Source: an uncultured Actinomycetes bacterium (GTDB taxonomy: Bacteria; Actinomycetota; UBA4738; JBBDTT01). From it: 64,000 nt of DNA. A model generated the notes under the pieces. The model worked only from the letters and a program-made list of their open reading frames with translations. It ran no database searches and was not told the origin of the DNA. The position numbers and the translations under genes are program-made. Positions 1 through 64,000 of this stretch are shown here, in pieces. The number at the start of each line of letters is the position of its first letter. Position 1 is the first letter of the stretch. The stretch is from NCBI GenBank assembly GCA_963742735.1, contig CAVUMN010000004.1, positions 1,056,001-1,120,000 of the forward strand, read 5' to 3'.

Positions 1-1670
1 CGGACCGCGAGATCTGGAACGACGACGACTTCAAGGCCATCGACGAGCTGACCGTGAACCTGACGAAGCTCGAGACCGTCACGGAGGTTCGCTCGGTGAC
101 CCGGCCTACCGCCGGCGAGTTCGACCCGGAGCAGGTCGCCGCGGCCGGGCTCGGCGACCTGGCCTCGTTCCCCGAGCAGCTCGACCGGGGGACGGCCGGG
201 CTGCTCCGCGCCGTCGACGGGCTGAAGCAGATCCGCGGCGGCCTTCGGGAGATCCACGTCCGGCTGCCGGAGTTCACCTCGGGGCTTCAGGAGGCCCTGT
301 CCGGGATCCGCGAGCTCCGGACGGGCGTCGGCCAGATCCGTGCAGGGCTCGACGAGGCCCGCGACGGCGTGTCCCGGCTGGCGTCGGAGGTCGCCGACCC
401 GACCCAGGACAACTTGGAGCGGGCGTGGGAGGACCTCCGGGCCTCGACGATCGCGAAGACCGACCCGGTCTACCAGGACCTGGCCGAGCGGGTGGGGACG
501 GCCCTGGCCCTGGTCTCCGGGCGATGCCCCGACCCGACCGGTGTGGGGCTGCCCCTGCTGACCGTGAACGAGCACCCGTGCACGCCGGGCGAGAAGGTCG
601 AACCCGGCTACGACGGGCTGTCGGCCTCGCTGCGCGAGGTCGCGAGCGGGCTGGGCCGCGCGATCCAGGGGCTGGGGCAGGTAGACGCGGGCCTCGGCGA
701 GCTCGCGGAGGGGTTGTCACAGGCGGAGCCGCAGATCGGGCGGCTGCGCGAGGGCGTGGGCCGGATGCTCGGCGGCCTGGACCTGATCATCCCGGGACTC
801 GGCCGGCTGCACCGCGGCCTGGTCGCCGGCTTCGCCCAGGCCGAGGAGGCCGGGCTGCTCCCGTCCGGCGAGCCGGAGGACTTCGCCCTCACCGCGACGC
901 TCGTCAACGCGTTCCCGAAGCTCAAGGAGCAGCTGAAGTTCTTCGTGGACGACTCCGAGACCGCGACCCGGCTGTTCATCACGCTCGACCGCGAGCCCTA
1001 CGAGACCCGGGCCCTGGACACCACCGACGAGGTCGTGGCGGCGATGAACCTCTCGCTGGCGAAGACCTCGCTCGAGGACGCGCGGGTGACGATGTCGGGC
1101 TCCAGCGCCTTCTTCCACGACGTGCGCGCGATCCAGCAGGGGGACATGCCGATCATCATCGCGGCGGTCATCCTGGGGATCTTCCTGATCCTGGTGGCCC
1201 TGCTGCGCAGCCTCATCGCGCCCGCGTACCTGGTCCTGACGGTCCTGCTGTCGTTCGGGGCGACGATGGGCATCACCACCATCGTGTTCCAGGGGTTCTT
1301 CGGGCACGACGCGCTGGTGTGGTGGCTGCCACCGTTCCTGTTCGTGATGCTCGTGGCTCTGGGAGCCGACTACAACATCTTCCTGACCTCGCGGATCCGC
1401 GAGGAGGCGCAGACGACCGATACCCGCGAGGCCGTGGGGCGGGGCCTGGCCCTGACCGGCCACGTGATCACCTCCGCAGGTTTGATCCTGGCCGGGACCT
1501 TCGCCGCGCTGATGTTCGCGCCGATGAAGGGCCTGGTCCAGATCGGGTTCGCCACGACGGTGGGCATCCTGCTCGACACGTTCGTGGTGCGGAGCCTGAT
1601 GGTGCCCTCGATCGCGGTGCTCCTGGGCCGGTGGAACTGGTGGCCCTCGAAGCGGGCCCAGCGGGCCTGA
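1..1670 (+). CDS. MMPL/RND family transporter (5' truncated by window edge)
   Basis: Frame is open from base 3. Long amphipathic periplasmic segment followed by TM helices with MMPL motifs 'LVALGADYNIFLTSRIREE', 'GHVITSAGLILAGTF' and 'DTFVVRSLMVPS..LLGRWNWWP'. Confidence 0.93.
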   Translation, partial: DREIWNDDDFKAIDELTVNLTKLETVTEVRSVTRPTAGEFDPEQVAAAGLGDLASFPEQLDRGTAGLLRAVDGLKQIRGGLREIHVRLPEFTSGLQEALSGIRELRTGVGQIRAGLDEARDGVSRLASEVADPTQDNLERAWEDLRASTIAKTDPVYQDLAERVGTALALVSGRCPDPTGVGLPLLTVNEHPCTPGEKVEPGYDGLSASLREVASGLGRAIQGLGQVDAGLGELAEGLSQAEPQIGRLREGVGRMLGGLDLIIPGLGRLHRGLVAGFAQAEEAGLLPSGEPEDFALTATLVNAFPKLKEQLKFFVDDSETATRLFITLDREPYETRALDTTDEVVAAMNLSLAKTSLEDARVTMSGSSAFFHDVRAIQQGDMPIIIAAVILGIFLILVALLRSLIAPAYLVLTVLLSFGATMGITTIVFQGFFGHDALVWWLPPFLFVMLVALGADYNIFLTSRIREEAQTTDTREAVGRGLALTGHVITSAGLILAGTFAALMFAPMKGLVQIGFATTVGILLDTFVVRSLMVPSIAVLLGRWNWWPSKRAQRA

Positions 1671-1689
1671 CGGGGTAGCCTCAGCCCCG

Positions 1690-2379
1690 ATGCGACGACT
1701 GGTGATCGGGCTCGTGCTCCTGCTGGCGCTGGGTGCGGCCGCGGACTTCGGGACCCGGGCCTACGCCGAGTCGAGGCTCGCGGCCAACGTTCAGGCCGGG
1801 CTCGGCCTGAAGGAGAAGCCCAGCCTCGAGCTGCGGGGGTTCCCGTTCCTGCTCGCCGTGAGCCGGGGGAAGCTGTCCTCGGCGGGCTTCGAGGCCGACG
1901 GCGTGGTCAACGAGGGACTCCGCGTCGAGCACGTCGAGCTCGACCTGCGCGACGTCACCTTCAACACGTCGGCGATCTTCTCCGAGTCGCCGGCCACGAC
2001 GATCCGGGCCGCGCGCGGCAGCGGCGAGGCCACCGTGACCGCCGAGGACCTCAGCGCGTTCATCGCCGAGCAGGGCTATCCCGGGCGGATCCTGTTCGGC
2101 GTGGGCGAGGCGACCGTCGAGGCGACGTTCGGGACCGGGGTGGACGTCAGGGCCACCGGCCCGCTGCGGATCGACGAGGCGGGGCGCATCGTGTTCGCGC
2201 CGCAGCGACTGGACGCCGGGGGCGTGTCGTTCCCCGCCGCCATGGCGGCGTTCACGTTCGATCTGCCGAGGCCCTTCGAGGGGTTCAGCTACACCGGGAT
2301 CGAGGTAACCGAGGGGAACGCGACGCTGCAGATCTCGATCCGCGACGCCGTGATCCCGATCCAGAAGCGCGGGAGCTGA
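1690..2379 (+). CDS. DUF2993/LmeA-like envelope protein
   Basis: N-terminal signal/TM segment, then 'ADFGTRAYAESRLA' and 'LRGFPFLLAVSRGK', typical of the actinobacterial DUF2993 family. Confidence 0.75.
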   Translation: MRRLVIGLVLLLALGAAADFGTRAYAESRLAANVQAGLGLKEKPSLELRGFPFLLAVSRGKLSSAGFEADGVVNEGLRVEHVELDLRDVTFNTSAIFSESPATTIRAARGSGEATVTAEDLSAFIAEQGYPGRILFGVGEATVEATFGTGVDVRATGPLRIDEAGRIVFAPQRLDAGGVSFPAAMAAFTFDLPRPFEGFSYTGIEVTEGNATLQISIRDAVIPIQKRGS

Positions 2380-2388
2380 GCGGGAGGC

Positions 2389-3135
2389 TCAGCCCTTGTT
2401 GACGACCAGCTCTTCCTTCGCGGTCTCGTTGGTGTGGATGCCGCACTCGACCTTGCCGGCGCCGGCCCAGCGGCCCGCGCGCTCGTCCTCGCCCGGGAAG
2501 ATGATCCGGGTGCAGGGCGCGCAGCCGATCGAGGCGTAGCCCAGGTCGTAGAGGGGCAGGTGCGGCAGGTCGTGCTCCTTCAGGTAGCCGACCACGTCCT
2601 TGCTGGTCCACTTGGCGATCGCGTTGAACTTCACGAGCGTCTTGCCGGGCTCCAGCTCGTACTGGTCCATGATCGGCGCGTTGGCGCGGGTCGGCGCGGA
2701 GTCGCGGCGCATGCCGGTGACCCACCCGTCCAGCTGGCGCAGGCCGCGGTTCAGCGGGATGACCTTGTTGAGCTCGCAGCACATCTTGGGGTCGCGCTCC
2801 CAGAGCTTGTCGCCGTACTCCTTGGCCTGCTCCTCGACGGTGTAGTCGCCGACCAGGTCGATCACGTTCAGCCCCATGCGCTCGGTGAGCTGCTCCTTGA
2901 ACGCGAGGGTCTCGGCGAAGTGAAAGCCGGTCTCCAGGAACAGGATGGGGACGTCCTGGCGAACCTTGACGGCCATGTCCATGACGACCGTGTCCTCGCG
3001 CTGGAAGCTCGAGGCGATCGCCATGTTGTCCAGGCCCGAGTCCTCCAGGGCCCAGCGGATGACTTCCTGCGGGGTCTCGGCCTCGAACCGAGCGTTCATC
3101 TCGGCGACGAGGTCCGGCTCCAATAGCGTCTTCAA
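2389..3135 (-). CDS. cysH: APS/PAPS reductase, [4Fe-4S] (APS-type)
   Basis: 'LETGFHFAET', 'CC' pair (KMCCELNK), 'SIGCAPCT', 'RAGRW' and C-terminal 'ECGIH'. Confidence 0.95.
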   Translation of the reverse strand: MKTLLEPDLVAEMNARFEAETPQEVIRWALEDSGLDNMAIASSFQREDTVVMDMAVKVRQDVPILFLETGFHFAETLAFKEQLTERMGLNVIDLVGDYTVEEQAKEYGDKLWERDPKMCCELNKVIPLNRGLRQLDGWVTGMRRDSAPTRANAPIMDQYELEPGKTLVKFNAIAKWTSKDVVGYLKEHDLPHLPLYDLGYASIGCAPCTRIIFPGEDERAGRWAGAGKVECGIHTNETAKEELVVNKG

Positions 3136-3242
3136 GGGTCAGCTCCTTGGGGTACGGAATCGGCGGGGTGAGCGAACCGAGTATAGCGCCGGAGGGGGCC
3201 GCTAGACTGGCCGGTCCCACACCCTTTTCAAGGAGCAACTCA

Positions 3243-4406
3243 ATGACGGAGGACATCATTCCCGCGCACGGCGGCACGCTCGTCGACCTGGTGCTTCCGC
3301 CGCCCGACGCGGGCGCGGCCGAGCAGGAGGCCGAGAACCACCCCAAGCACGCCCTGACCCAGCGCGACGTGGCCGACCTGGAGATGCTCGCCACCGGCGC
3401 GATGTCTCCGCTGACCGGGTTCATGGATGAGAAGGACTACCGCTCGGTGATCGAGGACATGCGCCTGGCCAACGGCCTGCCCTGGTCCATCCCGATCACG
3501 CTGAACGTGAGCGACGAGGACGTGAAGCGGATCGGCCGCTCGTCCTCGGTGGCCCTGCAGTGGCAGGGGTCGACGCTGGCGATCCTCGACGTGACCGGGG
3601 TCTTCGAGCGCGACCTCGGCGGCGAGACGCAGTCCGTCTACGGCACGACCGACCAGGCGCACCCGGGCGTGGCGGCGGCGACCGAGGCCGGCCCGTTCGC
3701 GCTGGCCGGGAGCCTGCGGGTGCTGGCGCTGCCCTCGCACGAGACTTTCTCGGAGTACCGGATGACCCCGGCGCAGACCCGGGCCGCGTTCGCCGAGCGG
3801 GGGTGGAGGCGGGTGGTCGGGTTCCAGACCCGCAACCCGGTCCACCGCGCCCACGAGTACATCCAGAAGTGCGCGCTGGAGATCACCGACGGCCTGCTGC
3901 TGCACCCCCTGGTCGGCGCGACGAAGTCCGACGACGTCCCGGCGGACGTGCGGATGCGCTGCTACGAGGTCCTGTTCGCCGAGTACTACCCGCGGGACCG
4001 GGCGATGCTCTCGGTGTTCCCCGCGAACATGCGCTACGCGGGGCCGAAAGAGGCCATCTTCCACGCGATCTGCCGGAAGAACTACGGGTGCACCCACTTC
4101 ATCGTGGGCCGCGACCACGCGGGCGTCGGCGACTACTACGGCACCTACGAGGCGCAGGAGATCTTCGAGCGCTTCGAGCCCGGCGAGCTCGGGATCACCA
4201 CGCTGAACTTCGAGCACACCTTCTGGTGCAACCGGTGCGAGGGCATGGCCAGCGCCAAGACGTGCCCCCACGGCGAGAACGACCGGATCAGCCTGTCGGG
4301 GACCAAGGTCCGGGACATGCTGTCGAACGGCGAGATGCCGCCCATCGAGTTCAGCCGCCCCGAGGTCGCGCAGATCCTGATCGACGCGATGTCCGCAAGG
4401 GATTGA
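3243..4406 (+). CDS. sat: Sulfate adenylyltransferase (ATP sulfurylase)
   Basis: 'PAHGGTLV', 'GFQTRNPVHRAHEYI', 'MRYAGPKEA', 'GRDHAGVG'. ATG at 3243 follows an AAGGAG RBS. Confidence 0.96.
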   Translation: MTEDIIPAHGGTLVDLVLPPPDAGAAEQEAENHPKHALTQRDVADLEMLATGAMSPLTGFMDEKDYRSVIEDMRLANGLPWSIPITLNVSDEDVKRIGRSSSVALQWQGSTLAILDVTGVFERDLGGETQSVYGTTDQAHPGVAAATEAGPFALAGSLRVLALPSHETFSEYRMTPAQTRAAFAERGWRRVVGFQTRNPVHRAHEYIQKCALEITDGLLLHPLVGATKSDDVPADVRMRCYEVLFAEYYPRDRAMLSVFPANMRYAGPKEAIFHAICRKNYGCTHFIVGRDHAGVGDYYGTYEAQEIFERFEPGELGITTLNFEHTFWCNRCEGMASAKTCPHGENDRISLSGTKVRDMLSNGEMPPIEFSRPEVAQILIDAMSARD

Positions 4407-4696
4407 CCGGCCCGGAGCCACTGTCCGAGGCGGTGCAGGCTCAGGTCGCGTCGAAGTTCCCAGCCGTCGCTCGGGAGGAAGTCCTGGAGGCGTTGGGGAG
4501 CTACGGGCTCGAGGCCCACGAGCCGGAGGTCGATCGTGTGCGGCTGGCGATCCTGGAGCTGGCTGGAGGCGAGAGCGCAAGCGTTCTCCACCTGGTGCGG
4601 GTTGCGAACGAGGACTTCCGCGATGTCCTCAGCTGGCAGGCCCAGGAGCGAGGCGAAGCGCACAAGCCGACCCCCGAGAAACCCTTGCCATGGTGA
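4403..4696 (+). CDS. Small conserved hypothetical helical protein
   Basis: TTG overlaps the sat stop (TTGA). Protein-like sequence 'EVDRVRLAILELAGG...VRVANEDFRDVLSW'. May continue in another frame to 4776. Confidence 0.6.
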   Translation: MTGPEPLSEAVQAQVASKFPAVAREEVLEALGSYGLEAHEPEVDRVRLAILELAGGESASVLHLVRVANEDFRDVLSWQAQERGEAHKPTPEKPLPW

Positions 4697-4888
4697 AAAC
4701 GCTCTTCGAGGGTGGCGCGCTGACCCGCGAGGACTACGAGGAGGCTGTCGCTCGGATCCGCGGGCACGATGCCTGAGCCGGTCCAGGCAACGCGATCCGG
4801 GCCGGGCCCAGTCTGGAGCCGCGAGTGTCGGCGGGCAGTGCTAGCGTTGCCGGCGGCCGATCCTCCCCCGCGTTGACGCGGAGGTCTC

Positions 4889-5179
4889 ATGGACGTTGCA
4901 GGAGTCGTGCTCAACGCGCTGGCGGTGGCCCTCGTGGGGCTCGCGGCGTGGGGAGCGAAGAGCAAGTTCGAGGGTCTCGAGGCCCGGTTCGACGCAGTTG
5001 ACGGCCGGTTCGACGCGGTTGACGCCAGGTTCGACCGGCTGGATGGGCGTACCGATCGCCTGGAGGGTCGTTTCGACAGCCGGATCGACGTGTTGCAGTC
5101 GTCGGTGGATGCGATGCGGTCGGACATCACCCAGGTTGCACTCGCGGTCGGGGTTCGGCCCCGAGCCGAGAACGGCTAG
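4889..5179 (+). CDS. Small membrane-anchored coiled-coil (heptad repeat) protein
   Basis: GGAGG RBS, N-terminal hydrophobic helix, RFD(A/R)(V/L)D(G/A) heptads. Confidence 0.7.
   Translation: MDVAGVVLNALAVALVGLAAWGAKSKFEGLEARFDAVDGRFDAVDARFDRLDGRTDRLEGRFDSRIDVLQSSVDAMRSDITQVALAVGVRPRAENG
4985..5047 (+). repeat. Three imperfect 21-bp coding tandem repeats
   Basis: cggttcgacgcagttgacggc / cggttcgacgcggttgacgcc / aggttcgaccggctggatggg. Confidence 0.8.
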
Positions 5180-5544
5180 TCCAGGCAGCGAACCCAGACG
5201 GCGACGTTGGGTCCGGGCTGCTCACCCCTCGGGTCCACGGCGATCCACCCGAGTTCGACGATCTGGCTCCGGTCGCCGGAGAAGCAGTCCACCCCCGGAA
5301 GGTCGGGCGTGATCGGGAAGCCACAGCCGCCGCCTCCCTCGGACCCGCAGTCCCACGGCGACTCGCCCTCCGGACGGAGGACGTAGATGGCGTCGACGTC
5401 GCCGTTCACCATCGCGTCACCCGAGATCACGTTGACCGGAAAGGGCCCCCTCCACAGCGCCCGGTCCGCCGCGATCCCGATCAGGACGCCCACCACCAGG
5501 GTCGCGGCCAGGGAGAAGACGAGGGTTCGGCGAGGGCTCACCAT
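5176..5544 (-). CDS. Hypothetical exported/membrane-anchored Cys-containing protein
   Basis: N-terminal TM helix, four Cys, convergent 4-nt overlap with the previous ORF. Confidence 0.55.
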   Translation of the reverse strand: MVSPRRTLVFSLAATLVVGVLIGIAADRALWRGPFPVNVISGDAMVNGDVDAIYVLRPEGESPWDCGSEGGGGCGFPITPDLPGVDCFSGDRSQIVELGWIAVDPRGEQPGPNVAVWVRCLD

Positions 5545-5614
5545 CCGTGACCATCATCACGGCCCCCGCGCCGGGCGGCAAGGAGGTGTGCTCGCCCGGC
5601 CCTAGACTGCCGCC

Positions 5615-8600
5615 GTGGTCTGTCCCAGCTGCGGCCGGGAGAATCCCGAGGGCAACCGCTTCTGCGGGTCGTGCGGCGCGCCGCTCGATGAGGACGCCGG
5701 CGCCCAGGCTCGCAAGACCGTCACGATCCTCTTCATCGACCTCTCCGGGTTCACCTCGATGTCCGAGCGCCTCGACCCGGAGCGGGTCCGCTCCCTGGTC
5801 GGTCGCTACCTGGAGGAGATGAAGGCCGTGGCCGAGAGCCACGGCGGGACCGTCGAGAAGTTCATCGGCGACGCGGTAATGGCCGTGTTCGGCGTGCCGA
5901 CCACGCACGAGGACGACGCCCTCCGCGCGGTGCGGGCCGCCTGGGACATGCTGGCGGCCCTCGAGCGGATGAACGAGAGCGTCCGGACCGAGCACGGGTT
6001 CGAGCTCACGGCGCACGCGGGGATCAACACCGGCGAGGTCATCGTGGGCGACACCTCGGGCGACCGCTTGGTCACCGGGGACGCCGTGAACGTCGCCGCG
6101 CGGCTGCAGTCGGCGGCCGGCGCCGGAGAGATCCTCATCGGAGATTCGACCTACCAGCTCGTTCGCTCGGCCGTGACGGTCGTCCCGGTGCAGGCGCTCG
6201 ACCTCAAGGGCAAGGCCGAGCCGGTGCCCGCCCATCGCCTCACCGGTGTGGATCCGGCGGCCGCGGCGTTCGAGCGCCGGCTGGACCAGCCGCTCGTCGG
6301 CCGGACGGCCGAGCTCCGGGCGGCCCTGAACGCGTTCGGACGCGCCGCGGAGGCCCGCCGGTGCGAGCTGGTGACGATCGTGGGGCCGCCGGGCCTGGGG
6401 AAGTCGAGGCTCACCGCCGAGGTCCTGCGCCGGATCGGGCCGACGGCGCGGATCCTGGTCGGGCGGTGTCTGCCCTACGGCGAGGGGATCACGTTCTGGC
6501 CGGTGGCCGAGGCCATTCGCCAGGCCGCCGGCATCACCGAGGGCGACACGGCCGAGCAGGCGATCGAGAAGATCGAAGGGCTGGTCGCCGGCGACGACGC
6601 GGAGCTCATCCGCAGCCGGATCGCCGCCGCGATCGGCCTGGGCGGGGAGGGCGGCAGTCTCCAGGAGACGTTCTGGGCCGTCCGCCGGCTGCTGGAGTCC
6701 CTGGCCGCCGAGCGACCCGTGGCCTTCGTCGTCGAGGACGTCCACTGGGCCGAGCCCGCGCTGCTCGACCTGCTGGAGTACCTGGTCGAGTTCACGTCGG
6801 GGGCGGCCGTGTTCGTCCTTGCCACCGCCCGGCCGGAGGTCCGCGAGGCCCGTCCGGACTGGGGACGCGCCGGCGAGACCATCACCCTGCAGCCCCTCGA
6901 CCGCGAGGAGAGCGCGGCGCTCGTCGAGAACCTGCTCGGCTCGGCAGGGATCCCCGAGGCCGTCATCGACCAGGTCGCACACAGCGCGGAGGGCAACCCC
7001 CTGTTCGCCGAGGAGCTGCTGCGCAAGCTGCGCGACGACGGGCTCCTGGTCCGGTCGAACGGGGGGTGGACCCTCCAGGGGGACCTGGGAGAGGTCGCCA
7101 TCCCCGGCACGATCTCGGCGCTCCTCGCCGCGCGCATCGACGGCCTCCCCGAGGGCGAACGCTCGACGGTCCAGCGGGGCTCGGTGGTCGGCCGGGTGTT
7201 CTGGTGGCGGGCCGTGGAGGCCCTCGCGCCGGAGCTCGAGCGGACCGACGTCGGCTCGCACCTGCGAACCCTGGTCCGCAAGGAGGTCATACATCCCGAA
7301 CGCGACCCGTCGGCGTTCGTCGGCGAGGACGCCTTCGCGTTCGGGCACATCCTGGTCCGCGACGCGGCGTACGACTCCACGCCGAAGGGCGTGCGGGCCG
7401 ACCTCCACGAGCTGTTCGCCGGCTGGCTCGAGCACGCCGCCGGCGACCGCGTCCAGGAGTACGAGGAGATCGTTGGCTACCACCTGGCCGAGGCCGCCAG
7501 GTACCGGCGCGAGCTCTCGCCGAACGATCCCCGGGCCGCGGCCGTCGCCGAGCGCGCCGGCGTCCGCCTGCTGGCGGCCGGGCGGCGGGCCGAGGCGATG
7601 GGGGACGGCCGGGGAGCCATCAGCCTCCTGGGCCGCGCCGCCGAGCTGTTACCAGAGGACGACCCGCGCCAGATCGGTGCGCTCATCCTGCTGGGAGACG
7701 CTCGATTCGACACCGGCCTGTTCGCGGAGGCCATCGACGCTCTCGACGAGGCGATGGCGCGGGCGCAGCGGATCGGCAACGGCGTGCTCGAGAACGTCGC
7801 CGCCCTGCGCCGCGTGTACGTCACCGCCCACTTCATCGTGGATCCCGACGAGGCGGCCACCTTTCGACGGGCTCGCGAGGCGGCGGCGAACCTGGAGTCC
7901 CTCGGGGACCGGGAGGCGATGGTCGACGGGCGGGCCTACCTTGGGATCCACGAGTTCGTTCGCGGCAACTCCGCCGCCGCCGTGCGCTCGCTTGGAAGCG
8001 CCATCGCGCTGGCCCGCGAGCTGGGCCGACCAATCCACTTCGCCGGCCGGTGGCTAATGGTCGCCGCCGTGCACGGCGTCACGCCGGTCGACGAGGCTCT
8101 GGAGATCCTTCGCGACCTCGAGCCGGACGCGCCTGTCGGCAGTGGCCTGCAGGAGGCGCTCCTACGGAACCGGGCCATGCTGGAGGTCCGGGCCGGGCGG
8201 TTCGACGAGGCGCGGGAGAGCTTCCGGCAGTCCCGGGAGATCGCCACCGAGCTCGGACGGGCGATCGTGCTGGCCGGCGGCGACCGGAACGCCGCGGACC
8301 TCGAGGAGTCCGCCGGGAACCTCGAGGGGGCCGAGCGACTCCTCCGCCGCGGCATCGCGGCGTACGAGTCCATTCACGACTATGCGCACGGGACGAGCCT
8401 GGCATCCCGGCTCGCGAAGCTGCTGGCGTTGGGCGGCGCCCTCGAGGAGGCGCGGCGGTCTGCCGACCTCGGTCGCTCGTGGCTCACACCGGGGGACGTG
8501 GACGGCGAGGCCGAGTGGCTGCTGGCGGAGACCCGCATCGCGCTGGGACACGGTGACCCCAAGGGGGCGCTGGCGCACATCGACCGGGCTGTCGAGATGC

Positions 8601-8806
8601 TGCGCAGCACGGACTACCTGACGATGACCGCGGAGGCCCTGGTCACTCGGGGGGAGGTCCTCGAGGCGATGGGCCGCACCACGGAGGCCGCGGTCAGCGC
8701 GCGCGAGGGCCTGGAGGTCGCCCGCCGCAAGGGCGACGTCCGGTTCGTTCGCGCCGCCGAGGAGGCGCTTGCCCGCCTGGCGCCCGGCGAACCTACCGAC
8801 CGGTAA
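5615..8806 (+). CDS. Zinc ribbon + class III adenylate/guanylate cyclase + AAA/STAND ATPase + TPR protein
   Basis: CPSCG..FCGSCG; 'FIDLSGFT', 'EKFIGDAV', 'GDAVNVAARLQ'; Walker A GPPGLGKS; Walker B 'VVEDVHWA'; 'EGNPLFAEE'; helical repeats. Confidence 0.93.
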   Translation: MVCPSCGRENPEGNRFCGSCGAPLDEDAGAQARKTVTILFIDLSGFTSMSERLDPERVRSLVGRYLEEMKAVAESHGGTVEKFIGDAVMAVFGVPTTHEDDALRAVRAAWDMLAALERMNESVRTEHGFELTAHAGINTGEVIVGDTSGDRLVTGDAVNVAARLQSAAGAGEILIGDSTYQLVRSAVTVVPVQALDLKGKAEPVPAHRLTGVDPAAAAFERRLDQPLVGRTAELRAALNAFGRAAEARRCELVTIVGPPGLGKSRLTAEVLRRIGPTARILVGRCLPYGEGITFWPVAEAIRQAAGITEGDTAEQAIEKIEGLVAGDDAELIRSRIAAAIGLGGEGGSLQETFWAVRRLLESLAAERPVAFVVEDVHWAEPALLDLLEYLVEFTSGAAVFVLATARPEVREARPDWGRAGETITLQPLDREESAALVENLLGSAGIPEAVIDQVAHSAEGNPLFAEELLRKLRDDGLLVRSNGGWTLQGDLGEVAIPGTISALLAARIDGLPEGERSTVQRGSVVGRVFWWRAVEALAPELERTDVGSHLRTLVRKEVIHPERDPSAFVGEDAFAFGHILVRDAAYDSTPKGVRADLHELFAGWLEHAAGDRVQEYEEIVGYHLAEAARYRRELSPNDPRAAAVAERAGVRLLAAGRRAEAMGDGRGAISLLGRAAELLPEDDPRQIGALILLGDARFDTGLFAEAIDALDEAMARAQRIGNGVLENVAALRRVYVTAHFIVDPDEAATFRRAREAAANLESLGDREAMVDGRAYLGIHEFVRGNSAAAVRSLGSAIALARELGRPIHFAGRWLMVAAVHGVTPVDEALEILRDLEPDAPVGSGLQEALLRNRAMLEVRAGRFDEARESFRQSREIATELGRAIVLAGGDRNAADLEESAGNLEGAERLLRRGIAAYESIHDYAHGTSLASRLAKLLALGGALEEARRSADLGRSWLTPGDVDGEAEWLLAETRIALGHGDPKGALAHIDRAVEMLRSTDYLTMTAEALVTRGEVLEAMGRTTEAAVSAREGLEVARRKGDVRFVRAAEEALARLAPGEPTDR

Positions 8807-8820
8807 ACTTCGCCTGACCT

Positions 8821-9972
8821 ATGGCCTACCGGCATCCGCTGTTTACCGACGACCATGACTCGCTGCGGGCCGTCGTCCGCGAGTGGGTGGAGAGCGAGCT
8901 GCAGCCCCATGCCCTGGACTGGGAGGCCGAGGGCTACTTCCCGGACTGGGTCTTCAAGCGGGCCGGCGAGCTCGGCCTGACGGGCGTCCGCTACCCGGTC
9001 GAGGTCGGCGGCCAGGGCGGGGACTGGGGCCACACCATCGTCGTCTCCGAGGAGCTCGCCCGGATCGGCTCGGCCGGCGTCGGGATGGGCCTCGCCGTCC
9101 AGTCGGACATGGCCTCGCCGCCGATCCTGAAGTTCGGGACGCCGGACCAGATCGAGCGCTACCTGAAGCCCACCCTCCGCGGCGAGAAGATCGTGTGCCT
9201 GGGGATCACCGAGCCCAACGCCGGCTCGGACGTCGCGAACATCGAGACCACCGCGGTGCGCGACGGCGACGAGTGGGTGATCAACGGCTCGAAGACGTTC
9301 ATCACGAACGCCGTTCGCGCCGACTACTGCCTGCTCGTCACCCGGACGAACAAGGCCGCGGGCTACGAGGGGTTCTCCCTGTTCCTGGTGGACACCGACC
9401 TCCCCGGGTGGAACGTCCAGCGTCACCTGGACAAGCTCGGCATGCGGTCCAGCGACACCGGCGAGATCTCGATCCAGGACGTCCGCGTCCCGGCCGGCGC
9501 GTTGCTCGGTGAGGAGGGCAAGGGCTTCTACCAGATCATGTGGGAGCTCCAGGGTGAGCGGCTGATCGGCGCCTCCGGCTCGCTGTCGGGCGCGTCCCTG
9601 GTCCTGGACCGGACCATCGAGTACGCCCTGGAGCGCAAGGCGTTCGGGAAGCCGATCGGGACGTTCCAGGTCAACCGGCACGCCGTCGCCGAGATGGCCA
9701 CCGAGATCGAGGCCGCCCGCCAGCTGACCTACGACGTCGCCGTCCGGTGGGAGCGCGGCGAGTACCCGGTCAAGGAGATCTCGATGGTCAAGCTCTACGC
9801 CGCGCTGGTGGTCGGCCGGGTCATGAACCGATGCATGCAGCTGTTCGGCGGGATGGGCTATGCCGAGGAGCACTTCATCGAGCGGGCGTGGCGCGACGCG
9901 CGGCTGATCCGGATCGGCGGCGGGACCGACGAGGTCATGCGCGAGGTCATCTCCAAGGCGATGGGGCTGTAG
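8821..9972 (+). CDS. Acyl-CoA dehydrogenase
   Basis: 'GITEPNAGSDV', 'NGSKTFITN', 'RKAFGKPI', 'FGGMGY', 'IGGGTDEV'. Confidence 0.96.
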   Translation: MAYRHPLFTDDHDSLRAVVREWVESELQPHALDWEAEGYFPDWVFKRAGELGLTGVRYPVEVGGQGGDWGHTIVVSEELARIGSAGVGMGLAVQSDMASPPILKFGTPDQIERYLKPTLRGEKIVCLGITEPNAGSDVANIETTAVRDGDEWVINGSKTFITNAVRADYCLLVTRTNKAAGYEGFSLFLVDTDLPGWNVQRHLDKLGMRSSDTGEISIQDVRVPAGALLGEEGKGFYQIMWELQGERLIGASGSLSGASLVLDRTIEYALERKAFGKPIGTFQVNRHAVAEMATEIEAARQLTYDVAVRWERGEYPVKEISMVKLYAALVVGRVMNRCMQLFGGMGYAEEHFIERAWRDARLIRIGGGTDEVMREVISKAMGL

Positions 9973-9974
9973 CG

Positions 9975-11174
9975 ATGCCCGGCCTGGAGATCGGGATCGA
10001 GCCGGCGAAGGAGCGCTTCGCCTCGATCCCCAAGTGGGGTCTGTTCACCGAGGACCACGACGAGCTGCGCAAGGGGATCCGGCAGTGGATCGAGGGACGC
10101 CTGGCCCCCCACGCCGACGAGTGGGAGCGCGAGCGCGACTTCCCGTACCGCGATGTCTTCAAGGAGGCCGGCGAGATCGGCCTGTTCGGGGCGAAGTACG
10201 AGGAGGCGTACGGCGGTACGGGCCCGGACCTGATCGCCGACGCGGTGATCACCGAGGAGACCGTGCGCTGCGGCGCGGGCGGCGTGGCGGCCGCGCTCGG
10301 CGCGCACAAGGACCTCGGCCCCTACTACGTCTACCGGTTCGGCAACGAGGAGCAGCGGCAGCGGTGGATCGTCCCCGCCATCGCCGGGGAGCTGATCGGC
10401 GCGCTCGCGGTGACGGAGCCGAACGCCGGCTCGGACGTCTCCGCCCTGGCCACGCGCGCCACGCGGGACGGTTCCGACTGGGTGCTGAACGGCACCAAGA
10501 CGTTCATCACGAACGGCTCGATCGCCGACTACGTGGTGGTCGCGGCGAAGACCGACCCCGACGCGGGACACCAGGGCCTGTCGCTCTTTGTCGTTCCCGG
10601 GGACGCTCCCGGCTTCGCCCGTTCGCGGGTCAACACCGTCGGGTGGCGGACCAGCCACACCGGCGAGCTCCACCTGGACGAGGTGCGCATCCCCGCCGAG
10701 CACCTGCTGGGGGAGGAGGGCCGCGGCTTCTACCACATCATGGGCAATTTCCAGTGGGAGCGGATCGTGATGGCCCTCGCCGCCGTGGCGGCGGCGGACC
10801 TCACCCTGGCGAACGCGATCGCCTATGCGAAGGATCGTCACGCGTTCGGCCGCCCCGTCGCGAAGTTTCAGGTGTGGCGGCATCGATTCGCCGACCTGGC
10901 CACGGACATCGAGGCGGCCCGCAGCCTGACCTACAGCGCGCTGCGCAAGATCGTCGCCGGCGAGGACGCCACGAAGGACGTGTCGATGGCCAAGTGGTAC
11001 TCGACCGAGCTGGACTGGCGCGTGGCCGACGAGGCCCTGCAGGTCCACGGTGGGTACGGCTTCATGATGGAGTTCCCGGTCCAGCGGGCCTGGCGCGACT
11101 CCCGTCTGGGCCCCATCGGCGGCGGGACGACCGAGATCATGAAAGAGGTCATCGGGCGTCTGATGGGTCTGTAG
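9975..11174 (+). CDS. Acyl-CoA dehydrogenase (tandem paralogue)
   Basis: 'AVTEPNAGSDV', 'NGTKTFITN', 'HGGYGF', 'IGGGTTEI'. ATG at 9975, 2 nt after the upstream stop. Confidence 0.95.
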   Translation: MPGLEIGIEPAKERFASIPKWGLFTEDHDELRKGIRQWIEGRLAPHADEWERERDFPYRDVFKEAGEIGLFGAKYEEAYGGTGPDLIADAVITEETVRCGAGGVAAALGAHKDLGPYYVYRFGNEEQRQRWIVPAIAGELIGALAVTEPNAGSDVSALATRATRDGSDWVLNGTKTFITNGSIADYVVVAAKTDPDAGHQGLSLFVVPGDAPGFARSRVNTVGWRTSHTGELHLDEVRIPAEHLLGEEGRGFYHIMGNFQWERIVMALAAVAAADLTLANAIAYAKDRHAFGRPVAKFQVWRHRFADLATDIEAARSLTYSALRKIVAGEDATKDVSMAKWYSTELDWRVADEALQVHGGYGFMMEFPVQRAWRDSRLGPIGGGTTEIMKEVIGRLMGL

Positions 11175-11268
11175 TGACCGGCTCGTCCCCGCCCGCTCCG
11201 TAGCCCCCCGTAGTTACAACGGGCTATTTCCCGCTCGCGCACTTGGCCTGCTCGGGGGTTGCGCCGAT

Positions 11269-13542
11269 ATGCAAATTGTGACCACCGCGGCCCCCTCACG
11301 CCCTCGTCCTGACCATGCCGGCCTGAACCCCCGGCGGCTGGGCGACGCCCTGCTCCGCAGGCGCCCCGGCGAGGAGCGGCCCTGGCCGGTCCGGGCCTCG
11401 CGGGCCTGGGGCGTGGTTCTCATCCTGGCCGGCGGCGTCGTCGTCGCCGAGTCCGTGGCCCTGTCCGGCGGCCCCGACGGCCGGCCGCCCACCCTGCTCG
11501 GGGGCGCGATCGGCCTCATGGCGGGACTGCTGGCCTGGGGACTGGCGAGGCGGCATCCCTCCGACCGGCTGGTGGCCTGGCTCCCGGTCATCGGGCTGTT
11601 CCTGATCATGATCGACAACGTCGCCGACTCGCCCGCCGGGATGTGGACCGACGGCTACCTCCTGGTGTTCGTGTGGACCGGGCTGTGGAACCCGCGCGGC
11701 ACCTCCCTTCGGATCGCGCCGCTGGCCGCGGTCGCGCACCTCGCCCCGCTGTATCTCAACGGCGCGACCGGCAAGCTCGGCACCGTCGCCGGGGCGCTCG
11801 TGATCTGGGTGGTGGTCGGGGAGACGCTGGCCTGGGCCACCTCCCGGTTCCGCGAGACGGAGGGGCAGTACCGCGCCGACCGCGTGCGCTCGGACGCGCA
11901 GCTTCGCCGCCAGGCCCGCGAGCTCGAGGCGCTCCACGAGACCACCCTCGGGCTGCTGGACGAGCTCAATGCCGGCGACATCCTGCAGGGCACCGCCCGG
12001 CGCGCCGGGGCGCTCCTCAACACCGAGCACGCCTACGTCTACGTCGTCATCCCCGGGACCGAGGAGCTGGAGGTCCGCGCCGGCACCGGGGTCTTCGCGC
12101 AGGACGTCGGGTTCCGGCTTCACAAGGGCGACGGCCTGGCCGGCCGGGTGTGGGAGACCGGCGTGGCCCGCGCCGTCGACGACTACGGCCAGTGGTCCGG
12201 CGGACGCAAGGAGTTCGCGCAGCTCGGTCCGGTCATCGCCGCGCCGATGCGCCAGGGCGCGGACATCGTCGGGGTGATCGGCGTGGCGGCAACCCAGCCC
12301 GGACGGTTCACCGACGAGGACGTCGAGCTCGTGGCGCAGTTCGCCCGCATGGCCACCCTGGCCCTCAAGCACGCCCGGCTGCTGGACGCCGCCGAGCGCC
12401 GCCTGCTCGACAGCGTCCGCGCCCAGGCCGCGATCCGCGACTCCGAGCGGCGGTACCGGATGCTGTTCGACAGCAACCCGCACCCGATGTGGGTGTACGA
12501 CCGGGAGACCTACCGGTTCCTGGCCGTGAACGACGCGGCCATCCGGCACTACGGCTATCCGCTCGAGCAGTTCCTGGCCATGACCATCCTGGACATCCGC
12601 CCGCCCGACGAGGCCCCGGCGCTGATGGAGCGACTGGTTCGCCTGGACGAGGACGACGAGGCGCGCACCGCCCAGTGGGTCCATCGCACGCGAGACGGAA
12701 GCCTGATCGACGTCGAGGTGACCGCGCAGGCAATCACCTTCGGCGACCGGCCGGCGCGGATCGTGCTGGCCACCGACATCACCGACCGCAAGCGCGCCGA
12801 CGAGGCGCTGCGCTCTGGCTACGAGCGCGAGCACCAGGCCGCCGAGCGCCTGCGCAAGGTGGACGAGATGAAGAGCCACTTCCTGAGCGCGGTCTCCCAC
12901 GAGCTTCGGACGCCGCTCACCTCGGTCCTCGGCTACTCCGAGACCCTCCGCAAGTGGGGCCCGCAGCTGGCCGAGGCGGATCGCGACCAGATGGCCGAGC
13001 GGCTCTCGGCCAACGCCCGCAAGCTGGACACCCTGCTCGGCGACCTGCTCGACGTGGACCGGATGGCGCGCGGCATCCTGGAGCCCAACCGGAAGAACAC
13101 CGACGTCGGCGGGCTCGTCCGCGGCGTGGTCGAGACCGCCGACTCGCTCGGTTGGCGCCGGGTCCACGTGCAGGCGCCGCCGATGGTCCTGAAGGTGGAC
13201 GCCCCCAAGGTGGAGCGCATCGTGGAGAACCTCCTGGCCAACGCGGTGCGGCACACGCCGGCCGGCACCGAGCTGTGGGTGAAGGCCACCCGCGTCAACG
13301 CCGGGGTCGTCATCGCCGTCGAGGACGCGGGCCCGGGCATCGCGCCGGAGGTCCGGGCGAGGATCTTCGAGCCGTTCGAGCAGGGTCCCGACCGGGTCGA
13401 GCACTCGCCCGGCGTCGGGATCGGCCTCTCGCTGGTTGCCCGGTTCGCCGAGCTGCACCGGGGGCGGGCCTGGGTCGAGGAGCGCCCGGGCGGCGGGGCT
13501 TCGTTCAAGGTGTTCTTGCGGGAGGCCCCGGCCGGCGCCTGA
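11269..13542 (+). CDS. Membrane GAF-PAS sensor histidine kinase
   Basis: N-terminal TM helices, GAF, PAS ('FDSNPHPMWVYD'), H-box 'SHELRTPLT', N box 'NLLANAVRH', G boxes 'DAGPGI' and 'GVGIGL'. Start codon uncertain. Confidence 0.93.
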   Translation: MQIVTTAAPSRPRPDHAGLNPRRLGDALLRRRPGEERPWPVRASRAWGVVLILAGGVVVAESVALSGGPDGRPPTLLGGAIGLMAGLLAWGLARRHPSDRLVAWLPVIGLFLIMIDNVADSPAGMWTDGYLLVFVWTGLWNPRGTSLRIAPLAAVAHLAPLYLNGATGKLGTVAGALVIWVVVGETLAWATSRFRETEGQYRADRVRSDAQLRRQARELEALHETTLGLLDELNAGDILQGTARRAGALLNTEHAYVYVVIPGTEELEVRAGTGVFAQDVGFRLHKGDGLAGRVWETGVARAVDDYGQWSGGRKEFAQLGPVIAAPMRQGADIVGVIGVAATQPGRFTDEDVELVAQFARMATLALKHARLLDAAERRLLDSVRAQAAIRDSERRYRMLFDSNPHPMWVYDRETYRFLAVNDAAIRHYGYPLEQFLAMTILDIRPPDEAPALMERLVRLDEDDEARTAQWVHRTRDGSLIDVEVTAQAITFGDRPARIVLATDITDRKRADEALRSGYEREHQAAERLRKVDEMKSHFLSAVSHELRTPLTSVLGYSETLRKWGPQLAEADRDQMAERLSANARKLDTLLGDLLDVDRMARGILEPNRKNTDVGGLVRGVVETADSLGWRRVHVQAPPMVLKVDAPKVERIVENLLANAVRHTPAGTELWVKATRVNAGVVIAVEDAGPGIAPEVRARIFEPFEQGPDRVEHSPGVGIGLSLVARFAELHRGRAWVEERPGGGASFKVFLREAPAGA

Positions 13543-13549
13543 ATCCCGC

Positions 13550-13957
13550 TCAGCCCTCCGTTCGGTAGCGCGCGAACGCGGCATACCCGATCACGACGGC
13601 GAGGATCCCGTACATCCACGGGTCGGTCGAACGACCGCCCAGGTTCCGATCGATCAGGTGCGAGACGAAGTGCGTGACCGCGGCGGCCGTGGCTCCCCCG
13701 AGGGCCACCAGGAGCCCGTCGCGGAACACCAGCGCCAGCAGCAGGGTCACGCCGAGGCCGATCAAGAACGCGCCGAGGTCGTGGATCAGGTGCTGGTTGT
13801 ACGGGGGGAACTTCGCGAAGTCCGCGAAGGACCGCGGGGCGAGGAACGCCCACAGTCCGAGGGCGGTCGTCGTCACGCCGGCGGCCGCGGCGATGGTCCG
13901 CGCCGCTCGCTGGCCCCGGCTCGCTGCGTGCCTGCCCGCTCCCATCGGCTCCCGCAC
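13550..13957 (-). CDS. Small four-TM membrane protein
   Basis: AAGGAGG RBS before GTG. Sequence 'GLWAFLAPRSF...PPYNQHLIHDLGAF' with hydrophobic helices. Confidence 0.75.
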   Translation of the reverse strand: MREPMGAGRHAASRGQRAARTIAAAAGVTTTALGLWAFLAPRSFADFAKFPPYNQHLIHDLGAFLIGLGVTLLLALVFRDGLLVALGGATAAAVTHFVSHLIDRNLGGRSTDPWMYGILAVVIGYAAFARYRTEG

Positions 13958-14059
13958 GGTTCCTCCTTGAGGTCGATGACGAGGTGCCCATCTTCCCTCA
14001 GGCGGCGCCCACCCCCCGCCCCATCCCGAGGAACCCCTCGCCTGATAGCTTCTCCGCCG

Positions 14060-15586
14060 ATGAACGTCGCGATACTGGGCGAGCAGAACGTCGAGAAGTT
14101 CGGCGAGTACAGCGTCATTCACTTCGAGGGTCGCGACTACCGCAACACCGAGATGCTGGCCGACGGCCATCGGCTCGGGAACGCACTGCGCGACCTGGGC
14201 GTCGGTCCCGGCGACCGCGTCGCGGTCATGCTCCCCAACGCCCTCGAGGTCTTCCAGTCCTACGTCGCGATCGGCTCGCTCGGCGCCGTGGTGATCCCCG
14301 TGGTGTTCCTGCTCGCCGTCCCCGAGGTCCGCCACATCGTGGACGACGGGAAGCCGAAAGTCCTGATCACCAGCCCCGAGTTCTTCGGCAACGCCGCGCA
14401 GGCCGTCGAGGGGCTCGAGGACGCGCCGGTCATCCTGGTCTCCGGTGGCGACGCGCCGGAGGGCGCGCTCAGCCTCGAGGCCCTGCGCGACGCGGCCTCG
14501 CCCGACCTCGAGGTCGTGGACCGCGCCGACGACGACCTCGCGGTGATCATGTACACCGGCGGGACGACCGGGCGCCCCAAGGGCGTGATGATCACCAACG
14601 CGAACCTGTACTGGAACGCGACCACCCTCGCCGAGACCATCAAGATCGAGGCCGGGGACGTCGGGCTGCTCGCCCTGCCCATGGCGCACCTGTTCGGGAT
14701 GATCTCGGTTATCACCGCGCAGGTCCTCGGGGTCAAGGGCGTCCTGCTGAAGTGGTTCACCGCCGAGGGCGTCCTCCAGGCGATCCAGGACCACAAGGTC
14801 AACTACATGCCGATGGTCCCGACCATGATGACCTATCTGATGTCCGTGGAGAATGTCGAGGACTACGACCTCACCTCGCTCAGCAAGGTGTTCGCCTCCG
14901 CGGCGCCGGTGCCGGTCGAGCTCGCTGAGGCGTTCGGCAAGCGCTTCGACTGCGAGGTCGTCGAGGCGTACGGACAGACCGAGGCCGCGCCGGGCCTGAC
15001 CGTCGAGCGGCCCGGCGGACTGAAGAAGGCCGGGTCTGCCGGCCCGGCGCTGCCGGGGGTCGAGCTCCGCCTCGAGGACGACGACCACCACGAGGTCGAG
15101 ACCGGCCAGCTCGGGGAGATCGTCGCGAGAAGCCCCGGGATCATGCAGGGCTACTACAACCTGCCGGAGGCCACCGAGGACACCCTGCGCCACGGCTGGC
15201 TGCATACCGGCGACATGGGCTACATCGACGAGGACGGCTACCTGTTCGTCACCGAGCGAAAGAAGGACCTCATCATCCGCGGCGGGTTCAACGTCTACCC
15301 CCGCGACATCGAGGAGCTGCTCTATCAGCACGCCTCGGTGGCCGAGGCCGCCGTCGTCGGCAAGCCCGACCCGACCATGGGCGAGGAGGTCGTGGCGTTC
15401 GTCGTCCTGAAGCCGGGCGCGGAGGCTACCGAGGACGAGCTGCTGGCGTTCTGTCGCGAACACCTCGCGAAGTACAAGACGCCCAAGGAGGTCATCTTCA
15501 CCGACGCGCTCCCGAAGAGCCCGATCGGAAAGATCCTCAAGAAGGACCTCCGGGCGCGTTTCGACGCGCAGGCGGAGAACGCCTGA
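14060..15586 (+). CDS. Long-chain fatty-acid--CoA ligase (AMP-binding)
   Basis: 'YTGGTTGRPKG', 'YGQTE', 'GWLHTGDMG', 'LPKSPIGKILK'. Confidence 0.95.
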   Translation: MNVAILGEQNVEKFGEYSVIHFEGRDYRNTEMLADGHRLGNALRDLGVGPGDRVAVMLPNALEVFQSYVAIGSLGAVVIPVVFLLAVPEVRHIVDDGKPKVLITSPEFFGNAAQAVEGLEDAPVILVSGGDAPEGALSLEALRDAASPDLEVVDRADDDLAVIMYTGGTTGRPKGVMITNANLYWNATTLAETIKIEAGDVGLLALPMAHLFGMISVITAQVLGVKGVLLKWFTAEGVLQAIQDHKVNYMPMVPTMMTYLMSVENVEDYDLTSLSKVFASAAPVPVELAEAFGKRFDCEVVEAYGQTEAAPGLTVERPGGLKKAGSAGPALPGVELRLEDDDHHEVETGQLGEIVARSPGIMQGYYNLPEATEDTLRHGWLHTGDMGYIDEDGYLFVTERKKDLIIRGGFNVYPRDIEELLYQHASVAEAAVVGKPDPTMGEEVVAFVVLKPGAEATEDELLAFCREHLAKYKTPKEVIFTDALPKSPIGKILKKDLRARFDAQAENA

Positions 15587-15697
15587 GCGTCGAAATCACG
15601 GATGAGGTTGCCACCCCCCGGCGAGGGCCGGTACGCTCCGCCCCGACCTTTGCCCGGCTACCGGCCTGCGCAGCGCAGCCCAGCTGGAGGACGCGGT

Positions 15698-16723
15698 TTG
15701 ACCGTCAGCAGAGCCAAGACTCGACTTCCCCTGCTGATCGCCTCGGTGCTGATCGGCGTGGTCATGGTCGTCCCGGTTCGGGCCGACACCGCCGACGACC
15801 TCGCGGCCGCGAAGAAGCGCCAGGCCCAGGTGCAGGCCGAGCTCAACCGCGCGACGGCGGCGCACCAGGCCGCCGTCTCCCGCTACGAGAAGACGCAGGA
15901 TCAGATCGCGGCGACCCTGAAGTCGATCGCGGCAACGGAGAAGAAGCTCCACCGGCTGCGTCAGGGGCTCGCCCAGCGTGCGCGCGACGCCTACGAGCGG
16001 GGCGCGGCCGGCACCCTCGACGTGCTGCTGACGTCCTCGAGCTTCAGCCAGTTCTCCGACCGGGTGCAGTACCTGGACCGGATGTCCGAGGGCGACGCGG
16101 ACCTGATCATTCTGGCCAACGTCACCAACGAGCAGCTGTCCCGCCAGCGGGCCGACCTGGAGAAGCTCTCGAAGGCGCAGGCCTCCGCCGCCGCCGAGGC
16201 CGCCGCACAGGAGGCGAGCATCGCCTCGCTGTTCCGCGAGGCCGAGGCGCTGGTCGACAAGCTCGACGCCACGCTGCGGGCCGAGCGTCAGCTCTCCAAC
16301 TTCATCGACGTCATCCAGGGCTCCGGCCTCAACGCGTGTCCGGTCAACGGCCCGCGCGCCTTCGGCGACGACTACGGGAACCCGCGCTCGGGTGGCCGAT
16401 CCCACCAGGGCAACGACATCCTGGCGCCGTACGGCACGCCGGTCGTGGCCGCGCAGCCCGGTCGGTTCGAGGGCACCTACAACTCGCTCGGCGGCACGTC
16501 GGCCTACGTGTACGGGGACGGCGGCGACCTCACGTACTACGCGCACCTGTCCGCCTACGCGGGCGTCGGTAGCGGCTCCCACGTCGACGCCGGCCAGGCC
16601 ATCGGCGCCGTGGGCGACTCCGGGAACGCGTCCGGCGGCCCGCCGCACCTGCACTTCGAGTACCACCCCGGCGGGGGCGGGCCCACCAACCCGTATCCCT
16701 ACCTCAGGGCCGTCTGCGGTTAG
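15698..16723 (+). CDS. Secreted coiled-coil M23 peptidase (murein hydrolase/EnvC-like architecture)
   Basis: GGAGG RBS + TTG, signal peptide, long coiled coil, M23 motifs 'HQGND', 'YAHL', 'PHLHFE'. Confidence 0.9.
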   Translation: MTVSRAKTRLPLLIASVLIGVVMVVPVRADTADDLAAAKKRQAQVQAELNRATAAHQAAVSRYEKTQDQIAATLKSIAATEKKLHRLRQGLAQRARDAYERGAAGTLDVLLTSSSFSQFSDRVQYLDRMSEGDADLIILANVTNEQLSRQRADLEKLSKAQASAAAEAAAQEASIASLFREAEALVDKLDATLRAERQLSNFIDVIQGSGLNACPVNGPRAFGDDYGNPRSGGRSHQGNDILAPYGTPVVAAQPGRFEGTYNSLGGTSAYVYGDGGDLTYYAHLSAYAGVGSGSHVDAGQAIGAVGDSGNASGGPPHLHFEYHPGGGGPTNPYPYLRAVCG

Positions 16724-16761
16724 GTCTTTCAGGGGCCGCGCTCGCGGCCGATAATCCAGGG

Positions 16762-17587
16762 GTGGATCCGGTGGTGATCACGGTCGCTCCCGTCGGAGGC
16801 GAGCTGTCGCGAGACGAGCAGCCGCATCTCCCGCTGACCCCCGACGAGATCGCCGAGGAGGTCGCGCGCGCCGCGGAGGCCGGCGCCTCCATCGTCCACG
16901 TCCACGCCCGCGACGAGCGCGGCGCCCCCAGCCAGCGCGCCGAGCATTTCGTGCCGATCCTCGAGGCCATCCGGGCCCGGACCGACATCGTGATCCAGAC
17001 CTCGACCGGCGGGCTCCGTCGGGATGACGGAGGCCGAGCGGGCCGAGCCACTCACCCTGGACCCCGAGATGGCCACCCTGACCACCGGCACGGTGAACTT
17101 CGGCGCCGAGGTCTTCGAGAACCCGCCTCAGCTCATCGAGCGGTTCTTCGCCGAGATGCGCGAGCGGGGGATCGCCGTTGAGTTCGAGTGCTTCGACGCC
17201 GGCCACGTCGACGCGGCGGTGGGGCTGGTCGAGCGCCACGACGTGGAGGCGCGCCACCTGCACTTCGACTTCGTCCTGGGCGTGCCCGGCGGGATGCGGG
17301 GGAGCCCCGAGGCGGTGGCGTTCATGGCCTCGCTGCTTCCCCCCGGAGCCACGTGGACGGCGACGGGGATCGGGCGGACCCATCTGCCGGTGACCCTGGC
17401 GGCCATCGCCCTGGGCGGGCACGTCCGTTCCGGCTTCGAGGACAACATCTACTATCGGAAGGGCGAGCTGGCCACCTCGAACGCGCAGCTGATCGAGCGG
17501 GTGGCGCGGCTGGCCGCGGAGTCGGGCCGAGGGGTCGCCTCGGTCGACGAGACGCGAGCGATGCTGGGTCTGGAGGGAGCGCCATGA
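16762..17587 (+). CDS. Beta-keto acid cleavage enzyme (3-keto-5-aminohexanoate cleavage, DUF849); frameshift near 17010
   Basis: 'VITVAPVG..LPLTPDEIA..GASIVHVHARD' in one frame; 'TGTVNFG', 'GGHVRSGFEDN..NAQL' in the next. One extra G in ggcggg breaks STGGSVGM. Confidence 0.88.
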
Positions 17588-18138
17588 GCGAGCGGGTACG
17601 GATGGGCGGGAACCGGCGGATCGACCACATCCTGGACCCGGAGTTCGTCCAGGGCCTCCAGGACCTGGCCACCGAGGAGCTCCGCCGCCGGCGCGACCTG
17701 ACCCGCGCCGAGCTCGAGTACCTCTCCTACTTCCGGCGCCTGCTCCAGGTCCGCCAGGACATCCTGTCGGCCGAGCGCGACCGCCGGGCCTCCGGCGGGG
17801 ACGCCGTCCCGGTCGTGGACCGGCTGTCCGAGATCCTGTCCGAGGGCTCCTCCGGAGCGGGCGGCTCGCGCGGGCAGTACCTTTCGCTCGAGGTCCCCGA
17901 CGAGGAGATCCAGCTGGCCCGCCGCGGCGCCGAGGCCCTGGTCGCCGACGCGCAGCTCTCCGACCTGGAGGCGTTCACGGACGAGGGCCTCGGCGAGACG
18001 ATCGACCGGCTCTCGAAGAACGAGACCGAGGTCTCCGAGGACCGCGGGGCCGTGTTCAAGGTCCACGACGCGCTCCAGGAGGAGCTGAAGGAGCGCTACC
18101 GGACCGACCTCAGTCAGGTGCCGTCGGAACCCCGATGA
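17584..18138 (+). CDS. rsiG: RsiG/AmfC-like c-di-GMP-binding anti-sigma factor
   Basis: Two helices resembling ExxxSxxRxxxQxxxD: 'LEYLSYFRRLLQVRQD' and 'ETEVSEDRGAVFKVHD'. N-terminal 'GGNRRIDHILDP'. Confidence 0.72.
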   Translation: MSERVRMGGNRRIDHILDPEFVQGLQDLATEELRRRRDLTRAELEYLSYFRRLLQVRQDILSAERDRRASGGDAVPVVDRLSEILSEGSSGAGGSRGQYLSLEVPDEEIQLARRGAEALVADAQLSDLEAFTDEGLGETIDRLSKNETEVSEDRGAVFKVHDALQEELKERYRTDLSQVPSEPR

Positions 18139-18165
18139 AGATCGAACAGCGCGCCCCCTCGCTCC

Positions 18166-18897
18166 GTGTCCCCCGAGCTCGAGTCCGTCCAGCGCCAGCT
18201 CGCGGTCTTCGCCAAGGAGCTCAACGTCCTGTACCGGCAGGAGCGCCAGCGTTCCTCGGAGCTGCAGCGGGCCCTGGAGCAGCTGCGGGCGGCCCACCTG
18301 GCCACCATGAAGACGCTCGCGTTCGTGGTCGAGGCCAAGGACGCGAACACCCGCGGGCACCACGACCGGACGCATCGGTACGCGGTGGCCCTCGCGAAGC
18401 TCGTCGACCCCTCGCTGGGGGAGCGGCCCGAGCTCGAGTACGGGTTCCTGCTCCACGACGTCGGGAAGGTCGCCGTCCCCGAGCACATCCTGAACAAGGA
18501 CGGGCCCCTGACCCCCGCCGAGTACGAGGTCATGAAGACCCACACCCTGCTCGGCGCGCAGATCGTCGCCCCGATGGAGTTCCTGGGCGAGGCCGTGGAG
18601 GTGATCCTGAACCACCACGAGCGCTGGGACGGCGAGGGCTACATGAAGGGCCTGAAGGGGACCGAGATCCCGATCAGCGCGCGGATCTTCTCGGTGGTCG
18701 ACGCGTTCGACGCCATGACCAGCGACCGTCCGTACCGCAAAGCGCTGACCCTCGACCACGCGGTGTCGGAGATCATGGCCGGCTCCGGCCGGCAGTTCGA
18801 CCCGGAGGTCGTCGAGGCGTTCACGATCCTGGTGGCGGGGATGGACTCGCTGGCCGTCGCCGCGCCCCAGTCGATCGGGATGTCGCCGCCCGCGTGA
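18166..18897 (+). CDS. HD-GYP domain phosphodiesterase
   Basis: 'EAKDANTRGH', 'LLHDVGK', 'HHERWDGEGYMKGL', 'DAFDAMTSDRPYR'. Confidence 0.92.
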   Translation: MSPELESVQRQLAVFAKELNVLYRQERQRSSELQRALEQLRAAHLATMKTLAFVVEAKDANTRGHHDRTHRYAVALAKLVDPSLGERPELEYGFLLHDVGKVAVPEHILNKDGPLTPAEYEVMKTHTLLGAQIVAPMEFLGEAVEVILNHHERWDGEGYMKGLKGTEIPISARIFSVVDAFDAMTSDRPYRKALTLDHAVSEIMAGSGRQFDPEVVEAFTILVAGMDSLAVAAPQSIGMSPPA

Positions 18898-18919
18898 GCG
18901 GACGCTAGGCTCGCCCCAC

Positions 18920-19894
18920 ATGGCTCGGTCCGCACGGCTCGTCGAGGTCGTGCGCTCGGGGTTCGCCGAGTCCGTCCACCGCGGCTCGGTGGCGGTGGCC
19001 GACCCCGACGGCAACCTGGTGGCGTGGGCGGGACAGCCCGAGGCCCGCGTGCACGCCCGCTCGTGCATGAAGCCCCTGCAGGCCGCCGTGTCACTCTCGC
19101 TGATCGAGGACCCGCTGTCGGACCCGGAGATCGCGGTGATGTGCGCCTCGCACAACGGCGAGCCGCAGCACATCCAGCAGGTCGAGGCGATCCTTCGCCG
19201 GGCCGGCCTGGGCTCGGAGCACCTGCGGTGTCCGTCGGCCCGGCCGATGGACCCCGAGCTCGACCGGAGCGCGAGCGGGCCGGACCGGCGCTATCACAAC
19301 TGCTCCGGCAAGCACGCGGGCATGCTCCTGGCGTGCGCCCGGCAGGGCTGGGAGCTGGAGACCTACCGGTCCCCGGACCATCCGCTCCAGCAGCGGGTGC
19401 TCCAGGCCGTGCGGCAGGCGGCCGGGGAGGAACCGACGGTCGGGGTCGACGGGTGCGGCGTTCCCGTGCACGGGATCACCCTGCGGGCGATGGCCACGAT
19501 CTTCGCGCGGCTGGCCAACCCGGCCGCGCTCGGCGAGCTCGCCGGCCCGGCCAGGCGGGCGGTGGCGGCGATGCGGGCCCAGCCGTACCTGGTCGCCGGT
19601 CGCGACCGGCTGGACACCGACGCCATGGCCGCCGTGCCGGGGCTCGTGGTGAAGTCCGGAGCGGAGGGGCTGGGCTCGGCCGCGCTGCTCGACCGGAGCC
19701 TGGGGATCGCGGTGAAGATCGACGACGGCGGCCACCGGGCCGTCCCCCCGGCGCTGCTCCGCACCGTGGAGGGCGTCGGCGGACTGGATGCCGAAACCCG
19801 GACCCGCCTGGAGCGCTACGCCGAGCCGCCCGTCATGGGCGGCGACGAGCGGGTCGGCTCGCTCGTCCCGGCGTTCGAGCTCGAGCGCGCCTGA
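18920..19894 (+). CDS. L-asparaginase II family (Rhizobium AnsA-type)
   Basis: 'ESVHRG', 'RSCMKPLQA', 'ASHNGE', 'HNCSGKHAGML', 'GVDGCGVP', 'KSGAEG'. Confidence 0.92.
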   Translation: MARSARLVEVVRSGFAESVHRGSVAVADPDGNLVAWAGQPEARVHARSCMKPLQAAVSLSLIEDPLSDPEIAVMCASHNGEPQHIQQVEAILRRAGLGSEHLRCPSARPMDPELDRSASGPDRRYHNCSGKHAGMLLACARQGWELETYRSPDHPLQQRVLQAVRQAAGEEPTVGVDGCGVPVHGITLRAMATIFARLANPAALGELAGPARRAVAAMRAQPYLVAGRDRLDTDAMAAVPGLVVKSGAEGLGSAALLDRSLGIAVKIDDGGHRAVPPALLRTVEGVGGLDAETRTRLERYAEPPVMGGDERVGSLVPAFELERA

Positions 19895-19918
19895 CCCGTA
19901 TCTGCCGCCCGCTCCCTC

Positions 19919-19952
19919 TGCTTGCAGCTGTTATCTATTTCGCTTGCAAGTG
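19919..19952. promoter_or_regulatory. Putative operator of the XRE regulator (GCTTGCA repeats)
   Basis: tGCTTGCAgc and cGCTTGCAAG (CTTGCAAG palindrome) in an AT-richer intergenic stretch upstream of the HTH gene. Confidence 0.45.
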
Positions 19953-20007
19953 TTTAACACTCTTGGTAGGCTGGGTAGGTACGTTGGTGGGAGGAATCGA
20001 TGGTCAG

Positions 20008-20469
20008 ATGGTCATGAAGGTTCGTGAGCTGGGGAGCTTCATCCGGGAGCAGCGCAGCAGCGCGAGCATCTCGCTGCGCAAGCTCGCCAAGCTGGCGGGC
20101 GTCTCGAACCCCTACCTCTCCCAGATCGAGCGAGGCCTGCGACGGCCCTCCGCGGAGATCCTGCAGTCGATCGCCAAGGCGCTGCAGATCTCGGCGGAGA
20201 CGCTGTACGTGAAGGCCGGGATCCTCGACGAGAAGGTCGGGACCGACCTGCGCCAGGCCGTCATGGCCGACGCCTCGCTCACCAGGAAGCAGAAGGACGT
20301 GTTGCTGTCGGTCTACGAGAGCTTCCGGACGGCCGACCGGAACGCGGAGGTGCTCGCCGAACGGGTCGAGGCCGCCGCGACCGAGACGCCGGTCCGGAGG
20401 AAGAAGACGCCGGCCAACGCCGCGCGGGCGAAGGCTCCCGCCAAGCCCGCGAAGGCGCAAGCCGGCTAG
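20008..20469 (+). CDS. XRE-family HTH transcriptional regulator (Rv0474-like)
   Basis: 'LGSFIREQR..SLRKLA..AGVSNPYLSQIERGLRRPSAEIL..IAKALQISAETLYVKAGIL' plus an Ala/Lys/Pro tail. Confidence 0.92.
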   Translation: MVMKVRELGSFIREQRSSASISLRKLAKLAGVSNPYLSQIERGLRRPSAEILQSIAKALQISAETLYVKAGILDEKVGTDLRQAVMADASLTRKQKDVLLSVYESFRTADRNAEVLAERVEAAATETPVRRKKTPANAARAKAPAKPAKAQAG

Positions 20470-20552
20470 AGCGACGGGGGGTGGAGACCCAGGCTGTTAC
20501 AGCCCTCACCCGGCTCCCCTCCGCCCCCCGTCACCAACCCGAAAGGGAGGAG

Positions 20553-20873
20553 ATGAAGATGGCTGAGCCAAGGAACGCGCTGTACGCGACGATCGGCACC
20601 GGTTCGTTCGCGACCGAGCGCGCGAAGAAGCTGGCCGAGCGCATCCAGGGGTACGCGACCGACTACCGCAAGTGGGTGTCGAGCAACTACCGCGACCTGG
20701 TGCGCCGGGGAGAGCGGATCACCAAGAGCATCCGCACCTCCGCGCCGGTGAAGCGCGCGCAGTCGCAGACGAAGACCGCGCAGCGGCAGGTCAAGGCGGC
20801 GACCACCAGCGTCCGCAAGGCGCTCGGTGCGAACGTCGAGGCCGTGGAGTCCGCCGCGAAGAAGGTCAGCTGA
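20553..20873 (+). CDS. HBHA/TadA-like amphipathic helical protein
   Basis: Strong RBS (AAAGGGAGG). 'NALYATIGTGSFA' and 'YRDLVRRGERI' resemble HBHA family motifs. Lies directly after the Rv0474-like regulator. Confidence 0.6.
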   Translation: MKMAEPRNALYATIGTGSFATERAKKLAERIQGYATDYRKWVSSNYRDLVRRGERITKSIRTSAPVKRAQSQTKTAQRQVKAATTSVRKALGANVEAVESAAKKVS

Positions 20874-20890
20874 CCGATTCGCGTCGAATT

Positions 20891-20924
20891 CGAAGGGGCC
20901 CGCCCGGAAGGGCGGGCCCTTTCG
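20891..20924 (+). terminator. Intrinsic terminator-like hairpin
   Basis: cgaaggggcccgccc-ggaa-gggcgggccctttcg immediately after the HBHA-like gene. Confidence 0.8.
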
Positions 20925-20976
20925 CTTGTCCGAGGGAGGGAAGCATCCGCATCGTTTCGGCGTTCCTGAGGTACAC

Positions 20977-22236
20977 ATGACGCAGATGCGTACCGACCCA
21001 CGCCCGCGCGTGGCCTTCGTGAGCCTGCACACCTCCCCGCTCGACCAGCCCGGCACGGGCGACTCCGGGGGCATGAACGTGTATATCCGCGCGGTGGCGG
21101 AGCAGCTCGCGGGCCGCGACGTGGACGTCGACGTCTTCACCCGGTGCCGCGGCCAGGGCGTGCCCGAGGTCGAGGACATCGCCGACGGGGCCCGCGTCAT
21201 CACCGTCCAGGCCGGCCCGTGTGCGCCCATGGCCAAGGCCGATCTGCCCGAGCTCCTGCCGAACTTCCTGGAGAGCGTGCGCGCCTTTCGCCGGCGCGAC
21301 GGGCTGGCGTACGACATCGTCCACAGCCACTACTGGCTGTCGGGCTGGGTGGGGCAGCGGCTGGTGGACGAGCTCCAGGCGCCGCTGGTCGCCTCGTTCC
21401 ACACCCTGGGCAAGGTGAAGAACTTCACGCGCGTGTCGAACGACCTCCCGGAGCCGGCTCACCGGCTGGACCAGGAGGAGCGGGTGGTCGGCCGCGCGGA
21501 CCGCATCCTGGCGCCGACGCCGGCCGAGGCGGCCCAGCTGGTCGGCCTCTACGGCGCGGATCCCGAGCGCGTCCGGGTGATCCCGCCCGGGGTGGACATG
21601 TCGCTGTTTGCGCCGCGCGATCCCGCCGAGGCCCGGGCCCGGCTGGGGCTGGTGGGCAAGCGCGTCCTGGTGTTCGTCGGACGGCTTCAGCAGCTCAAGG
21701 GGCCGGACGTGGCCATCCGCGCGCTGGCCGAGGCGGTGGCGCGCGACCCGGTCGCGACCCGGGACGTGGTGCTCGCCGTGGTCGGCGGCCCCAGCGGTCC
21801 ACGCGACGGCGCCAGCGAGGTCGAGTCGCTCATGGACCTGGCCACGACGGCCGGCGTGGGCGACCGCGTCCAGTTCTACCCGCCGCAGGCGCACGAGCGG
21901 CTGCCCGACTTCTACTCGGCCGCCGAGGCCGTGCTGGTGCCATCGCGCTCGGAGTCCTTCGGGCTGGTGGCGCTGGAGGCCCAGGCCTGCGGCGCGCCGA
22001 TCGTGGGCGCGTCGGTGGGCGGGCTGCGGCTGGCCGTGGCCGACGGCGAGTCGGGGTTCCTGGTGTGCGGCCACGACCCGGCCGACTACGCCGACCGCAT
22101 CCTGCAGGTGCTCACCGACCCGGGCCTGGCGAGCTCGATGCGGGCCCGCGCGCTGGAGCACGCGCGCCGGTTCTCGTGGGGCGCCACCGCCACCGGCACC
22201 CTCGGGGTGTACCGGGAGCTCGGCGCCGCCGCCTAA
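20977..22236 (+). CDS. mshA: D-inositol-3-phosphate glycosyltransferase (mycothiol biosynthesis)
   Basis: 'SLHTSPLDQPGTGDSGGMNVY', 'HSHYWLSG', 'HTLGKVKN', 'PSRSESFGLVALEAQACG'. Confidence 0.92.
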   Translation: MTQMRTDPRPRVAFVSLHTSPLDQPGTGDSGGMNVYIRAVAEQLAGRDVDVDVFTRCRGQGVPEVEDIADGARVITVQAGPCAPMAKADLPELLPNFLESVRAFRRRDGLAYDIVHSHYWLSGWVGQRLVDELQAPLVASFHTLGKVKNFTRVSNDLPEPAHRLDQEERVVGRADRILAPTPAEAAQLVGLYGADPERVRVIPPGVDMSLFAPRDPAEARARLGLVGKRVLVFVGRLQQLKGPDVAIRALAEAVARDPVATRDVVLAVVGGPSGPRDGASEVESLMDLATTAGVGDRVQFYPPQAHERLPDFYSAAEAVLVPSRSESFGLVALEAQACGAPIVGASVGGLRLAVADGESGFLVCGHDPADYADRILQVLTDPGLASSMRARALEHARRFSWGATATGTLGVYRELGAAA

Positions 22237-22320
22237 CCGAGCAGGTCGCCGAGCAGGAACCGGGGTCCGGGGACGTCGAATTTCCCTAGCATTGGGGCTC
22301 CGCCCCGCCCGTTCCAAACC

Positions 22321-24984
22321 GTGCTGATGACCATGACGACGACGTCTGCCCGCCGCCATCGCGTGGCCGCCATCCTGGTGGCCCTGGCAGTGGCGTTCGG
22401 CGCCGTGGCACTGATCGTCCCCGCCCTCGCCGCCGGCTGCTCGCTGGACCCCAGCCCCTGGCGGAGCATCAACCCCCGCTTCCCGGCCGGCGGCGGCGAG
22501 GTCGCCGCCATCGCGACCCTGCGGTTCACCCCGGCGTACGTCTACGTCTCGAACGGCCCCTCGATCGTTCGGTCCGCCGACGGGGGCTGCACGTTCGCCG
22601 ACGCCCTCACGCTCACGGAGCTGGGCCTGAGTCAGGCGGCCCGCGTCACGCACATGGCCATGTACGCGGGCGACCCGCGGATCGTCTACGCCGTGATCGA
22701 GGAGACGACTCCCACGCACCGGATCCGGATCGCCCGCACGCGCGACGCGGGCGGGGACTGGGTGCTGGACGACGACGGCCTGGAGGCCGCGGTGGGCTCC
22801 CCGCTCGCGTTCGGGGTCGGCACGCGCGACAGCGAGAACAGCCTCTACCTCCTGGTGGGCCCGGCTCGCCTGACGGACGGCGAACCGTCCGTCTCGACCG
22901 GGCCGGTGCTCTACCGGAGCCTCAACCAGAGCGACACGTGGGAGCCGCGGACCGCGCCCGCCGACCTCCTGGGCGTTGGCGGCGCCGGCGAGGGGGATGA
23001 GCTCGACCTGCGAGGCATCGAGCTCGATCCCCGCGAGCCGAACAACGTCTGGCTGTACGGGCCGAGCGGCCTGTTCAAGAGCGAGAACGGCGGGGGGGCG
23101 GTCACGCAGGTCATGACCGAGCCGATCAGCGAGGTGCTCGACATGCGGACGCAGGGCGGGCTGCACTGGGTCCTGGTGTTCCACGCCGAGCGCCGCAGTG
23201 CGTTCCTCTCCCTGGACGGCGGAGGCAGCTTCCGGCCGATCGGCGTGCCGGGTGTAGGGCAGTCCGCGGCGCCGGGACGCGTCGATCTGAAGTCGGGCGA
23301 GTTCGTGATGACCTCGCTCGCCGGCGACGCCTTCCACCGGGTCGAGCTCGACGGGGCCTCCGCCGACCTCTCCCCGGGCGACGGCCGCGCCGTGTACGAC
23401 CTGCAGACCGGGCTCGTCAACAACAGCAACGACCTGGTCGTCTACGGGCGGACGGCGACCTCGCTCGAGCGGATGGTCCTGCCGGGGCCCCCGGTCCTCG
23501 GCGAGAACTCGATCCCGCCTCTGGACCCCGACGACCTCCAGCTCCCCGACGGCCGGACGCTTCGCCGGCCGACCATCGTCCCGCCCGGTGAGCAGGTGAA
23601 GCTCGCCGCCGGCGAACGCCGGACGCTCCCGGTTCGCCTGTTCATGCCGGGGACCCGCCGCGTGGACGTGTTCTTCCTGATCGACGCGTCGGCGAGCATG
23701 GGGCCGGCCATCTCGGGCCTGCGGGGGGCGCTCGCCGAGATCGTCCGGCAGCTGAACGCCGCCGGGATCGACACCTACTTCGGGCTCGCGCTCTACAAGG
23801 GCTATGACCCTCAGGCCGGAGACCCGGCGGACCGGTTCGTGTACCGCCGCATCCGTGACGTGGGCCCGCCCGACCGCGACTTCGTGATCAAGCTGGGCGA
23901 GATCGGCGTGAGCGGCGACGTGAACAACGAGAGCTCGCTGGGCGCGCTGTATCAGCTGGCGACCGGGGCCGGTCAGGACTCTGCGCCGATGTCGATCCCC
24001 GCCGGACAGGGCGCCCACTTCCGGACCGGGGCGCTCCCGGTCGTCGTGCACGCGACGGACGAGGCGTTCTCCCACGCCGCCCCGAACCCCCAGGTCGAGA
24101 CGGTGGCCTCCGCGATGCGGGCGGTGAAGGCGCTGCAGGTGGGCCTCGCCCTGCAGAGGGAGAACCAGGGTCTCATCGACCGCCGCAGCCGGCCCGGCGC
24201 CGATCTGGAGGACATGGCCCGGCGAACCGGAGCGGTCGCGCCGGTGGAGGGGCTGGACTGCGACGGCGACGGGTTCCCGAACCACGGGCCCGGCGAACCG
24301 CTCGTGTGCGCCATCGACCCCGCGCGGTCGAACGACGCGCAGGTGATGGCGCCGGCCATCGTCAACCTGCTGCTCAGCCTGGTGGACCTCGCCGACGTCT
24401 CGCTCGAGGCGAAGAGCGATCCGGGGATCGTTCGCAAGGTGTCCGCGCCCGTCAGAGACGTGCCCCTCAACTACGCCCACCAGCTCGCCTACGCGGTGAC
24501 GGTGGCGTGCCCGCCGTCGGCGGAGGGGGAGTCGCACGAGCTCGAGCTCGAGGCGTTCGCGCGGGGGGCGGCGCTGGCGAGCGGCGCCACCCAGATCGTG
24601 TGCGGCGTTCGGGTGCCGGAGCTCGCGAGGGTGCTGCCGCCGCTGGTGATCAACCCGCCGCCGGCGCCGCAGCCCGTGCAGCAGTCGAACCCGCAGTCCA
24701 ACCCCCAGCCGCAGGGCGCGTTCGCGGCGCAGCGCCAGCAGCAGCATCAGCTCGTATACGGATACGTGAACCCCACCAAGCCGCAGCCCGAGGTGGCTCC
24801 CGCCCGTGAGGAGAGCTACGAGATGCGCCGCGTACGGGAGGAGTTCACCGGCGTCCCGCCGGCGGCGACGTTCCTGACCGGCGCCGCGCTGGCCATGGGC
24901 TTCGCCCTGGCCTCGCGCCGCCGAGCTTCGCCCGCCCTGGCCCGGGCCCGCGTGACGAGACCCCCGAGGAGGAGGACCTGGTGA
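22321..24984 (+). CDS. Secreted BNR/beta-propeller + vWA domain surface protein with Q/P-rich linker and C-terminal TM anchor
   Basis: Signal peptide; Asp-box-like 'RSADGGCTF', 'KSENGG', 'LSLDGGGSF'; MIDAS 'FLIDASASM' and 'VHATDE'; C-terminal TM followed by an Arg-rich tail. Start may be ATG 22327 or 22333. Confidence 0.8.
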   Translation: MLMTMTTTSARRHRVAAILVALAVAFGAVALIVPALAAGCSLDPSPWRSINPRFPAGGGEVAAIATLRFTPAYVYVSNGPSIVRSADGGCTFADALTLTELGLSQAARVTHMAMYAGDPRIVYAVIEETTPTHRIRIARTRDAGGDWVLDDDGLEAAVGSPLAFGVGTRDSENSLYLLVGPARLTDGEPSVSTGPVLYRSLNQSDTWEPRTAPADLLGVGGAGEGDELDLRGIELDPREPNNVWLYGPSGLFKSENGGGAVTQVMTEPISEVLDMRTQGGLHWVLVFHAERRSAFLSLDGGGSFRPIGVPGVGQSAAPGRVDLKSGEFVMTSLAGDAFHRVELDGASADLSPGDGRAVYDLQTGLVNNSNDLVVYGRTATSLERMVLPGPPVLGENSIPPLDPDDLQLPDGRTLRRPTIVPPGEQVKLAAGERRTLPVRLFMPGTRRVDVFFLIDASASMGPAISGLRGALAEIVRQLNAAGIDTYFGLALYKGYDPQAGDPADRFVYRRIRDVGPPDRDFVIKLGEIGVSGDVNNESSLGALYQLATGAGQDSAPMSIPAGQGAHFRTGALPVVVHATDEAFSHAAPNPQVETVASAMRAVKALQVGLALQRENQGLIDRRSRPGADLEDMARRTGAVAPVEGLDCDGDGFPNHGPGEPLVCAIDPARSNDAQVMAPAIVNLLLSLVDLADVSLEAKSDPGIVRKVSAPVRDVPLNYAHQLAYAVTVACPPSAEGESHELELEAFARGAALASGATQIVCGVRVPELARVLPPLVINPPPAPQPVQQSNPQSNPQPQGAFAAQRQQQHQLVYGYVNPTKPQPEVAPAREESYEMRRVREEFTGVPPAATFLTGAALAMGFALASRRRASPALARARVTRPPRRRTW

Positions 24985-27080
24985 GCACCCCGGAGACGAC
25001 GACCGACCTGGGAGACGCCCCCTTCCGCAGGCGCTACGACGCGTGGCGGCTCCGGCGGCGCCGCTCGCGCCAGGCCCGCCGCCCCAGCCCCGGCCGCCGC
25101 ATGACGATCGGGCTGATCGCGGTCGTGATCGTGCTCCTCGGCGCGTTCGGATGGTCCGTCTCGTACCTCACGCCCCGGACCGAGGGCACCCAGCTCTCCC
25201 TGGACGAGCTCGAGGCCCTTTCCGCGGAGCTCCGCGTGGAGACCGCGACCTTCCAGGACGAGGACAACCGCCTGGTCGGCGAGTTCTCGGCGCCGATCCC
25301 ACCCGCCCCCAGGCCCAGGCCGAGGGCCACCGCCTCGCCGAGCCCGTCGCCCGAGCCGGCGGTCGAGACCCCCGTCGGGTCCGGCGCGTACTGGGTGGCC
25401 TACCCGAAGGGCGGCGCGGCGTTCGCGGCCCTGTTCGACACGCTCACCGCCTCGGGCGCCCGCGTCGACGTCGACCCCCAGGTCTCCAAGACGGTCGTGC
25501 GCACCATCTCCACGTACCTGCTGCCCCTGCTCATCCTGGCCAGCGTGTTCGGCCTGCTGTTCGCCACCGGCCGGTCGGGCGGATCCGGCATCGGCGAGGT
25601 CATGACGTTCGGCACCATCGGCAAGAAGCGCTACTCGCGGGGCATGACCGCGCCGACCACCTTCGACGACGTGGGCAGCGCCGAGGAGGCGGTGACCGAG
25701 CTCAAGGAGGTCGTCGACTACCTCCAGGACCCGGATCGCTACGAGAAGATCGGCGCGACCCCGCCCAAGGGCGTCCTGCTGTACGGGCCCCCGGGGTGCG
25801 GCAAGACCCTGCTGGCCAAGGCCGTCGCCGGCGAGGCGAACGTGCCGTTCTTCTTCGTGGCCGGCGCGGAGTTCGTGGAGTCGCTGGTCGGCGTGGGCGC
25901 GGCCCGCGTGCGCGACCTGTTCCAGCGGGTCCGCGCGGTGGCGCCGGCGATCGTGTTCATCGACGAGCTCGACGCGGCCGGGCGCCGGCGCGGCCATGGC
26001 GGCGGCGAGGGCGGGAGCGACGAGCGCGAGCAGACCCTGAACCAGCTCCTGGTGGAGATGGACGGGTTCGAGGTCTCGGCGGGCATCGTGGTCGTCGGCG
26101 CGACGAACCGCCCCGACATCCTGGACCCGGCGCTGCTCCGCCCCGGCCGGTTCGACCGCCACATCACCGTCGAGCAGCCGGACCACGCCGGGCGGGTGGA
26201 GATCCTGAAGCTGCACGCCCGCGGCAAGCCCGTCGACGCCGACGTGGACTACGACTACCTGGCCAAGCGGACCCCCGGGTTCAGCGGCGCCGACCTGGCC
26301 AGCGTCATCAACGAGGGCGCGCTGCTCTCGATCCGCCACGGCCGCAACCACATCGGGACCGAGGACCTCGAGGAGGCCATCCAGCGCGTCCTCCACGGCC
26401 CGAAGCGCCGCGGCCGGCTGCTGACGCCGGAGGAGGAGCGGCGGTCGGCGTACCACGAGGCCGGCCACGCGGTGGTGGCGGCGGCCCTCGGCCGGGCCGA
26501 TCAGGTCCACCGCGTCTCGATCCTCGCCCGCGGCGGCGGCCTGGGGATCACCGCCCTGCAGCGCGACACCAGCGACTCGGTCCTGTTCACCGCGAGCCAG
26601 CTGTACTCGCGGCTGGTCACCGAGGTGGCCGGGCTCGCCGCGGAGTCCCTCGCGTTCGGCGAGATCTCCACCGGCGCCGAGCGCGACCTGGAGCACGCCA
26701 CGGAGATCGCCCGGGACATGGTCGCCCGCTACGGCATGTCGCCGTCCCTGGGACGGCCGCGCCTGATCGCCTCGGACGCGGAGCGGTTCCTGGGAAGCGA
26801 GGGCGCCCTCGGGCAGATCTCGCTGGAGACCGTCCAGGAGCTCGACCGCGAGGTGCGCCGGCTCATGGACCGGGCGGAGTCCGACGCCACGCGGATCCTC
26901 AAGGCGAACCGGCGCATCGTGGACGACCTCGCCCGGAAGCTCGAGAAGGAGGAGTCGCTCGAGGGCCGGCCGCTGGACACGATCCTCGGCAAGGTCCCGA
27001 CCTCGGCCGCCGCGGGCCTGGAGCCCTTCCCCGAGAACGGAACGCGGGTCCGGCGCAGGGCTCCCGCCCCCAAGCACTAG
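24981..27080 (+). CDS. ftsH: ATP-dependent zinc metalloprotease FtsH paralogue
   Basis: Two TM helices, Walker A GPPGCGKT, Walker B 'FIDELD', SRH 'ATNRPDILDPALLRPGRFDR', HEAGH. GTGA overlap with the vWA gene. Confidence 0.92.
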   Translation: MSTPETTTDLGDAPFRRRYDAWRLRRRRSRQARRPSPGRRMTIGLIAVVIVLLGAFGWSVSYLTPRTEGTQLSLDELEALSAELRVETATFQDEDNRLVGEFSAPIPPAPRPRPRATASPSPSPEPAVETPVGSGAYWVAYPKGGAAFAALFDTLTASGARVDVDPQVSKTVVRTISTYLLPLLILASVFGLLFATGRSGGSGIGEVMTFGTIGKKRYSRGMTAPTTFDDVGSAEEAVTELKEVVDYLQDPDRYEKIGATPPKGVLLYGPPGCGKTLLAKAVAGEANVPFFFVAGAEFVESLVGVGAARVRDLFQRVRAVAPAIVFIDELDAAGRRRGHGGGEGGSDEREQTLNQLLVEMDGFEVSAGIVVVGATNRPDILDPALLRPGRFDRHITVEQPDHAGRVEILKLHARGKPVDADVDYDYLAKRTPGFSGADLASVINEGALLSIRHGRNHIGTEDLEEAIQRVLHGPKRRGRLLTPEEERRSAYHEAGHAVVAAALGRADQVHRVSILARGGGLGITALQRDTSDSVLFTASQLYSRLVTEVAGLAAESLAFGEISTGAERDLEHATEIARDMVARYGMSPSLGRPRLIASDAERFLGSEGALGQISLETVQELDREVRRLMDRAESDATRILKANRRIVDDLARKLEKEESLEGRPLDTILGKVPTSAAAGLEPFPENGTRVRRRAPAPKH

Positions 27081-27086
27081 CCGGGC

Positions 27087-27641
27087 TCAGGCCTCGTTCG
27101 GGTCGGGCACGATGGGGGCTTCGAAGGTCCCCCGGATCGAGCCGCTGGAGTCGTGCACGTCGATGGCGCCACAGACCCGCTCCTCGTCCGCGACCGAGAT
27201 CGTCATCTCCGAGCCCTCACCGCCGATCGTGGTGGGGAGGTAGCTGGAGTCCGCCGTCCGCGCGCCGGGGGAGAAGATCGTGTTCTCCCCGGTCACGTAG
27301 GGGTAGGTGCCCGGCGTGGGCAGCTCCTTGTCCATCCGGAACCAGTCGATCTCGATCACGTGGTTCCCCTCGGGGACCTCGTAGAACGACGTGTCGCCGG
27401 GCTCGAGGTCGTAGTCGGCGAAGAAGAGCTGGTAGTGGTCGCCGTACAGGGAGTCGTCCTCGACGACGAACACGAACGAGGTCGAGGGCTCCAGGGAGAA
27501 CTCCGGCATGCTCGAACCGACCGCCGTGAACGAGGTCGTCGCGGGACAGCTGCCCTGCGCGGGAGCCTCGACGGAGGGCGCGTCGTCGCCGCAGGCAACG
27601 AGGCCGAGGACCAGGATCAGCGGGGCGAGGCGGGAGAGCAC
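27087..27641 (-). CDS. Hypothetical lipoprotein
   Basis: GTG start 'MLSRLAPLILVLGLVACG' (lipobox LVAC), acidic beta-rich body. Confidence 0.75.
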   Translation of the reverse strand: MLSRLAPLILVLGLVACGDDAPSVEAPAQGSCPATTSFTAVGSSMPEFSLEPSTSFVFVVEDDSLYGDHYQLFFADYDLEPGDTSFYEVPEGNHVIEIDWFRMDKELPTPGTYPYVTGENTIFSPGARTADSSYLPTTIGGEGSEMTISVADEERVCGAIDVHDSSGSIRGTFEAPIVPDPNEA

Positions 27642-27757
27642 GGCGGCAAGGATACGAGCGGAAGGGTCCCGCGCCCGGAGTTCGCCAAACTTTCTCCGAA
27701 CGACTTTGCGGGGCATCTGACCTGCGACGACGCGACGCCACCAGGGGTTTTGTCTCC

Positions 27758-27786
27758 TTGACCCTGAACGGGCCCGCCAGTACATT
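27758..27786 (+). promoter_or_regulatory. Sigma70/SigA-type promoter driving the ncRNA candidate
   Basis: -35 TTGACC (27758-27763), 17-nt spacer, -10 TACATT (27781-27786). Predicted +1 near G27794. Confidence 0.75.
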
Positions 27787-27793
27787 CCGCCTC

Positions 27794-28099
27794 GCTCCGA
27801 GGTGCTGGAGCGGTCGAATCAGGGAACCGAATGGGACCCCCTGGGAAAGCCGTAAGGCCGACTAGGCGCACCTGCTCGTACGGTTGGGAAGGCCAACTAG
27901 CTGTGCGGGTGGGGAGGCTTGGAAGGCCCCAAAGCCCAACGAAAGGGGTCATCATAAGGAAACCGAGACGGCGGCTAAGGTACCTCGGAGCACCTGACCC
28001 GAGGGGCTGACGGTGGCCGCGAGGTCGGTGGAAGGGGGGCTTGCTCCCCGGAAGCGGAGTCTCTGCGGCGAGCCGAAGGTCCCTCGGGTCTTTAACTTT
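27794..28099 (+). ncRNA. Large structured non-coding RNA candidate (~300 nt; possibly 6S/Ms1-like, family not recognised)
   Basis: Own promoter. Closing stem GCTCCGAGGTGC/GTACCTCGGAGC; second domain closed by GACCCGAGGGGC/GTCCCTCGGGTC; GNRA and CUUG tetraloop hairpins; U-rich end TTTAACTTT; no credible ORF. Confidence 0.72.
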
Positions 28100-28173
28100 C
28101 CCGCCTCCATCCGGTCGCCCGGGTGAGGGGCCCCGGGGGGTGGCGCCTGCGGTGGATCGGAGTGTCTCCTCGG

Positions 28174-28345
28174 GCCAACTCACCGAATATCGCGGCACCG
28201 CTATGTCTCCCAGAGGCTGGCGCCGCACACAAAGGGACGTTCCTGGAGTCTGAGCGGAACCGAGACGGACGCCGGGCGGCCGCGAGTCGAGCCGAACCGG
28301 CCGACGCAGCGAATATAGCGGGCTCGCGATATTCCGTGAGTGGGC
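28174..28345. repeat. REPIN/MITE-like element: 33-bp imperfect inverted repeats, copy 1
   Basis: gccaactcaccgaatatcgcggcaccgctatgt (28174-28206) and atatagcgggctcgcgatattccgtgagtgggc (28313-28345) match 27/33 as inverted repeats; 106-bp spacer. Confidence 0.75.
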
Positions 28346-28409
28346 GTTCGACAGAGCCTCGGTGTCGCTCTGGTTCTGCCTGACCCGCTTCAGCTCCTAC
28401 CAGTCAGGC

Positions 28410-28706
28410 TCATTGCTCCCTCAGCCAGCGTTCATAGGTCGGTTTCCGGCGCCATGGCAGCTTCCGCCAGAGCGGCCTTGAAGGCTCAGGCCAGAAGCAG
28501 CCGCCGGTATTACAACGCTCATCCGGGTCGTAGCCGGCATTGACGTGCTCGTATGCGAGGTGGAAGCAGACCCAATGCATCCGTTCGAACGTTTCGTAGT
28601 CCTGGGCGTTCACCCGAACTGGCTCCCCACAGCGAGCGCAGATGCGTGCTCCAGCCACCGCGTGGTCCACAGCGGGAGTCTTACGCACGCCAGGGTTCCA
28701 GTCCAC
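28410..28706 (-). CDS. Hypothetical Cys/His-rich putative metal-binding protein
   Basis: 'CARCG...ERMHWVCFHLAYEH...DPDERCNTGGC'; lower-GC codon usage than neighbours. Confidence 0.6.
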   Translation of the reverse strand: MDWNPGVRKTPAVDHAVAGARICARCGEPVRVNAQDYETFERMHWVCFHLAYEHVNAGYDPDERCNTGGCFWPEPSRPLWRKLPWRRKPTYERWLREQ

Positions 28707-28761
28707 GAGATCGCCCGGAGCGGGTGCAAGAGTCGTACGGCAGGTTCGATACCCTTACGTC

Positions 28762-29308
28762 ATGCCCGGAGATGCGCTTATCGTCGTCGACGTGCAGGAG
28801 GGGTTCACGCGGCTCGGGAACCTCGCCAGCCCGGTGTGCACCGAGGCCATCCCGCGGATCGTCAGCGTCGTCGAGTCCGCCTTCAACGACGGCACTCCCG
28901 TCATCTTCACCAAGGACTCGCACGTCGAGAACGACCGCGAGTTCGAGATGTTCCCGCCGCACTGCATCGTGGGCACGCCCGAGCACGACCTGGTCGAGGA
29001 GCTGCGGCCCTTCGAGGGCCGCGCCACCGCGGTCATCGAGAAGCGCCGGTACTCCGCGTTCTTCGAGACCGACCTCGAGGGGCTGCTGCGAGAACCTCGG
29101 CGTCGAGGCGGTGCGCGTGGCCGGGCTGTGTACCGACATCTGCGTCCTGCACACCACCTCGGACCTGCGCAACCGCGACTACCCGGTGACCGTCCTGGCC
29201 GAGGGGTGTCAGACGTTCGACGCGCCGGGGCACGACCACGACGAGGTCAACCGGTGGGCGTTCGCCCACATGAAGGGGATCCTCGGCGCGACGGTCGAGG
29301 GGGAGTAG
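28762..29308 (+). CDS. Cysteine hydrolase (isochorismatase/nicotinamidase family); frameshift near 29090
   Basis: 'ALIVVDVQEGF', 'DSH', 'FPPHC', 'KRRYSAFFETDL', then 'GLCTDICVLHT' in the shifted frame. Confidence 0.88.
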
Positions 29309-29313
29309 CGGCG

Positions 29314-30233
29314 GTGGCCCGGACGCTGCGGGCCCTGATGGTCTGGCTCACGTCGCTGGGCTTCGTCCGCAGGTTGATCGCCGACTCGGCCATGGGCCGT
29401 CGCGTCGCCCGGCGGTTCGTGGCCGGCGACACCCTCGACGAGGCGATCAAGACTGCAGGCGACCTCAACGATCGCGGGCTGGGGGCCATGCTCGACCTCC
29501 TGGGCGAGAACGTGACCAACGAGGAGCAGGCCGAGCGGGCTGCGGCCGGCTACGCCGCGGCGCTCCGCCGGATCGAGGCCACCGGCCTGGACGACGCGAA
29601 CATCTCGATCAAGCTCACCCAGCTCGGCCTGGACATCTCCGAGGACCTCTGCGTGGCGAACTGCGAGCGGGTCCTGCGGGCGGCGAACGGGACGCTGGTG
29701 ATGATCGACATGGAGTCCTCGGAGTACACCGAGCGCACCATCACCGTCTTCGAGAAGCTCCGCGCCGGCCACGACAACGTCGGCGTGTGCCTGCAGGCCG
29801 CGCTGCACCGCACGCCCGCCGACGTGTTCCGCATCGCCGCTCCGAGCGTGCCGATCCGGCTGGCCAAGGGCGCGTACCTGGAGCCGCCGGAGATCGCGAT
29901 CTCGGATCCGCGGGAGGTCGAGCAGGCGTTCGCCCGACTGGCCGCGACGGTCCTGAGCCTGGGCGCGAGCCTGCACATCGCCACCCACAACCCCGGCCTC
30001 CTCAACGGCGCCCGCAGATATCTGACGGACCGTCAGATCCCGAAGGACCGCTACGAGTTCCAGATGCTCTACGGGATCCGGCGCGACCTGCAGGACGCGA
30101 CTGAACGCCGCGCGGGTTCCCCGTTCGGGTGTACGTCCCCTACGGCTCGGAGTGGTACCCGTACCTCACGCGGAGGCTCGTCGAGCGTCCGGCGAATGTA
30201 TGGTTCTTCCTCTCCAATCTCCTCAGGCGGTGA
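29314..30233 (+). CDS. Monofunctional proline dehydrogenase; frameshift(s) near 30100-30125
   Basis: 'RRFVAG', 'DLLGE', 'SIKLTQLG', 'IDME', 'RLAKGAY', 'IATH', 'EFQMLYG'. C-terminus 'RVYVPYGSEWYPYLTRRLVERPAN' lies in another frame ending TGA 30233. Confidence 0.9.
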
Positions 30234-30240
30234 CGACGAG

Positions 30241-31069
30241 ATGAGCCGGAAGGTCGCCTTCCTCGGCGGCGGAAAGATGGGCGAGGCCCTGATCTCGGGC
30301 CTGCTGCGCGGCGGCGGCCGCTCGGCCGACGAGATCATGGTCACCGTGCGCCGCGAGGAGCGCGCGAAGGAACTGGCCGAGCGCTACGCGATCCAGACCT
30401 CGCTCTCGAACGTGGACGCGGCGGAGTGGGCCGAGGTCCTGGTCCTGTCGGTGAAGCCGCAGGACATGGAGGCGCTGCTGGAGCAGCTCGACGGCTCGGT
30501 CACCGGCGAGACCCTCGTCGTCTCCCTGGCCGCCGGCATCCGGACCGGCTTCATCGAGAAGCGTCTCCCCGAGGGCGTCACGGTCGTGCGGGTCATGTCG
30601 AACGTCGCCGTCGAGGTGGACGAGGCCATGTCCGTGATCAGCGCCGGCACCCACGCCGAGGACAAGCACCTCGCCGATCGCCGAGGAGCTCCTGTCGAGC
30701 GTGGGCAAGGTCATCCGCCTGTCGGAGACCTACCAGGACGGCGTCACCGCGCTGTCCGGATCGGGCCCCGCGTACTTCTTCCTGCTGGCCGAGGCGATGA
30801 TCGACTCGGGCATCCTGCTGGGGATGCCCCGCGACGTGGCGACCGACCTGATCATCCAGACGATGGTCGGCTCGGCGAAGATGCTGCGCGACACCGGCAA
30901 GCACCCGGTCGAGCTTCGGGAGATGGTCACCAGCCCCGGCGGCACCACGATCGTGGCCATCAAGCACCTGGAGCAGGCCGGCATCCGGGCCGCGTTCCTG
31001 AACGCGATCGACGCCGCCCGGGACCGCAGCGCCGAGCTCGCCAAGGGCGACGAGGCCGAGACCATCTAG
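30241..31069 (+). CDS. proC: Pyrroline-5-carboxylate reductase; frameshift near 30675
   Basis: 'FLGGGKMGEA', 'VKPQ', 'SLAAG', then 'TALSGSGPAY' and 'VTSPGGTT' in the shifted frame. Confidence 0.92.
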
Positions 31070-31105
31070 ATTCAAGCCTTCAGACTCGCGAAAGGACCGA
31101 CAGAC

Positions 31106-31219
31106 ATGGGCAGAGGAGACCGGCCGAAGGTGGCGTGGGCGCGCAAGCGCGAGCGCAAGTTCAAGGACCGCGTGAAGCGCACGGCCGAGACGAAGGGCGC
31201 CGAGCGCAAGAAGAAGTAG
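31106..31219 (+). CDS. 37-aa highly basic small protein (MGRGDRPKVAWARKRERKFKDRVKRTAETKGAERKKK)
   Basis: AAAGGA upstream, ATG 31106, TAG 31217-31219, GC3-rich codons, fills the proC-hmgA gap. Below the ORF-track size cutoff. Confidence 0.7.
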   Translation: MGRGDRPKVAWARKRERKFKDRVKRTAETKGAERKKK

Positions 31220-31241
31220 CGCCGACCGAAAGGGGACGAGG

Positions 31242-32360
31242 ATGTTCCCGCTCTCGAAGGGCAGGGTGGCGAAGCAGGCGCACGTCGGCCTGCCGGACGG
31301 CACCTACGAGGAGGAGCACGGCCGCGAGGCGTTCGAGGGCCGGGCCTCCCACCTGTACCGCACGCACCCGCCCACGGGCTGGGTCCGCATCGACGGCGAC
31401 CTGCAGCCCCGCGCGTACGACCTGAACGGGCTCAAGCCCGAGGACCTCACCGACGCGGCCGGCGACTGGGCTCGCATCCTGCACAACGAGGACCTGGCGA
31501 TCTTCGTGTCGCGGCGGACCGAGCCGACGCCGTGGTTCCTCCGCGACGCCGACGGCGACCTCTGCTACTTCGTCCACCACGGCACGGGGATGCTCGAGAC
31601 CGACTATGGCCCGCTGCGGTATCGCGACGGCGACTACCTGGTGGTGCCGAAGGGCACGACGCACCGGCTCGTCCCGGACGGCTCGGGCGAGACGTTCCTC
31701 TACGTCGTCGAGGGCCGCGGCGAGTACCGGCTGCCGGAAAAGGGGATCCTGGGCAAGCACGCGCTGTTCGATCCCGGCGTCATCGAGACGCCCGAGCCCG
31801 ACCCGCACGACGAGGAGGGCGAGTTCGAGGTCCGGGTGAAGCGCGGCAACGAGTACACGAAGCTGACGTTCCAGTGGCACCCGCTGGACGTGGTCGGCTG
31901 GCAGGGCGACCTGTGCCCGCTCCGGGTGAACGTCGAGGACTTCCGGCCGGTCGTCTCGCCGCGCTACCACTTGCCGCCGTCGGTGCACGTGACGTTCCTC
32001 AACGACGGGTTCGAGATCGGGACCTTCGCGCCGCGGCCCACGGAGACGGGCGACCCGACCGCCCTGCGCGTCCCGTTCTTCCACTCGAACATCGACAAGG
32101 ACGAGGTCCTCTTCTACCACCGGGGCCAGTTCTTCTCGCGGGCGGGGATCGGCGAGGCGTTCATCACCCATCACCCGCAGGGCCTGCACCACGGGCCGCA
32201 GCAGGCCGCGATCGAGGCGAGCAAGACGAAGGAGTTCGCCGACGAGTACGCGATCATGGTCGAGGCCGACCTGCCGCTGGCCGCCACCGACGACCTGGCC
32301 GGCGTGGAGATCGACGGCTACGCCACGAGCTGGGCCCGAGGCATGGGCCTGATCGACTGA
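31242..32360 (+). CDS. hmgA: Homogentisate 1,2-dioxygenase
   Basis: 'EEEHGREAF', 'DADGD', 'HPLDVVGWQG', 'HLPPSVH', 'VPFFHSNID.DEV', 'HPQGLHHGP'. Confidence 0.9.
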   Translation: MFPLSKGRVAKQAHVGLPDGTYEEEHGREAFEGRASHLYRTHPPTGWVRIDGDLQPRAYDLNGLKPEDLTDAAGDWARILHNEDLAIFVSRRTEPTPWFLRDADGDLCYFVHHGTGMLETDYGPLRYRDGDYLVVPKGTTHRLVPDGSGETFLYVVEGRGEYRLPEKGILGKHALFDPGVIETPEPDPHDEEGEFEVRVKRGNEYTKLTFQWHPLDVVGWQGDLCPLRVNVEDFRPVVSPRYHLPPSVHVTFLNDGFEIGTFAPRPTETGDPTALRVPFFHSNIDKDEVLFYHRGQFFSRAGIGEAFITHHPQGLHHGPQQAAIEASKTKEFADEYAIMVEADLPLAATDDLAGVEIDGYATSWARGMGLID

Positions 32361-32364
32361 GGGG

Positions 32365-32505
32365 TCAGGCCGAGCGGAGCTGGGGGTCTTCGACGCGGTC
32401 GGGTCCTCGTTCGACCGTCTCGCGCAGCTCCCGGATCAGGGCGTCGAGGCGCAGCCGGCGGGCGGGGTCGAGCGCCTCGGCCGGCCGGCGATGAGGGGCG
32501 CTCAT
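32365..32505 (-). CDS. Hypothetical 46-aa protein
   Basis: ATGA overlap with the FAH stop; 'MSAPHRRPAEALDPARRLRLDALIRELRE'. Confidence 0.4.
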   Translation of the reverse strand: MSAPHRRPAEALDPARRLRLDALIRELRETVERGPDRVEDPQLRSA

Positions 32506-33386
32506 CGCCCACCGACCGTGTTGCGCAGGACCCCGATGCCCTCGACCTCGAGCTCGACGACGTCGTCCGGGGACAGGAACCGGCCCTGGTCCAGGCCGCA
32601 CCCCCCGCCGAACGTCCCCGAGCCGTACACGTCGCCCGGCCACACGTCCTCGCCGCGTGACACGTAGGCGATCATCTGCGCGAACGACCAACGGGCGTCG
32701 GCGAGGTGCCCCGCACCCCACACCTCGCCGTTCACCCTGGCCAGGAGTCGCGCGGAAGCCGGATCGAACTCGTCGGCCGTGACCACGCACGGGCCGAGGG
32801 ACGTCGCGAAGTCCTTGGACTTGGCCGGGCCGAGCCAGGCCGACATCTCCTTGGCCTGCAGGTCCCGGGCCGACCAGTCGTTCATGACGGTGTAGCCGAA
32901 GATCAACTTTTGAGCGTCGGCCTCGGAGAGGTCGCGCCCGCGTTTGCCGACGATGCACGCCACCTCGAGCTCGAAGTCGAGCTTCTCGGTGAACGGCGGC
33001 CAGTCGAGCGTCTCCTCGGGGCCGATCACGCTGCGGTGATTGCCCTTGTAGTAGACGGGGATCTCGTACCAGGCGTCGGGGACCTCGCCTCCGCGGCGCT
33101 CGGCGCCGAGCTTCGCGTGATCCTCGAAGGCCAGGAAGTCGCGCAGCGAGCTCGGGAGGATCGGGACCAGCAGCACGGGGTCCTCGACCACGAACTCCAT
33201 GACGTCCTCGTGCTCGAAGGCGGCGCGCGCCGCGTCCAGGGTCGTCCCCCCGTTGCGGGCCACCAGCGCCTCCATCGTGGAGGGGAACGCGGGATGCCCG
33301 ACCAGGTCGGGGAGATCGACGACGTGGCCCTCGTGAAGGGCCCCAAGCCTCCGTTCCCCCTGGCGTTCGTAGGTCACCAACCGCAT
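32502..33386 (-). CDS. Fumarylacetoacetate hydrolase family protein
   Basis: 'LRDFLAFEDH', 'LDFELE', 'NDWSARDLQ', 'AKSKDF', 'GDVYGSGT'; next to hmgA. Confidence 0.93.
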   Translation of the reverse strand: MRLVTYERQGERRLGALHEGHVVDLPDLVGHPAFPSTMEALVARNGGTTLDAARAAFEHEDVMEFVVEDPVLLVPILPSSLRDFLAFEDHAKLGAERRGGEVPDAWYEIPVYYKGNHRSVIGPEETLDWPPFTEKLDFELEVACIVGKRGRDLSEADAQKLIFGYTVMNDWSARDLQAKEMSAWLGPAKSKDFATSLGPCVVTADEFDPASARLLARVNGEVWGAGHLADARWSFAQMIAYVSRGEDVWPGDVYGSGTFGGGCGLDQGRFLSPDDVVELEVEGIGVLRNTVGGR

Positions 33387-33510
33387 ACCGACTCCGGTAC
33401 CTCAGGGGGGGAGGGAGCCGAATCGTAGCCACCCCCGGCCCGGGTTCAAGCACCTGCGGCCAACCTGTTACGTCTGTTGTCTGTCGTTACGAACTGTTTC
33501 TCCCGTCGAA

Positions 33511-34776
33511 TTACAGGAACAGCGGATCCCACTGGTTGGCGACCGCGTTGAGGGCCGAGAGGAGTCCCTCGTTGCCCCTCGGCTCCACCCGCAGGACCGC
33601 GTCGGGGATGCGGATGGAGTGCTGGCTGCCGTCCGCGAAGCGGACCCGTCGGTCGGCGGTGGCGAGGAACACCTGGGCCCGCTGCGGCGTGTCGTCGTCG
33701 GTGTCGGGGTCGGGGACCAGGAGCTTGAAGGTCGGGGTGAACTCCTGCGACAGGTCGCCGAACACCCACGACACGACGGTCGCGCCCGGGCCGGGCTCCT
33801 CGGCGAGCTCGCCGACGCCGTCCTCCTCGCGGAGCTCGAAGGACCGGCCGGTGCCCTCACTCCACGCCAGCAGCTGGGGCAGGACCAGGTCGGCCCAGAA
33901 CCGGGGGATCCGGTCGGTCGTGTTGTCGAGCATGAATCGGATCTTGCGGATGTTCGGGTTCTCCAGGGCGGGAACCAGAAAGTTGCGGAACCCCTCCGGG
34001 TAGCACAGACCGCCGAGCGGGACCTTGAACCAGTACATGATCCCCGCGCCGTTCTGGGCGAATTCGCGGCCGTCGCGGGCCACCGCCTCCCACGACCGGG
34101 CCAGCCGGACGTGCTCGGTCTCGGTGAGGGGCGCCGCGGCCTCGGGGGCGGGGGGCGGCGCGTGCTGCTCGAGGACCTTCTCGCCGTTCAGCCGGTCCAT
34201 GCACATCCCGAGGTTCGCGTTGTACGGCTCGAACAGCTCGATCGGCGTGTCGTGGGACTTCTTGCGCCACCGGCCGTGCTCGGTCCAGGCGATGCGGGCC
34301 TTGCGGATCCAGCTGAACGCGTCCATGTACACCGCACGGCTCACCAGGATGTGCCCGGCATCGGCTATCTCCATGGCCCGGGCGGCGCGGTCGACGTGGC
34401 TCCCGAACACGTCGGACTTCCCGAGGGCGTCGGCCTCCACGCTGACCTCACCCATGTCCAGGCCGATGCGGACCTGGATGTGCGGGTGGGCGTGGAAGCG
34501 CTCCTGGATCTCGATCGCGCGCTCCACGGCCACCGATGGGCGGTCCAGGATGGCCAGCAGCCCGTCGCCCGTGGACTTCACGATGGTGCCGGCGCCGTCC
34601 CGCGTGAGGATCTCGGTGACCAGCGCGTCGTGCTCCTTGCGCAGCATCTGGAACGCCTGCTCGTCGGACGCCGCCGCCATCTGCTCCTTGAGCACCGTGG
34701 AGCCCTTCATGTCGTCGAAGAAGACGACGTGGACCTCGGTCCGCTGACCCGCGGCGGCGCCCGGCGCTTCACTCAT
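33511..34776 (-). CDS. Class III nucleotide cyclase fused to an unrecognised C-terminal domain
   Basis: 'VFFDDMKGST', 'VKSTGDG', 'VRIGLDMGEV', 'DVFGSHVDRAAR'; Pro/Ala linker, then a ~200-aa alpha/beta domain. Confidence 0.85.
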   Translation of the reverse strand: MSEAPGAAAGQRTEVHVVFFDDMKGSTVLKEQMAAASDEQAFQMLRKEHDALVTEILTRDGAGTIVKSTGDGLLAILDRPSVAVERAIEIQERFHAHPHIQVRIGLDMGEVSVEADALGKSDVFGSHVDRAARAMEIADAGHILVSRAVYMDAFSWIRKARIAWTEHGRWRKKSHDTPIELFEPYNANLGMCMDRLNGEKVLEQHAPPPAPEAAAPLTETEHVRLARSWEAVARDGREFAQNGAGIMYWFKVPLGGLCYPEGFRNFLVPALENPNIRKIRFMLDNTTDRIPRFWADLVLPQLLAWSEGTGRSFELREEDGVGELAEEPGPGATVVSWVFGDLSQEFTPTFKLLVPDPDTDDDTPQRAQVFLATADRRVRFADGSQHSIRIPDAVLRVEPRGNEGLLSALNAVANQWDPLFL

Positions 34777-34779
34777 CGT

Positions 34780-36762
34780 TCAGCGCCACTCCAGGGCGAC
34801 GACCTCGACCGGCTCGGCGATGCCCTTCAGCGCCACCTCGCGCGGCTCCGAGAACGTTCGTCCCGCGCCGGCCGCCTCGGCGGTCTGCCGGCTGGTGAGG
34901 ACCTCGCCCCCGCCGGCGAGCGCCCCGATCCGGGCGGCCGCGTGGACGCCCACGCCGGTCCAGTCCTCGCCCTCGCGGGTGGCCTCGGCCAGGTGCATCC
35001 CGATGCGGACCTGCGGCGCGAACCCATGCTCGCGACGGTGCCGGTCCAGCGCCATCTGGATCTCGACCGCGCAGTCCAGGGCGGCACCGGGCTCCGCGAA
35101 GGTCACGAAGAACCCGTCGCCCATCGTGCGGACGACCTCGCCCCCGTGTTCGCCGACGAGCTTCGCGAGGGTGTCGTTGTGCCACCGAACCAGGTGCTCC
35201 CACGCCTCGTCACCGATCGCCTCCGCGAGGTTGGTGGACTGGACGATGTCGGTGAACATGAACACCCGGACCTCCCGGTCCCGCGTGCGCGTCGGGGAGA
35301 GCTCCTCCTCCAGGCGTTTGGCACGCTTGAGGTCGAGCTTGGCCCCGAGGTCCTCGAGGGCCATGCGCGCCGCCCGCGCCTCCAGCAGTCCCTGGTCCGT
35401 TCGGCCGGCGGCGCCCAGCGCCTCCGCCAGGCGAAGCCGCACCAGGGCCGTCTCGTAGGGCGCCCCGACGCCGCGCCACAGACCGGCCGCCGTCTCGAGC
35501 TCGTTCCGCGCCGTCTCGAGGTCCGCGCCGCCGAGCGCCACCACGCCCCGCGCGGCGGCCGCCGTGGCGTTCAGCGCGGTGCTCCGGTAGCGCTCCGCGA
35601 TTCCCGACAGCTCCTCCGAGGCGGCGCGGGCGCGATCCAGGTCGCCCGCCGCCACGGCCACCTCGGCCTGCACGGCGAGGAACGGCGCGCGGCGGAGCTC
35701 GGTGTGGGGCGGCGTCTCGAAGCTCGGCAGGTCGTGTGGGTGGTCGAGGGCGTCGCCGATGGTCGCGGCGGCCGAGGCGACGTCGCCGCGGGCGAGAGCC
35801 AGTCGGGCCAGGCCAACCTGCGGCGGCCACCCGAGCTGATGGGCGCGGGCCAGGGCGTCCTCGGTACCGGGCAGGTCCCCCATGCGCAGGCGCACGCCGG
35901 CGAGCTCGGACATGATCCAGCCGCGTTCGTGCTCCGACGCGTGGCCGCGGAGCTCCCCGAGGGCGGTCTCGATCTCCCGCGTCGCCTCCTCGTTGGCGCC
36001 GCGCAGCCGGAGGACCTGCGCGCGATGGACGCGGCACCGTCCTCGCGTCCCGCCGGTCTCGTGCTCGGTGTAGTTCAGGCGCATGGCCTCGCTCCACTGG
36101 TCCGCGCGCTCGAACTCGGACAGGGCCTGCCAGGAGCACATGACCCGGCAGAAGACCATCCCCGCCATGACCGGATCCGTCGCGCCGGAGCTGGCCGCGA
36201 GCACGGCCTCGTCGAGGAGGCGCAGCCCCTCGTCGACCTCCCCCTGCAGGATGAGGATCTGGCCCACGCCGAGCTTTCCCAGCATGATCGTCATCGGGTC
36301 GTCGAACTGGGTGCCGATGTCCAGGGAACGCCGGGCGTCGGCCATCGCCTCATCGAGGTTGCCGAGCACCATGTGGCTGGTCGATCGCATGGTCAGGAGC
36401 ATCGCCATGAGCGGCGAGTCGCCCGAGTCCTGGAGCATCCGCTCGCCCCGGGCCACCCACGCCTGAGCGGGGAGGAACAGGTCGCGCTCGAGCATGAGGC
36501 CTGCGACCTCGGCCGCCGCCGCCGCCGCCGCCTCGTGATCGCCCCGCCGTGCCGCGGCGTGGTGTTCGCGCTCCCACACCCTCGCGGCCTCGTCGAGGTG
36601 GCCGGTGAAGTAGGCCGCGCCGCCGAACATCGGGAGGGTCTCGGCGTCCAGGCGGTCGTCCTGCGCCAGGGGGCTCAGCGCCTCGTAGGCGGCCCTCCAG
36701 TCCTGACGCCCCATCGCCTCGCGCGCCTCGGCGAGGGCGACCTCGTCGGCAACCTGGCTCAT
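34780..36762 (-). CDS. TPR-repeat protein with C-terminal class III nucleotide cyclase
   Basis: LuxR-associated-type TPR region ('CRVHRAQVLRLRG', 'APYETA'), then 'FMFTDIVQST', 'MGDGFF', 'VRIGMH', 'VHAAARI'. Confidence 0.88.
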   Translation of the reverse strand: MSQVADEVALAEAREAMGRQDWRAAYEALSPLAQDDRLDAETLPMFGGAAYFTGHLDEAARVWEREHHAAARRGDHEAAAAAAAEVAGLMLERDLFLPAQAWVARGERMLQDSGDSPLMAMLLTMRSTSHMVLGNLDEAMADARRSLDIGTQFDDPMTIMLGKLGVGQILILQGEVDEGLRLLDEAVLAASSGATDPVMAGMVFCRVMCSWQALSEFERADQWSEAMRLNYTEHETGGTRGRCRVHRAQVLRLRGANEEATREIETALGELRGHASEHERGWIMSELAGVRLRMGDLPGTEDALARAHQLGWPPQVGLARLALARGDVASAAATIGDALDHPHDLPSFETPPHTELRRAPFLAVQAEVAVAAGDLDRARAASEELSGIAERYRSTALNATAAAARGVVALGGADLETARNELETAAGLWRGVGAPYETALVRLRLAEALGAAGRTDQGLLEARAARMALEDLGAKLDLKRAKRLEEELSPTRTRDREVRVFMFTDIVQSTNLAEAIGDEAWEHLVRWHNDTLAKLVGEHGGEVVRTMGDGFFVTFAEPGAALDCAVEIQMALDRHRREHGFAPQVRIGMHLAEATREGEDWTGVGVHAAARIGALAGGGEVLTSRQTAEAAGAGRTFSEPREVALKGIAEPVEVVALEWR

Positions 36763-36858
36763 CGTTCCAAGCCTCCCGTGGCGATTGTAGGCACGGGTCG
36801 CGTCCGGCTGAAGGGTACGATCGCACCGGCACGTCAACGAGGCAAAGGAGCCGCGGCG

Positions 36859-38343
36859 ATGGCGGACGAGTACCTGAACCACATCGGCGGGAAGTGGGTG
36901 CCGGCCTCGAACGGGGAGACGTTCGAGTCGCGGAACCCGGCGGACACCGACGACCTGGTCGGCGTGGTGGCGAAGGGCACGGCCGACGACGTCGATGCGG
37001 CGGTCCGCGCGGCGGCCGACGCGTACCCGGACTGGCTCCTCACCCCCGTACCCAAGCGCGCCGACTACGTCCTGCGCGCCGGGCTGATCCTGGAGCAGCG
37101 CAAGGAGGAGCTCTCGCGCCTGATGACGCGGGAGATGGGCAAGACCCTCCGCGAGACGCGCGCCGACGTGCAAGAGGGGATCGACTTCTGCTTCTACATG
37201 GCCGGCGAGGGACGCCGGTTCTTCGGGCAGACCATGCCGAGCGAGCTGCCCTCGAAGTTCTCGATGACGGTCCGCCATCCCATCGGCGTCATGGGCCTGA
37301 TCACGCCCTGGAACTTCCCGATCGCGATCCCGCTGTGGAAGATCGCCCCCGCGCTACTCTCCGGGTGCACCAGCGTGTTCAAGCCGGCCGAGGACACGCC
37401 GGTGCTGGCCACGATCCTGGTGCAGATCTTCGAGGAGGTCGGCCTGCCCCCCGGCGTGCTGAACCTGGTCAACGGGATCGGCGAGGAGGCCGGCGCCGCG
37501 CTGGTGAGCCATCCCGGCGTTCGCGGGATCAGCTTCACCGGCTCGCTCGAGGTGGGCCGGATGATCAACGAGCAGTGCGCGGCCGAGATGAAGCGGTGCT
37601 CGCTGGAGCTGGGATCCAAGAACTGCCTGATCGTGATGCCCGACGCCGACCTGGACCTCGCCGTCGAGGCGGGGGCGTGGGGCGCCTTCGCCACCGCCGG
37701 GCAGCGGTGCACCGCCACCTCCCGGATCGCCGTCCACGCCGACGTGAAGGACGCCTACCGCGACCGGCTGCTGGAGCGGGTGGCCACCCTCAAGCCCGGC
37801 AACGGCCTGGACGAGTCGGTGGAGCTCGCCCCGGTGATCAACGCGAAGCAGAAGGCGCGGATCCTGGAGTACATCGAGATCGGCAAGGCCGAGGGCGCCG
37901 TCCTGGTCGCCGGGGGCGAGGCCCTGAGCGGCCCGGAGTTCGACAAGGGGAACTTCGTGGCGGCGACCGTGTTCGACGACATGCGCCCGGACATGCGGAT
38001 CGCCCAGGAGGAGATCTTCGGCCCGGTGACCGGGCTGATGACCGTCCAGGACGTGGACGAGGCCATCGCCGTGGCCAACTCGACCAACTACGGCCTGTCC
38101 TGCTCGATCTACACCCACGACATCACCAACGTGTTCAAGGCCATCCAGCAGCTGGAGTTCGGCGTGGTCTACGTGAACGCGCCGACGATCGGCGCGGAGG
38201 TCCAGATCCCGTTCGGGGGGATGAAGCACACCGGCAACGGCCACCGCGAGGCCGGCCCCCAGGCCCTCGACGAGTTCACGGAGTGGAAGGCCGTGTCCGT
38301 GGACTTCTCGGGGAAGGTCCAGAAGGCCCAGATGGGCGACTGA
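36859..38343 (+). CDS. NAD-dependent aldehyde dehydrogenase
   Basis: 'ITPWNFP', 'KPAE', 'SFTGS', 'LELGSKN', 'AGQRCTA', 'EEIFGP', 'PFGG'; AAGGAG RBS. Confidence 0.96.
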   Translation: MADEYLNHIGGKWVPASNGETFESRNPADTDDLVGVVAKGTADDVDAAVRAAADAYPDWLLTPVPKRADYVLRAGLILEQRKEELSRLMTREMGKTLRETRADVQEGIDFCFYMAGEGRRFFGQTMPSELPSKFSMTVRHPIGVMGLITPWNFPIAIPLWKIAPALLSGCTSVFKPAEDTPVLATILVQIFEEVGLPPGVLNLVNGIGEEAGAALVSHPGVRGISFTGSLEVGRMINEQCAAEMKRCSLELGSKNCLIVMPDADLDLAVEAGAWGAFATAGQRCTATSRIAVHADVKDAYRDRLLERVATLKPGNGLDESVELAPVINAKQKARILEYIEIGKAEGAVLVAGGEALSGPEFDKGNFVAATVFDDMRPDMRIAQEEIFGPVTGLMTVQDVDEAIAVANSTNYGLSCSIYTHDITNVFKAIQQLEFGVVYVNAPTIGAEVQIPFGGMKHTGNGHREAGPQALDEFTEWKAVSVDFSGKVQKAQMGD

Positions 38344-38353
38344 GGCTGCGCGG

Positions 38354-40996
38354 ATGGACGCGGGAACCATGCGCACCGATCTCCCCACCGGGACCGTCAC
38401 CTTCCTGTTCACCGACATCGAGGGCTCGACCAAGCTGGTCCAGCGCCTGGGGAGCGAGTTCAGGACGGTCCTCGAGCAGCACCACCGGATCCTGCGCGAG
38501 GCCATCCGCGACGCGGGAGGGCTGGACCTGCGAACCGAGGGTGACGCGTTCTTCGCGGTGTTCACCACCGCCGACGCGGCGATCGCCGCGTGCGTGGCCG
38601 CCCAGCGGGCGCTCACGGGGCAGGCGTGGCCGGAGGGAGCCGAGGTCCGCGTCCGGATGGGGGCGCACACGGGCGAAGGCGTCCTGGGCGGCGACGACTA
38701 CGTGGGCCTGGACGTGCACCGCGCGGCCCGGATCGCCTCGACCGGCCACGGGGGGCAGATCGTGATCTCCGCGACGACGGCCGCGCTCGGCGCGTCGCTG
38801 GCGCCCGGCGTGGCCCTTCGCGATCTCGGCTCGCACCGGCTGAAGGACCTCCCTGACCCCGAGCACCTCCGGCAGGTCGTCGTCCCCGGGCTGGCGGCGG
38901 ACTTCCCGCCACTGCGGACCCTGCTCGCGGCGGCCACGCTGCCCTCGTTCCCGACGAGCTTCGTGGGCCGGCTCGAGGCATCCGCCGCGCTCCGGGACCA
39001 CCTGACGACGGCCCGCCTGGTGACCCTGACGGGCCCGGGGGGGACGGGGAAGACGCGCCTGGCGGTCGAGGTCGCCCGTGAGGTCGGGGAACGGTATCCG
39101 GACGGCGTCAGCTTCGTCGATCTGGCCCCGATCACCGACGCCGCCTTGGTCGGCCCGGAGATCGCCTCGGCGCTCGGCGTAGAGGTTCCGGCGGGGACGG
39201 CCCCCGTCCAGGCGGTCGTGGAGGCGCTCGGCACCCGAGCGGTGCTGTTGCTGCTGGACAACTTCGAGCAGGTCGTGGCCGCCGCGCCCGACGTCTCGGC
39301 GCTGCTCGGCGGGGCGCCGGCCACCGGGGTGGTGGTGACGAGCCGGGAGCCACTGGGGATCCGCGGCGAGCAGGTCCTCCCGCTCTCTCCGCTGGGCCTC
39401 GGGGAGGCGGACGGGGAGGCGGTCGAGCTCTTCGTCGAGCGGGCGCGGTCGATGGACCCGTCCTTCGAGCTCGACGAGCGGTCGGCGGAGGTGGTGGCGC
39501 GCATCTGTGCCCGTCTGGACGGGATGCCGCTGGCCATCGAGCTCGCGGCAGGGCGGATCCGGACGCTGTCCCCGGAGGAGATCCTGGCCCGGCTCGATCA
39601 TTCGCTCCCGCTGCTCACCGGGGGGCCCCGCGACGCCCCCGTCCGCCAGCGGACGCTTCGGGCCACGATCGAGTGGAGCCACGATCTGCTCGAGGACGCC
39701 GAGCGCGCGATGTTCCGGCGCCTGGCGGCCTTCGCCGGGGGGTGGACGCTCGACGCGGCGCAGGCCGTCGCCGACCCCGAGGGCGAGCTCGGCGATCCGC
39801 TCGACCTCCTGGCGTCGCTCGTCCAGAAGAGCGTGGTCCGCCGGGAGCGGGGGGGCCCGGAGGGGCGGTTCGGCATGTACGAGACGATCCGCGAGCTCGC
39901 CCTCGAGCGGCTGGAGGCCTCCGGCGAGATCGCCGACGTGCAGCGCCGCCACGCCGAATGGGCGGCGGCGCTCGCGGAGCGCGCCCAACGTCCCCTGATC
40001 GGCCCCGATCGCCGGTGGTGGAAGGAGCAGCTCGCGCAGGAGCTCGACAACCTGCGTGCGGCGCTCGAGTGGTCCGTGCGGGTCGACGAGGCCGGGCCCG
40101 GCCTGCGGATCGCCGCCTCGTCCTGGCGGTTCTGGCACGCCTACGGCGCCCTGACCGAGGCCCGCCGGCGGTTCGCGGACGTCCTCGCGCTGCCCTCCGC
40201 GCGGGACGCCGGAGCGCTGCGGGCGCGGGCCCTCGCCGCGATGGGTGGTCTGGCGTACTGGCAGAGCGATCACCAGGCGACGCAGTCCGCCTACGCCGAA
40301 GCGCTGGCCATCGCGCGGACCGCCGGGGACCGCAAGCTCGAGGCCGACGCGCTGGTCGACGCGTTCTTCGGCTTCGACGCGATGGGGGACCACGAAACCT
40401 CACAGAAGCTCGCCGACGAGGCCCGGGGCATCTACGAGGAGCTCGGGGACGAGCTCGGGCTGGCCTATCTGCTGCTCCACGACGCGTTCATGGCCGTGTG
40501 GCAGGGGGACCTGGTTGGCGGCGGAGCCATCGCGGCACGGGCCACACCCGCACTTCGCGGGGCCGAGGACGAGCTCATGCTCGTCGAGGTCCTGCAGATC
40601 GAGGGGGCTGCGTCCGTGCGCGATGGTGACGTGCCGAGGGCACAGGCGCGCCTCTCCGAGTCGCTCGAGCTGCACCTACGCGCGATGGACCTCACCCACC
40701 TGGCGATGACCCTGCAGCTCTCGGGGATCGTCGCGGCGGCCCTCGGCCGGCTCGAGGACTGTTCCCGGATGATCGGCGCGTCGGAGGGCCTGGTGCGCAA
40801 GCTCGGCGTGACGCTGCCGACGGGATTCTCGGACCTCTTGCTCGCGACGTCCGTGGCGCCGGCCGTGGAGAAGCTGGGCCGGGCCGGGCACGACGCCCTT
40901 CGGTCCGAGGGCGCGGCGCGGTCGCTCGACCAGGCCATCGCCCTGGCCCGCGACATCCTGAGCGACCCCTCGCGCCAGAGCAAGGTCGCGCGGTGA
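38354..40996 (+). CDS. Class III cyclase + NB-ARC/STAND ATPase + TPR protein (copy 1)
   Basis: 'LPTGTVTFLFTDIEGST', 'EGDAFF', 'VHRAAR', Walker A GPGGTGKT, 'LDNFEQ', 'LDGMPLAIELAA'. Start may be ATG 38369. Confidence 0.93.
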   Translation: MDAGTMRTDLPTGTVTFLFTDIEGSTKLVQRLGSEFRTVLEQHHRILREAIRDAGGLDLRTEGDAFFAVFTTADAAIAACVAAQRALTGQAWPEGAEVRVRMGAHTGEGVLGGDDYVGLDVHRAARIASTGHGGQIVISATTAALGASLAPGVALRDLGSHRLKDLPDPEHLRQVVVPGLAADFPPLRTLLAAATLPSFPTSFVGRLEASAALRDHLTTARLVTLTGPGGTGKTRLAVEVAREVGERYPDGVSFVDLAPITDAALVGPEIASALGVEVPAGTAPVQAVVEALGTRAVLLLLDNFEQVVAAAPDVSALLGGAPATGVVVTSREPLGIRGEQVLPLSPLGLGEADGEAVELFVERARSMDPSFELDERSAEVVARICARLDGMPLAIELAAGRIRTLSPEEILARLDHSLPLLTGGPRDAPVRQRTLRATIEWSHDLLEDAERAMFRRLAAFAGGWTLDAAQAVADPEGELGDPLDLLASLVQKSVVRRERGGPEGRFGMYETIRELALERLEASGEIADVQRRHAEWAAALAERAQRPLIGPDRRWWKEQLAQELDNLRAALEWSVRVDEAGPGLRIAASSWRFWHAYGALTEARRRFADVLALPSARDAGALRARALAAMGGLAYWQSDHQATQSAYAEALAIARTAGDRKLEADALVDAFFGFDAMGDHETSQKLADEARGIYEELGDELGLAYLLLHDAFMAVWQGDLVGGGAIAARATPALRGAEDELMLVEVLQIEGAASVRDGDVPRAQARLSESLELHLRAMDLTHLAMTLQLSGIVAAALGRLEDCSRMIGASEGLVRKLGVTLPTGFSDLLLATSVAPAVEKLGRAGHDALRSEGAARSLDQAIALARDILSDPSRQSKVAR

Positions 40997-43599
40997 ACGC
41001 GGCGGCGACCCCCCGGAGCGCGCTGCCCACCGGCACCGTCACCTTCCTGTTCACCGACATCGAGGGCTCGACCAAGCTCGTCCAGCGCCTGGGCAGCGAG
41101 TTCCGGACGGTCCTCGAGCAGCACAACCGGATCCTGCGCGACGCGATCCACGGCGCGGGCGGCGTCGACCGGGGGAGCGAGGGCGACGCCATCTTTGCCG
41201 TGTTCACGACGGCCGACGCGGCGGTCGCCGCGGCCGTCGGCGCCCAGCGTGGGCTTGCGGAGCACGGGTGGCCGGAGGGCGTGACGGTCCGGGTGAGGAT
41301 GGGGCTGCACACCGGCGAGGGGATTCCCGGCGGCGACGACTACGTGGGCATGGACGTGCATCGCGCCGCGCGCATCGCCGCGGCCGGCCACGGCGGGCAG
41401 ATCGTGGTGTCACGGACCACCGCCGCGCTGGCGGAGAGCTCGCTGCCGGAGGGCGTCACGCTCCGGGAGCTTGGGGCGTTCCGGCTGAAGGACCTCCCGG
41501 ACTCGGAGCGGTTGAGCCAGGTGGTGGTGCCCGGCCTGCCCCAGGACTTCCCGCCGCTGCGCTCGCTCGACGTGGCGACCAACCTGCCCGCGTTCCCGAC
41601 GGCGTTCGTCGGCCGCCACGACGACCTGAGCGCGCTGCGGGAGCGCCTGGAGGGAGCCCGGCTGGTGACCATCACCGGCCCGGGCGGCACGGGCAAGACC
41701 CGGCTGGCCGTCGAGGCGGCGGCGGCCGAACGCGATCGGTACACCGACGGCGTCACCTTCGTGGACCTCTCGGCGACCACCGAGCCGGCGCTCGTGTGCC
41801 ACGACATCGCGCAGGCGCTCGGGCTGCGACCGCAGGGGCGGGACCCGGTGTGGGGCGCGATCACCGAGCGCCTTCGAGATCACACCGCCCTGCTGATCCT
41901 GGACAACTTCGAGCAGGTCCTGGAGGCGGCTCCCGAGGTCGGCGGGCTGCTCTCCGGCGCCCCCGCCCTCACCGTTCTGGCCACAAGCCGCGAGGCCCTC
42001 GGGATCCGCGGCGAGCACCTCTACCCGCTGTCCCCGCTCGGCCTCCGGGAGGGCGGGGCGCCCTCCGACGCGGTGATGCTGTTCGTCGACCGGGCCCGGG
42101 CCATGGACCCCGCCTTCGAGCCCGACGAGGACACGCTCGTCACCGTCGCCGAGATCTGCGCGCGGCTCGACGGCATGCCGCTGGCGATCGAGCTGGCCGC
42201 CAGCCGTCTGCGGGCGATCTCGGTGGCGGAGCTCCTCTCGCGTCTCGACCGCCGGCTCCCGCTGCTGACCACGGGACCCCGAGACGCGCCCGACCGCCAG
42301 CGGACCCTGCGCGGCGCGATCGAGTGGAGCCACGACCTGTTGGAGGAGCCGGAGCGGGTGCTGTTCCGGCGGTGCGGGGTGTTCGCCGGCGGGTGGATCC
42401 TGTGGGTCCTCAACTCCATCGTCGATCCCGAGGGCGAGCTCGGCGACCTGCTGGACCTCACCGCGTCGCTCGTTCAGAAGAGCCTGGTGCGGCGAGATCC
42501 CGGCTCGGAGCGGTACTCGATGTACGAGACCATCCGCGAGTTCGCGCTGGAGAAGCTGGAGGAGGCCGGCGAGCTCGCGGAGGTCCGCGAGCGCATGGCC
42601 CACCAGGTCGTGTTGCTGGTCGAGGACGCCGAGCCGCATCTCATCGGCGAGGACCGGCGGGAATGGATCGAACGGCTGGGAGAGAACCACGACAACGTCC
42701 GCGCCGGGCTGGAGTGGTCGATCGAGCTGGACCAGGCCGAGGTCGGCCTGCGGATCGTGGCGGCCGTGTGGCGGTTCTGGCAGTACCGCGGCCACCTCGC
42801 GGAGGGCCGCCGATGGGCCGAGCAGGTTCTCGCGCTCCCGTCCGCCCAGGACCGGACGCGCCCCCGGGCCCGGGCCCTGCTCGCCGCCCTGGGGATCGTC
42901 TACTGGCAGGGCGACTACGACCCCATGGAGCCCTACTGCGAGGAGGCGCTGGACATCGCCCGCGAGCTCGACGACGAGTGGCTCGTCGGCGAGGCCCTCT
43001 ACAACCTGAGCTTCGTGGCCCAGATGGTGCGGGGCGACTGGGAGGCCTGCGCGCGCCTGCTGGATGAGGCCGAGGTGCACTTCACCGCCGTCGGCGACCG
43101 GGCCGCGCTGGGGCGGATCGCCATGGCCCGCTCGTTCATGGGGAACACCCGGCAGGAGTACGCGAGCACGCGCGTGTACGCGGAGCAGGCCTTGGAGTAC
43201 CTGCGGGAGACCGGCGACCAGGAGACGTACCAGCAGGCCCTGGGCAGCGTGGCCCTCGCGAACATGGAGCTCGGGGACTACGACTCCGCGTTGGACGGCA
43301 TGCGGCAGCTCCTGCGAAGGAACCTGGACTCGATGAACACCACCGGGTTCCTGATGGGCTTCTACTTCCTGTCCACGCTGGCCAACGCCCAGGGCCAGTT
43401 CGAGCGATCGGCCCGGCTGTGGGGGGCCGCGGAAGGGCTCGAGCAGCGGCTGCAGGCGCAGGTGCCCCGGACGCTGTTCAGCTATTACTCGGGGCCGAAG
43501 GAGGAGAGCCTGCCGCCGGGCGCCGTCGAGGGCCTCAAGGCCGAGGGTCGGGCGATGAGCCTCGAGGAGGCCATCGACTACGCCCAGTCGGAGGACTGA
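40993..43599 (+). CDS. Class III cyclase + NB-ARC/STAND ATPase + TPR protein (copy 2)
   Basis: Same motifs as copy 1; GTGA overlap; near-identical N-terminus, divergent TPRs. Confidence 0.93.
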   Translation: MNAAATPRSALPTGTVTFLFTDIEGSTKLVQRLGSEFRTVLEQHNRILRDAIHGAGGVDRGSEGDAIFAVFTTADAAVAAAVGAQRGLAEHGWPEGVTVRVRMGLHTGEGIPGGDDYVGMDVHRAARIAAAGHGGQIVVSRTTAALAESSLPEGVTLRELGAFRLKDLPDSERLSQVVVPGLPQDFPPLRSLDVATNLPAFPTAFVGRHDDLSALRERLEGARLVTITGPGGTGKTRLAVEAAAAERDRYTDGVTFVDLSATTEPALVCHDIAQALGLRPQGRDPVWGAITERLRDHTALLILDNFEQVLEAAPEVGGLLSGAPALTVLATSREALGIRGEHLYPLSPLGLREGGAPSDAVMLFVDRARAMDPAFEPDEDTLVTVAEICARLDGMPLAIELAASRLRAISVAELLSRLDRRLPLLTTGPRDAPDRQRTLRGAIEWSHDLLEEPERVLFRRCGVFAGGWILWVLNSIVDPEGELGDLLDLTASLVQKSLVRRDPGSERYSMYETIREFALEKLEEAGELAEVRERMAHQVVLLVEDAEPHLIGEDRREWIERLGENHDNVRAGLEWSIELDQAEVGLRIVAAVWRFWQYRGHLAEGRRWAEQVLALPSAQDRTRPRARALLAALGIVYWQGDYDPMEPYCEEALDIARELDDEWLVGEALYNLSFVAQMVRGDWEACARLLDEAEVHFTAVGDRAALGRIAMARSFMGNTRQEYASTRVYAEQALEYLRETGDQETYQQALGSVALANMELGDYDSALDGMRQLLRRNLDSMNTTGFLMGFYFLSTLANAQGQFERSARLWGAAEGLEQRLQAQVPRTLFSYYSGPKEESLPPGAVEGLKAEGRAMSLEEAIDYAQSED

Positions 43600-43606
43600 G
43601 CCGGCG

Positions 43607-46324
43607 GTGCGCCGCGTCCTGTCGCTGCTGAAGGTCCGTCCCGGGGAGGGACGGCTGGTCGGGCGCCTGCTCGCCCTGATGGTCGTGCTGTGGTCGGCGT
43701 TCGCGGTCGGCGGGTACGGCGTCGAGTCGCTGCTCCTGGCCCGCGTCGGCGCGGACACCCTGCCGCTCATGTACATGGCGCTCGGCGCGGTGACGTTCGC
43801 GTTCCTGGCCGGGGCCGGGAGGATCGCCCGGGCCGACCCGCGGCGGGCGGTCCCGGTGACGTACCTGGGCATGGCCGTGGCGATCGCGGCCTCGCGGCCG
43901 CTGCTCTCGTGGGACCCGTGGGGGTACCGGATCTCGTGGCTCGGGATGATGATCCTGTGGACGCTGGCCGGGCAGCTGTCCTGGTCGCTGGCCGCGGCAC
44001 TGCACGACACCCGGCAGGCCAAGCGGCTGTTCCCTCTCTACGGCGCGGGGCTCGTGGTCGGGCTGGTGATCGGGGGGTTCCTCACCGGGCCGCTCGCGTC
44101 GCTGCTCGGGGCCGAGCAGCTGGTCTTCGTGTGGGCGGGGGGGGCCGCGGTCGCCGGGGTGATGGCGCGGTGGGCGCAGGCCGCGGGACGTCCGGCCGCC
44201 GCCGCCGCGACCGGATCCGGTGATGCGTCGTCCGGGTTCGCCCAGGGGGCCTCCTCGGTGACCCACTCGTCCCTGCTCCGTTGGATGGCCGTGTCGCTGG
44301 CCCTGTTCGCACTGCTGCTGTTCATGTCCACCTTCCTGTTCGCTCGCGCCGCGACGGCGCGCTACCCCGACCCGGAGCGGCTCGCCGGGTTCCTCGGGGC
44401 GTTCAGCGGCGCGGCGACGGGCCTCGCGCTGCTGGTCTCGCTCGTCGTGGCCAACCGGCTGTACGCGCGGATCGGCACGGTCAACGCGGTGCTGGCCCTC
44501 GCGGCGCTGTGCCTGATCGGGTTCGGCGGGCTGGTGGTGACCTCATCGTTCGTCGTGGTGGCGGTGTTCCGGTTCTCCCAGATCGTGTGGGTGAACGGGG
44601 TGTGGGCGCCCGGGTGGCAGTCGCTGTTCAACGTGGTCCCGGCGGGACGGCGGCCCGCGGTTCGGGCGTTCATGGACGCGGTGCCGCTGCAGGCCGGGAC
44701 CGCGGCGGCGGGCGGGATCCTGCTCGTGGCGGAGCAGGCGCTGTCGGCGCGGGCCCTGGCCGGGCTCGGAGCGGCCGTGGCCGCGGCGGCCGTGGTGGCG
44801 ATGGTCCGGGCCCGGTCTGCCTACGTCCTCGCTTTGGCCGATGCCCTTCGCGAGGGCAACCCCGAGGTGTTCGGGGGCGTCAACGACCGCCAGGCGCAGG
44901 CGGCGCTGCGGGCCGCGCTCGACGATCCCCAGGCCGATATCCGCCGGCTGGCGGTGGGCGCGATGGCGGGGGAGGGTGGCGACGAGGGTGTGGAGCTGGT
45001 GCGGGCGCGGCTCGCCGATGCCGACGCCGGCGTGCGCCGGGAGGCCCTCGCCGCGGTGGTTCGGGATCCGCGGCAGGGCGACGCCGAGCGGGTTGCGGCG
45101 CTGCGCGACGACCCGGACGAGGGCCTCCGCGACGAGGCGGCCCGGGCCGCAGCGGAGCTCGGGTGGGACCAGGCCGAGTCCCTGCGGGCCCTCGGGTCGG
45201 ACGACCCCGACGTGCGGGCCTCCGCCGTACGTGCGCTGGTGCGCCTCGGAGAAGCGGCCGTCCCGGCGCTGCTCGAGGCCCTGGACGACGCCAACCTGGA
45301 GGCCGCCGCGCTGGAGGTCCTCGCCCGCTCGCTCCCGTGGGCCGACCCGGATCCCCTGCTGCCGTACGCCCGCGAACGGGCCCGGGCGGCGGCACGGTTC
45401 GCGGCCCTGGCCCGCGCCGTGGACGGCGACGGCGCCGGCGACGCAACGCTGCTGGGGGCCGCGCTCGAGCGGCGTTCGCGCGACCGGCTGCGGATGTCGC
45501 TGCGGGCGATGGGACGGATGCGGCCCGAGATGGCACGCCCGGCCCTCGACAACCTGTGGAGCGCGGACCTCGACCAGCGGGCCAACGCCATCGAGATCGT
45601 GGACGCGGCCGGCCACAAGGAGGTCGCGCGGCTCCTGGTGGGGATGTGGGAGTCGGGCGATGCGCCCGGCGACACCGGCGTTGCCCTCGCGGAGCTCCTG
45701 GCCGACCCGGACCCGTGGCTCCGGGCGAGCGCCGCATTCGCGGTGGCCGGCTCGCCTATCGCCGAGCGGCTCGCGCCGAACCTGCGCCGTGTGGCAGGCT
45801 CGGACGACGAGGCCTTCGTCCGGGAGGCCGCGGCGCGCGCGCTCGAGGGAGGTGCGAACCAGGTGGAGACGCTCGGGACGCTCTCGGTCATGGACCGGGC
45901 GCTGGTGCTGTGTCGCGTCCCGATGTTCGCGGAGCTCGACGGGGCGGACCTTCGCCAGGTGGCCGAGGCCGCGACGGAGCACGCCTTCGAGGACGGCGAC
46001 GTCCTGGCCCGCGAGGGCGAGGCGGGCGACGACATGCACATCGTGGTCTCCGGCGAGGTCGCGGTGATGGTGGACGGGACCGGCGCCCAGCGCGAGGTGG
46101 CCGTGCGCCATGCCGGCGAGCCGATCGGGGAGCTCGCCCTGCTCGGCGAGGACCGGCGGATGGCGACGCTGGTGGCGCGCGGGGCGGTGCGAACCCTGGG
46201 GCTCGACCGGCGACGGTTCGAGCGGATCCTCCGCGAGCGCCCCGAGGTGGCCCTCGCCGTGATCCGGGTGCTGGGCGACCGCCTCCGCGAGTCGGCCCGC
46301 GGGCCGGCCGCGGACGCCTCGTGA
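43607..46324 (+). CDS. MFS/NTT-like membrane transporter + HEAT repeats + cyclic-nucleotide-binding domain
   Basis: About 12 TM helices with 'DTRQAKRLFPL'; HEAT repeats ('D.D..VR..A'); cNMP domain 'REGEAGDDMHIVVSG..GELALL...RMAT'. Confidence 0.88.
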   Translation: MRRVLSLLKVRPGEGRLVGRLLALMVVLWSAFAVGGYGVESLLLARVGADTLPLMYMALGAVTFAFLAGAGRIARADPRRAVPVTYLGMAVAIAASRPLLSWDPWGYRISWLGMMILWTLAGQLSWSLAAALHDTRQAKRLFPLYGAGLVVGLVIGGFLTGPLASLLGAEQLVFVWAGGAAVAGVMARWAQAAGRPAAAAATGSGDASSGFAQGASSVTHSSLLRWMAVSLALFALLLFMSTFLFARAATARYPDPERLAGFLGAFSGAATGLALLVSLVVANRLYARIGTVNAVLALAALCLIGFGGLVVTSSFVVVAVFRFSQIVWVNGVWAPGWQSLFNVVPAGRRPAVRAFMDAVPLQAGTAAAGGILLVAEQALSARALAGLGAAVAAAAVVAMVRARSAYVLALADALREGNPEVFGGVNDRQAQAALRAALDDPQADIRRLAVGAMAGEGGDEGVELVRARLADADAGVRREALAAVVRDPRQGDAERVAALRDDPDEGLRDEAARAAAELGWDQAESLRALGSDDPDVRASAVRALVRLGEAAVPALLEALDDANLEAAALEVLARSLPWADPDPLLPYARERARAAARFAALARAVDGDGAGDATLLGAALERRSRDRLRMSLRAMGRMRPEMARPALDNLWSADLDQRANAIEIVDAAGHKEVARLLVGMWESGDAPGDTGVALAELLADPDPWLRASAAFAVAGSPIAERLAPNLRRVAGSDDEAFVREAAARALEGGANQVETLGTLSVMDRALVLCRVPMFAELDGADLRQVAEAATEHAFEDGDVLAREGEAGDDMHIVVSGEVAVMVDGTGAQREVAVRHAGEPIGELALLGEDRRMATLVARGAVRTLGLDRRRFERILRERPEVALAVIRVLGDRLRESARGPAADAS

Positions 46325-47472
46325 GCTCGAAGGTCGAGCTCGTTCACTACGGACAGGACGCGCCCCTCTACGACCACGGGCCCGAGCACCCCCTTCGGCC
46401 GGCCCGCGTCTTTCTCACCTACAGCCTGATCCATGGCCTCGGGCTCATCGACGGTGAGCGCGCCGTCGAGACCCCGGCCCGCGACGCCACCGACGAGGAG
46501 CTCATGCTCGTCCACTCCGCCCGGTACCTCGACGCCGTGAAGCGCGCGGGCGAGGGAGACCCCGGCCCCTGGTACGAGTTCGGCTTCGGCCCCGGCGACA
46601 ACCCGATCTTCCCGAACATGCACCCCGCGTCCGCCCGCGTGGCCGGCGCGTCGCTCATCGGCGCCCAGGCGGTGCTCTCCGGCCGCGCGGAGCACGCGTT
46701 CAACCCCAGTGGCGGGCTGCACCACGCCATGCCCGAGCGGGCCAGCGGGTTCTGCGTCTACGACGACCCGGCGATCGCCATCGCGTGGATGCTCGCGAAC
46801 GGCGCCGAGCGGATCGCGTACGTCGACGTCGACGTGCACCACGGCGACGGCCCCCAGGCGATCTTTTGGAACGACCCGCGGGTGCTGACCGTCTCGATCC
46901 ACCAGTCGGGGCGGACGCTGTTCCCGGGGACCGGCTTCCCCGACGAGACCGGCGGCCGCGACGCCGAGGGCTCCGCCGCGAACGTCGCGCTCCCGCCGTA
47001 CACGGGCGACGACGCGTGGCTGGACGCGTTCCGCACCGTGGTCCCGCCGCTCGTCCGCAGCTGGAAGCCCGACGTCCTGGTCACCCAACTGGGCTGCGAC
47101 ACGCACTTCACCGACCCGCTGGCGATGCTCGGCCTGTCCACCCGCGCGTACCGCGAGGCGGCGAAGGTCCTCCACGACCTGGCCCACGAGGCCGCCGGCG
47201 GCCGCTGGCTCGCCACCGGCGGCGGCGGGTACCAGTGGGCCCGGGTGGTCCCGCGGGCGTGGACGATCTACTTCGCGGAGATGGCCGACGCTTCGCCCCC
47301 CGACGACCTCCCGGAGTCCTGGATCGAGGAGGCCGAGGCCGAGCAGGGCGGGCCGGTCCCGACCCGACTCTCGGAAACCCCGCCCACGAAACACGGCGAC
47401 GACTCCCTGGCGGAGCGGGCGGCGCGCGATACGGTGGAGGCCGTCTTTCCCCTCCACGACCTGCCCGCCTGA
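46321..47472 (+). CDS. acuC: Acetoin utilization protein / Zn-dependent lysine deacetylase
   Basis: 'HPLRPAR', 'GGLHHA', 'SGFCVY', 'DVDVHHGDG', 'FPGTG', 'GCDTH..DPL', 'GGGGY'. Confidence 0.92.
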   Translation: MSSKVELVHYGQDAPLYDHGPEHPLRPARVFLTYSLIHGLGLIDGERAVETPARDATDEELMLVHSARYLDAVKRAGEGDPGPWYEFGFGPGDNPIFPNMHPASARVAGASLIGAQAVLSGRAEHAFNPSGGLHHAMPERASGFCVYDDPAIAIAWMLANGAERIAYVDVDVHHGDGPQAIFWNDPRVLTVSIHQSGRTLFPGTGFPDETGGRDAEGSAANVALPPYTGDDAWLDAFRTVVPPLVRSWKPDVLVTQLGCDTHFTDPLAMLGLSTRAYREAAKVLHDLAHEAAGGRWLATGGGGYQWARVVPRAWTIYFAEMADASPPDDLPESWIEEAEAEQGGPVPTRLSETPPTKHGDDSLAERAARDTVEAVFPLHDLPA

Positions 47473-47490
47473 AACAGGAGCACGCCGAAA

Positions 47491-48312
47491 ATGAAGGACT
47501 GGCAGAAGGCCAACCTCGAGCTGTGGGACGAGTGGGCGCTCCTCCATGAGAGCTCGGAGTTCTACGACCTGGACGGGTTCAGGAAGGGCGGCTCGACGAT
47601 CCGTCCGTTCGAGCTCGAGGAGGTGGGGGACGTCTCCGGCAAGGAGCTCCTCCACCTGCAGTGCCACTTCGGGATGGACACGCTGTCGTGGGCGCGGCTC
47701 GGCGCGAACGTCACGGGCGTTGACTTCTCGCCGAACGCGATCGAGATCGCCGGCCGCGTCGCGAACGAGCTGGAGCTGCCCGCGCGGTTCGTGCAGTCAC
47801 GCGTCCAGGAGCTGCCGGACAACCTCGACGGGCAGTTCGACATCGTCTACACGAGCCGCGGAGTGATCGGGTGGCTCGACGACCTGACCCGGTGGGCGGA
47901 GGTGATCGCCCACTTCCTCAAGCCCGGCGGGTTCTTCTACATCCACGAGGGACACCCCACGATGTGGGCGTTCGACGACGAACGCGAGGACGCCGAGCTC
48001 CACGTGAAGTACGCGTACTTCGAACGGGACGAGCCGCTGTTCTTCCCGGTGGTCGGCTCGTACGCGGACCCCAAGGCCGAGGTGAAGGCGAACCGCAGCT
48101 TCAGCTGGTTCCACAGCCTGGGCGAGGTGGTGACGGTCCTCGCGGAGGCCGGGCTGCGGATCGAGTGGCTCCACGAGCATCCGTTCCTCAGCTGGCCGGT
48201 CTCGTTCGTGGTGCCTTCGGAGACGGAGGAGCGGACGTGGGTGCTCCACCCCTTGCACGGCGACGCCGAGATCCCCCTGTCGTTCTCGCTGAAGGCGACG
48301 AAGCCGGCGTGA
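47491..48312 (+). CDS. Class I SAM-dependent methyltransferase
   Basis: 'LHLQCHFGMDT', 'GVDFS', 'FDIVY', 'LKPGG'. Confidence 0.9.
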   Translation: MKDWQKANLELWDEWALLHESSEFYDLDGFRKGGSTIRPFELEEVGDVSGKELLHLQCHFGMDTLSWARLGANVTGVDFSPNAIEIAGRVANELELPARFVQSRVQELPDNLDGQFDIVYTSRGVIGWLDDLTRWAEVIAHFLKPGGFFYIHEGHPTMWAFDDEREDAELHVKYAYFERDEPLFFPVVGSYADPKAEVKANRSFSWFHSLGEVVTVLAEAGLRIEWLHEHPFLSWPVSFVVPSETEERTWVLHPLHGDAEIPLSFSLKATKPA

Positions 48313-49043
48313 GCGGGTTCAGGGTCGTCACGCTGGCGGAGAACCCGGACACCTTCGCCCGGCGGGTCCCGCTGCTTCGGCAGGTGTGGCCCGAGTACAA
48401 CATGCACGGCGACGTCCTGAACGCCCGGTGGGGCGAGATCGACGACCGCTACCCGGAGTTCCAGTTCGTGCTCCTGGACGGCGACGGCGCGCTGGCCGGC
48501 CTCGGGAACTGCACGCCGCTTCGCTGGGACGGGACGGCGGAGGACCTCCCGGCCGGTCTGGACGACGCCCTGGACCGCTCGCTCACCGACCCGGGCTCGG
48601 CCACCGCGGCCTGCGCCATGCAGGGGGTCATCGAACCCGGACGACAGGGACGGGGGCTGGCCGCCGAGCCGGTCCGGGCCATGGCGGAGATCGCCCGGGC
48701 CGCCGGGCTCACCGACCTGATCGCGCCGGTCCGGCCGAACTGGAAGGAGCGCTATCCGCTCGCGCCGATGGACCGCTACGCGTTCTGGACGCGCGAGGAC
48801 GGGGAGCCGTTCGACCCGTGGATCCGCGTCCACGTCCGGATGGGGGCCGAGATCCTCAAGCCCGCGCCCGAGTCGGTGCGGATCACCGGCTCGGTCAAGG
48901 AGTGGGAGTCCTGGACGGGGATGACCTTCCCCGAGAGCGGCGACTACGTCTTCCCGCGCGGGCTGGCGCCGGTGCGGATCGACCGCGAGCGCGACACGGG
49001 GGAGTACTGGGAGCCGAACGTGTGGCTTCGGCACCGCCTGTGA
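48309..49043 (+). CDS. GNAT-like acyltransferase
   Basis: 'RQGRGLA' acetyl-CoA loop, 'LIAPVRP', 'DPWIRVH', 'YWEPNVW'; GTGA overlap. Confidence 0.78.
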   Translation: MSGFRVVTLAENPDTFARRVPLLRQVWPEYNMHGDVLNARWGEIDDRYPEFQFVLLDGDGALAGLGNCTPLRWDGTAEDLPAGLDDALDRSLTDPGSATAACAMQGVIEPGRQGRGLAAEPVRAMAEIARAAGLTDLIAPVRPNWKERYPLAPMDRYAFWTREDGEPFDPWIRVHVRMGAEILKPAPESVRITGSVKEWESWTGMTFPESGDYVFPRGLAPVRIDRERDTGEYWEPNVWLRHRL

Positions 49044-49909
49044 CCCTGGTCGACCCGGCCTGGGTGGCCGCGCGCCTGGACGACCCGAACCTCGTCGTCG
49101 TCGACTTCCGGTGGCGGGAGGACGGCTCGGGCCGGGCCCGGTACGAGGCCGGCCACCTGCCGGGCGCGATCTACCTGGACTGGACGGCCGACATCGTCGA
49201 GCCGGCCGCCCGGTACGCCTTCACCCTGGCCGGGCCGAAGCGCTTCGCCCGCGCCATGGGCTCGCGGGGAATCGGCGACGACACCACGGTGGTCGCCTAC
49301 GCGGACGAGCGGGGCTCCGGCCCGTTCCGCCTGTGGTGGGCGTTCCGGGTCTACGGCCACCAGGGCGTGCGGATCCTCGACGGCGGCCTGGAGCGGTGGA
49401 TCGACGAGGACCACCCGCTCGAGCCGGGCACGCCGCCCGCCCGGCCGCCGGCCACGTGGACCTCGCGGGAGGGCCCCCTGCGCATCGCCGCGGCCGACGA
49501 CGTCGCCCGGGCGAAGGAGGACGGCGTCCCGGTGCTGGACTCGCGCCCGGCCGCGCAGTACCGGGGCGAGGCCGTGTGGTTCGAGACCGGCCAGATCCGC
49601 CCCGACGAGACCGGGGTCGCCCACACGCCCCGCGGCGACCTCCGCGCCGGCCGCGTCCCGTGGGCGGCGAGCGTCCCCTGGTACGAGCTGTACCGGAAGG
49701 ACCGCACGCTGAAGCCGCCGGAGGAGCTCCGGGAGATCTTCGAGGCCGCCGGTGCCCGTCCCGGCGAAAGGGCGATCGCCTACTGCGGCGTGGGGATCTC
49801 GGCCGCGGCCCTCGCGTACGCCCTGGACGCGGCGGGCATCGAGCCCGAGGTCTACGACGCGTCCTGGGACGAGTGGGGCCGGACCGACCGCCCCATCGCC
49901 CGTGGCTGA
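49040..49909 (+). CDS. Tandem-rhodanese sulfurtransferase
   Basis: 'YEAGHLPGA', 'LDGG', active-site 'YCGVGIS', 'YDASWDEW'. Confidence 0.92.
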   Translation: MTLVDPAWVAARLDDPNLVVVDFRWREDGSGRARYEAGHLPGAIYLDWTADIVEPAARYAFTLAGPKRFARAMGSRGIGDDTTVVAYADERGSGPFRLWWAFRVYGHQGVRILDGGLERWIDEDHPLEPGTPPARPPATWTSREGPLRIAAADDVARAKEDGVPVLDSRPAAQYRGEAVWFETGQIRPDETGVAHTPRGDLRAGRVPWAASVPWYELYRKDRTLKPPEELREIFEAAGARPGERAIAYCGVGISAAALAYALDAAGIEPEVYDASWDEWGRTDRPIARG

Positions 49910-49931
49910 GCGGCGCGGATCTGACGGACCG

Positions 49932-51947
<2,016 letters not shown>

Positions 51948-51973
51948 GCATTGACTGTAGGAGGTGCGCGCCG

Positions 51974-52351
51974 ATGATGAGCCGCTTTCCGCTGGTCGCC
52001 ACGCTGCCGGCCGCCGACATCGACCGGGCGAAGGCCTGGTACCGGGACAAGCTGGGCCTCGAGCCCGTCGGCGAGCTCGAGCAGGGCCTGCGCTACGAGT
52101 CGGGCGGGGTCCGCTTCGAGCTGTACCCGAGCTCCTTCGCCGGCACGGCGCAGAACACGGCCGCCGGCTTCCAGGTCGACGACATCGAGGCGGTGGTCGA
52201 CGAGCTCACCGCGCGCGGCGTGGTCTTCGAGCAGTACGACTTCCCCGGCCTGAAGACGAACGAGAAGGGCATCGCCACGTTCGGGACCGAGACCGCGGCC
52301 TGGTTCAAGGACAGCGAGGGCAACATCCTGTCGGTCGGCCGGGACGCGTGA
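51974..52351 (+). CDS. VOC/glyoxalase family protein (copy 1)
   Basis: '[13 protein letters not shown]', 'GVVFEQYD', '[11 protein letters not shown]'. Confidence 0.9.
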
Positions 52352-52357
52352 CGCGGA

Positions 52358-52858
52358 TCAGGGCGAGGCGGAGAACGACCCCTTGGCGGCGATCGCCCGG
52401 CTCAGGCTCTGAGCGGGAGACGCGCCGCCCTGCTGGATCTGTTCGAAGCTCGGGCACGCGTACGTGCCGCTGATCGCGTCGCCCTCGAAGGCGGAGGTGG
52501 CCGTACAGTCCTGTCCGACGTACGTGATCCCCTCGTCGAGGTCGAACGTGACGTCCACCACCGACGGCTCGGCCGACGCCGGGGTCCACTCGAGGTCGAT
52601 GCTCAGGGAGGCCTCGGTGGTGCCGTAGGACGCCGACATCAGCGCCTCGCCGTCCTGGCCGCCGTAGTCGTTCGTGCCGAGAATGCTCAGATCGAGCTGA
52701 ACCGTCTGGCTGAGGTGGCCGCTGAGCGTCAGCTCGGCGGCGCCGCTCTCGTACGCCACCATCCCGTCGGGAGGCCCGGTGGTGTCGCCCGCGCCGCCGC
52801 CGCCGCACGCCGCCAGCGGAAGCAGCAGGAGCAGGAGGAGACGGGCGCGCGCGTGCAC
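52358..52858 (-). CDS. Hypothetical lipoprotein
   Basis: Lipobox 'LAAC' after a Leu-rich signal; beta-rich body. Confidence 0.72.
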   Translation of the reverse strand: MHARARLLLLLLLPLAACGGGGAGDTTGPPDGMVAYESGAAELTLSGHLSQTVQLDLSILGTNDYGGQDGEALMSASYGTTEASLSIDLEWTPASAEPSVVDVTFDLDEGITYVGQDCTATSAFEGDAISGTYACPSFEQIQQGGASPAQSLSRAIAAKGSFSASP

Positions 52859-52886
52859 GGCGTGATGCTAGCGTGCGAGTCCGGAG

Positions 52887-53279
52887 GTGATGCGCATGAT
52901 CGGCGACTACCCCATCCACGCGGTCCTTCCCGCCTCGGACATCGAGCGGGCGAAGGCCTGGTACAAGGACAAGCTCGGCCTGGAGCCCGTCGAGGAGGAT
53001 CCGGGCGGCCTTCACTACAAGGTCGGTGGCACCGACTTCAGCGTCTTCCCGACCCAGTTCGCCGGGACGGCCCAGAACACGGCGGCGGAGTGGTCCGTGG
53101 ACGACCTCGAGAAGGAGGTCGACGAGCTGACCGTCCGGGGCGTCGTCTTCGAGCAGTACGACTACGGCCCCGAGTTCAAGACGAACGAGAAGGGGATCGC
53201 GACGCTCGGGCCGTTTCTGGGCGCCTGGTTCAAGGACAGCGAGGGCAACATCATCGCCCTCAGCCAGCGCACCGGTTGA
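52887..53279 (+). CDS. VOC/glyoxalase family protein (copy 2)
   Basis: Paralogue of copy 1; GGAGG RBS favours a slightly downstream ATG. Confidence 0.9.
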   Translation: MMRMIGDYPIHAVLPASDIERAKAWYKDKLGLEPVEEDPGGLHYKVGGTDFSVFPTQFAGTAQNTAAEWSVDDLEKEVDELTVRGVVFEQYDYGPEFKTNEKGIATLGPFLGAWFKDSEGNIIALSQRTG

Positions 53280-53376
53280 GGCGCGCCCCGGCGCTCTCTG
53301 CGGCGACCCCGATGCCTAAAAGCGCAACTTCCGCCGGCAACCCAGAGGACTAGGGTGGTCGCGGAGGTGGTGTCCA

Positions 53377-53760
53377 ATGATGGGCAACTATCCGTTCGCC
53401 ACGATGCTGCCGGCATCCGACATCGGGCGGGCCAAGAAGTGGTACGAGGAGAAGCTCGGCCTGAGCCCGACCTCGGAGGAACAGGGAGGTCTGAACTACG
53501 AGGTCGGCGGGAGCCGGTTCAGCGTCTACCCGAGCGAGTTCGCGGGGACCAACAAGGCCACCGCGGGCGGGTTCGAGGTCGACAACCTCGACAAGGTCGT
53601 CGACGAGCTCGCGTCGCGCGGCGTGAGCTTCGAGCAGTACGACCTGGAGTACCTGAAGACGAACGAGAAGGGCATCGCCGAGCAGGAAGGCTGGAAGGGC
53701 GCGTTCTTCAAGGACAGCGAGGGGAACATCATCGCCCTCGCCGAGATGGCCTCGTCCTGA
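53377..53760 (+). CDS. VOC/glyoxalase family protein (copy 3)
   Basis: 'LPASDIGRAKKWY', '[10 protein letters not shown]'. Confidence 0.9.
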   Translation: MMGNYPFATMLPASDIGRAKKWYEEKLGLSPTSEEQGGLNYEVGGSRFSVYPSEFAGTNKATAGGFEVDNLDKVVDELASRGVSFEQYDLEYLKTNEKGIAEQEGWKGAFFKDSEGNIIALAEMASS

Positions 53761-54241
53761 GCTCCTCGAACGCCGCGGCCAGCGCCGGCAGCTGGTAGTG
53801 GGCGTTCAGGCCTGAGGGGTTGGGAAGCACCCACAGCTCGGCCCCGGCCAGCGGCTCAGGCTGCGGGCCGAGCGAGGCCTTCGGACGCTCGAACGCCGTC
53901 CGGTAGGCCGTCACCCCGAGGACGGCCACACGTCGCGGACGCCGCCGCCGGATCAGGCGCTCGAGCCGCCGTGCGCCGGCGCGGAGCTCGTCCGCCGACA
54001 GCTCGTCCGCCCGCGCCGTGGTCCTGCCCACCAGGTTCGTGATCCCGATTCCCGCCGCCAGCAGCTCCCGCTGCTCGCCGGGCGCGAGCTGACGGTCCGT
54101 CAGACCGGCCCGGTGCAGCGCGGGCCAGAACCGGTTCCCGGGACGGGCGAAGTGATGGCCCGTGGCCCCCGAGACCAGGCCCGGGTTGATCCCCACGAAC
54201 AGCACGTCCAGGTCGTCGGCGATGACGTCGCGGAGGGTCAC
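53729..54241 (-). CDS. mug: G/U mismatch-specific DNA glycosylase
   Basis: 'FVGINPG', 'HHFARPGNRFW', 'GITNLV', 'LPNPSGLNA'. Confidence 0.93.
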   Translation of the reverse strand: MTLRDVIADDLDVLFVGINPGLVSGATGHHFARPGNRFWPALHRAGLTDRQLAPGEQRELLAAGIGITNLVGRTTARADELSADELRAGARRLERLIRRRRPRRVAVLGVTAYRTAFERPKASLGPQPEPLAGAELWVLPNPSGLNAHYQLPALAAAFEELRTRPSRRGR

Positions 54242-54243
54242 GC

Positions 54244-55311
54244 TCAGGCGTTCGGGTCGCCGGCCTCGATCCGGCGGTGGGCCAGGGCGAGCGCGGCCGC
54301 GTCGGTGGTGATCCCCTCGGACTCGGCGTCGTCGAACACGCGCGAGATCGTGTCGCCGATCCCGCGCAGCGCTGCGTCGAGCTGCGCCTCGTTCCATCCC
54401 AGGTCCTCGAGCCCGATCAGGTAGAGCACGCCTCCGGCGTTCATCACGAAGTCCGGGGCGTAGAGGATCCCCGCCGCGGCCAGCCGGTCGGCGTCCTCGG
54501 CCGTGGCCAGCTGGTTGTTCGCGCCGCCGGCCACGACCCGGCACCGCAGCCGCGGGATCGAGTCCGCGTTCAGGATGGCGCCCACCGCGTTGGGGGAGAA
54601 GATCTCGCACTCGGCGCCGATCGACCGGTCCGCCGGGACGGCCCCGGCTCCCAGCCGCTGCGCGGTCTCGTCCGCGCGTTCCTGGTCCACGTCGCTCACC
54701 AGCAGCTTCGCGCCGGCCTCGGCCAGGAGCTCGCTCAGCGTCCCCCCGACCCCGCCTACGCCCTGGACCAGAACGGTTCGCCCCGTCAGGTCGTCGGTGC
54801 CGAATGCGCGGGCGGCCGCGGCGCGCATCCCGTGGAACACCCCCGTGCCGGTCGCGGGCCCCGAGCTCCCCGGGCCGCCGGCGGCCAAGGTGCGTCCGTA
54901 GACGTGGGAGGTCCGTTCGCCGATCACGTCCATGTCCTCGGGCACGGTGTTCATGTCGCACGCCGTGGAGTAGATGCCGCCGAGGGACTCGACGAGCTCG
55001 CCGTAGCGGAGCATCAGCTCGCGCCGCCGCTCCGAGCCGAGGGCCGGGATCTCGGGCACCGCCAGGACGGCCTTCCCGCCGCCCCGGCCGAGCCCGGCCG
55101 CCGCGAACTTCACCGTCATCGCCTGCGAGAGCCGGAGCCCGTCGGTCACGGCGTCCTCGAACCCGGGGTACACGCGCAGACGGGTCCCGCCGCCGGCCGG
55201 GCCCAGGCGCGTGGAGTGGACCGCGAGCAGGATCCACGCGTCCAGGTCCTCGGCGCGGCGGACCACGACCTCCTCGCCGTCCCACGCGCGGAGCAGGTCC
55301 TCCAGGCTCAC
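54244..55311 (-). CDS. Glu/Leu/Phe/Val dehydrogenase
   Basis: 'HSTRLGPAGGGTR', 'GGGK', 'VQGVGGVG', 'GGANNQL', 'YAPDFVMNAGG'. Confidence 0.93.
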   Translation of the reverse strand: MSLEDLLRAWDGEEVVVRRAEDLDAWILLAVHSTRLGPAGGGTRLRVYPGFEDAVTDGLRLSQAMTVKFAAAGLGRGGGKAVLAVPEIPALGSERRRELMLRYGELVESLGGIYSTACDMNTVPEDMDVIGERTSHVYGRTLAAGGPGSSGPATGTGVFHGMRAAAARAFGTDDLTGRTVLVQGVGGVGGTLSELLAEAGAKLLVSDVDQERADETAQRLGAGAVPADRSIGAECEIFSPNAVGAILNADSIPRLRCRVVAGGANNQLATAEDADRLAAAGILYAPDFVMNAGGVLYLIGLEDLGWNEAQLDAALRGIGDTISRVFDDAESEGITTDAAALALAHRRIEAGDPNA

Positions 55312-55721
55312 CCGAGCAGCCCCAGCTGCTGGAGCAGGCCCAGCTGGTCGTAGGCGTCGTTCCAGCTGGCGATCTTGCCGTCGCGCAGGCGGATCAGAGC
55401 GATGGACTCGAAGGCGCACGGACGGCCGGTCGCCGGGACCTCCCCGGTCGCGCTGCTGAGGGGGCCGGTGTTGGTCCCCGACGCGCGGACCTCAACGGCG
55501 ATGGCGTCGGGCGTCTCGGCGTAGCCCAGGATCTCGCGTCGCAGGTCGGGGAACGAGCGAGCGGTGGCCTGCCAGTAGCCGGTGACGACGTCCAGCCCGC
55601 CGATCGGGGCGCCCCGGCTCTTGAAGGTCGCGTCCGGGGTGAACCACTGAGCCAGCGCGGGCCAGTTCCCGGCGTCCACCAGGGCCCACACGTTCACGAC
55701 CGCGTCGAGCGCCGCCCCCAT
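55308..55721 (-). CDS. SnoaL-like ester cyclase / NTF2 family
   Basis: 'SFPDL', 'GTNTGPL', 'PATGR', 'DGKI', 'D.LGLLQQLG'. Confidence 0.85.
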   Translation of the reverse strand: MGAALDAVVNVWALVDAGNWPALAQWFTPDATFKSRGAPIGGLDVVTGYWQATARSFPDLRREILGYAETPDAIAVEVRASGTNTGPLSSATGEVPATGRPCAFESIALIRLRDGKIASWNDAYDQLGLLQQLGLLG

Positions 55722-55782
55722 TCGCCCTCCCTCCGCCTCCAGCCGGAACCGCGAGCCTAGCGCGGCGTGAGCGCCCTCGCAG

Positions 55783-55909
55783 GCCCACTCGGCAGATATC
55801 GCAGCCTTGCTATATCGCCGCTTCGGGCCGGCAAAACCGCAGGTCAGAGGCACCGGCGTTCCGGACAATCCGGCCCATATACCAGGAGTGCTATATCCCG
55901 TGAGTGGGC
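55783..55909. repeat. REPIN/MITE-like element: 33-bp imperfect inverted repeats, copy 2
   Basis: gcccactcggcagatatcgcagccttgctatat (55783-55815) and atataccaggagtgctatatcccgtgagtgggc (55877-55909); same consensus as 28174-28345; 61-bp spacer. Confidence 0.72.
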
Positions 55910-56225
55910 CCGGAGGACTCGCGGATCCGCGGTGCCACCGCCCGCCACCCCGCCTCTCTCCAGCGACCCGGCGCGCGCCGAAGGTAGCGGATCAGCCAGA
56001 CGATCGCCGCCGCCAAACCGACCGGCAGGAAGAGGAAGGGCGGGTACAGGAACCCGATGAAGATGAAGTACCAGGACATGATCAGGCATCCGTGACGAAC
56101 CCCCCGCTCCACGATGGATCGCCGGACCTCTGCGCGGCCAGGAAGTACGCGCATCGAATCCAGATGATCGCGGCGAAGACCAGCGCAGGCCCGCTCGCCA
56201 CCCACAGCAGCCAGAGCACGGTCAT
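55891..56225 (-). CDS. Small membrane protein, probably frameshifted near 56090
   Basis: 'MTVLWLLWVASGPALVFAAIIWIR...GFVT' joins 'GCLIMSWYFIFIGFLYPPF' if one G is restored. Confidence 0.45.
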
Positions 56226-56353
56226 CGGCGGAGCGCTCGGACGAGCAGGTTCACCGTGCCGCCGATCGCGGCGACGGCGATCATCCCCACGGCGCAGGCG
56301 ATCATCGCCAGCATGCAGAGCCAGGGTCCGAGGTAGAGAACCAGGCCTTCCAT
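56222..56353 (-). CDS. 43-aa hydrophobic peptide
   Basis: GGAGGGAG RBS; MEGLVLYLGPWLCMLAMIACAVGMIAVAAIGGTVNLLVRALRR; ATGA overlap with the next ORF. Confidence 0.5.
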   Translation of the reverse strand: MEGLVLYLGPWLCMLAMIACAVGMIAVAAIGGTVNLLVRALRR

Positions 56354-56385
56354 CGTTCTCCCTCCCTCCTCTGGTACGCTCCTCA

Positions 56386-56427
56386 TTGAGCGACCGATTA
56401 GAGCATACGCTTAAAGCAGTCGCTCAA
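56386..56427. promoter_or_regulatory. Putative TetR operator (inverted repeat)
   Basis: TTGAGCGAC...GTCGCTCAA between the divergent membrane genes and tetR. Confidence 0.6.
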
Positions 56428-56450
56428 GCAACTCGACGAGGGAGACCGGC

Positions 56451-57046
56451 GTGGCGGACAAGGAGCCCCGAGAGACCCGGGAGGTGATCCTGGACGCGGC
56501 CCTGCGGACCTTGCAGGAGCAGGGGTTCGCGCGGACGAGCGCCCGTGCGATCGCCCGGGCGGGCGACTTCAACCAGGCGCTGATCTTCTACCACTTCGGT
56601 TCGGTCAACGAGCTCCTGCTGGCGGCCCTGGACCACATCGGGGAGGACCGGCTGGCCCGCTACAAGGCCGCCGTCGAGGACGCCAAGACCTTCGAAGACC
56701 TCGTCGCCGTGGCCGCCCGCATCTACCGCGAGGACCTCGAGCAGGGACACATGACCGTCGTCGCCGAGATGATCGCCGGCGGGGTCGCCGACCCGGAGCT
56801 CCGTCCCGAGATCATGACCCGCACCCAGGTGTGGGTGGACTTCGTCGAGGGCGTCGTCGAACGCGTCCTGGCCGGCTCGCCGTTCGCCGGCATGCTGCCC
56901 CCCGCGACGTGGCCTTCGCCCTGGTCGCGTTCTACTGCGGCGTGAACATCTTCACCCGCCTCGAGGAGGACCACGCCCGCACCGAGGCGCTGTTCGACAT
57001 GGCCGCCAACGCCGCGCCGCTCCTGCAGCCGTTCTTTCCCGGATGA
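56451..57046 (+). CDS. TetR/AcrR family regulator; frameshift in C run near 56900
   Basis: 'ILDAALRTL..GFARTSARAIA..NQALIFYHFGS'; C-terminus 'RDVAFALVAFYCG' in the shifted frame. Confidence 0.88.
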
Positions 57047-57942
57047 CCCGCCGCCTGTACCTGGACACCTCCTCGCTGATGTATCGGGCGTTCTTCGCGC
57101 TGCCCGACGCCATCAAGGACACCCAGGGCAAGCCCATCAACGCGGTGCACGGCTACCTGGACATGACGGCGCGCCTGGTGCAGTCGCGCGAGCCCGACGT
57201 GGTGGTCCACAACTACGACCACGACTGGCGCCCGGCCCCGCGCGTGAAGGCCTACGACGGCTACAAGGGCCAGCGCGCCCCCGACCCGCCCGGCCTGCCC
57301 GAACAGTTCGGCGTGCTGCGCGAGGTCCTCGACGCGATGGGCCAGACCCAGGCCGAGGCCGAGGGGTGGGAGGCCGAGGACGCGATCGGCACCCAGGTGG
57401 CGAAGGTGAAGGGCCGCGACCGCGCGGACATCGTCACCGGCGACCGCGACCTGATCCAGCTGGTCCGCGACCCCCACGTCTGCCTGTGGTTCACGCGCAA
57501 GGGCGTCACCGTGATGGACCGGTTCGACGAGGCGGGCGTGGAGGAGAAGTACGGGGTGCCGGCCAACCGGTACGTGGACTTCGCGATCCTGCGCGGCGAC
57601 CCATCGGACGCGCTGCCCGGCGTGCGCGGGATCGGGGAGAAGACCGCGCGCGCGCTGGTGAAGGCGTACCCCTCGCTCGACGCGCTGCTCGCCGACGCCG
57701 CCGCGCCGGTCCGCACCGGGGCGGTGCTGCAGCGCTCGCGAGCTCTGCGGGCCTCGCTCCGCGACGCCGCCGACTACGTGCGCACCATGCAGTTCGTCGT
57801 GCCCATCCAGACCGAACTCGACGTCCGGACGTGGGGCGCTGACCCGGACCCCGAGCGGCTCGAGGAGCTGGCCGAGCGCTACAAGCTGACGAACCCGATC
57901 CGCAGGCTGCGCGAGGCGCTGAGCGGCGTGGGCCCGGGCTAG
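57043..57942 (+). CDS. Stand-alone 5'-3' exonuclease (flap endonuclease)
   Basis: 'LDTSSLMYRAFF', 'YKGQR', 'EAEDAIGT', 'TGDRD', 'LRGDPSDALPGVRGIGEKTA'. Confidence 0.93.
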   Translation: MTRRLYLDTSSLMYRAFFALPDAIKDTQGKPINAVHGYLDMTARLVQSREPDVVVHNYDHDWRPAPRVKAYDGYKGQRAPDPPGLPEQFGVLREVLDAMGQTQAEAEGWEAEDAIGTQVAKVKGRDRADIVTGDRDLIQLVRDPHVCLWFTRKGVTVMDRFDEAGVEEKYGVPANRYVDFAILRGDPSDALPGVRGIGEKTARALVKAYPSLDALLADAAAPVRTGAVLQRSRALRASLRDAADYVRTMQFVVPIQTELDVRTWGADPDPERLEELAERYKLTNPIRRLREALSGVGPG

Positions 57943-58700
57943 AGCATCGCCAGCCGGGCCTGGGCGGCGATGCCCAGGGTCTCGGTCTGGCCGGAGTCCA
58001 TCGACAGGATCCCGCCCACGAACCCCTGCGGGTCGGCCCACGCGCAGATCGAGCGGAAGCCGCCTCCCGAGACCGGCGCGCACGCGAAGCCGAACCCGCC
58101 GCGTCGCGAGTCCTGGATGGAGCTGGTGCGCACGGTGGAGTCGCTCACGCCGGTCCACGCGTCGCCGAGCTGGGTGAGCGCGCCCCGGTCGGACCCGGGC
58201 CTGGCGCCGTAGGCAACCAGGACGAACGACGCGGTGCCGTTCGTCCCGAAGATCGCGACCTCGCCCTCGATCCCGGCGTCGACCAGTGAGTCACGCCAGG
58301 CATCCTCCGCCGCCGAGTACGCGGGGGTGCTCAGCCGGACGGCGTCGCCGACCGACTCGGGCACCGTGTACGCGGGCCCGCGGAGCAGGACGCTCAGGAG
58401 GGCGACCACGCCGAGCCCGACGACCACCTGGCGGGGGACCAGTCCCCGGACGCGGTCGACGCCCCGGGACGGGGCGGCCGGCATGATCTCGTAGCGGATC
58501 CGGTGGGCTGGAGTGGTGGGGGCCTGGGTCGTGGAGTGGGCGTGGAGTCCGCCGCCGCTCTGGGAGAGGCAATGCCAGCAGTACCGGGCCGACGCGGTCT
58601 GCGGCGCCCCGCACGTTGCGCAGCTACGACTTCCGGTGTCGCCCCCTGCGGGCCCGGGGTGGGCCGGAAGCGTGCCGCCGGGATACGTTCCGGTCTTCAC
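57939..58700 (-). CDS. Zinc-ribbon single-TM membrane protein (paralogue A)
   Basis: CATCG..YCWHCL, one TM helix, extracellular domain with two Cys. Confidence 0.65.
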   Translation of the reverse strand: MKTGTYPGGTLPAHPGPAGGDTGSRSCATCGAPQTASARYCWHCLSQSGGGLHAHSTTQAPTTPAHRIRYEIMPAAPSRGVDRVRGLVPRQVVVGLGVVALLSVLLRGPAYTVPESVGDAVRLSTPAYSAAEDAWRDSLVDAGIEGEVAIFGTNGTASFVLVAYGARPGSDRGALTQLGDAWTGVSDSTVRTSSIQDSRRGGFGFACAPVSGGGFRSICAWADPQGFVGGILSMDSGQTETLGIAAQARLAML

Positions 58701-58808
58701 GGCTTCCTATGGGGCGGGCAAGGCAAGCGTATGCCCGGGTCGGAGCGATTGCTATTCACTCCTTCGGGTGTCGGCCGTTTGGCGGAGAGACTGGAGCCGG
58801 GGGGTCGC

Positions 58809-59722
58809 TCAGCCCTCGCCCTGGATCGCGTCGTGGGCGGCGATGGTGATCTGGAACGTGCCGGTCAGGTCCCGGTCGAACCCGGAGACGATGCCGACGA
58901 CGTCCTCCCGCTGCCACAGGCACACCGCCCGCAGGGCGCCGTCGCCCGGGGCGCAGAGGTAGGCCACGCCGTTGAAGTCCCGGCGCTGGATCTCCGCGGT
59001 GTCGATCGAGGCGCTCTGGGTCCCCTCGGCGAAGCCCGTCGCGAAGTTCTGGAAGTTCTGTTCGGGCGACGGCGGGTTGTCGCCCTGGAGGACGAGCACC
59101 ATGAACGAGGGCACGCCGTTGTCCCGAAGACTCCCAGTTGCACGTCCACGCCGCTGCTCCCCAGGGCCTCGTCGATGACGCTCTGGATCTGTTCGGTGAA
59201 GGTGTTCTCCAGCTGGTTGATCCCGGAGATCTCCTGCGGGATCGTGACCTTCCCGGCGAAGAGCTGCCAGAGGAAGAACGCGCCGACAACCACGACCACC
59301 AACGGGATGACCACGCGCAGGGCCTTGCGCGCGCCGGAGGGCTCCTTCTGTCCCATCCCGATCAGCAGCGGCATGCGCTTGTCGAGCTCGTTGGTCGTCT
59401 CCATCGGGGCGGGCGGCAGGCCGACGGACTCGGCCGCCGTGGCGCCGGGGCGGAACGGGTTGCCCGCGGCGGAGTACGGGCTGGGCTCGGGAGGCTTCTC
59501 CCCGGTGGCGGCGGGCTTGAAGGGGTTCCCCTCCGCGGAGTACGGGTTGGGCGCGCCGGGTTCGGCCGGCGGCGTGGACGCCGCGGGGGCTACCGCTCCG
59601 GCGAGGGGGGACAGGCACTGCCAGCAGAACTCGGCCGAGACCGGGTTGGCGGCGCCGCACTTCGGGCACGGCCGTTTCTCGGCGACGAGCGGTTCCTGGG
59701 GTGTCGGGGCGTCGGAGGACAT
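58809..59722 (-). CDS. Zinc-ribbon single-TM membrane protein (paralogue B); frameshift near 59125
   Basis: CPKCG..FCWQCL, 'P.PYSA.GNPF.P' repeats, TM helix. C-terminal domain 'DNGVPSFMVLV...YLCAP..CLW' in the shifted frame (missing G in a G run). Confidence 0.7.
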
Positions 59723-59770
59723 GCGCGTGCCCGGAGGGTACCCCGGCGACGCGCGGCCCGCCAGCAGTCC

Positions 59771-60253
59771 CTAGCGAGCGGCCAGCCAGGCCCGGAACGA
59801 CTCGGCCAGCCCCTCGCCCCCGCGCGGCGGCGGCTTCGGGTCGAGCCACGAGACGCGCTTCTTCTCGTCCTCGATCCGGACCCACTCGTAGCCGTAGGTC
59901 CGCGGGCCGGCCCAGAACGGCTCGACCCACTGCTCGCGGCGCAGCGTGGCCACCGCCGCGTACCCGTACCGCGCCCGCCCGGTCCAGAAGTCGGCCACGT
60001 CGTGGATCGGCGCGCCGGCCGTCCGCTGGCGGATCTGGCGGACGTCGGAGTACTCGCCGACCCACGTGATCTGGACGGTGGCGCGGCCGACGAACAGGCC
60101 GCCGACGAGCTGGACCCACACCGTGTCGTCCTCGAACGCGCCGTGCTTGTGCAGCGGCCCCGGCCGGTCCCGCACCTCGACGCCGTAGCCGAGCCGGGGG
60201 CTCGCGGCGTCCCCGGTCAGGTGCTCCAGGCGCCGGATCAGGACGTGGTCCAT
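59771..60253 (-). CDS. Hypothetical protein (possible PUA/ASCH-like fold)
   Basis: 'MDHVLIRRLEH', GC3-rich codons, aromatic-rich beta pattern. Confidence 0.65.
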   Translation of the reverse strand: MDHVLIRRLEHLTGDAASPRLGYGVEVRDRPGPLHKHGAFEDDTVWVQLVGGLFVGRATVQITWVGEYSDVRQIRQRTAGAPIHDVADFWTGRARYGYAAVATLRREQWVEPFWAGPRTYGYEWVRIEDEKKRVSWLDPKPPPRGGEGLAESFRAWLAAR

Positions 60254-60264
60254 GCGATCCGATC

Positions 60265-60702
60265 CTAGAGCGGCCGGCGCATCAGGTAGTGGGGTCCGAT
60301 GCCGGGCACGTCGAACTCGTCGCCCTCGGCGCGGAACCCCGCCCGCTCGTAGAACGGCCGGGCTCGCACGCGGGCGTTGCACCACAGCTCGGTGCCGCCG
60401 CGGGCGGCCGCGTGCTCCAGGAGCCAGGCCAGGACGGCCGCCCCGACGCCCCGGTCGCGATGCTCCGGCAGGGTGGCCATCCCTCGCAGCCGCCACGCGT
60501 TGGGGTCGCCCGAGCCCGGCGGCGGCTCGCGCGAGACGCGCCCGACCGAGACCAGCTCGCCCTCGACGAATCCGCCGGCGTGCGCGGTGTCGGGAGCGTC
60601 GTCGGCATCGAACACGACCTCGCTCGCCGGCCGCCCCGGCCGCAGGACCTCCAGGCGGATCGGCCGGGACGCCTCCGCCGTGATCGGGCGGACCTCGGTC
60701 AC
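60265..60702 (-). CDS. GNAT family N-acetyltransferase
   Basis: 'RLEVLRPG', 'WRLRGMAT..HRDRGVG', 'LWCNAR..A..FYERAGF'. Confidence 0.9.
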   Translation of the reverse strand: MTEVRPITAEASRPIRLEVLRPGRPASEVVFDADDAPDTAHAGGFVEGELVSVGRVSREPPPGSGDPNAWRLRGMATLPEHRDRGVGAAVLAWLLEHAAARGGTELWCNARVRARPFYERAGFRAEGDEFDVPGIGPHYLMRRPL

Positions 60703-61013
60703 CGCGCGTCGCGGTGGCGGGTCCACACGTCCCACAGCACCGGGATCATCGCCAGGGCGACCCCCATCGCGTACAGGAAGTTCCAGAACAGCATCCCGTA
60801 CAGGAAGAACACGACGATGCCGGTGAAGATCCACCGCACGCCCGGTCCGAACCCGCGGACCGACCACTCGAACCGGTCGAGCTTCGGCCGCTCGGGTTGG
60901 ATCAGCGTCGTCTGCCCGTAGACGGGCGCCGGCTCCTCGCGGGGGGTCAGGCACCGGGGGCACCAGGCGAGCTCCGCCTGCAGGGGCGCGCCGCACGACC
61001 GGCAGGTCTCCAT
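60699..61013 (-). CDS. Small zinc-ribbon membrane protein
   Basis: 'METCRSCG...WCPRCL' followed by two TM helices. Confidence 0.7.
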   Translation of the reverse strand: METCRSCGAPLQAELAWCPRCLTPREEPAPVYGQTTLIQPERPKLDRFEWSVRGFGPGVRWIFTGIVVFFLYGMLFWNFLYAMGVALAMIPVLWDVWTRHRDAR

Positions 61014-61043
61014 GGCCGAAGTATCGCGCTCCCGCCCACTAGC

Positions 61044-61598
61044 ATGGCCGCGATGGACAGCGTGAAGGGCCAGCTGCTGATCGCCGGTCCCGCCCTGTGG
61101 GACACGAACTTCCGGCGGACCGTCGTGCTGATCGGCGACCACGACGAGAACGGCGCGCTCGGCATCATCCTGAACCGCCCGTCCGGGGCCACCGTCGGCG
61201 AGGCGGTGCCCGCGCTGTCCTCGCTGGTCGGCCCCGAGGAGCCCCTGTTCGTCGGCGGTCCGGTGCAGCCCGAGTCGGCGGTGATCCTCGGCGACTTCAC
61301 CGACCCGGAGCGCGCGGGACTGATCGCGTTCGGCACGGTCGGCTTCCTGATCGGCGACGTCGGGGTCGAGGACGCGGTGAGCCTCCGCGCGGCGCGCGTG
61401 TTCGCCGGCTACGCGGGGTGGGGGCCGGGGCAGCTCGAGCTGGAGATGCAGGAGGAGCAGGCGTGGATCCCCGAGCGCGCCACCTCCGACGACGTGTTCG
61501 GCACCGACCCGGGCCGGCTGTGGGATCGGGTCGTGCAGCGCAAGGGCAAGGAGTTCGCGTTCCTGCGAACGATGCCGTTCGACCCCTCGCTCAACTAG
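61044..61598 (+). CDS. YqgE/AlgH family protein
   Basis: 'GQLLIA', 'NFRRTVVL', 'GIILNRP', 'GGPV', 'FAGYAGWGPGQLE', 'P.DPSLN'. Confidence 0.93.
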   Translation: MAAMDSVKGQLLIAGPALWDTNFRRTVVLIGDHDENGALGIILNRPSGATVGEAVPALSSLVGPEEPLFVGGPVQPESAVILGDFTDPERAGLIAFGTVGFLIGDVGVEDAVSLRAARVFAGYAGWGPGQLELEMQEEQAWIPERATSDDVFGTDPGRLWDRVVQRKGKEFAFLRTMPFDPSLN

Positions 61599-61703
61599 CA
61601 ATCTCTCCCTTGACGACGGGCGTACCCTGTTCGACGGCATGCTGCGCACGAACTGCTTCCACATGAAGCTGCAGCGATCCGGCCGTTCGGCCGTGGTCGC
61701 GCC

Positions 61704-62270
61704 GTGCGCGCGCCCGGCCTGGCCGCCGGCGGAGCTCACTCGTGGGGTTCCGCCGGTGCGCGGCCGCTGAGCGCCTCCCGAGCCCGGGCCGCGGCCGGCA
61801 GCGCGCTGTTCCTCCTGCTTGCGCCGGGCGTCGTCGCGGGCGTCGTTCCCTGGTGGATCACGGGCTGGCGCGCCGGGTCATCCGCCGCGTACGTGCTTCC
61901 CCTCCGGGTGCTCGGCGGCCTCCTCCTCGTGGCCGGGGCGGGGGTCCTGCTGCAGGCGTTCGGGCGGTTCGTGATGGAGGGTGTCGGGACGCCCGCGCCG
62001 GTCGTCCCGACCCGGCGCCTGGTGGTCGGCGGGTTCTACCGGCACGTTCGCAACCCGATGTATCTCGCGGTGCTCTCGATGATCGTCGGCCAGGCGCTCC
62101 TGCTCCGGCGACCGGTGTTGTTCGCGTATGCCGCCGGGATCGCCGTGGCCTTCGTCGCGTTCGTGCGGCTGTACGAGGAGCCCACACTGGCAAGGCAGTT
62201 CGGCGAGGAGTACCAGGCCTACCGTCGCGCGGTGCCCGGGTGGTTCCCGCGCCTCCGCCCCCGGGAATGA
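61704..62270 (+). CDS. Isoprenylcysteine carboxylmethyltransferase / PEMT family membrane protein
   Basis: 'GTPAP..PT..LVVGGFYRHVRNPMY', 'EEPTL..FGEEY..Y...VP'. Start uncertain. Confidence 0.88.
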   Translation: MRAPGLAAGGAHSWGSAGARPLSASRARAAAGSALFLLLAPGVVAGVVPWWITGWRAGSSAAYVLPLRVLGGLLLVAGAGVLLQAFGRFVMEGVGTPAPVVPTRRLVVGGFYRHVRNPMYLAVLSMIVGQALLLRRPVLFAYAAGIAVAFVAFVRLYEEPTLARQFGEEYQAYRRAVPGWFPRLRPRE

Positions 62271-62324
62271 CCCGCGGCGCAGGCCGGTTGTCAGACGACA
62301 CAGTCTCTTCAGGAGGTCACCCCC

Positions 62325-63266
62325 ATGCGCGCGTACGTCGTCGAGGAGTTCGGCAAGCCGGGTTCGGTGCAGGAGATCGAGGACCCCAAGCCGGAGTCGG
62401 GTGACCTGCTGGTCCGGGTCCGCGCCGCGGGCGTGAACCCCGTCGACGCGGGCGTGGTGAACGGCTACCTGGCGAGCTACGGCGAGCACCGGTTCCCGCT
62501 CGTTCCCGGGACGGAGCTCTCGGGGGAGGTCGTCGGGGCGCCGGACGGCTCGCCGTTCGCGGCCGGCGACGCCGTCTACGGCGCGCCCGACCGCGACTAC
62601 TGGGGCGAGGGCACGTTCGCCGAGCTGGTTCGGATCCCCCCGAATCAAGTCGCCGCGAAACCCGAGGCGCTCGACCACGCCGGCGCCGCGAACGTCACCG
62701 TCGCCGGCCTCACCGCGCTGGAGGGCGTCGAGGCCACCGGGCTGGGCGAGGGACAGACGCTGCTGATCGTCGGGGCGACCGGCGGGGTGGGCAGCTACGT
62801 GGTCCAGCTCGCCGCGCTCAAGGACATCCGGGTCATCGCCGTCGGGCGCGGGGCGAACGAGGACCTGGCCCGCGAGCTCGGCGCCGCGGAGTTCGTCGAC
62901 TACACCGCCGGCGACGTGACCGAGCAGGTCCTGGCGCTGCACCCCGACGGGGTCGACGCGGTCTATGACACGAACAGCGACGCCGATGGGCTGTTGAAGC
63001 TCGCCGGCGCGGTGAAGGAGGGCGGGCCGCTCGTCTCCCCGAAGGGCGCGGCGGGTGACGGGGCGGCCATCGAGGCCGCCGGCCGGCGCGGGATCAACGC
63101 GAACCGGGCCGGGATCGACCGGCTCCCCGAGCTGAACCAGCTCTTCGACGCCGGGAAGCTCCGCGTCCCGCCGGCGAAGGAGTACTCGCTGGAGCAGGCG
63201 AACGAGGCCCTCGCCGAGGTCGCTGGCGGCCACGTCCGAGGCAAGCTGGCGATCGTGTTCGGCTAG
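62325..63266 (+). CDS. NADP-dependent oxidoreductase (quinone oxidoreductase-like MDR)
   Basis: AGGAGG RBS, 'AAGVNPVD', 'GATGGVG', 'HVRGKL'. Confidence 0.92.
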   Translation: MRAYVVEEFGKPGSVQEIEDPKPESGDLLVRVRAAGVNPVDAGVVNGYLASYGEHRFPLVPGTELSGEVVGAPDGSPFAAGDAVYGAPDRDYWGEGTFAELVRIPPNQVAAKPEALDHAGAANVTVAGLTALEGVEATGLGEGQTLLIVGATGGVGSYVVQLAALKDIRVIAVGRGANEDLARELGAAEFVDYTAGDVTEQVLALHPDGVDAVYDTNSDADGLLKLAGAVKEGGPLVSPKGAAGDGAAIEAAGRRGINANRAGIDRLPELNQLFDAGKLRVPPAKEYSLEQANEALAEVAGGHVRGKLAIVFG

Positions 63267-64000
63267 CCGAGCACGCGGTCGGTGTAGGCGTTGCGGAAGC
63301 GACCCTCGGGGTCGAGCTTGTGGCGGACGGCCTGGAAGCGGTCCCACTCGGGGTAGGCGGGCGCCAGGTCCTCCGCGGTGCGGAAGTGGAGCTTGCCCCA
63401 GTGGGGGCGGCCGCCGAGCTCCTGCATCCGGGCCTCGACCGGGCGGTAGAAGTCGTCGTACGGGACGCCCTGGAACAGGTGGCAGGCGACGTAGGCGGTG
63501 TCGCGCCCGTACGCGGTGGACAGGAACGCGTCGTCGCCCTTCGAGAACCGGAGCTCGACGGGGAACCCGACGCGGAGCTCGCGGCGGTCGATCTCCTCGC
63601 GCACCGCGTTGAACGCGTCGACGACATGCTCCCGGGGAACCGCGTACTCCATCTCGGAGAACCGGACCAGCCGGGGGCTGGTGAACACCAGGTCGCTGCG
63701 GTCGATGCGCTCGCTCGAGCCCCACCCGGCGGCGATCAGCCTCGACAGTCGCGGGACCAGCTTCGGCCGGGCCCGGCCCAGGCGGCACAGGACCCCGAGC
63801 ACGTGGTTCTCGAGCAGGATGTCGTTCACGTACCGCCCGACGCGGCTCCGGGGCTTCGCGGGCTCGTCGGTCCGGTTGTTGCGAAGCGTCTGCACCCGGT
63901 CGGTGTGCGGGAACCAGTAGAGCTCGAAGTGGTCGTTGGCCTCGACGAGCTCGTCCAGCCGCTCCAGGCACTCTCCGACCCGCATCGGCTGCTCGACCGC
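63263..64000 (-). CDS. FAD-linked D-arabinono-1,4-lactone oxidase family (5' truncated by window edge)
   Basis: 'HFELYWFPHT', 'FSEMEYAVP', 'FPVELR', 'GGRPHWGK', 'LDPEGRFRN'. Confidence 0.9.
   Translation of the reverse strand, partial: AVEQPMRVGECLERLDELVEANDHFELYWFPHTDRVQTLRNNRTDEPAKPRSRVGRYVNDILLENHVLGVLCRLGRARPKLVPRLSRLIAAGWGSSERIDRSDLVFTSPRLVRFSEMEYAVPREHVVDAFNAVREEIDRRELRVGFPVELRFSKGDDAFLSTAYGRDTAYVACHLFQGVPYDDFYRPVEARMQELGGRPHWGKLHFRTAEDLAPAYPEWDRFQAVRHKLDPEGRFRNAYTDRVLG

Follow-up and report, generated by a model that had tools for sequence, protein, structure and literature searches.

A conserved gene for a structured RNA lies on the forward strand of the window (the whole stretch of 64,000 nucleotides that was analysed). 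Its neighbours in the window are FtsH, a lipoprotein-like ORF, an isochorismatase, proline dehydrogenase and ProC. In relatives, the neighbours are MshA, GNAT, YbjN-like, TetR, proline dehydrogenase and ProC, and the RNA lies between mshA and proline dehydrogenase/proC. The gene is present as a single copy in the source genome. Two covariance models describe it: R1 covers the core of the first domain, while R2 covers the 3' strand of the closing helix P1 together with domain 2. The features are as follows:

27758-27763, + strand: -35 hexamer TTGACC; TTGAC is kept in aligned loci and in array-type orthologues
27781-27786, + strand: -10 hexamer TACATT after a 17-nt spacer; a TAnnnT box stands at the same place in relatives
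27794-28098, + strand: whole predicted RNA, about 305 nt (domain 1 rod, domain 2, U-rich tail)
27794-27806, + strand: 5' strand of the closing helix P1, pairing with 27979-27991
27831-27956, + strand: conserved rod core (model R1), with the near-invariant internal-loop strands CUGGGAAAG (27841-49) and GCCCAACGAAA (27934-44)
27849-27858, + strand: GCC-GUAA-GGC element with a GGGAAA 5' flank, resembling the module repeated 3-10 times in array-type relatives
27888-27896, + strand: apical 9-nt loop GAAGGCCAA, whose centre GGCC (27891-27894) is self-complementary; proposed kissing-loop contact
27979-27991, + strand: 3' strand of P1 (first 18 columns of model R2)
27996-28090, + strand: domain 2, with a 13-bp base stem, a purine-rich 4x4 internal loop, a GGU/GCC helix and a variable tip; terminator-like
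28091-28098, + strand: U-rich tail UUUAACUU, the presumed 3' end

The initial annotation described an independently promoted, two-domain structured RNA of about 300 nt. The RNA, its standing as a new family and its action in trans hold; the inner branched junction and a third stem drawn in that annotation were wrong. The promoter TTGACC-17 nt-TACATT at 27758-27786 is the sole sigma-70-like site in 27500-28800 (0.1 expected from shuffles), and both hexamers are kept among 30 aligned loci. Together with covariation and the end of conservation after the 3' domain, this bears out the main points of that annotation. The whole 305 nt folds better than shuffled controls, as had been anticipated, with a z of -8.98 on the + strand and -1.57 on the - strand. 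The RNA is assigned to the + strand because the alignment of the rod core contains invariant G-U pairs.

Promoter spacing and the onset of conservation would place the transcription start at G27794. In aligned relatives, the conserved block spans 27794 to about 28093 and conservation drops sharply 3' of domain 2; T-rich runs follow the domain 2 stem, and conservation stops at 28091-28098. A terminator scan of the region made no call at this tail. Two other candidate ends in RNA contigs were rejected. A start near 27796-27800, marked by adapter letters, is an artefact (the TCCGA of the TruSeq adapter matches 27796-27800), and Nextera ends at 27990 are a product of tagmentation.

Domain 1 by itself folds at z -7.44. 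It is closed by P1, the terminal stem that had been proposed to start at G27794; RNAalifold draws it with 13 pairs, the 3' strand lying at 27979-27991. Two of these pairs vary compensatorily: at pair 6/210, 26 of 29 sequences have G-C and the other 3 have A-U, and 6 double changes occur at pair 9/207. P1 also closes the array-type RNAs described below. A local 5' hairpin, GCUCC..GGAGC, was considered in place of P1 and dropped, as the alignment reads as broken at this hairpin in several relatives.

Within P1, covariation supports a long rod in preference to the multibranch fold that was first drawn for domain 1. The core alignment, A2, comprises 39 sequences with a mean column identity of 82%. 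The rod model pairs 95.6% of cells and has double changes in 21 of 38 pairs; none of 500 shuffles reaches this level of covariation, and slid controls pair at most 56% of cells. The three inner helices of the multibranch fold are paired less often than the rod alternative (CACCTGC/GCGGGTG in 69%, GTTGG/CCAAC in 80% and GGCTT..GGCC in 87% of cells), and the multibranch fold was rejected. The pairing of GACCCC (27835-40) with GGGGTC (27945-50), already part of the first drawing, covaries. The columns of the candidate hairpin GCC-GTAA-GGC are almost invariant; a single A-U double change favours rod pairing over the hairpin. Only small internal loops are found in the consensus structure, the largest being about 9 by 10 nt and near-invariant in sequence. 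On our reading of the alignment, an open-looking stretch of the rod can be resolved into two 2-bp helices flanking a 3x3 purine loop.

The stems originally proposed do close domain 2 (27996-28090), which folds at z -4.88 against shuffles, pairs 94.9% of cells and has double changes in 12 of 25 pairs, a value reached by 0 of 500 shuffles. The tip carries a CUUG loop at 28040-43 here and is 20-30 nt shorter in many relatives. Over the whole consensus, 39 of 85 pairs have double changes. The suggested third stem at 28105-28162 was discarded as a part of the RNA: its fold is at chance level (z +0.24; 116 of 200 shuffles fold equally well) and it is not conserved even within the genus.

Two open reading frames overlap the RNA: one of 59 codons at 27831-28010 (+) and one of 203 codons at 27617-28228 (-). 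On the - strand, 19 of 29 homologues have a frame without stops across the RNA, which is common at 70% G+C. However, none of the overlapping ORFs has a Pfam match. The segment holding the + strand ORF differs in length from that of the window by a non-multiple of 3 in 16 of 29 homologues, and is stop-free in 10 of 29. Its ATG is a non-start triplet in 16 of 39 cores (read by eye from A2 columns 1-3), and these columns covary as a helix. Substitutions are compensatory, and the invariant G-U pairs fit a + strand RNA only. The probability that the locus is protein-coding is negligible.

Neither the RNA nor seven variant loci match a known RNA family. Rfam 15 at gathering score gave no match to the RNA in the window, and lowering the threshold to E<=10 returned unrelated families only; the variants had no match at either threshold, and ARAGORN on the window found nothing. 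The novelty claimed at the outset stands: judged by these searches, the family is absent from the Rfam catalogue. Literature searches with short conserved strings of the RNA gave only an unrelated match. Searches on noncoding motifs linked to mshA in Actinobacteria returned only general motif-discovery work, with motifs already in Rfam, and nothing was found on abundant novel structured noncoding RNAs in soil or Actinobacteria metatranscriptomes. A misfiled RNase P RNA (263.8 bits), tmRNA (136.1 bits) or SRP RNA (78.5 bits) was rejected, each being present at another locus of the source genome. The raiA motif RNA (RF03072) was likewise rejected, as it has no match at the locus even at E<=10 and the true raiA RNA of the genome lies at C4:1455684-1455894 (132.9 bits).

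Nearly all genomes of one order-level clade of mostly uncultured soil Actinomycetota carry the RNA, usually once. R2 finds a match in 142 of the 151 genomes of this order, including 99 of the 101 high-quality ones, nearly all with one match; R1 matches 87 of 151. Among 135 genomes from outside the order, 9 have an R2 match and 4 an R1 match, and in most other Actinomycetota families sampled neither model has a match. At the DNA level, a match is found in 54 of 61 relatives. The alignments and tallies partly rest on unpublished genomes (G006, G014, G027, G030, G031, G039, G049, G052, G069, G115, G122, G148 and G299).

In one family, the interior of the RNA is swapped for arrays of 3-10 GNRA hairpins, with the promoter, P1 and the 3' domain retained. 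A table of 86 such hairpins describes the module as a GNRA tetraloop on a GCC/GGC stem with GA-rich flanks or internal loops. By exchanging rod for array, evolution has provided a natural experiment that can tell which segments of the RNA are important.

One rival reading is that the RNA acts in cis, as a riboswitch or attenuator leader for isochorismatase/TetR, proline dehydrogenase and proC, with domain 2 as the terminator of its expression platform. On the same strand, 55 of the 61 loci with at least 1.5 kb of downstream sequence have proline dehydrogenase or ProC after the RNA, and a genome from another class preserves this order. CCGAG/CUCGG strands occur both in P1 and at the base of domain 2 and could in principle pair alternatively; their columns are invariant, leaving no covariation to count. 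However, the next gene varies (TetR in 24 and isochorismatase in 10 of 61 loci), so that no one downstream gene family is constantly associated with the RNA. MshA is conserved just as well upstream (74 of 82 loci); the proline dehydrogenase/ProC synteny may therefore be mere neighbourhood. In the window, as first observed, the next gene on the same strand (isochorismatase family) starts at 28762, 664 nt past the RNA, and an ORF on the opposite strand occupies the gap. A TAYRMT box stands 5-12 nt before an ATG or GTG directly after domain 2 in 19 of 101 loci; the downstream mRNA would thus start after the RNA.

Several structural features also speak against a leader. A switch would not typically have an invariant 13-bp P1 and an invariant 13-bp terminator stem. 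The supposed expression platform is the best-conserved part and the interior the variable one, as the totals for R2 and R1 indicate. Paralogues and second copies are situated at unrelated places. A cis-acting leader is thus highly improbable; the varying downstream genes and the separate -10 boxes favour action in trans, in line with the initial annotation.

The RNA is present in environmental RNA libraries. Contigs of four metatranscriptome runs from three studies cover 27786-28033. Summed word depths per run are about 1.27 million (584 contigs), 113,000, 5,500 and 4,300; this depth is a poor measure of expression, because assembled contigs of relatives were summed and the runs were chosen for containing the RNA sequence. 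The lack of contig cover on the flanks is uninformative, since these contigs derive from relatives and the flanking sequence shows no conservation. Among the DNA sequencing runs searched with sampled words of the RNA, none contains half of them. Since word depth is very high in the four environmental RNA libraries, the RNA may absorb reads in metatranscriptome studies while going unannotated.

An abundant rod of this kind could be a functional analogue of 6S or Ms1, binding RNA polymerase (holoenzyme or core) and tuning transcription during slow growth. The strong housekeeping-type promoter, the RNA's own terminator, the rod of about 200 nt and the high depth in RNA libraries would all fit. 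Moreover, no match to RF00013 in the source genome is above the cut-off of 46.4; the best, at another locus, scores 20.1 bits. Ms1 (MTS2823 / scr3559) is a highly expressed Actinomycetota RNA of similar size (about 300 nt), with its own promoter, and is described as binding the polymerase core (PMC9130861, PMC4191392).

Against this, the best 6S match of the genome is a separate conserved RNA at G000:C3:707401-707508, with homologues in 11 of 41 relatives that score up to 41.9 bits against the cut-off of 46.4; the 6S role therefore seems to be taken. Identity of the studied RNA with 6S itself was rejected, as 27600-28450 has no RF00013 match even at E<=10 and the sub-threshold 6S-like RNA lies elsewhere. 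The rod has no large open bubble, and its loops are near-invariant in sequence and not in shape alone, unlike 6S. The genes that PMC9130861 names as neighbours of Ms1, a HAD-IB hydrolase ('inhibition of morphological differentiation') gene and an oxidoreductase, do not flank the RNA at the locus or among the neighbours recorded in relatives. The empty R1 and R2 searches in most other Actinomycetota families sampled and the exchange of the interior for hairpin arrays also count against such an analogue. The poor fit to 6S and Ms1 had been remarked on before, and a polymerase-binding role of this type appears rather improbable.

The apical loop offers a different clue. Among 114 cores, the four bases at the loop centre form a perfect palindrome in 98, in five different forms (GGCC 60, AGCU 27, GUAC 5, GCGC 4 and GAUC 2). 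GGCU (3/114) and GUGC (1/114) can self-pair through wobbles; AGCC (8) and AGCG (4), together 12 of 114 cores, are not self-complementary. AGCU is found across three families and GCGC across two. Among the RNA contigs, the substitutions 27891 G>A and 27894 C>T have similar shares. On a tree of 91 distinct cores, the four bases changed at least 24 times, a count that is likely to be too high because the tree uses about 120 columns.

The loop thus stays self-complementary through double changes, and GCGC, GUAC, GGCC or AGCU also occur in divergent paralogues and in homologues from other classes. As read from the aligned cores, this pattern shows selection for a palindromic loop. Adjacent bases of one loop are unable to pair within it; the kept complementarity therefore points to pairing between molecules, and suggests that the apical loops form kissing-loop dimers. 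In one lineage, two cores lie in tandem within one closing helix (L098:390-830, z -5.95), and joined tandem-core forms occur among RNA contigs; such an RNA would amount to the proposed dimer in covalent form. Array-type relatives retain P1 and domain 2 and have neither the rod nor its loop, so the tip contact cannot be the function common to the whole family.

A kissing contact of only four base pairs is weak.

Palindromic loop and GNRA tetraloops might together drive an assembly made of RNA only, a dimer or a larger body as in ROOL, GOLLD and OLE, with architecture itself as the function. The repetition of GNRA modules with GA-rich internal loops 3-10 times and the depth in RNA libraries would be consistent with this, and natural RNAs forming homo-oligomers have been described (PMC12286853, for bacterial RNAs; 10.64898/2026.07.01.735769). 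However, ROOL and GOLLD are far larger than the studied RNA, and the array-type RNAs have no palindromic loop. An RNA-only assembly is considered unlikely.

The preferred reading, with a probability of roughly 55%, is a stand-alone, strongly expressed, stable and uncatalogued trans-acting RNA, found across the order, which consists of a rod plus domain 2 and most likely works as a tip-to-tip homodimer. A sigma-A-type promoter would initiate transcription at about G27794. The first 198 nt or so would fold into one long irregular rod, closed by the near-invariant 13-bp helix and interrupted by purine-rich internal loops of nearly fixed sequence, and the transcript would be ended by the second, terminator-like domain (27996-28090). 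The RNA would then act in trans, most likely in the form of a homodimer joined tip to tip through the four bases of the apical loop. In this dimer, the conserved internal loops and the GNRA-hairpin module would be exposed for docking by a protein or for RNA-RNA packing, and the RNA would have the role of a scaffold or sequestering RNA. Gene, strand, fold and conservation are observed; we infer the exact ends of the RNA, dimer formation, and its partner and cellular role from sequence comparison. A trans-acting scaffold or binding RNA is the best reading of its function.

More tentatively, the RNA may be a housekeeping-grade RNA of a class-level Actinomycetota clade, which self-associates via the kissing loop into a symmetric dimer or a larger RNA or RNP body and has a modular interior, in which one family has put a star with as many as ten GNRA hairpins in place of the rod. 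If so, it would rank with 6S, Ms1, raiA and OLE as a novel cellular RNP or RNA assembly of common soil organisms, one that RNA family catalogues have missed until now. RNAs that are nearly universal and usually single-copy throughout a bacterial class are few; those known, RNase P, tmRNA, SRP RNA and 6S, are core machinery. The studied RNA joins them, in a soil lineage that has been little studied and is mostly uncultured. The palindromic loop provides a direct, cheap and falsifiable dimerisation hypothesis, and the R1 and R2 covariance models could seed an Rfam entry and improve the annotation of Actinomycetota MAGs.

Several known RNAs resemble the studied RNA in part. The raiA motif RNA is an abundant, structured RNA of about 200 nt in Actinomycetota, often with its own promoter and terminator; the studied RNA is likewise abundant and structured, with a promoter and terminator of its own. 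6S RNA is also abundant, independently transcribed, about 200 nt long and an irregular long hairpin; in contrast to 6S, the studied RNA has no large central bubble, and its loops are conserved in sequence. Ms1 shares the phylum, the length of about 300 nt and the possession of its own promoter. It was set apart by its neighbour genes and its taxonomic range, which PMC9130861 lists for orders of the class Actinomycetes only.

Array-type relatives, with 3-10 near-identical small hairpins per transcript, are comparable to sponges of the CsrB/RsmZ type; this layout is that of RNAs which soak up many copies of one protein. The repeat in these relatives carries a GNRA tetraloop atop a GCC/GGC stem, in contrast to the GGA loop of the CsrB/RsmZ sponges. 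CsrA is not expected in Actinomycetota.

The HIV-1 dimerisation hairpin has a 9-nt loop with a palindromic centre and purine flanks, a format that the apical loop of the studied RNA shares. This hairpin, OLE, ROOL, GOLLD and phi29 pRNA are self-associating RNAs. They have no sequence relation to the studied RNA, in which the palindrome is 4 nt long and the dimer is predicted from sequence variation alone; the likeness would lie in a loop-loop contact.

The evidence strongly supports a stand-alone structured RNA that is widely conserved and without a catalogued relative. The 305 nt from G27794 to 28098 on the + strand fold at -175.2 kcal/mol (z -8.98), and 0/100 shuffles are as stable; the opposite strand gives z -1.57, with 7/100 shuffles equally good. 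Folded separately, domain 1 (27794-27991) and the terminator-like domain 2 (27996-28098) have z scores of -7.44 and -4.88. The promoter proposed in the initial annotation, TTGACC-17 nt-TACATT (27758-27786), is the sole sigma-70-like site within 27500-28800 (0.1 expected from shuffles), and both hexamers are conserved in a flank-inclusive alignment of 30 loci. In this alignment conservation begins at the G opening the first helix and ends after the T-rich run 3' of domain 2; beyond that run nothing is alignable, even within a genus. The possible third stem (28100-28170) lies there and folds no better than chance (z +0.24; 116/200 shuffles equally good). The stretch has one copy in its own genome (3.08 Mb, 5 contigs, 88.9% complete).

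Homologues define the shape of both domains. From 29 full-length sequences, RNAalifold derives a structure of 85 pairs in which domain 1 is a single long irregular hairpin, or rod; 39 of the 85 show double (compensatory) changes. Scored on 39 diverse cores (the conserved rod interior), the rod model has 95.6% of cells paired versus 85.8% in shuffles and double changes at 21/38 pairs versus 11.4; these values are reached by 0/500 shuffles, and slid controls are at most 56% paired. The multibranch junction first drawn for domain 1 fares worse: its three inner helices have 69.2%, 79.5% and 86.5% of cells paired, with many mismatches. Columns of the possible GCC-GUAA-GGC hairpin barely vary, and one A-U double change favours the rod pairing. 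A number of G-U pairs stay unchanged in 35-39 of the 39 sequences, which places the RNA on the + strand. In domain 2 (31 sequences), 94.9% of cells are paired and 12/25 pairs have double changes, again with 0/500 shuffles as high; its tip varies in length and is a short stem with a UUCG loop in many relatives. Seven rows of the full-length alignment, with their counterparts in the other two, are from unpublished genomes. The initial observation is real except on two points: the third stem and the branching inside domain 1.

The RNA is common in its order. By DNA search the stretch is found in 54/61 same-order genomes, its own included, with long matches 75-89% identical; scanning one genome per species for the pattern gives at least 119 stretches. 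Each of the 80 records listed is a MAG; the titles read 'Actinomycetota bacterium', 'Actinomycetes bacterium', 'bacterium' or the like, apart from one 'Solirubrobacterales' and one other name. Two covariance models were used: R1 for the core (124 positions) and R2 for the 3' strand of the closing helix plus domain 2 (83 positions). In the class-level sample (n=151 with the window's genome) all 150 drawn genomes are labelled as the same order, so that class equals order there. R1 matches 87 of these 151 genomes and R2 142, nearly always once; at completeness of at least 90%, R2 matches 99/101. A phylum-wide draw of 151 genomes, 135 from outside the order, gives 10 matches to R1 (6 in the order, 2 strong and 2 weak outside) and 19 to R2 (10 in the order, 9 outside, in families f11, f52, f18 (5/10) and f14 (2/10)). 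These tallies take in the unpublished genomes G006, G014, G027, G030, G031, G039, G049, G052, G069, G115, G122, G148 and G299, the last being one of the two strong core matches outside the order. Contigs of five MAG loci (L061, L065, L087, L105, L118) end inside the RNA, and some MAGs carry it on two contigs, a pattern suggesting that those bins mix strains or contain the RNA in at least two nearly identical copies.

Gene order around the RNA is also kept. Of the 82 loci with at least 1.5 kb of upstream sequence, 74 have a gene for an MshA-like glycosyltransferase upstream on the RNA's strand; proline dehydrogenase or ProC lies downstream in 55/61, often with a TetR (24/61) or isochorismatase-family gene (10/61) in between. 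The gene order recurs in one genome of another class.

Features flanking the RNA in the window
20827-22236: MshA-like gene
24981-27080: FtsH-like gene, between the MshA-like gene and the RNA together with a divergent ORF
27087-27785, - strand: divergent upstream ORF, no Pfam match
28099-28761: gap after the RNA, 664 nt, with an opposite-strand ORF
28410-28706, - strand: ORF of 98 codons, contains Cys/His, no Pfam match
from 28762: isochorismatase gene, then proline dehydrogenase and ProC, downstream of the RNA

By eye, the N-terminus of the divergent ORF resembles the signal peptide of a lipoprotein, lipobox included. The start region of this ORF and the RNA promoter share a short intergenic space. 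The ~660 bp noted as free of same-strand genes correspond to the 664 nt before the isochorismatase gene. This gap has a lower G+C (60-65%), is missing in relatives whose isochorismatase gene begins ~40 nt past the RNA, and may be an insertion. The isochorismatase-family gene (28762-29308) shifts frame near 29090-29100: its N-terminal part matches PF00857 (E 1.8e-22) and its C-terminal part continues in the frame of ORF 28553-29308; either the gene is frameshifted or the assembly is in error here.

It is unlikely that the RNA is a cis-leader, that is, the 5' part of a downstream mRNA. A TAYRMT box followed 5-12 nt on by ATG or GTG occurs within 110 nt after domain 2 in 19/101 loci, which fits leaderless downstream mRNAs starting after the RNA and suggests that such mRNAs are common in the clade. 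In those loci the box recurs as ccTATACT. A protein-coding reading is also unlikely. ORFs overlapping the RNA have no Pfam match; the segment of a 59-codon ORF has length changes not divisible by three in 16/29 homologues and is free of stops in just 10/29. Its ATG becomes a non-start triplet in 16/39 cores (counted by eye), in columns that covary as a helix.

The interior of the RNA differs between lineages. In a number of genera in family f5, R2 finds matches and R1 none; at the same syntenic site these genera have RNAs of ~360-520 nt (some lengths being approximate due to imprecise start coordinates) with promoter, closing helix and domain 2 as in the rod type. Small hairpins in a bundle make up the interior, and these RNAs fold with z scores of -7.8, -7.94 and -10.86.

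Variant forms of the RNA
L173:2061-2585, L174:1995-2375 and L177:2025-2395 (- strand): array-type orthologues in the mshA-to-proC position; interior of 5-10 GNRA-tetraloop hairpins with GA-rich internal loops
L175:2020-2210 (- strand; genome G067, contig C1 near 1440661): rod-like paralogue, ~190 nt; own promoter, T-rich tail, no domain 2
L098:390-830 and L042:690-1106: tandem-core units; two rod cores inside one closing helix, with a single domain 2 and a promoter of their own

Across 16 RNAs there are 86 GNRA-capped hairpins, with loops GCAA (52), GCGA (17) and GAAA (7) and a 5' stem strand of GCC in 56; purine-rich flanks give a consensus near CCGG-GAAG-GCC-GCAA-GGC-CGGA-ACGG. The window's GGGAAA-GCC-GUAA-GGC is similar to one such module. 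Some f5 genomes have the extra rod-like paralogue, which lacks domain 2; in G067 it sits at an unrelated locus and the syntenic copy is of array type. Model matches of 105 nt, similar to this one, are seen in further g5 and g14 genomes (both genera). Tandem-core units adjoin a normal single-core copy. Rod and array types share just the promoter, closing helix and domain 2, which may represent either a common function or a stability and processing chassis for an exchangeable interior.

The RNA is present at high depth in RNA libraries. Among 24 public runs listed (6 recorded as RNA), 20 contain part of the stretch and 0 contain half its sampled words. Logan contigs from four metatranscriptome runs (three studies) span 27786-28033 only; absence of contigs on the flanks is uninformative. 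Summed word depths reach ~1.27 million (584 contigs), 113,000 (167), 5,500 (49) and 4,300 (18) per run; these totals add up contigs of relatives, from runs selected for the presence of this sequence, and do not rank expression. Contigs joining 27946 back to 27839 via ~30 other letters (depths 783, 491 and 1,789) match the tandem-core RNAs of L098 and L042.

The tip of the rod is a 9-nt loop, GAAGGCCAA (27888-27896). Among 114 cores from 110 loci (110 found by a first pattern, 3 by a looser one, 1 by eye), the central 4-mer is a perfect palindrome in 98: GGCC (60), AGCU (27), GUAC (5), GCGC (4) and GAUC (2). GGCU (3) and GUGC (1) self-pair with wobbles; AGCC (8) and AGCG (4) do not self-pair. 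Palindromes are just 16 of the 256 possible four-base words, and each perfect form besides GGCC departs from it by a double change under which self-complementarity is preserved. Families f5, f7 and f8 include cores with AGCU, and families f6 and f8 cores with GCGC. With these four bases masked, a FastTree of 91 distinct cores requires 24 changes of word under Fitch parsimony, a count that is likely too high because the tree rests on ~120 columns. Divergent paralogues and other-class homologues (L179 and L191 being from unpublished genomes) have GCGC, GUAC, GGCC, AGCU, GGCU or AGCC. RNA contigs show G>A at 27891 and C>T at 27894 in similar shares: one run has them at 72% and 60% of its depth, another at 43% and 40%. 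Neither middle base is among the variable sites listed. Since the middle bases are adjacent and unable to pair within one loop, the simplest reading is pairing between two copies, and a kissing-loop homodimer is given roughly even odds. The favoured mechanism is that of a trans-acting RNA that would dimerise via its apical loop and present the invariant purine-rich loops and the GNRA module for binding. Tandem-core loops are mutually complementary (GUAC with GUGC, or GUAC with GUAC); with two cores inside a single closing helix, such an RNA would amount to a covalently linked dimer.

Comparison with known families agrees with the novelty first proposed. No Rfam 15 family reaches its gathering score anywhere in the window; at E<=10, 27600-28450 has four chance-level matches, all to unrelated families (best 15.6 bits versus a gathering score of 35.6). 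ARAGORN found nothing, and the array-type and paralogous variants have no Rfam match. RNase P, tmRNA, SRP and raiA RNAs were rejected as identities, each having its own locus elsewhere in the genome.

Known RNAs in the window's genome
C2:192412-192788: RNase P RNA, 263.8 bits
C4:1495551-1495901: tmRNA, 136.1 bits
C4:496058-496157: SRP RNA, 78.5 bits
C4:1455684-1455894: canonical raiA motif RNA, outside the window, 132.9 bits

A 6S- or Ms1-like role is possible but not positively supported, and the genome contains a separate 6S-like RNA. The view that the RNA fits neither family well is upheld. The Ms1 flanking genes named in PMC9130861, which gives Ms1 solely for orders of class Actinomycetes, are absent at the locus. 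The 6S model has no match above cut-off in the window's own genome, the best being 20.1 bits at C3:707401-707508, outside the window and with a promoter-like box of its own. Sub-threshold matches occur in 11/41 relatives (up to 41.9 bits versus a cut-off of 46.4) and align with this site (L032:1501-1608) as one conserved ~190-nt RNA. It is probably the clade's divergent 6S RNA, below the Rfam threshold, and its presence weighs against the RNA under study being 6S.
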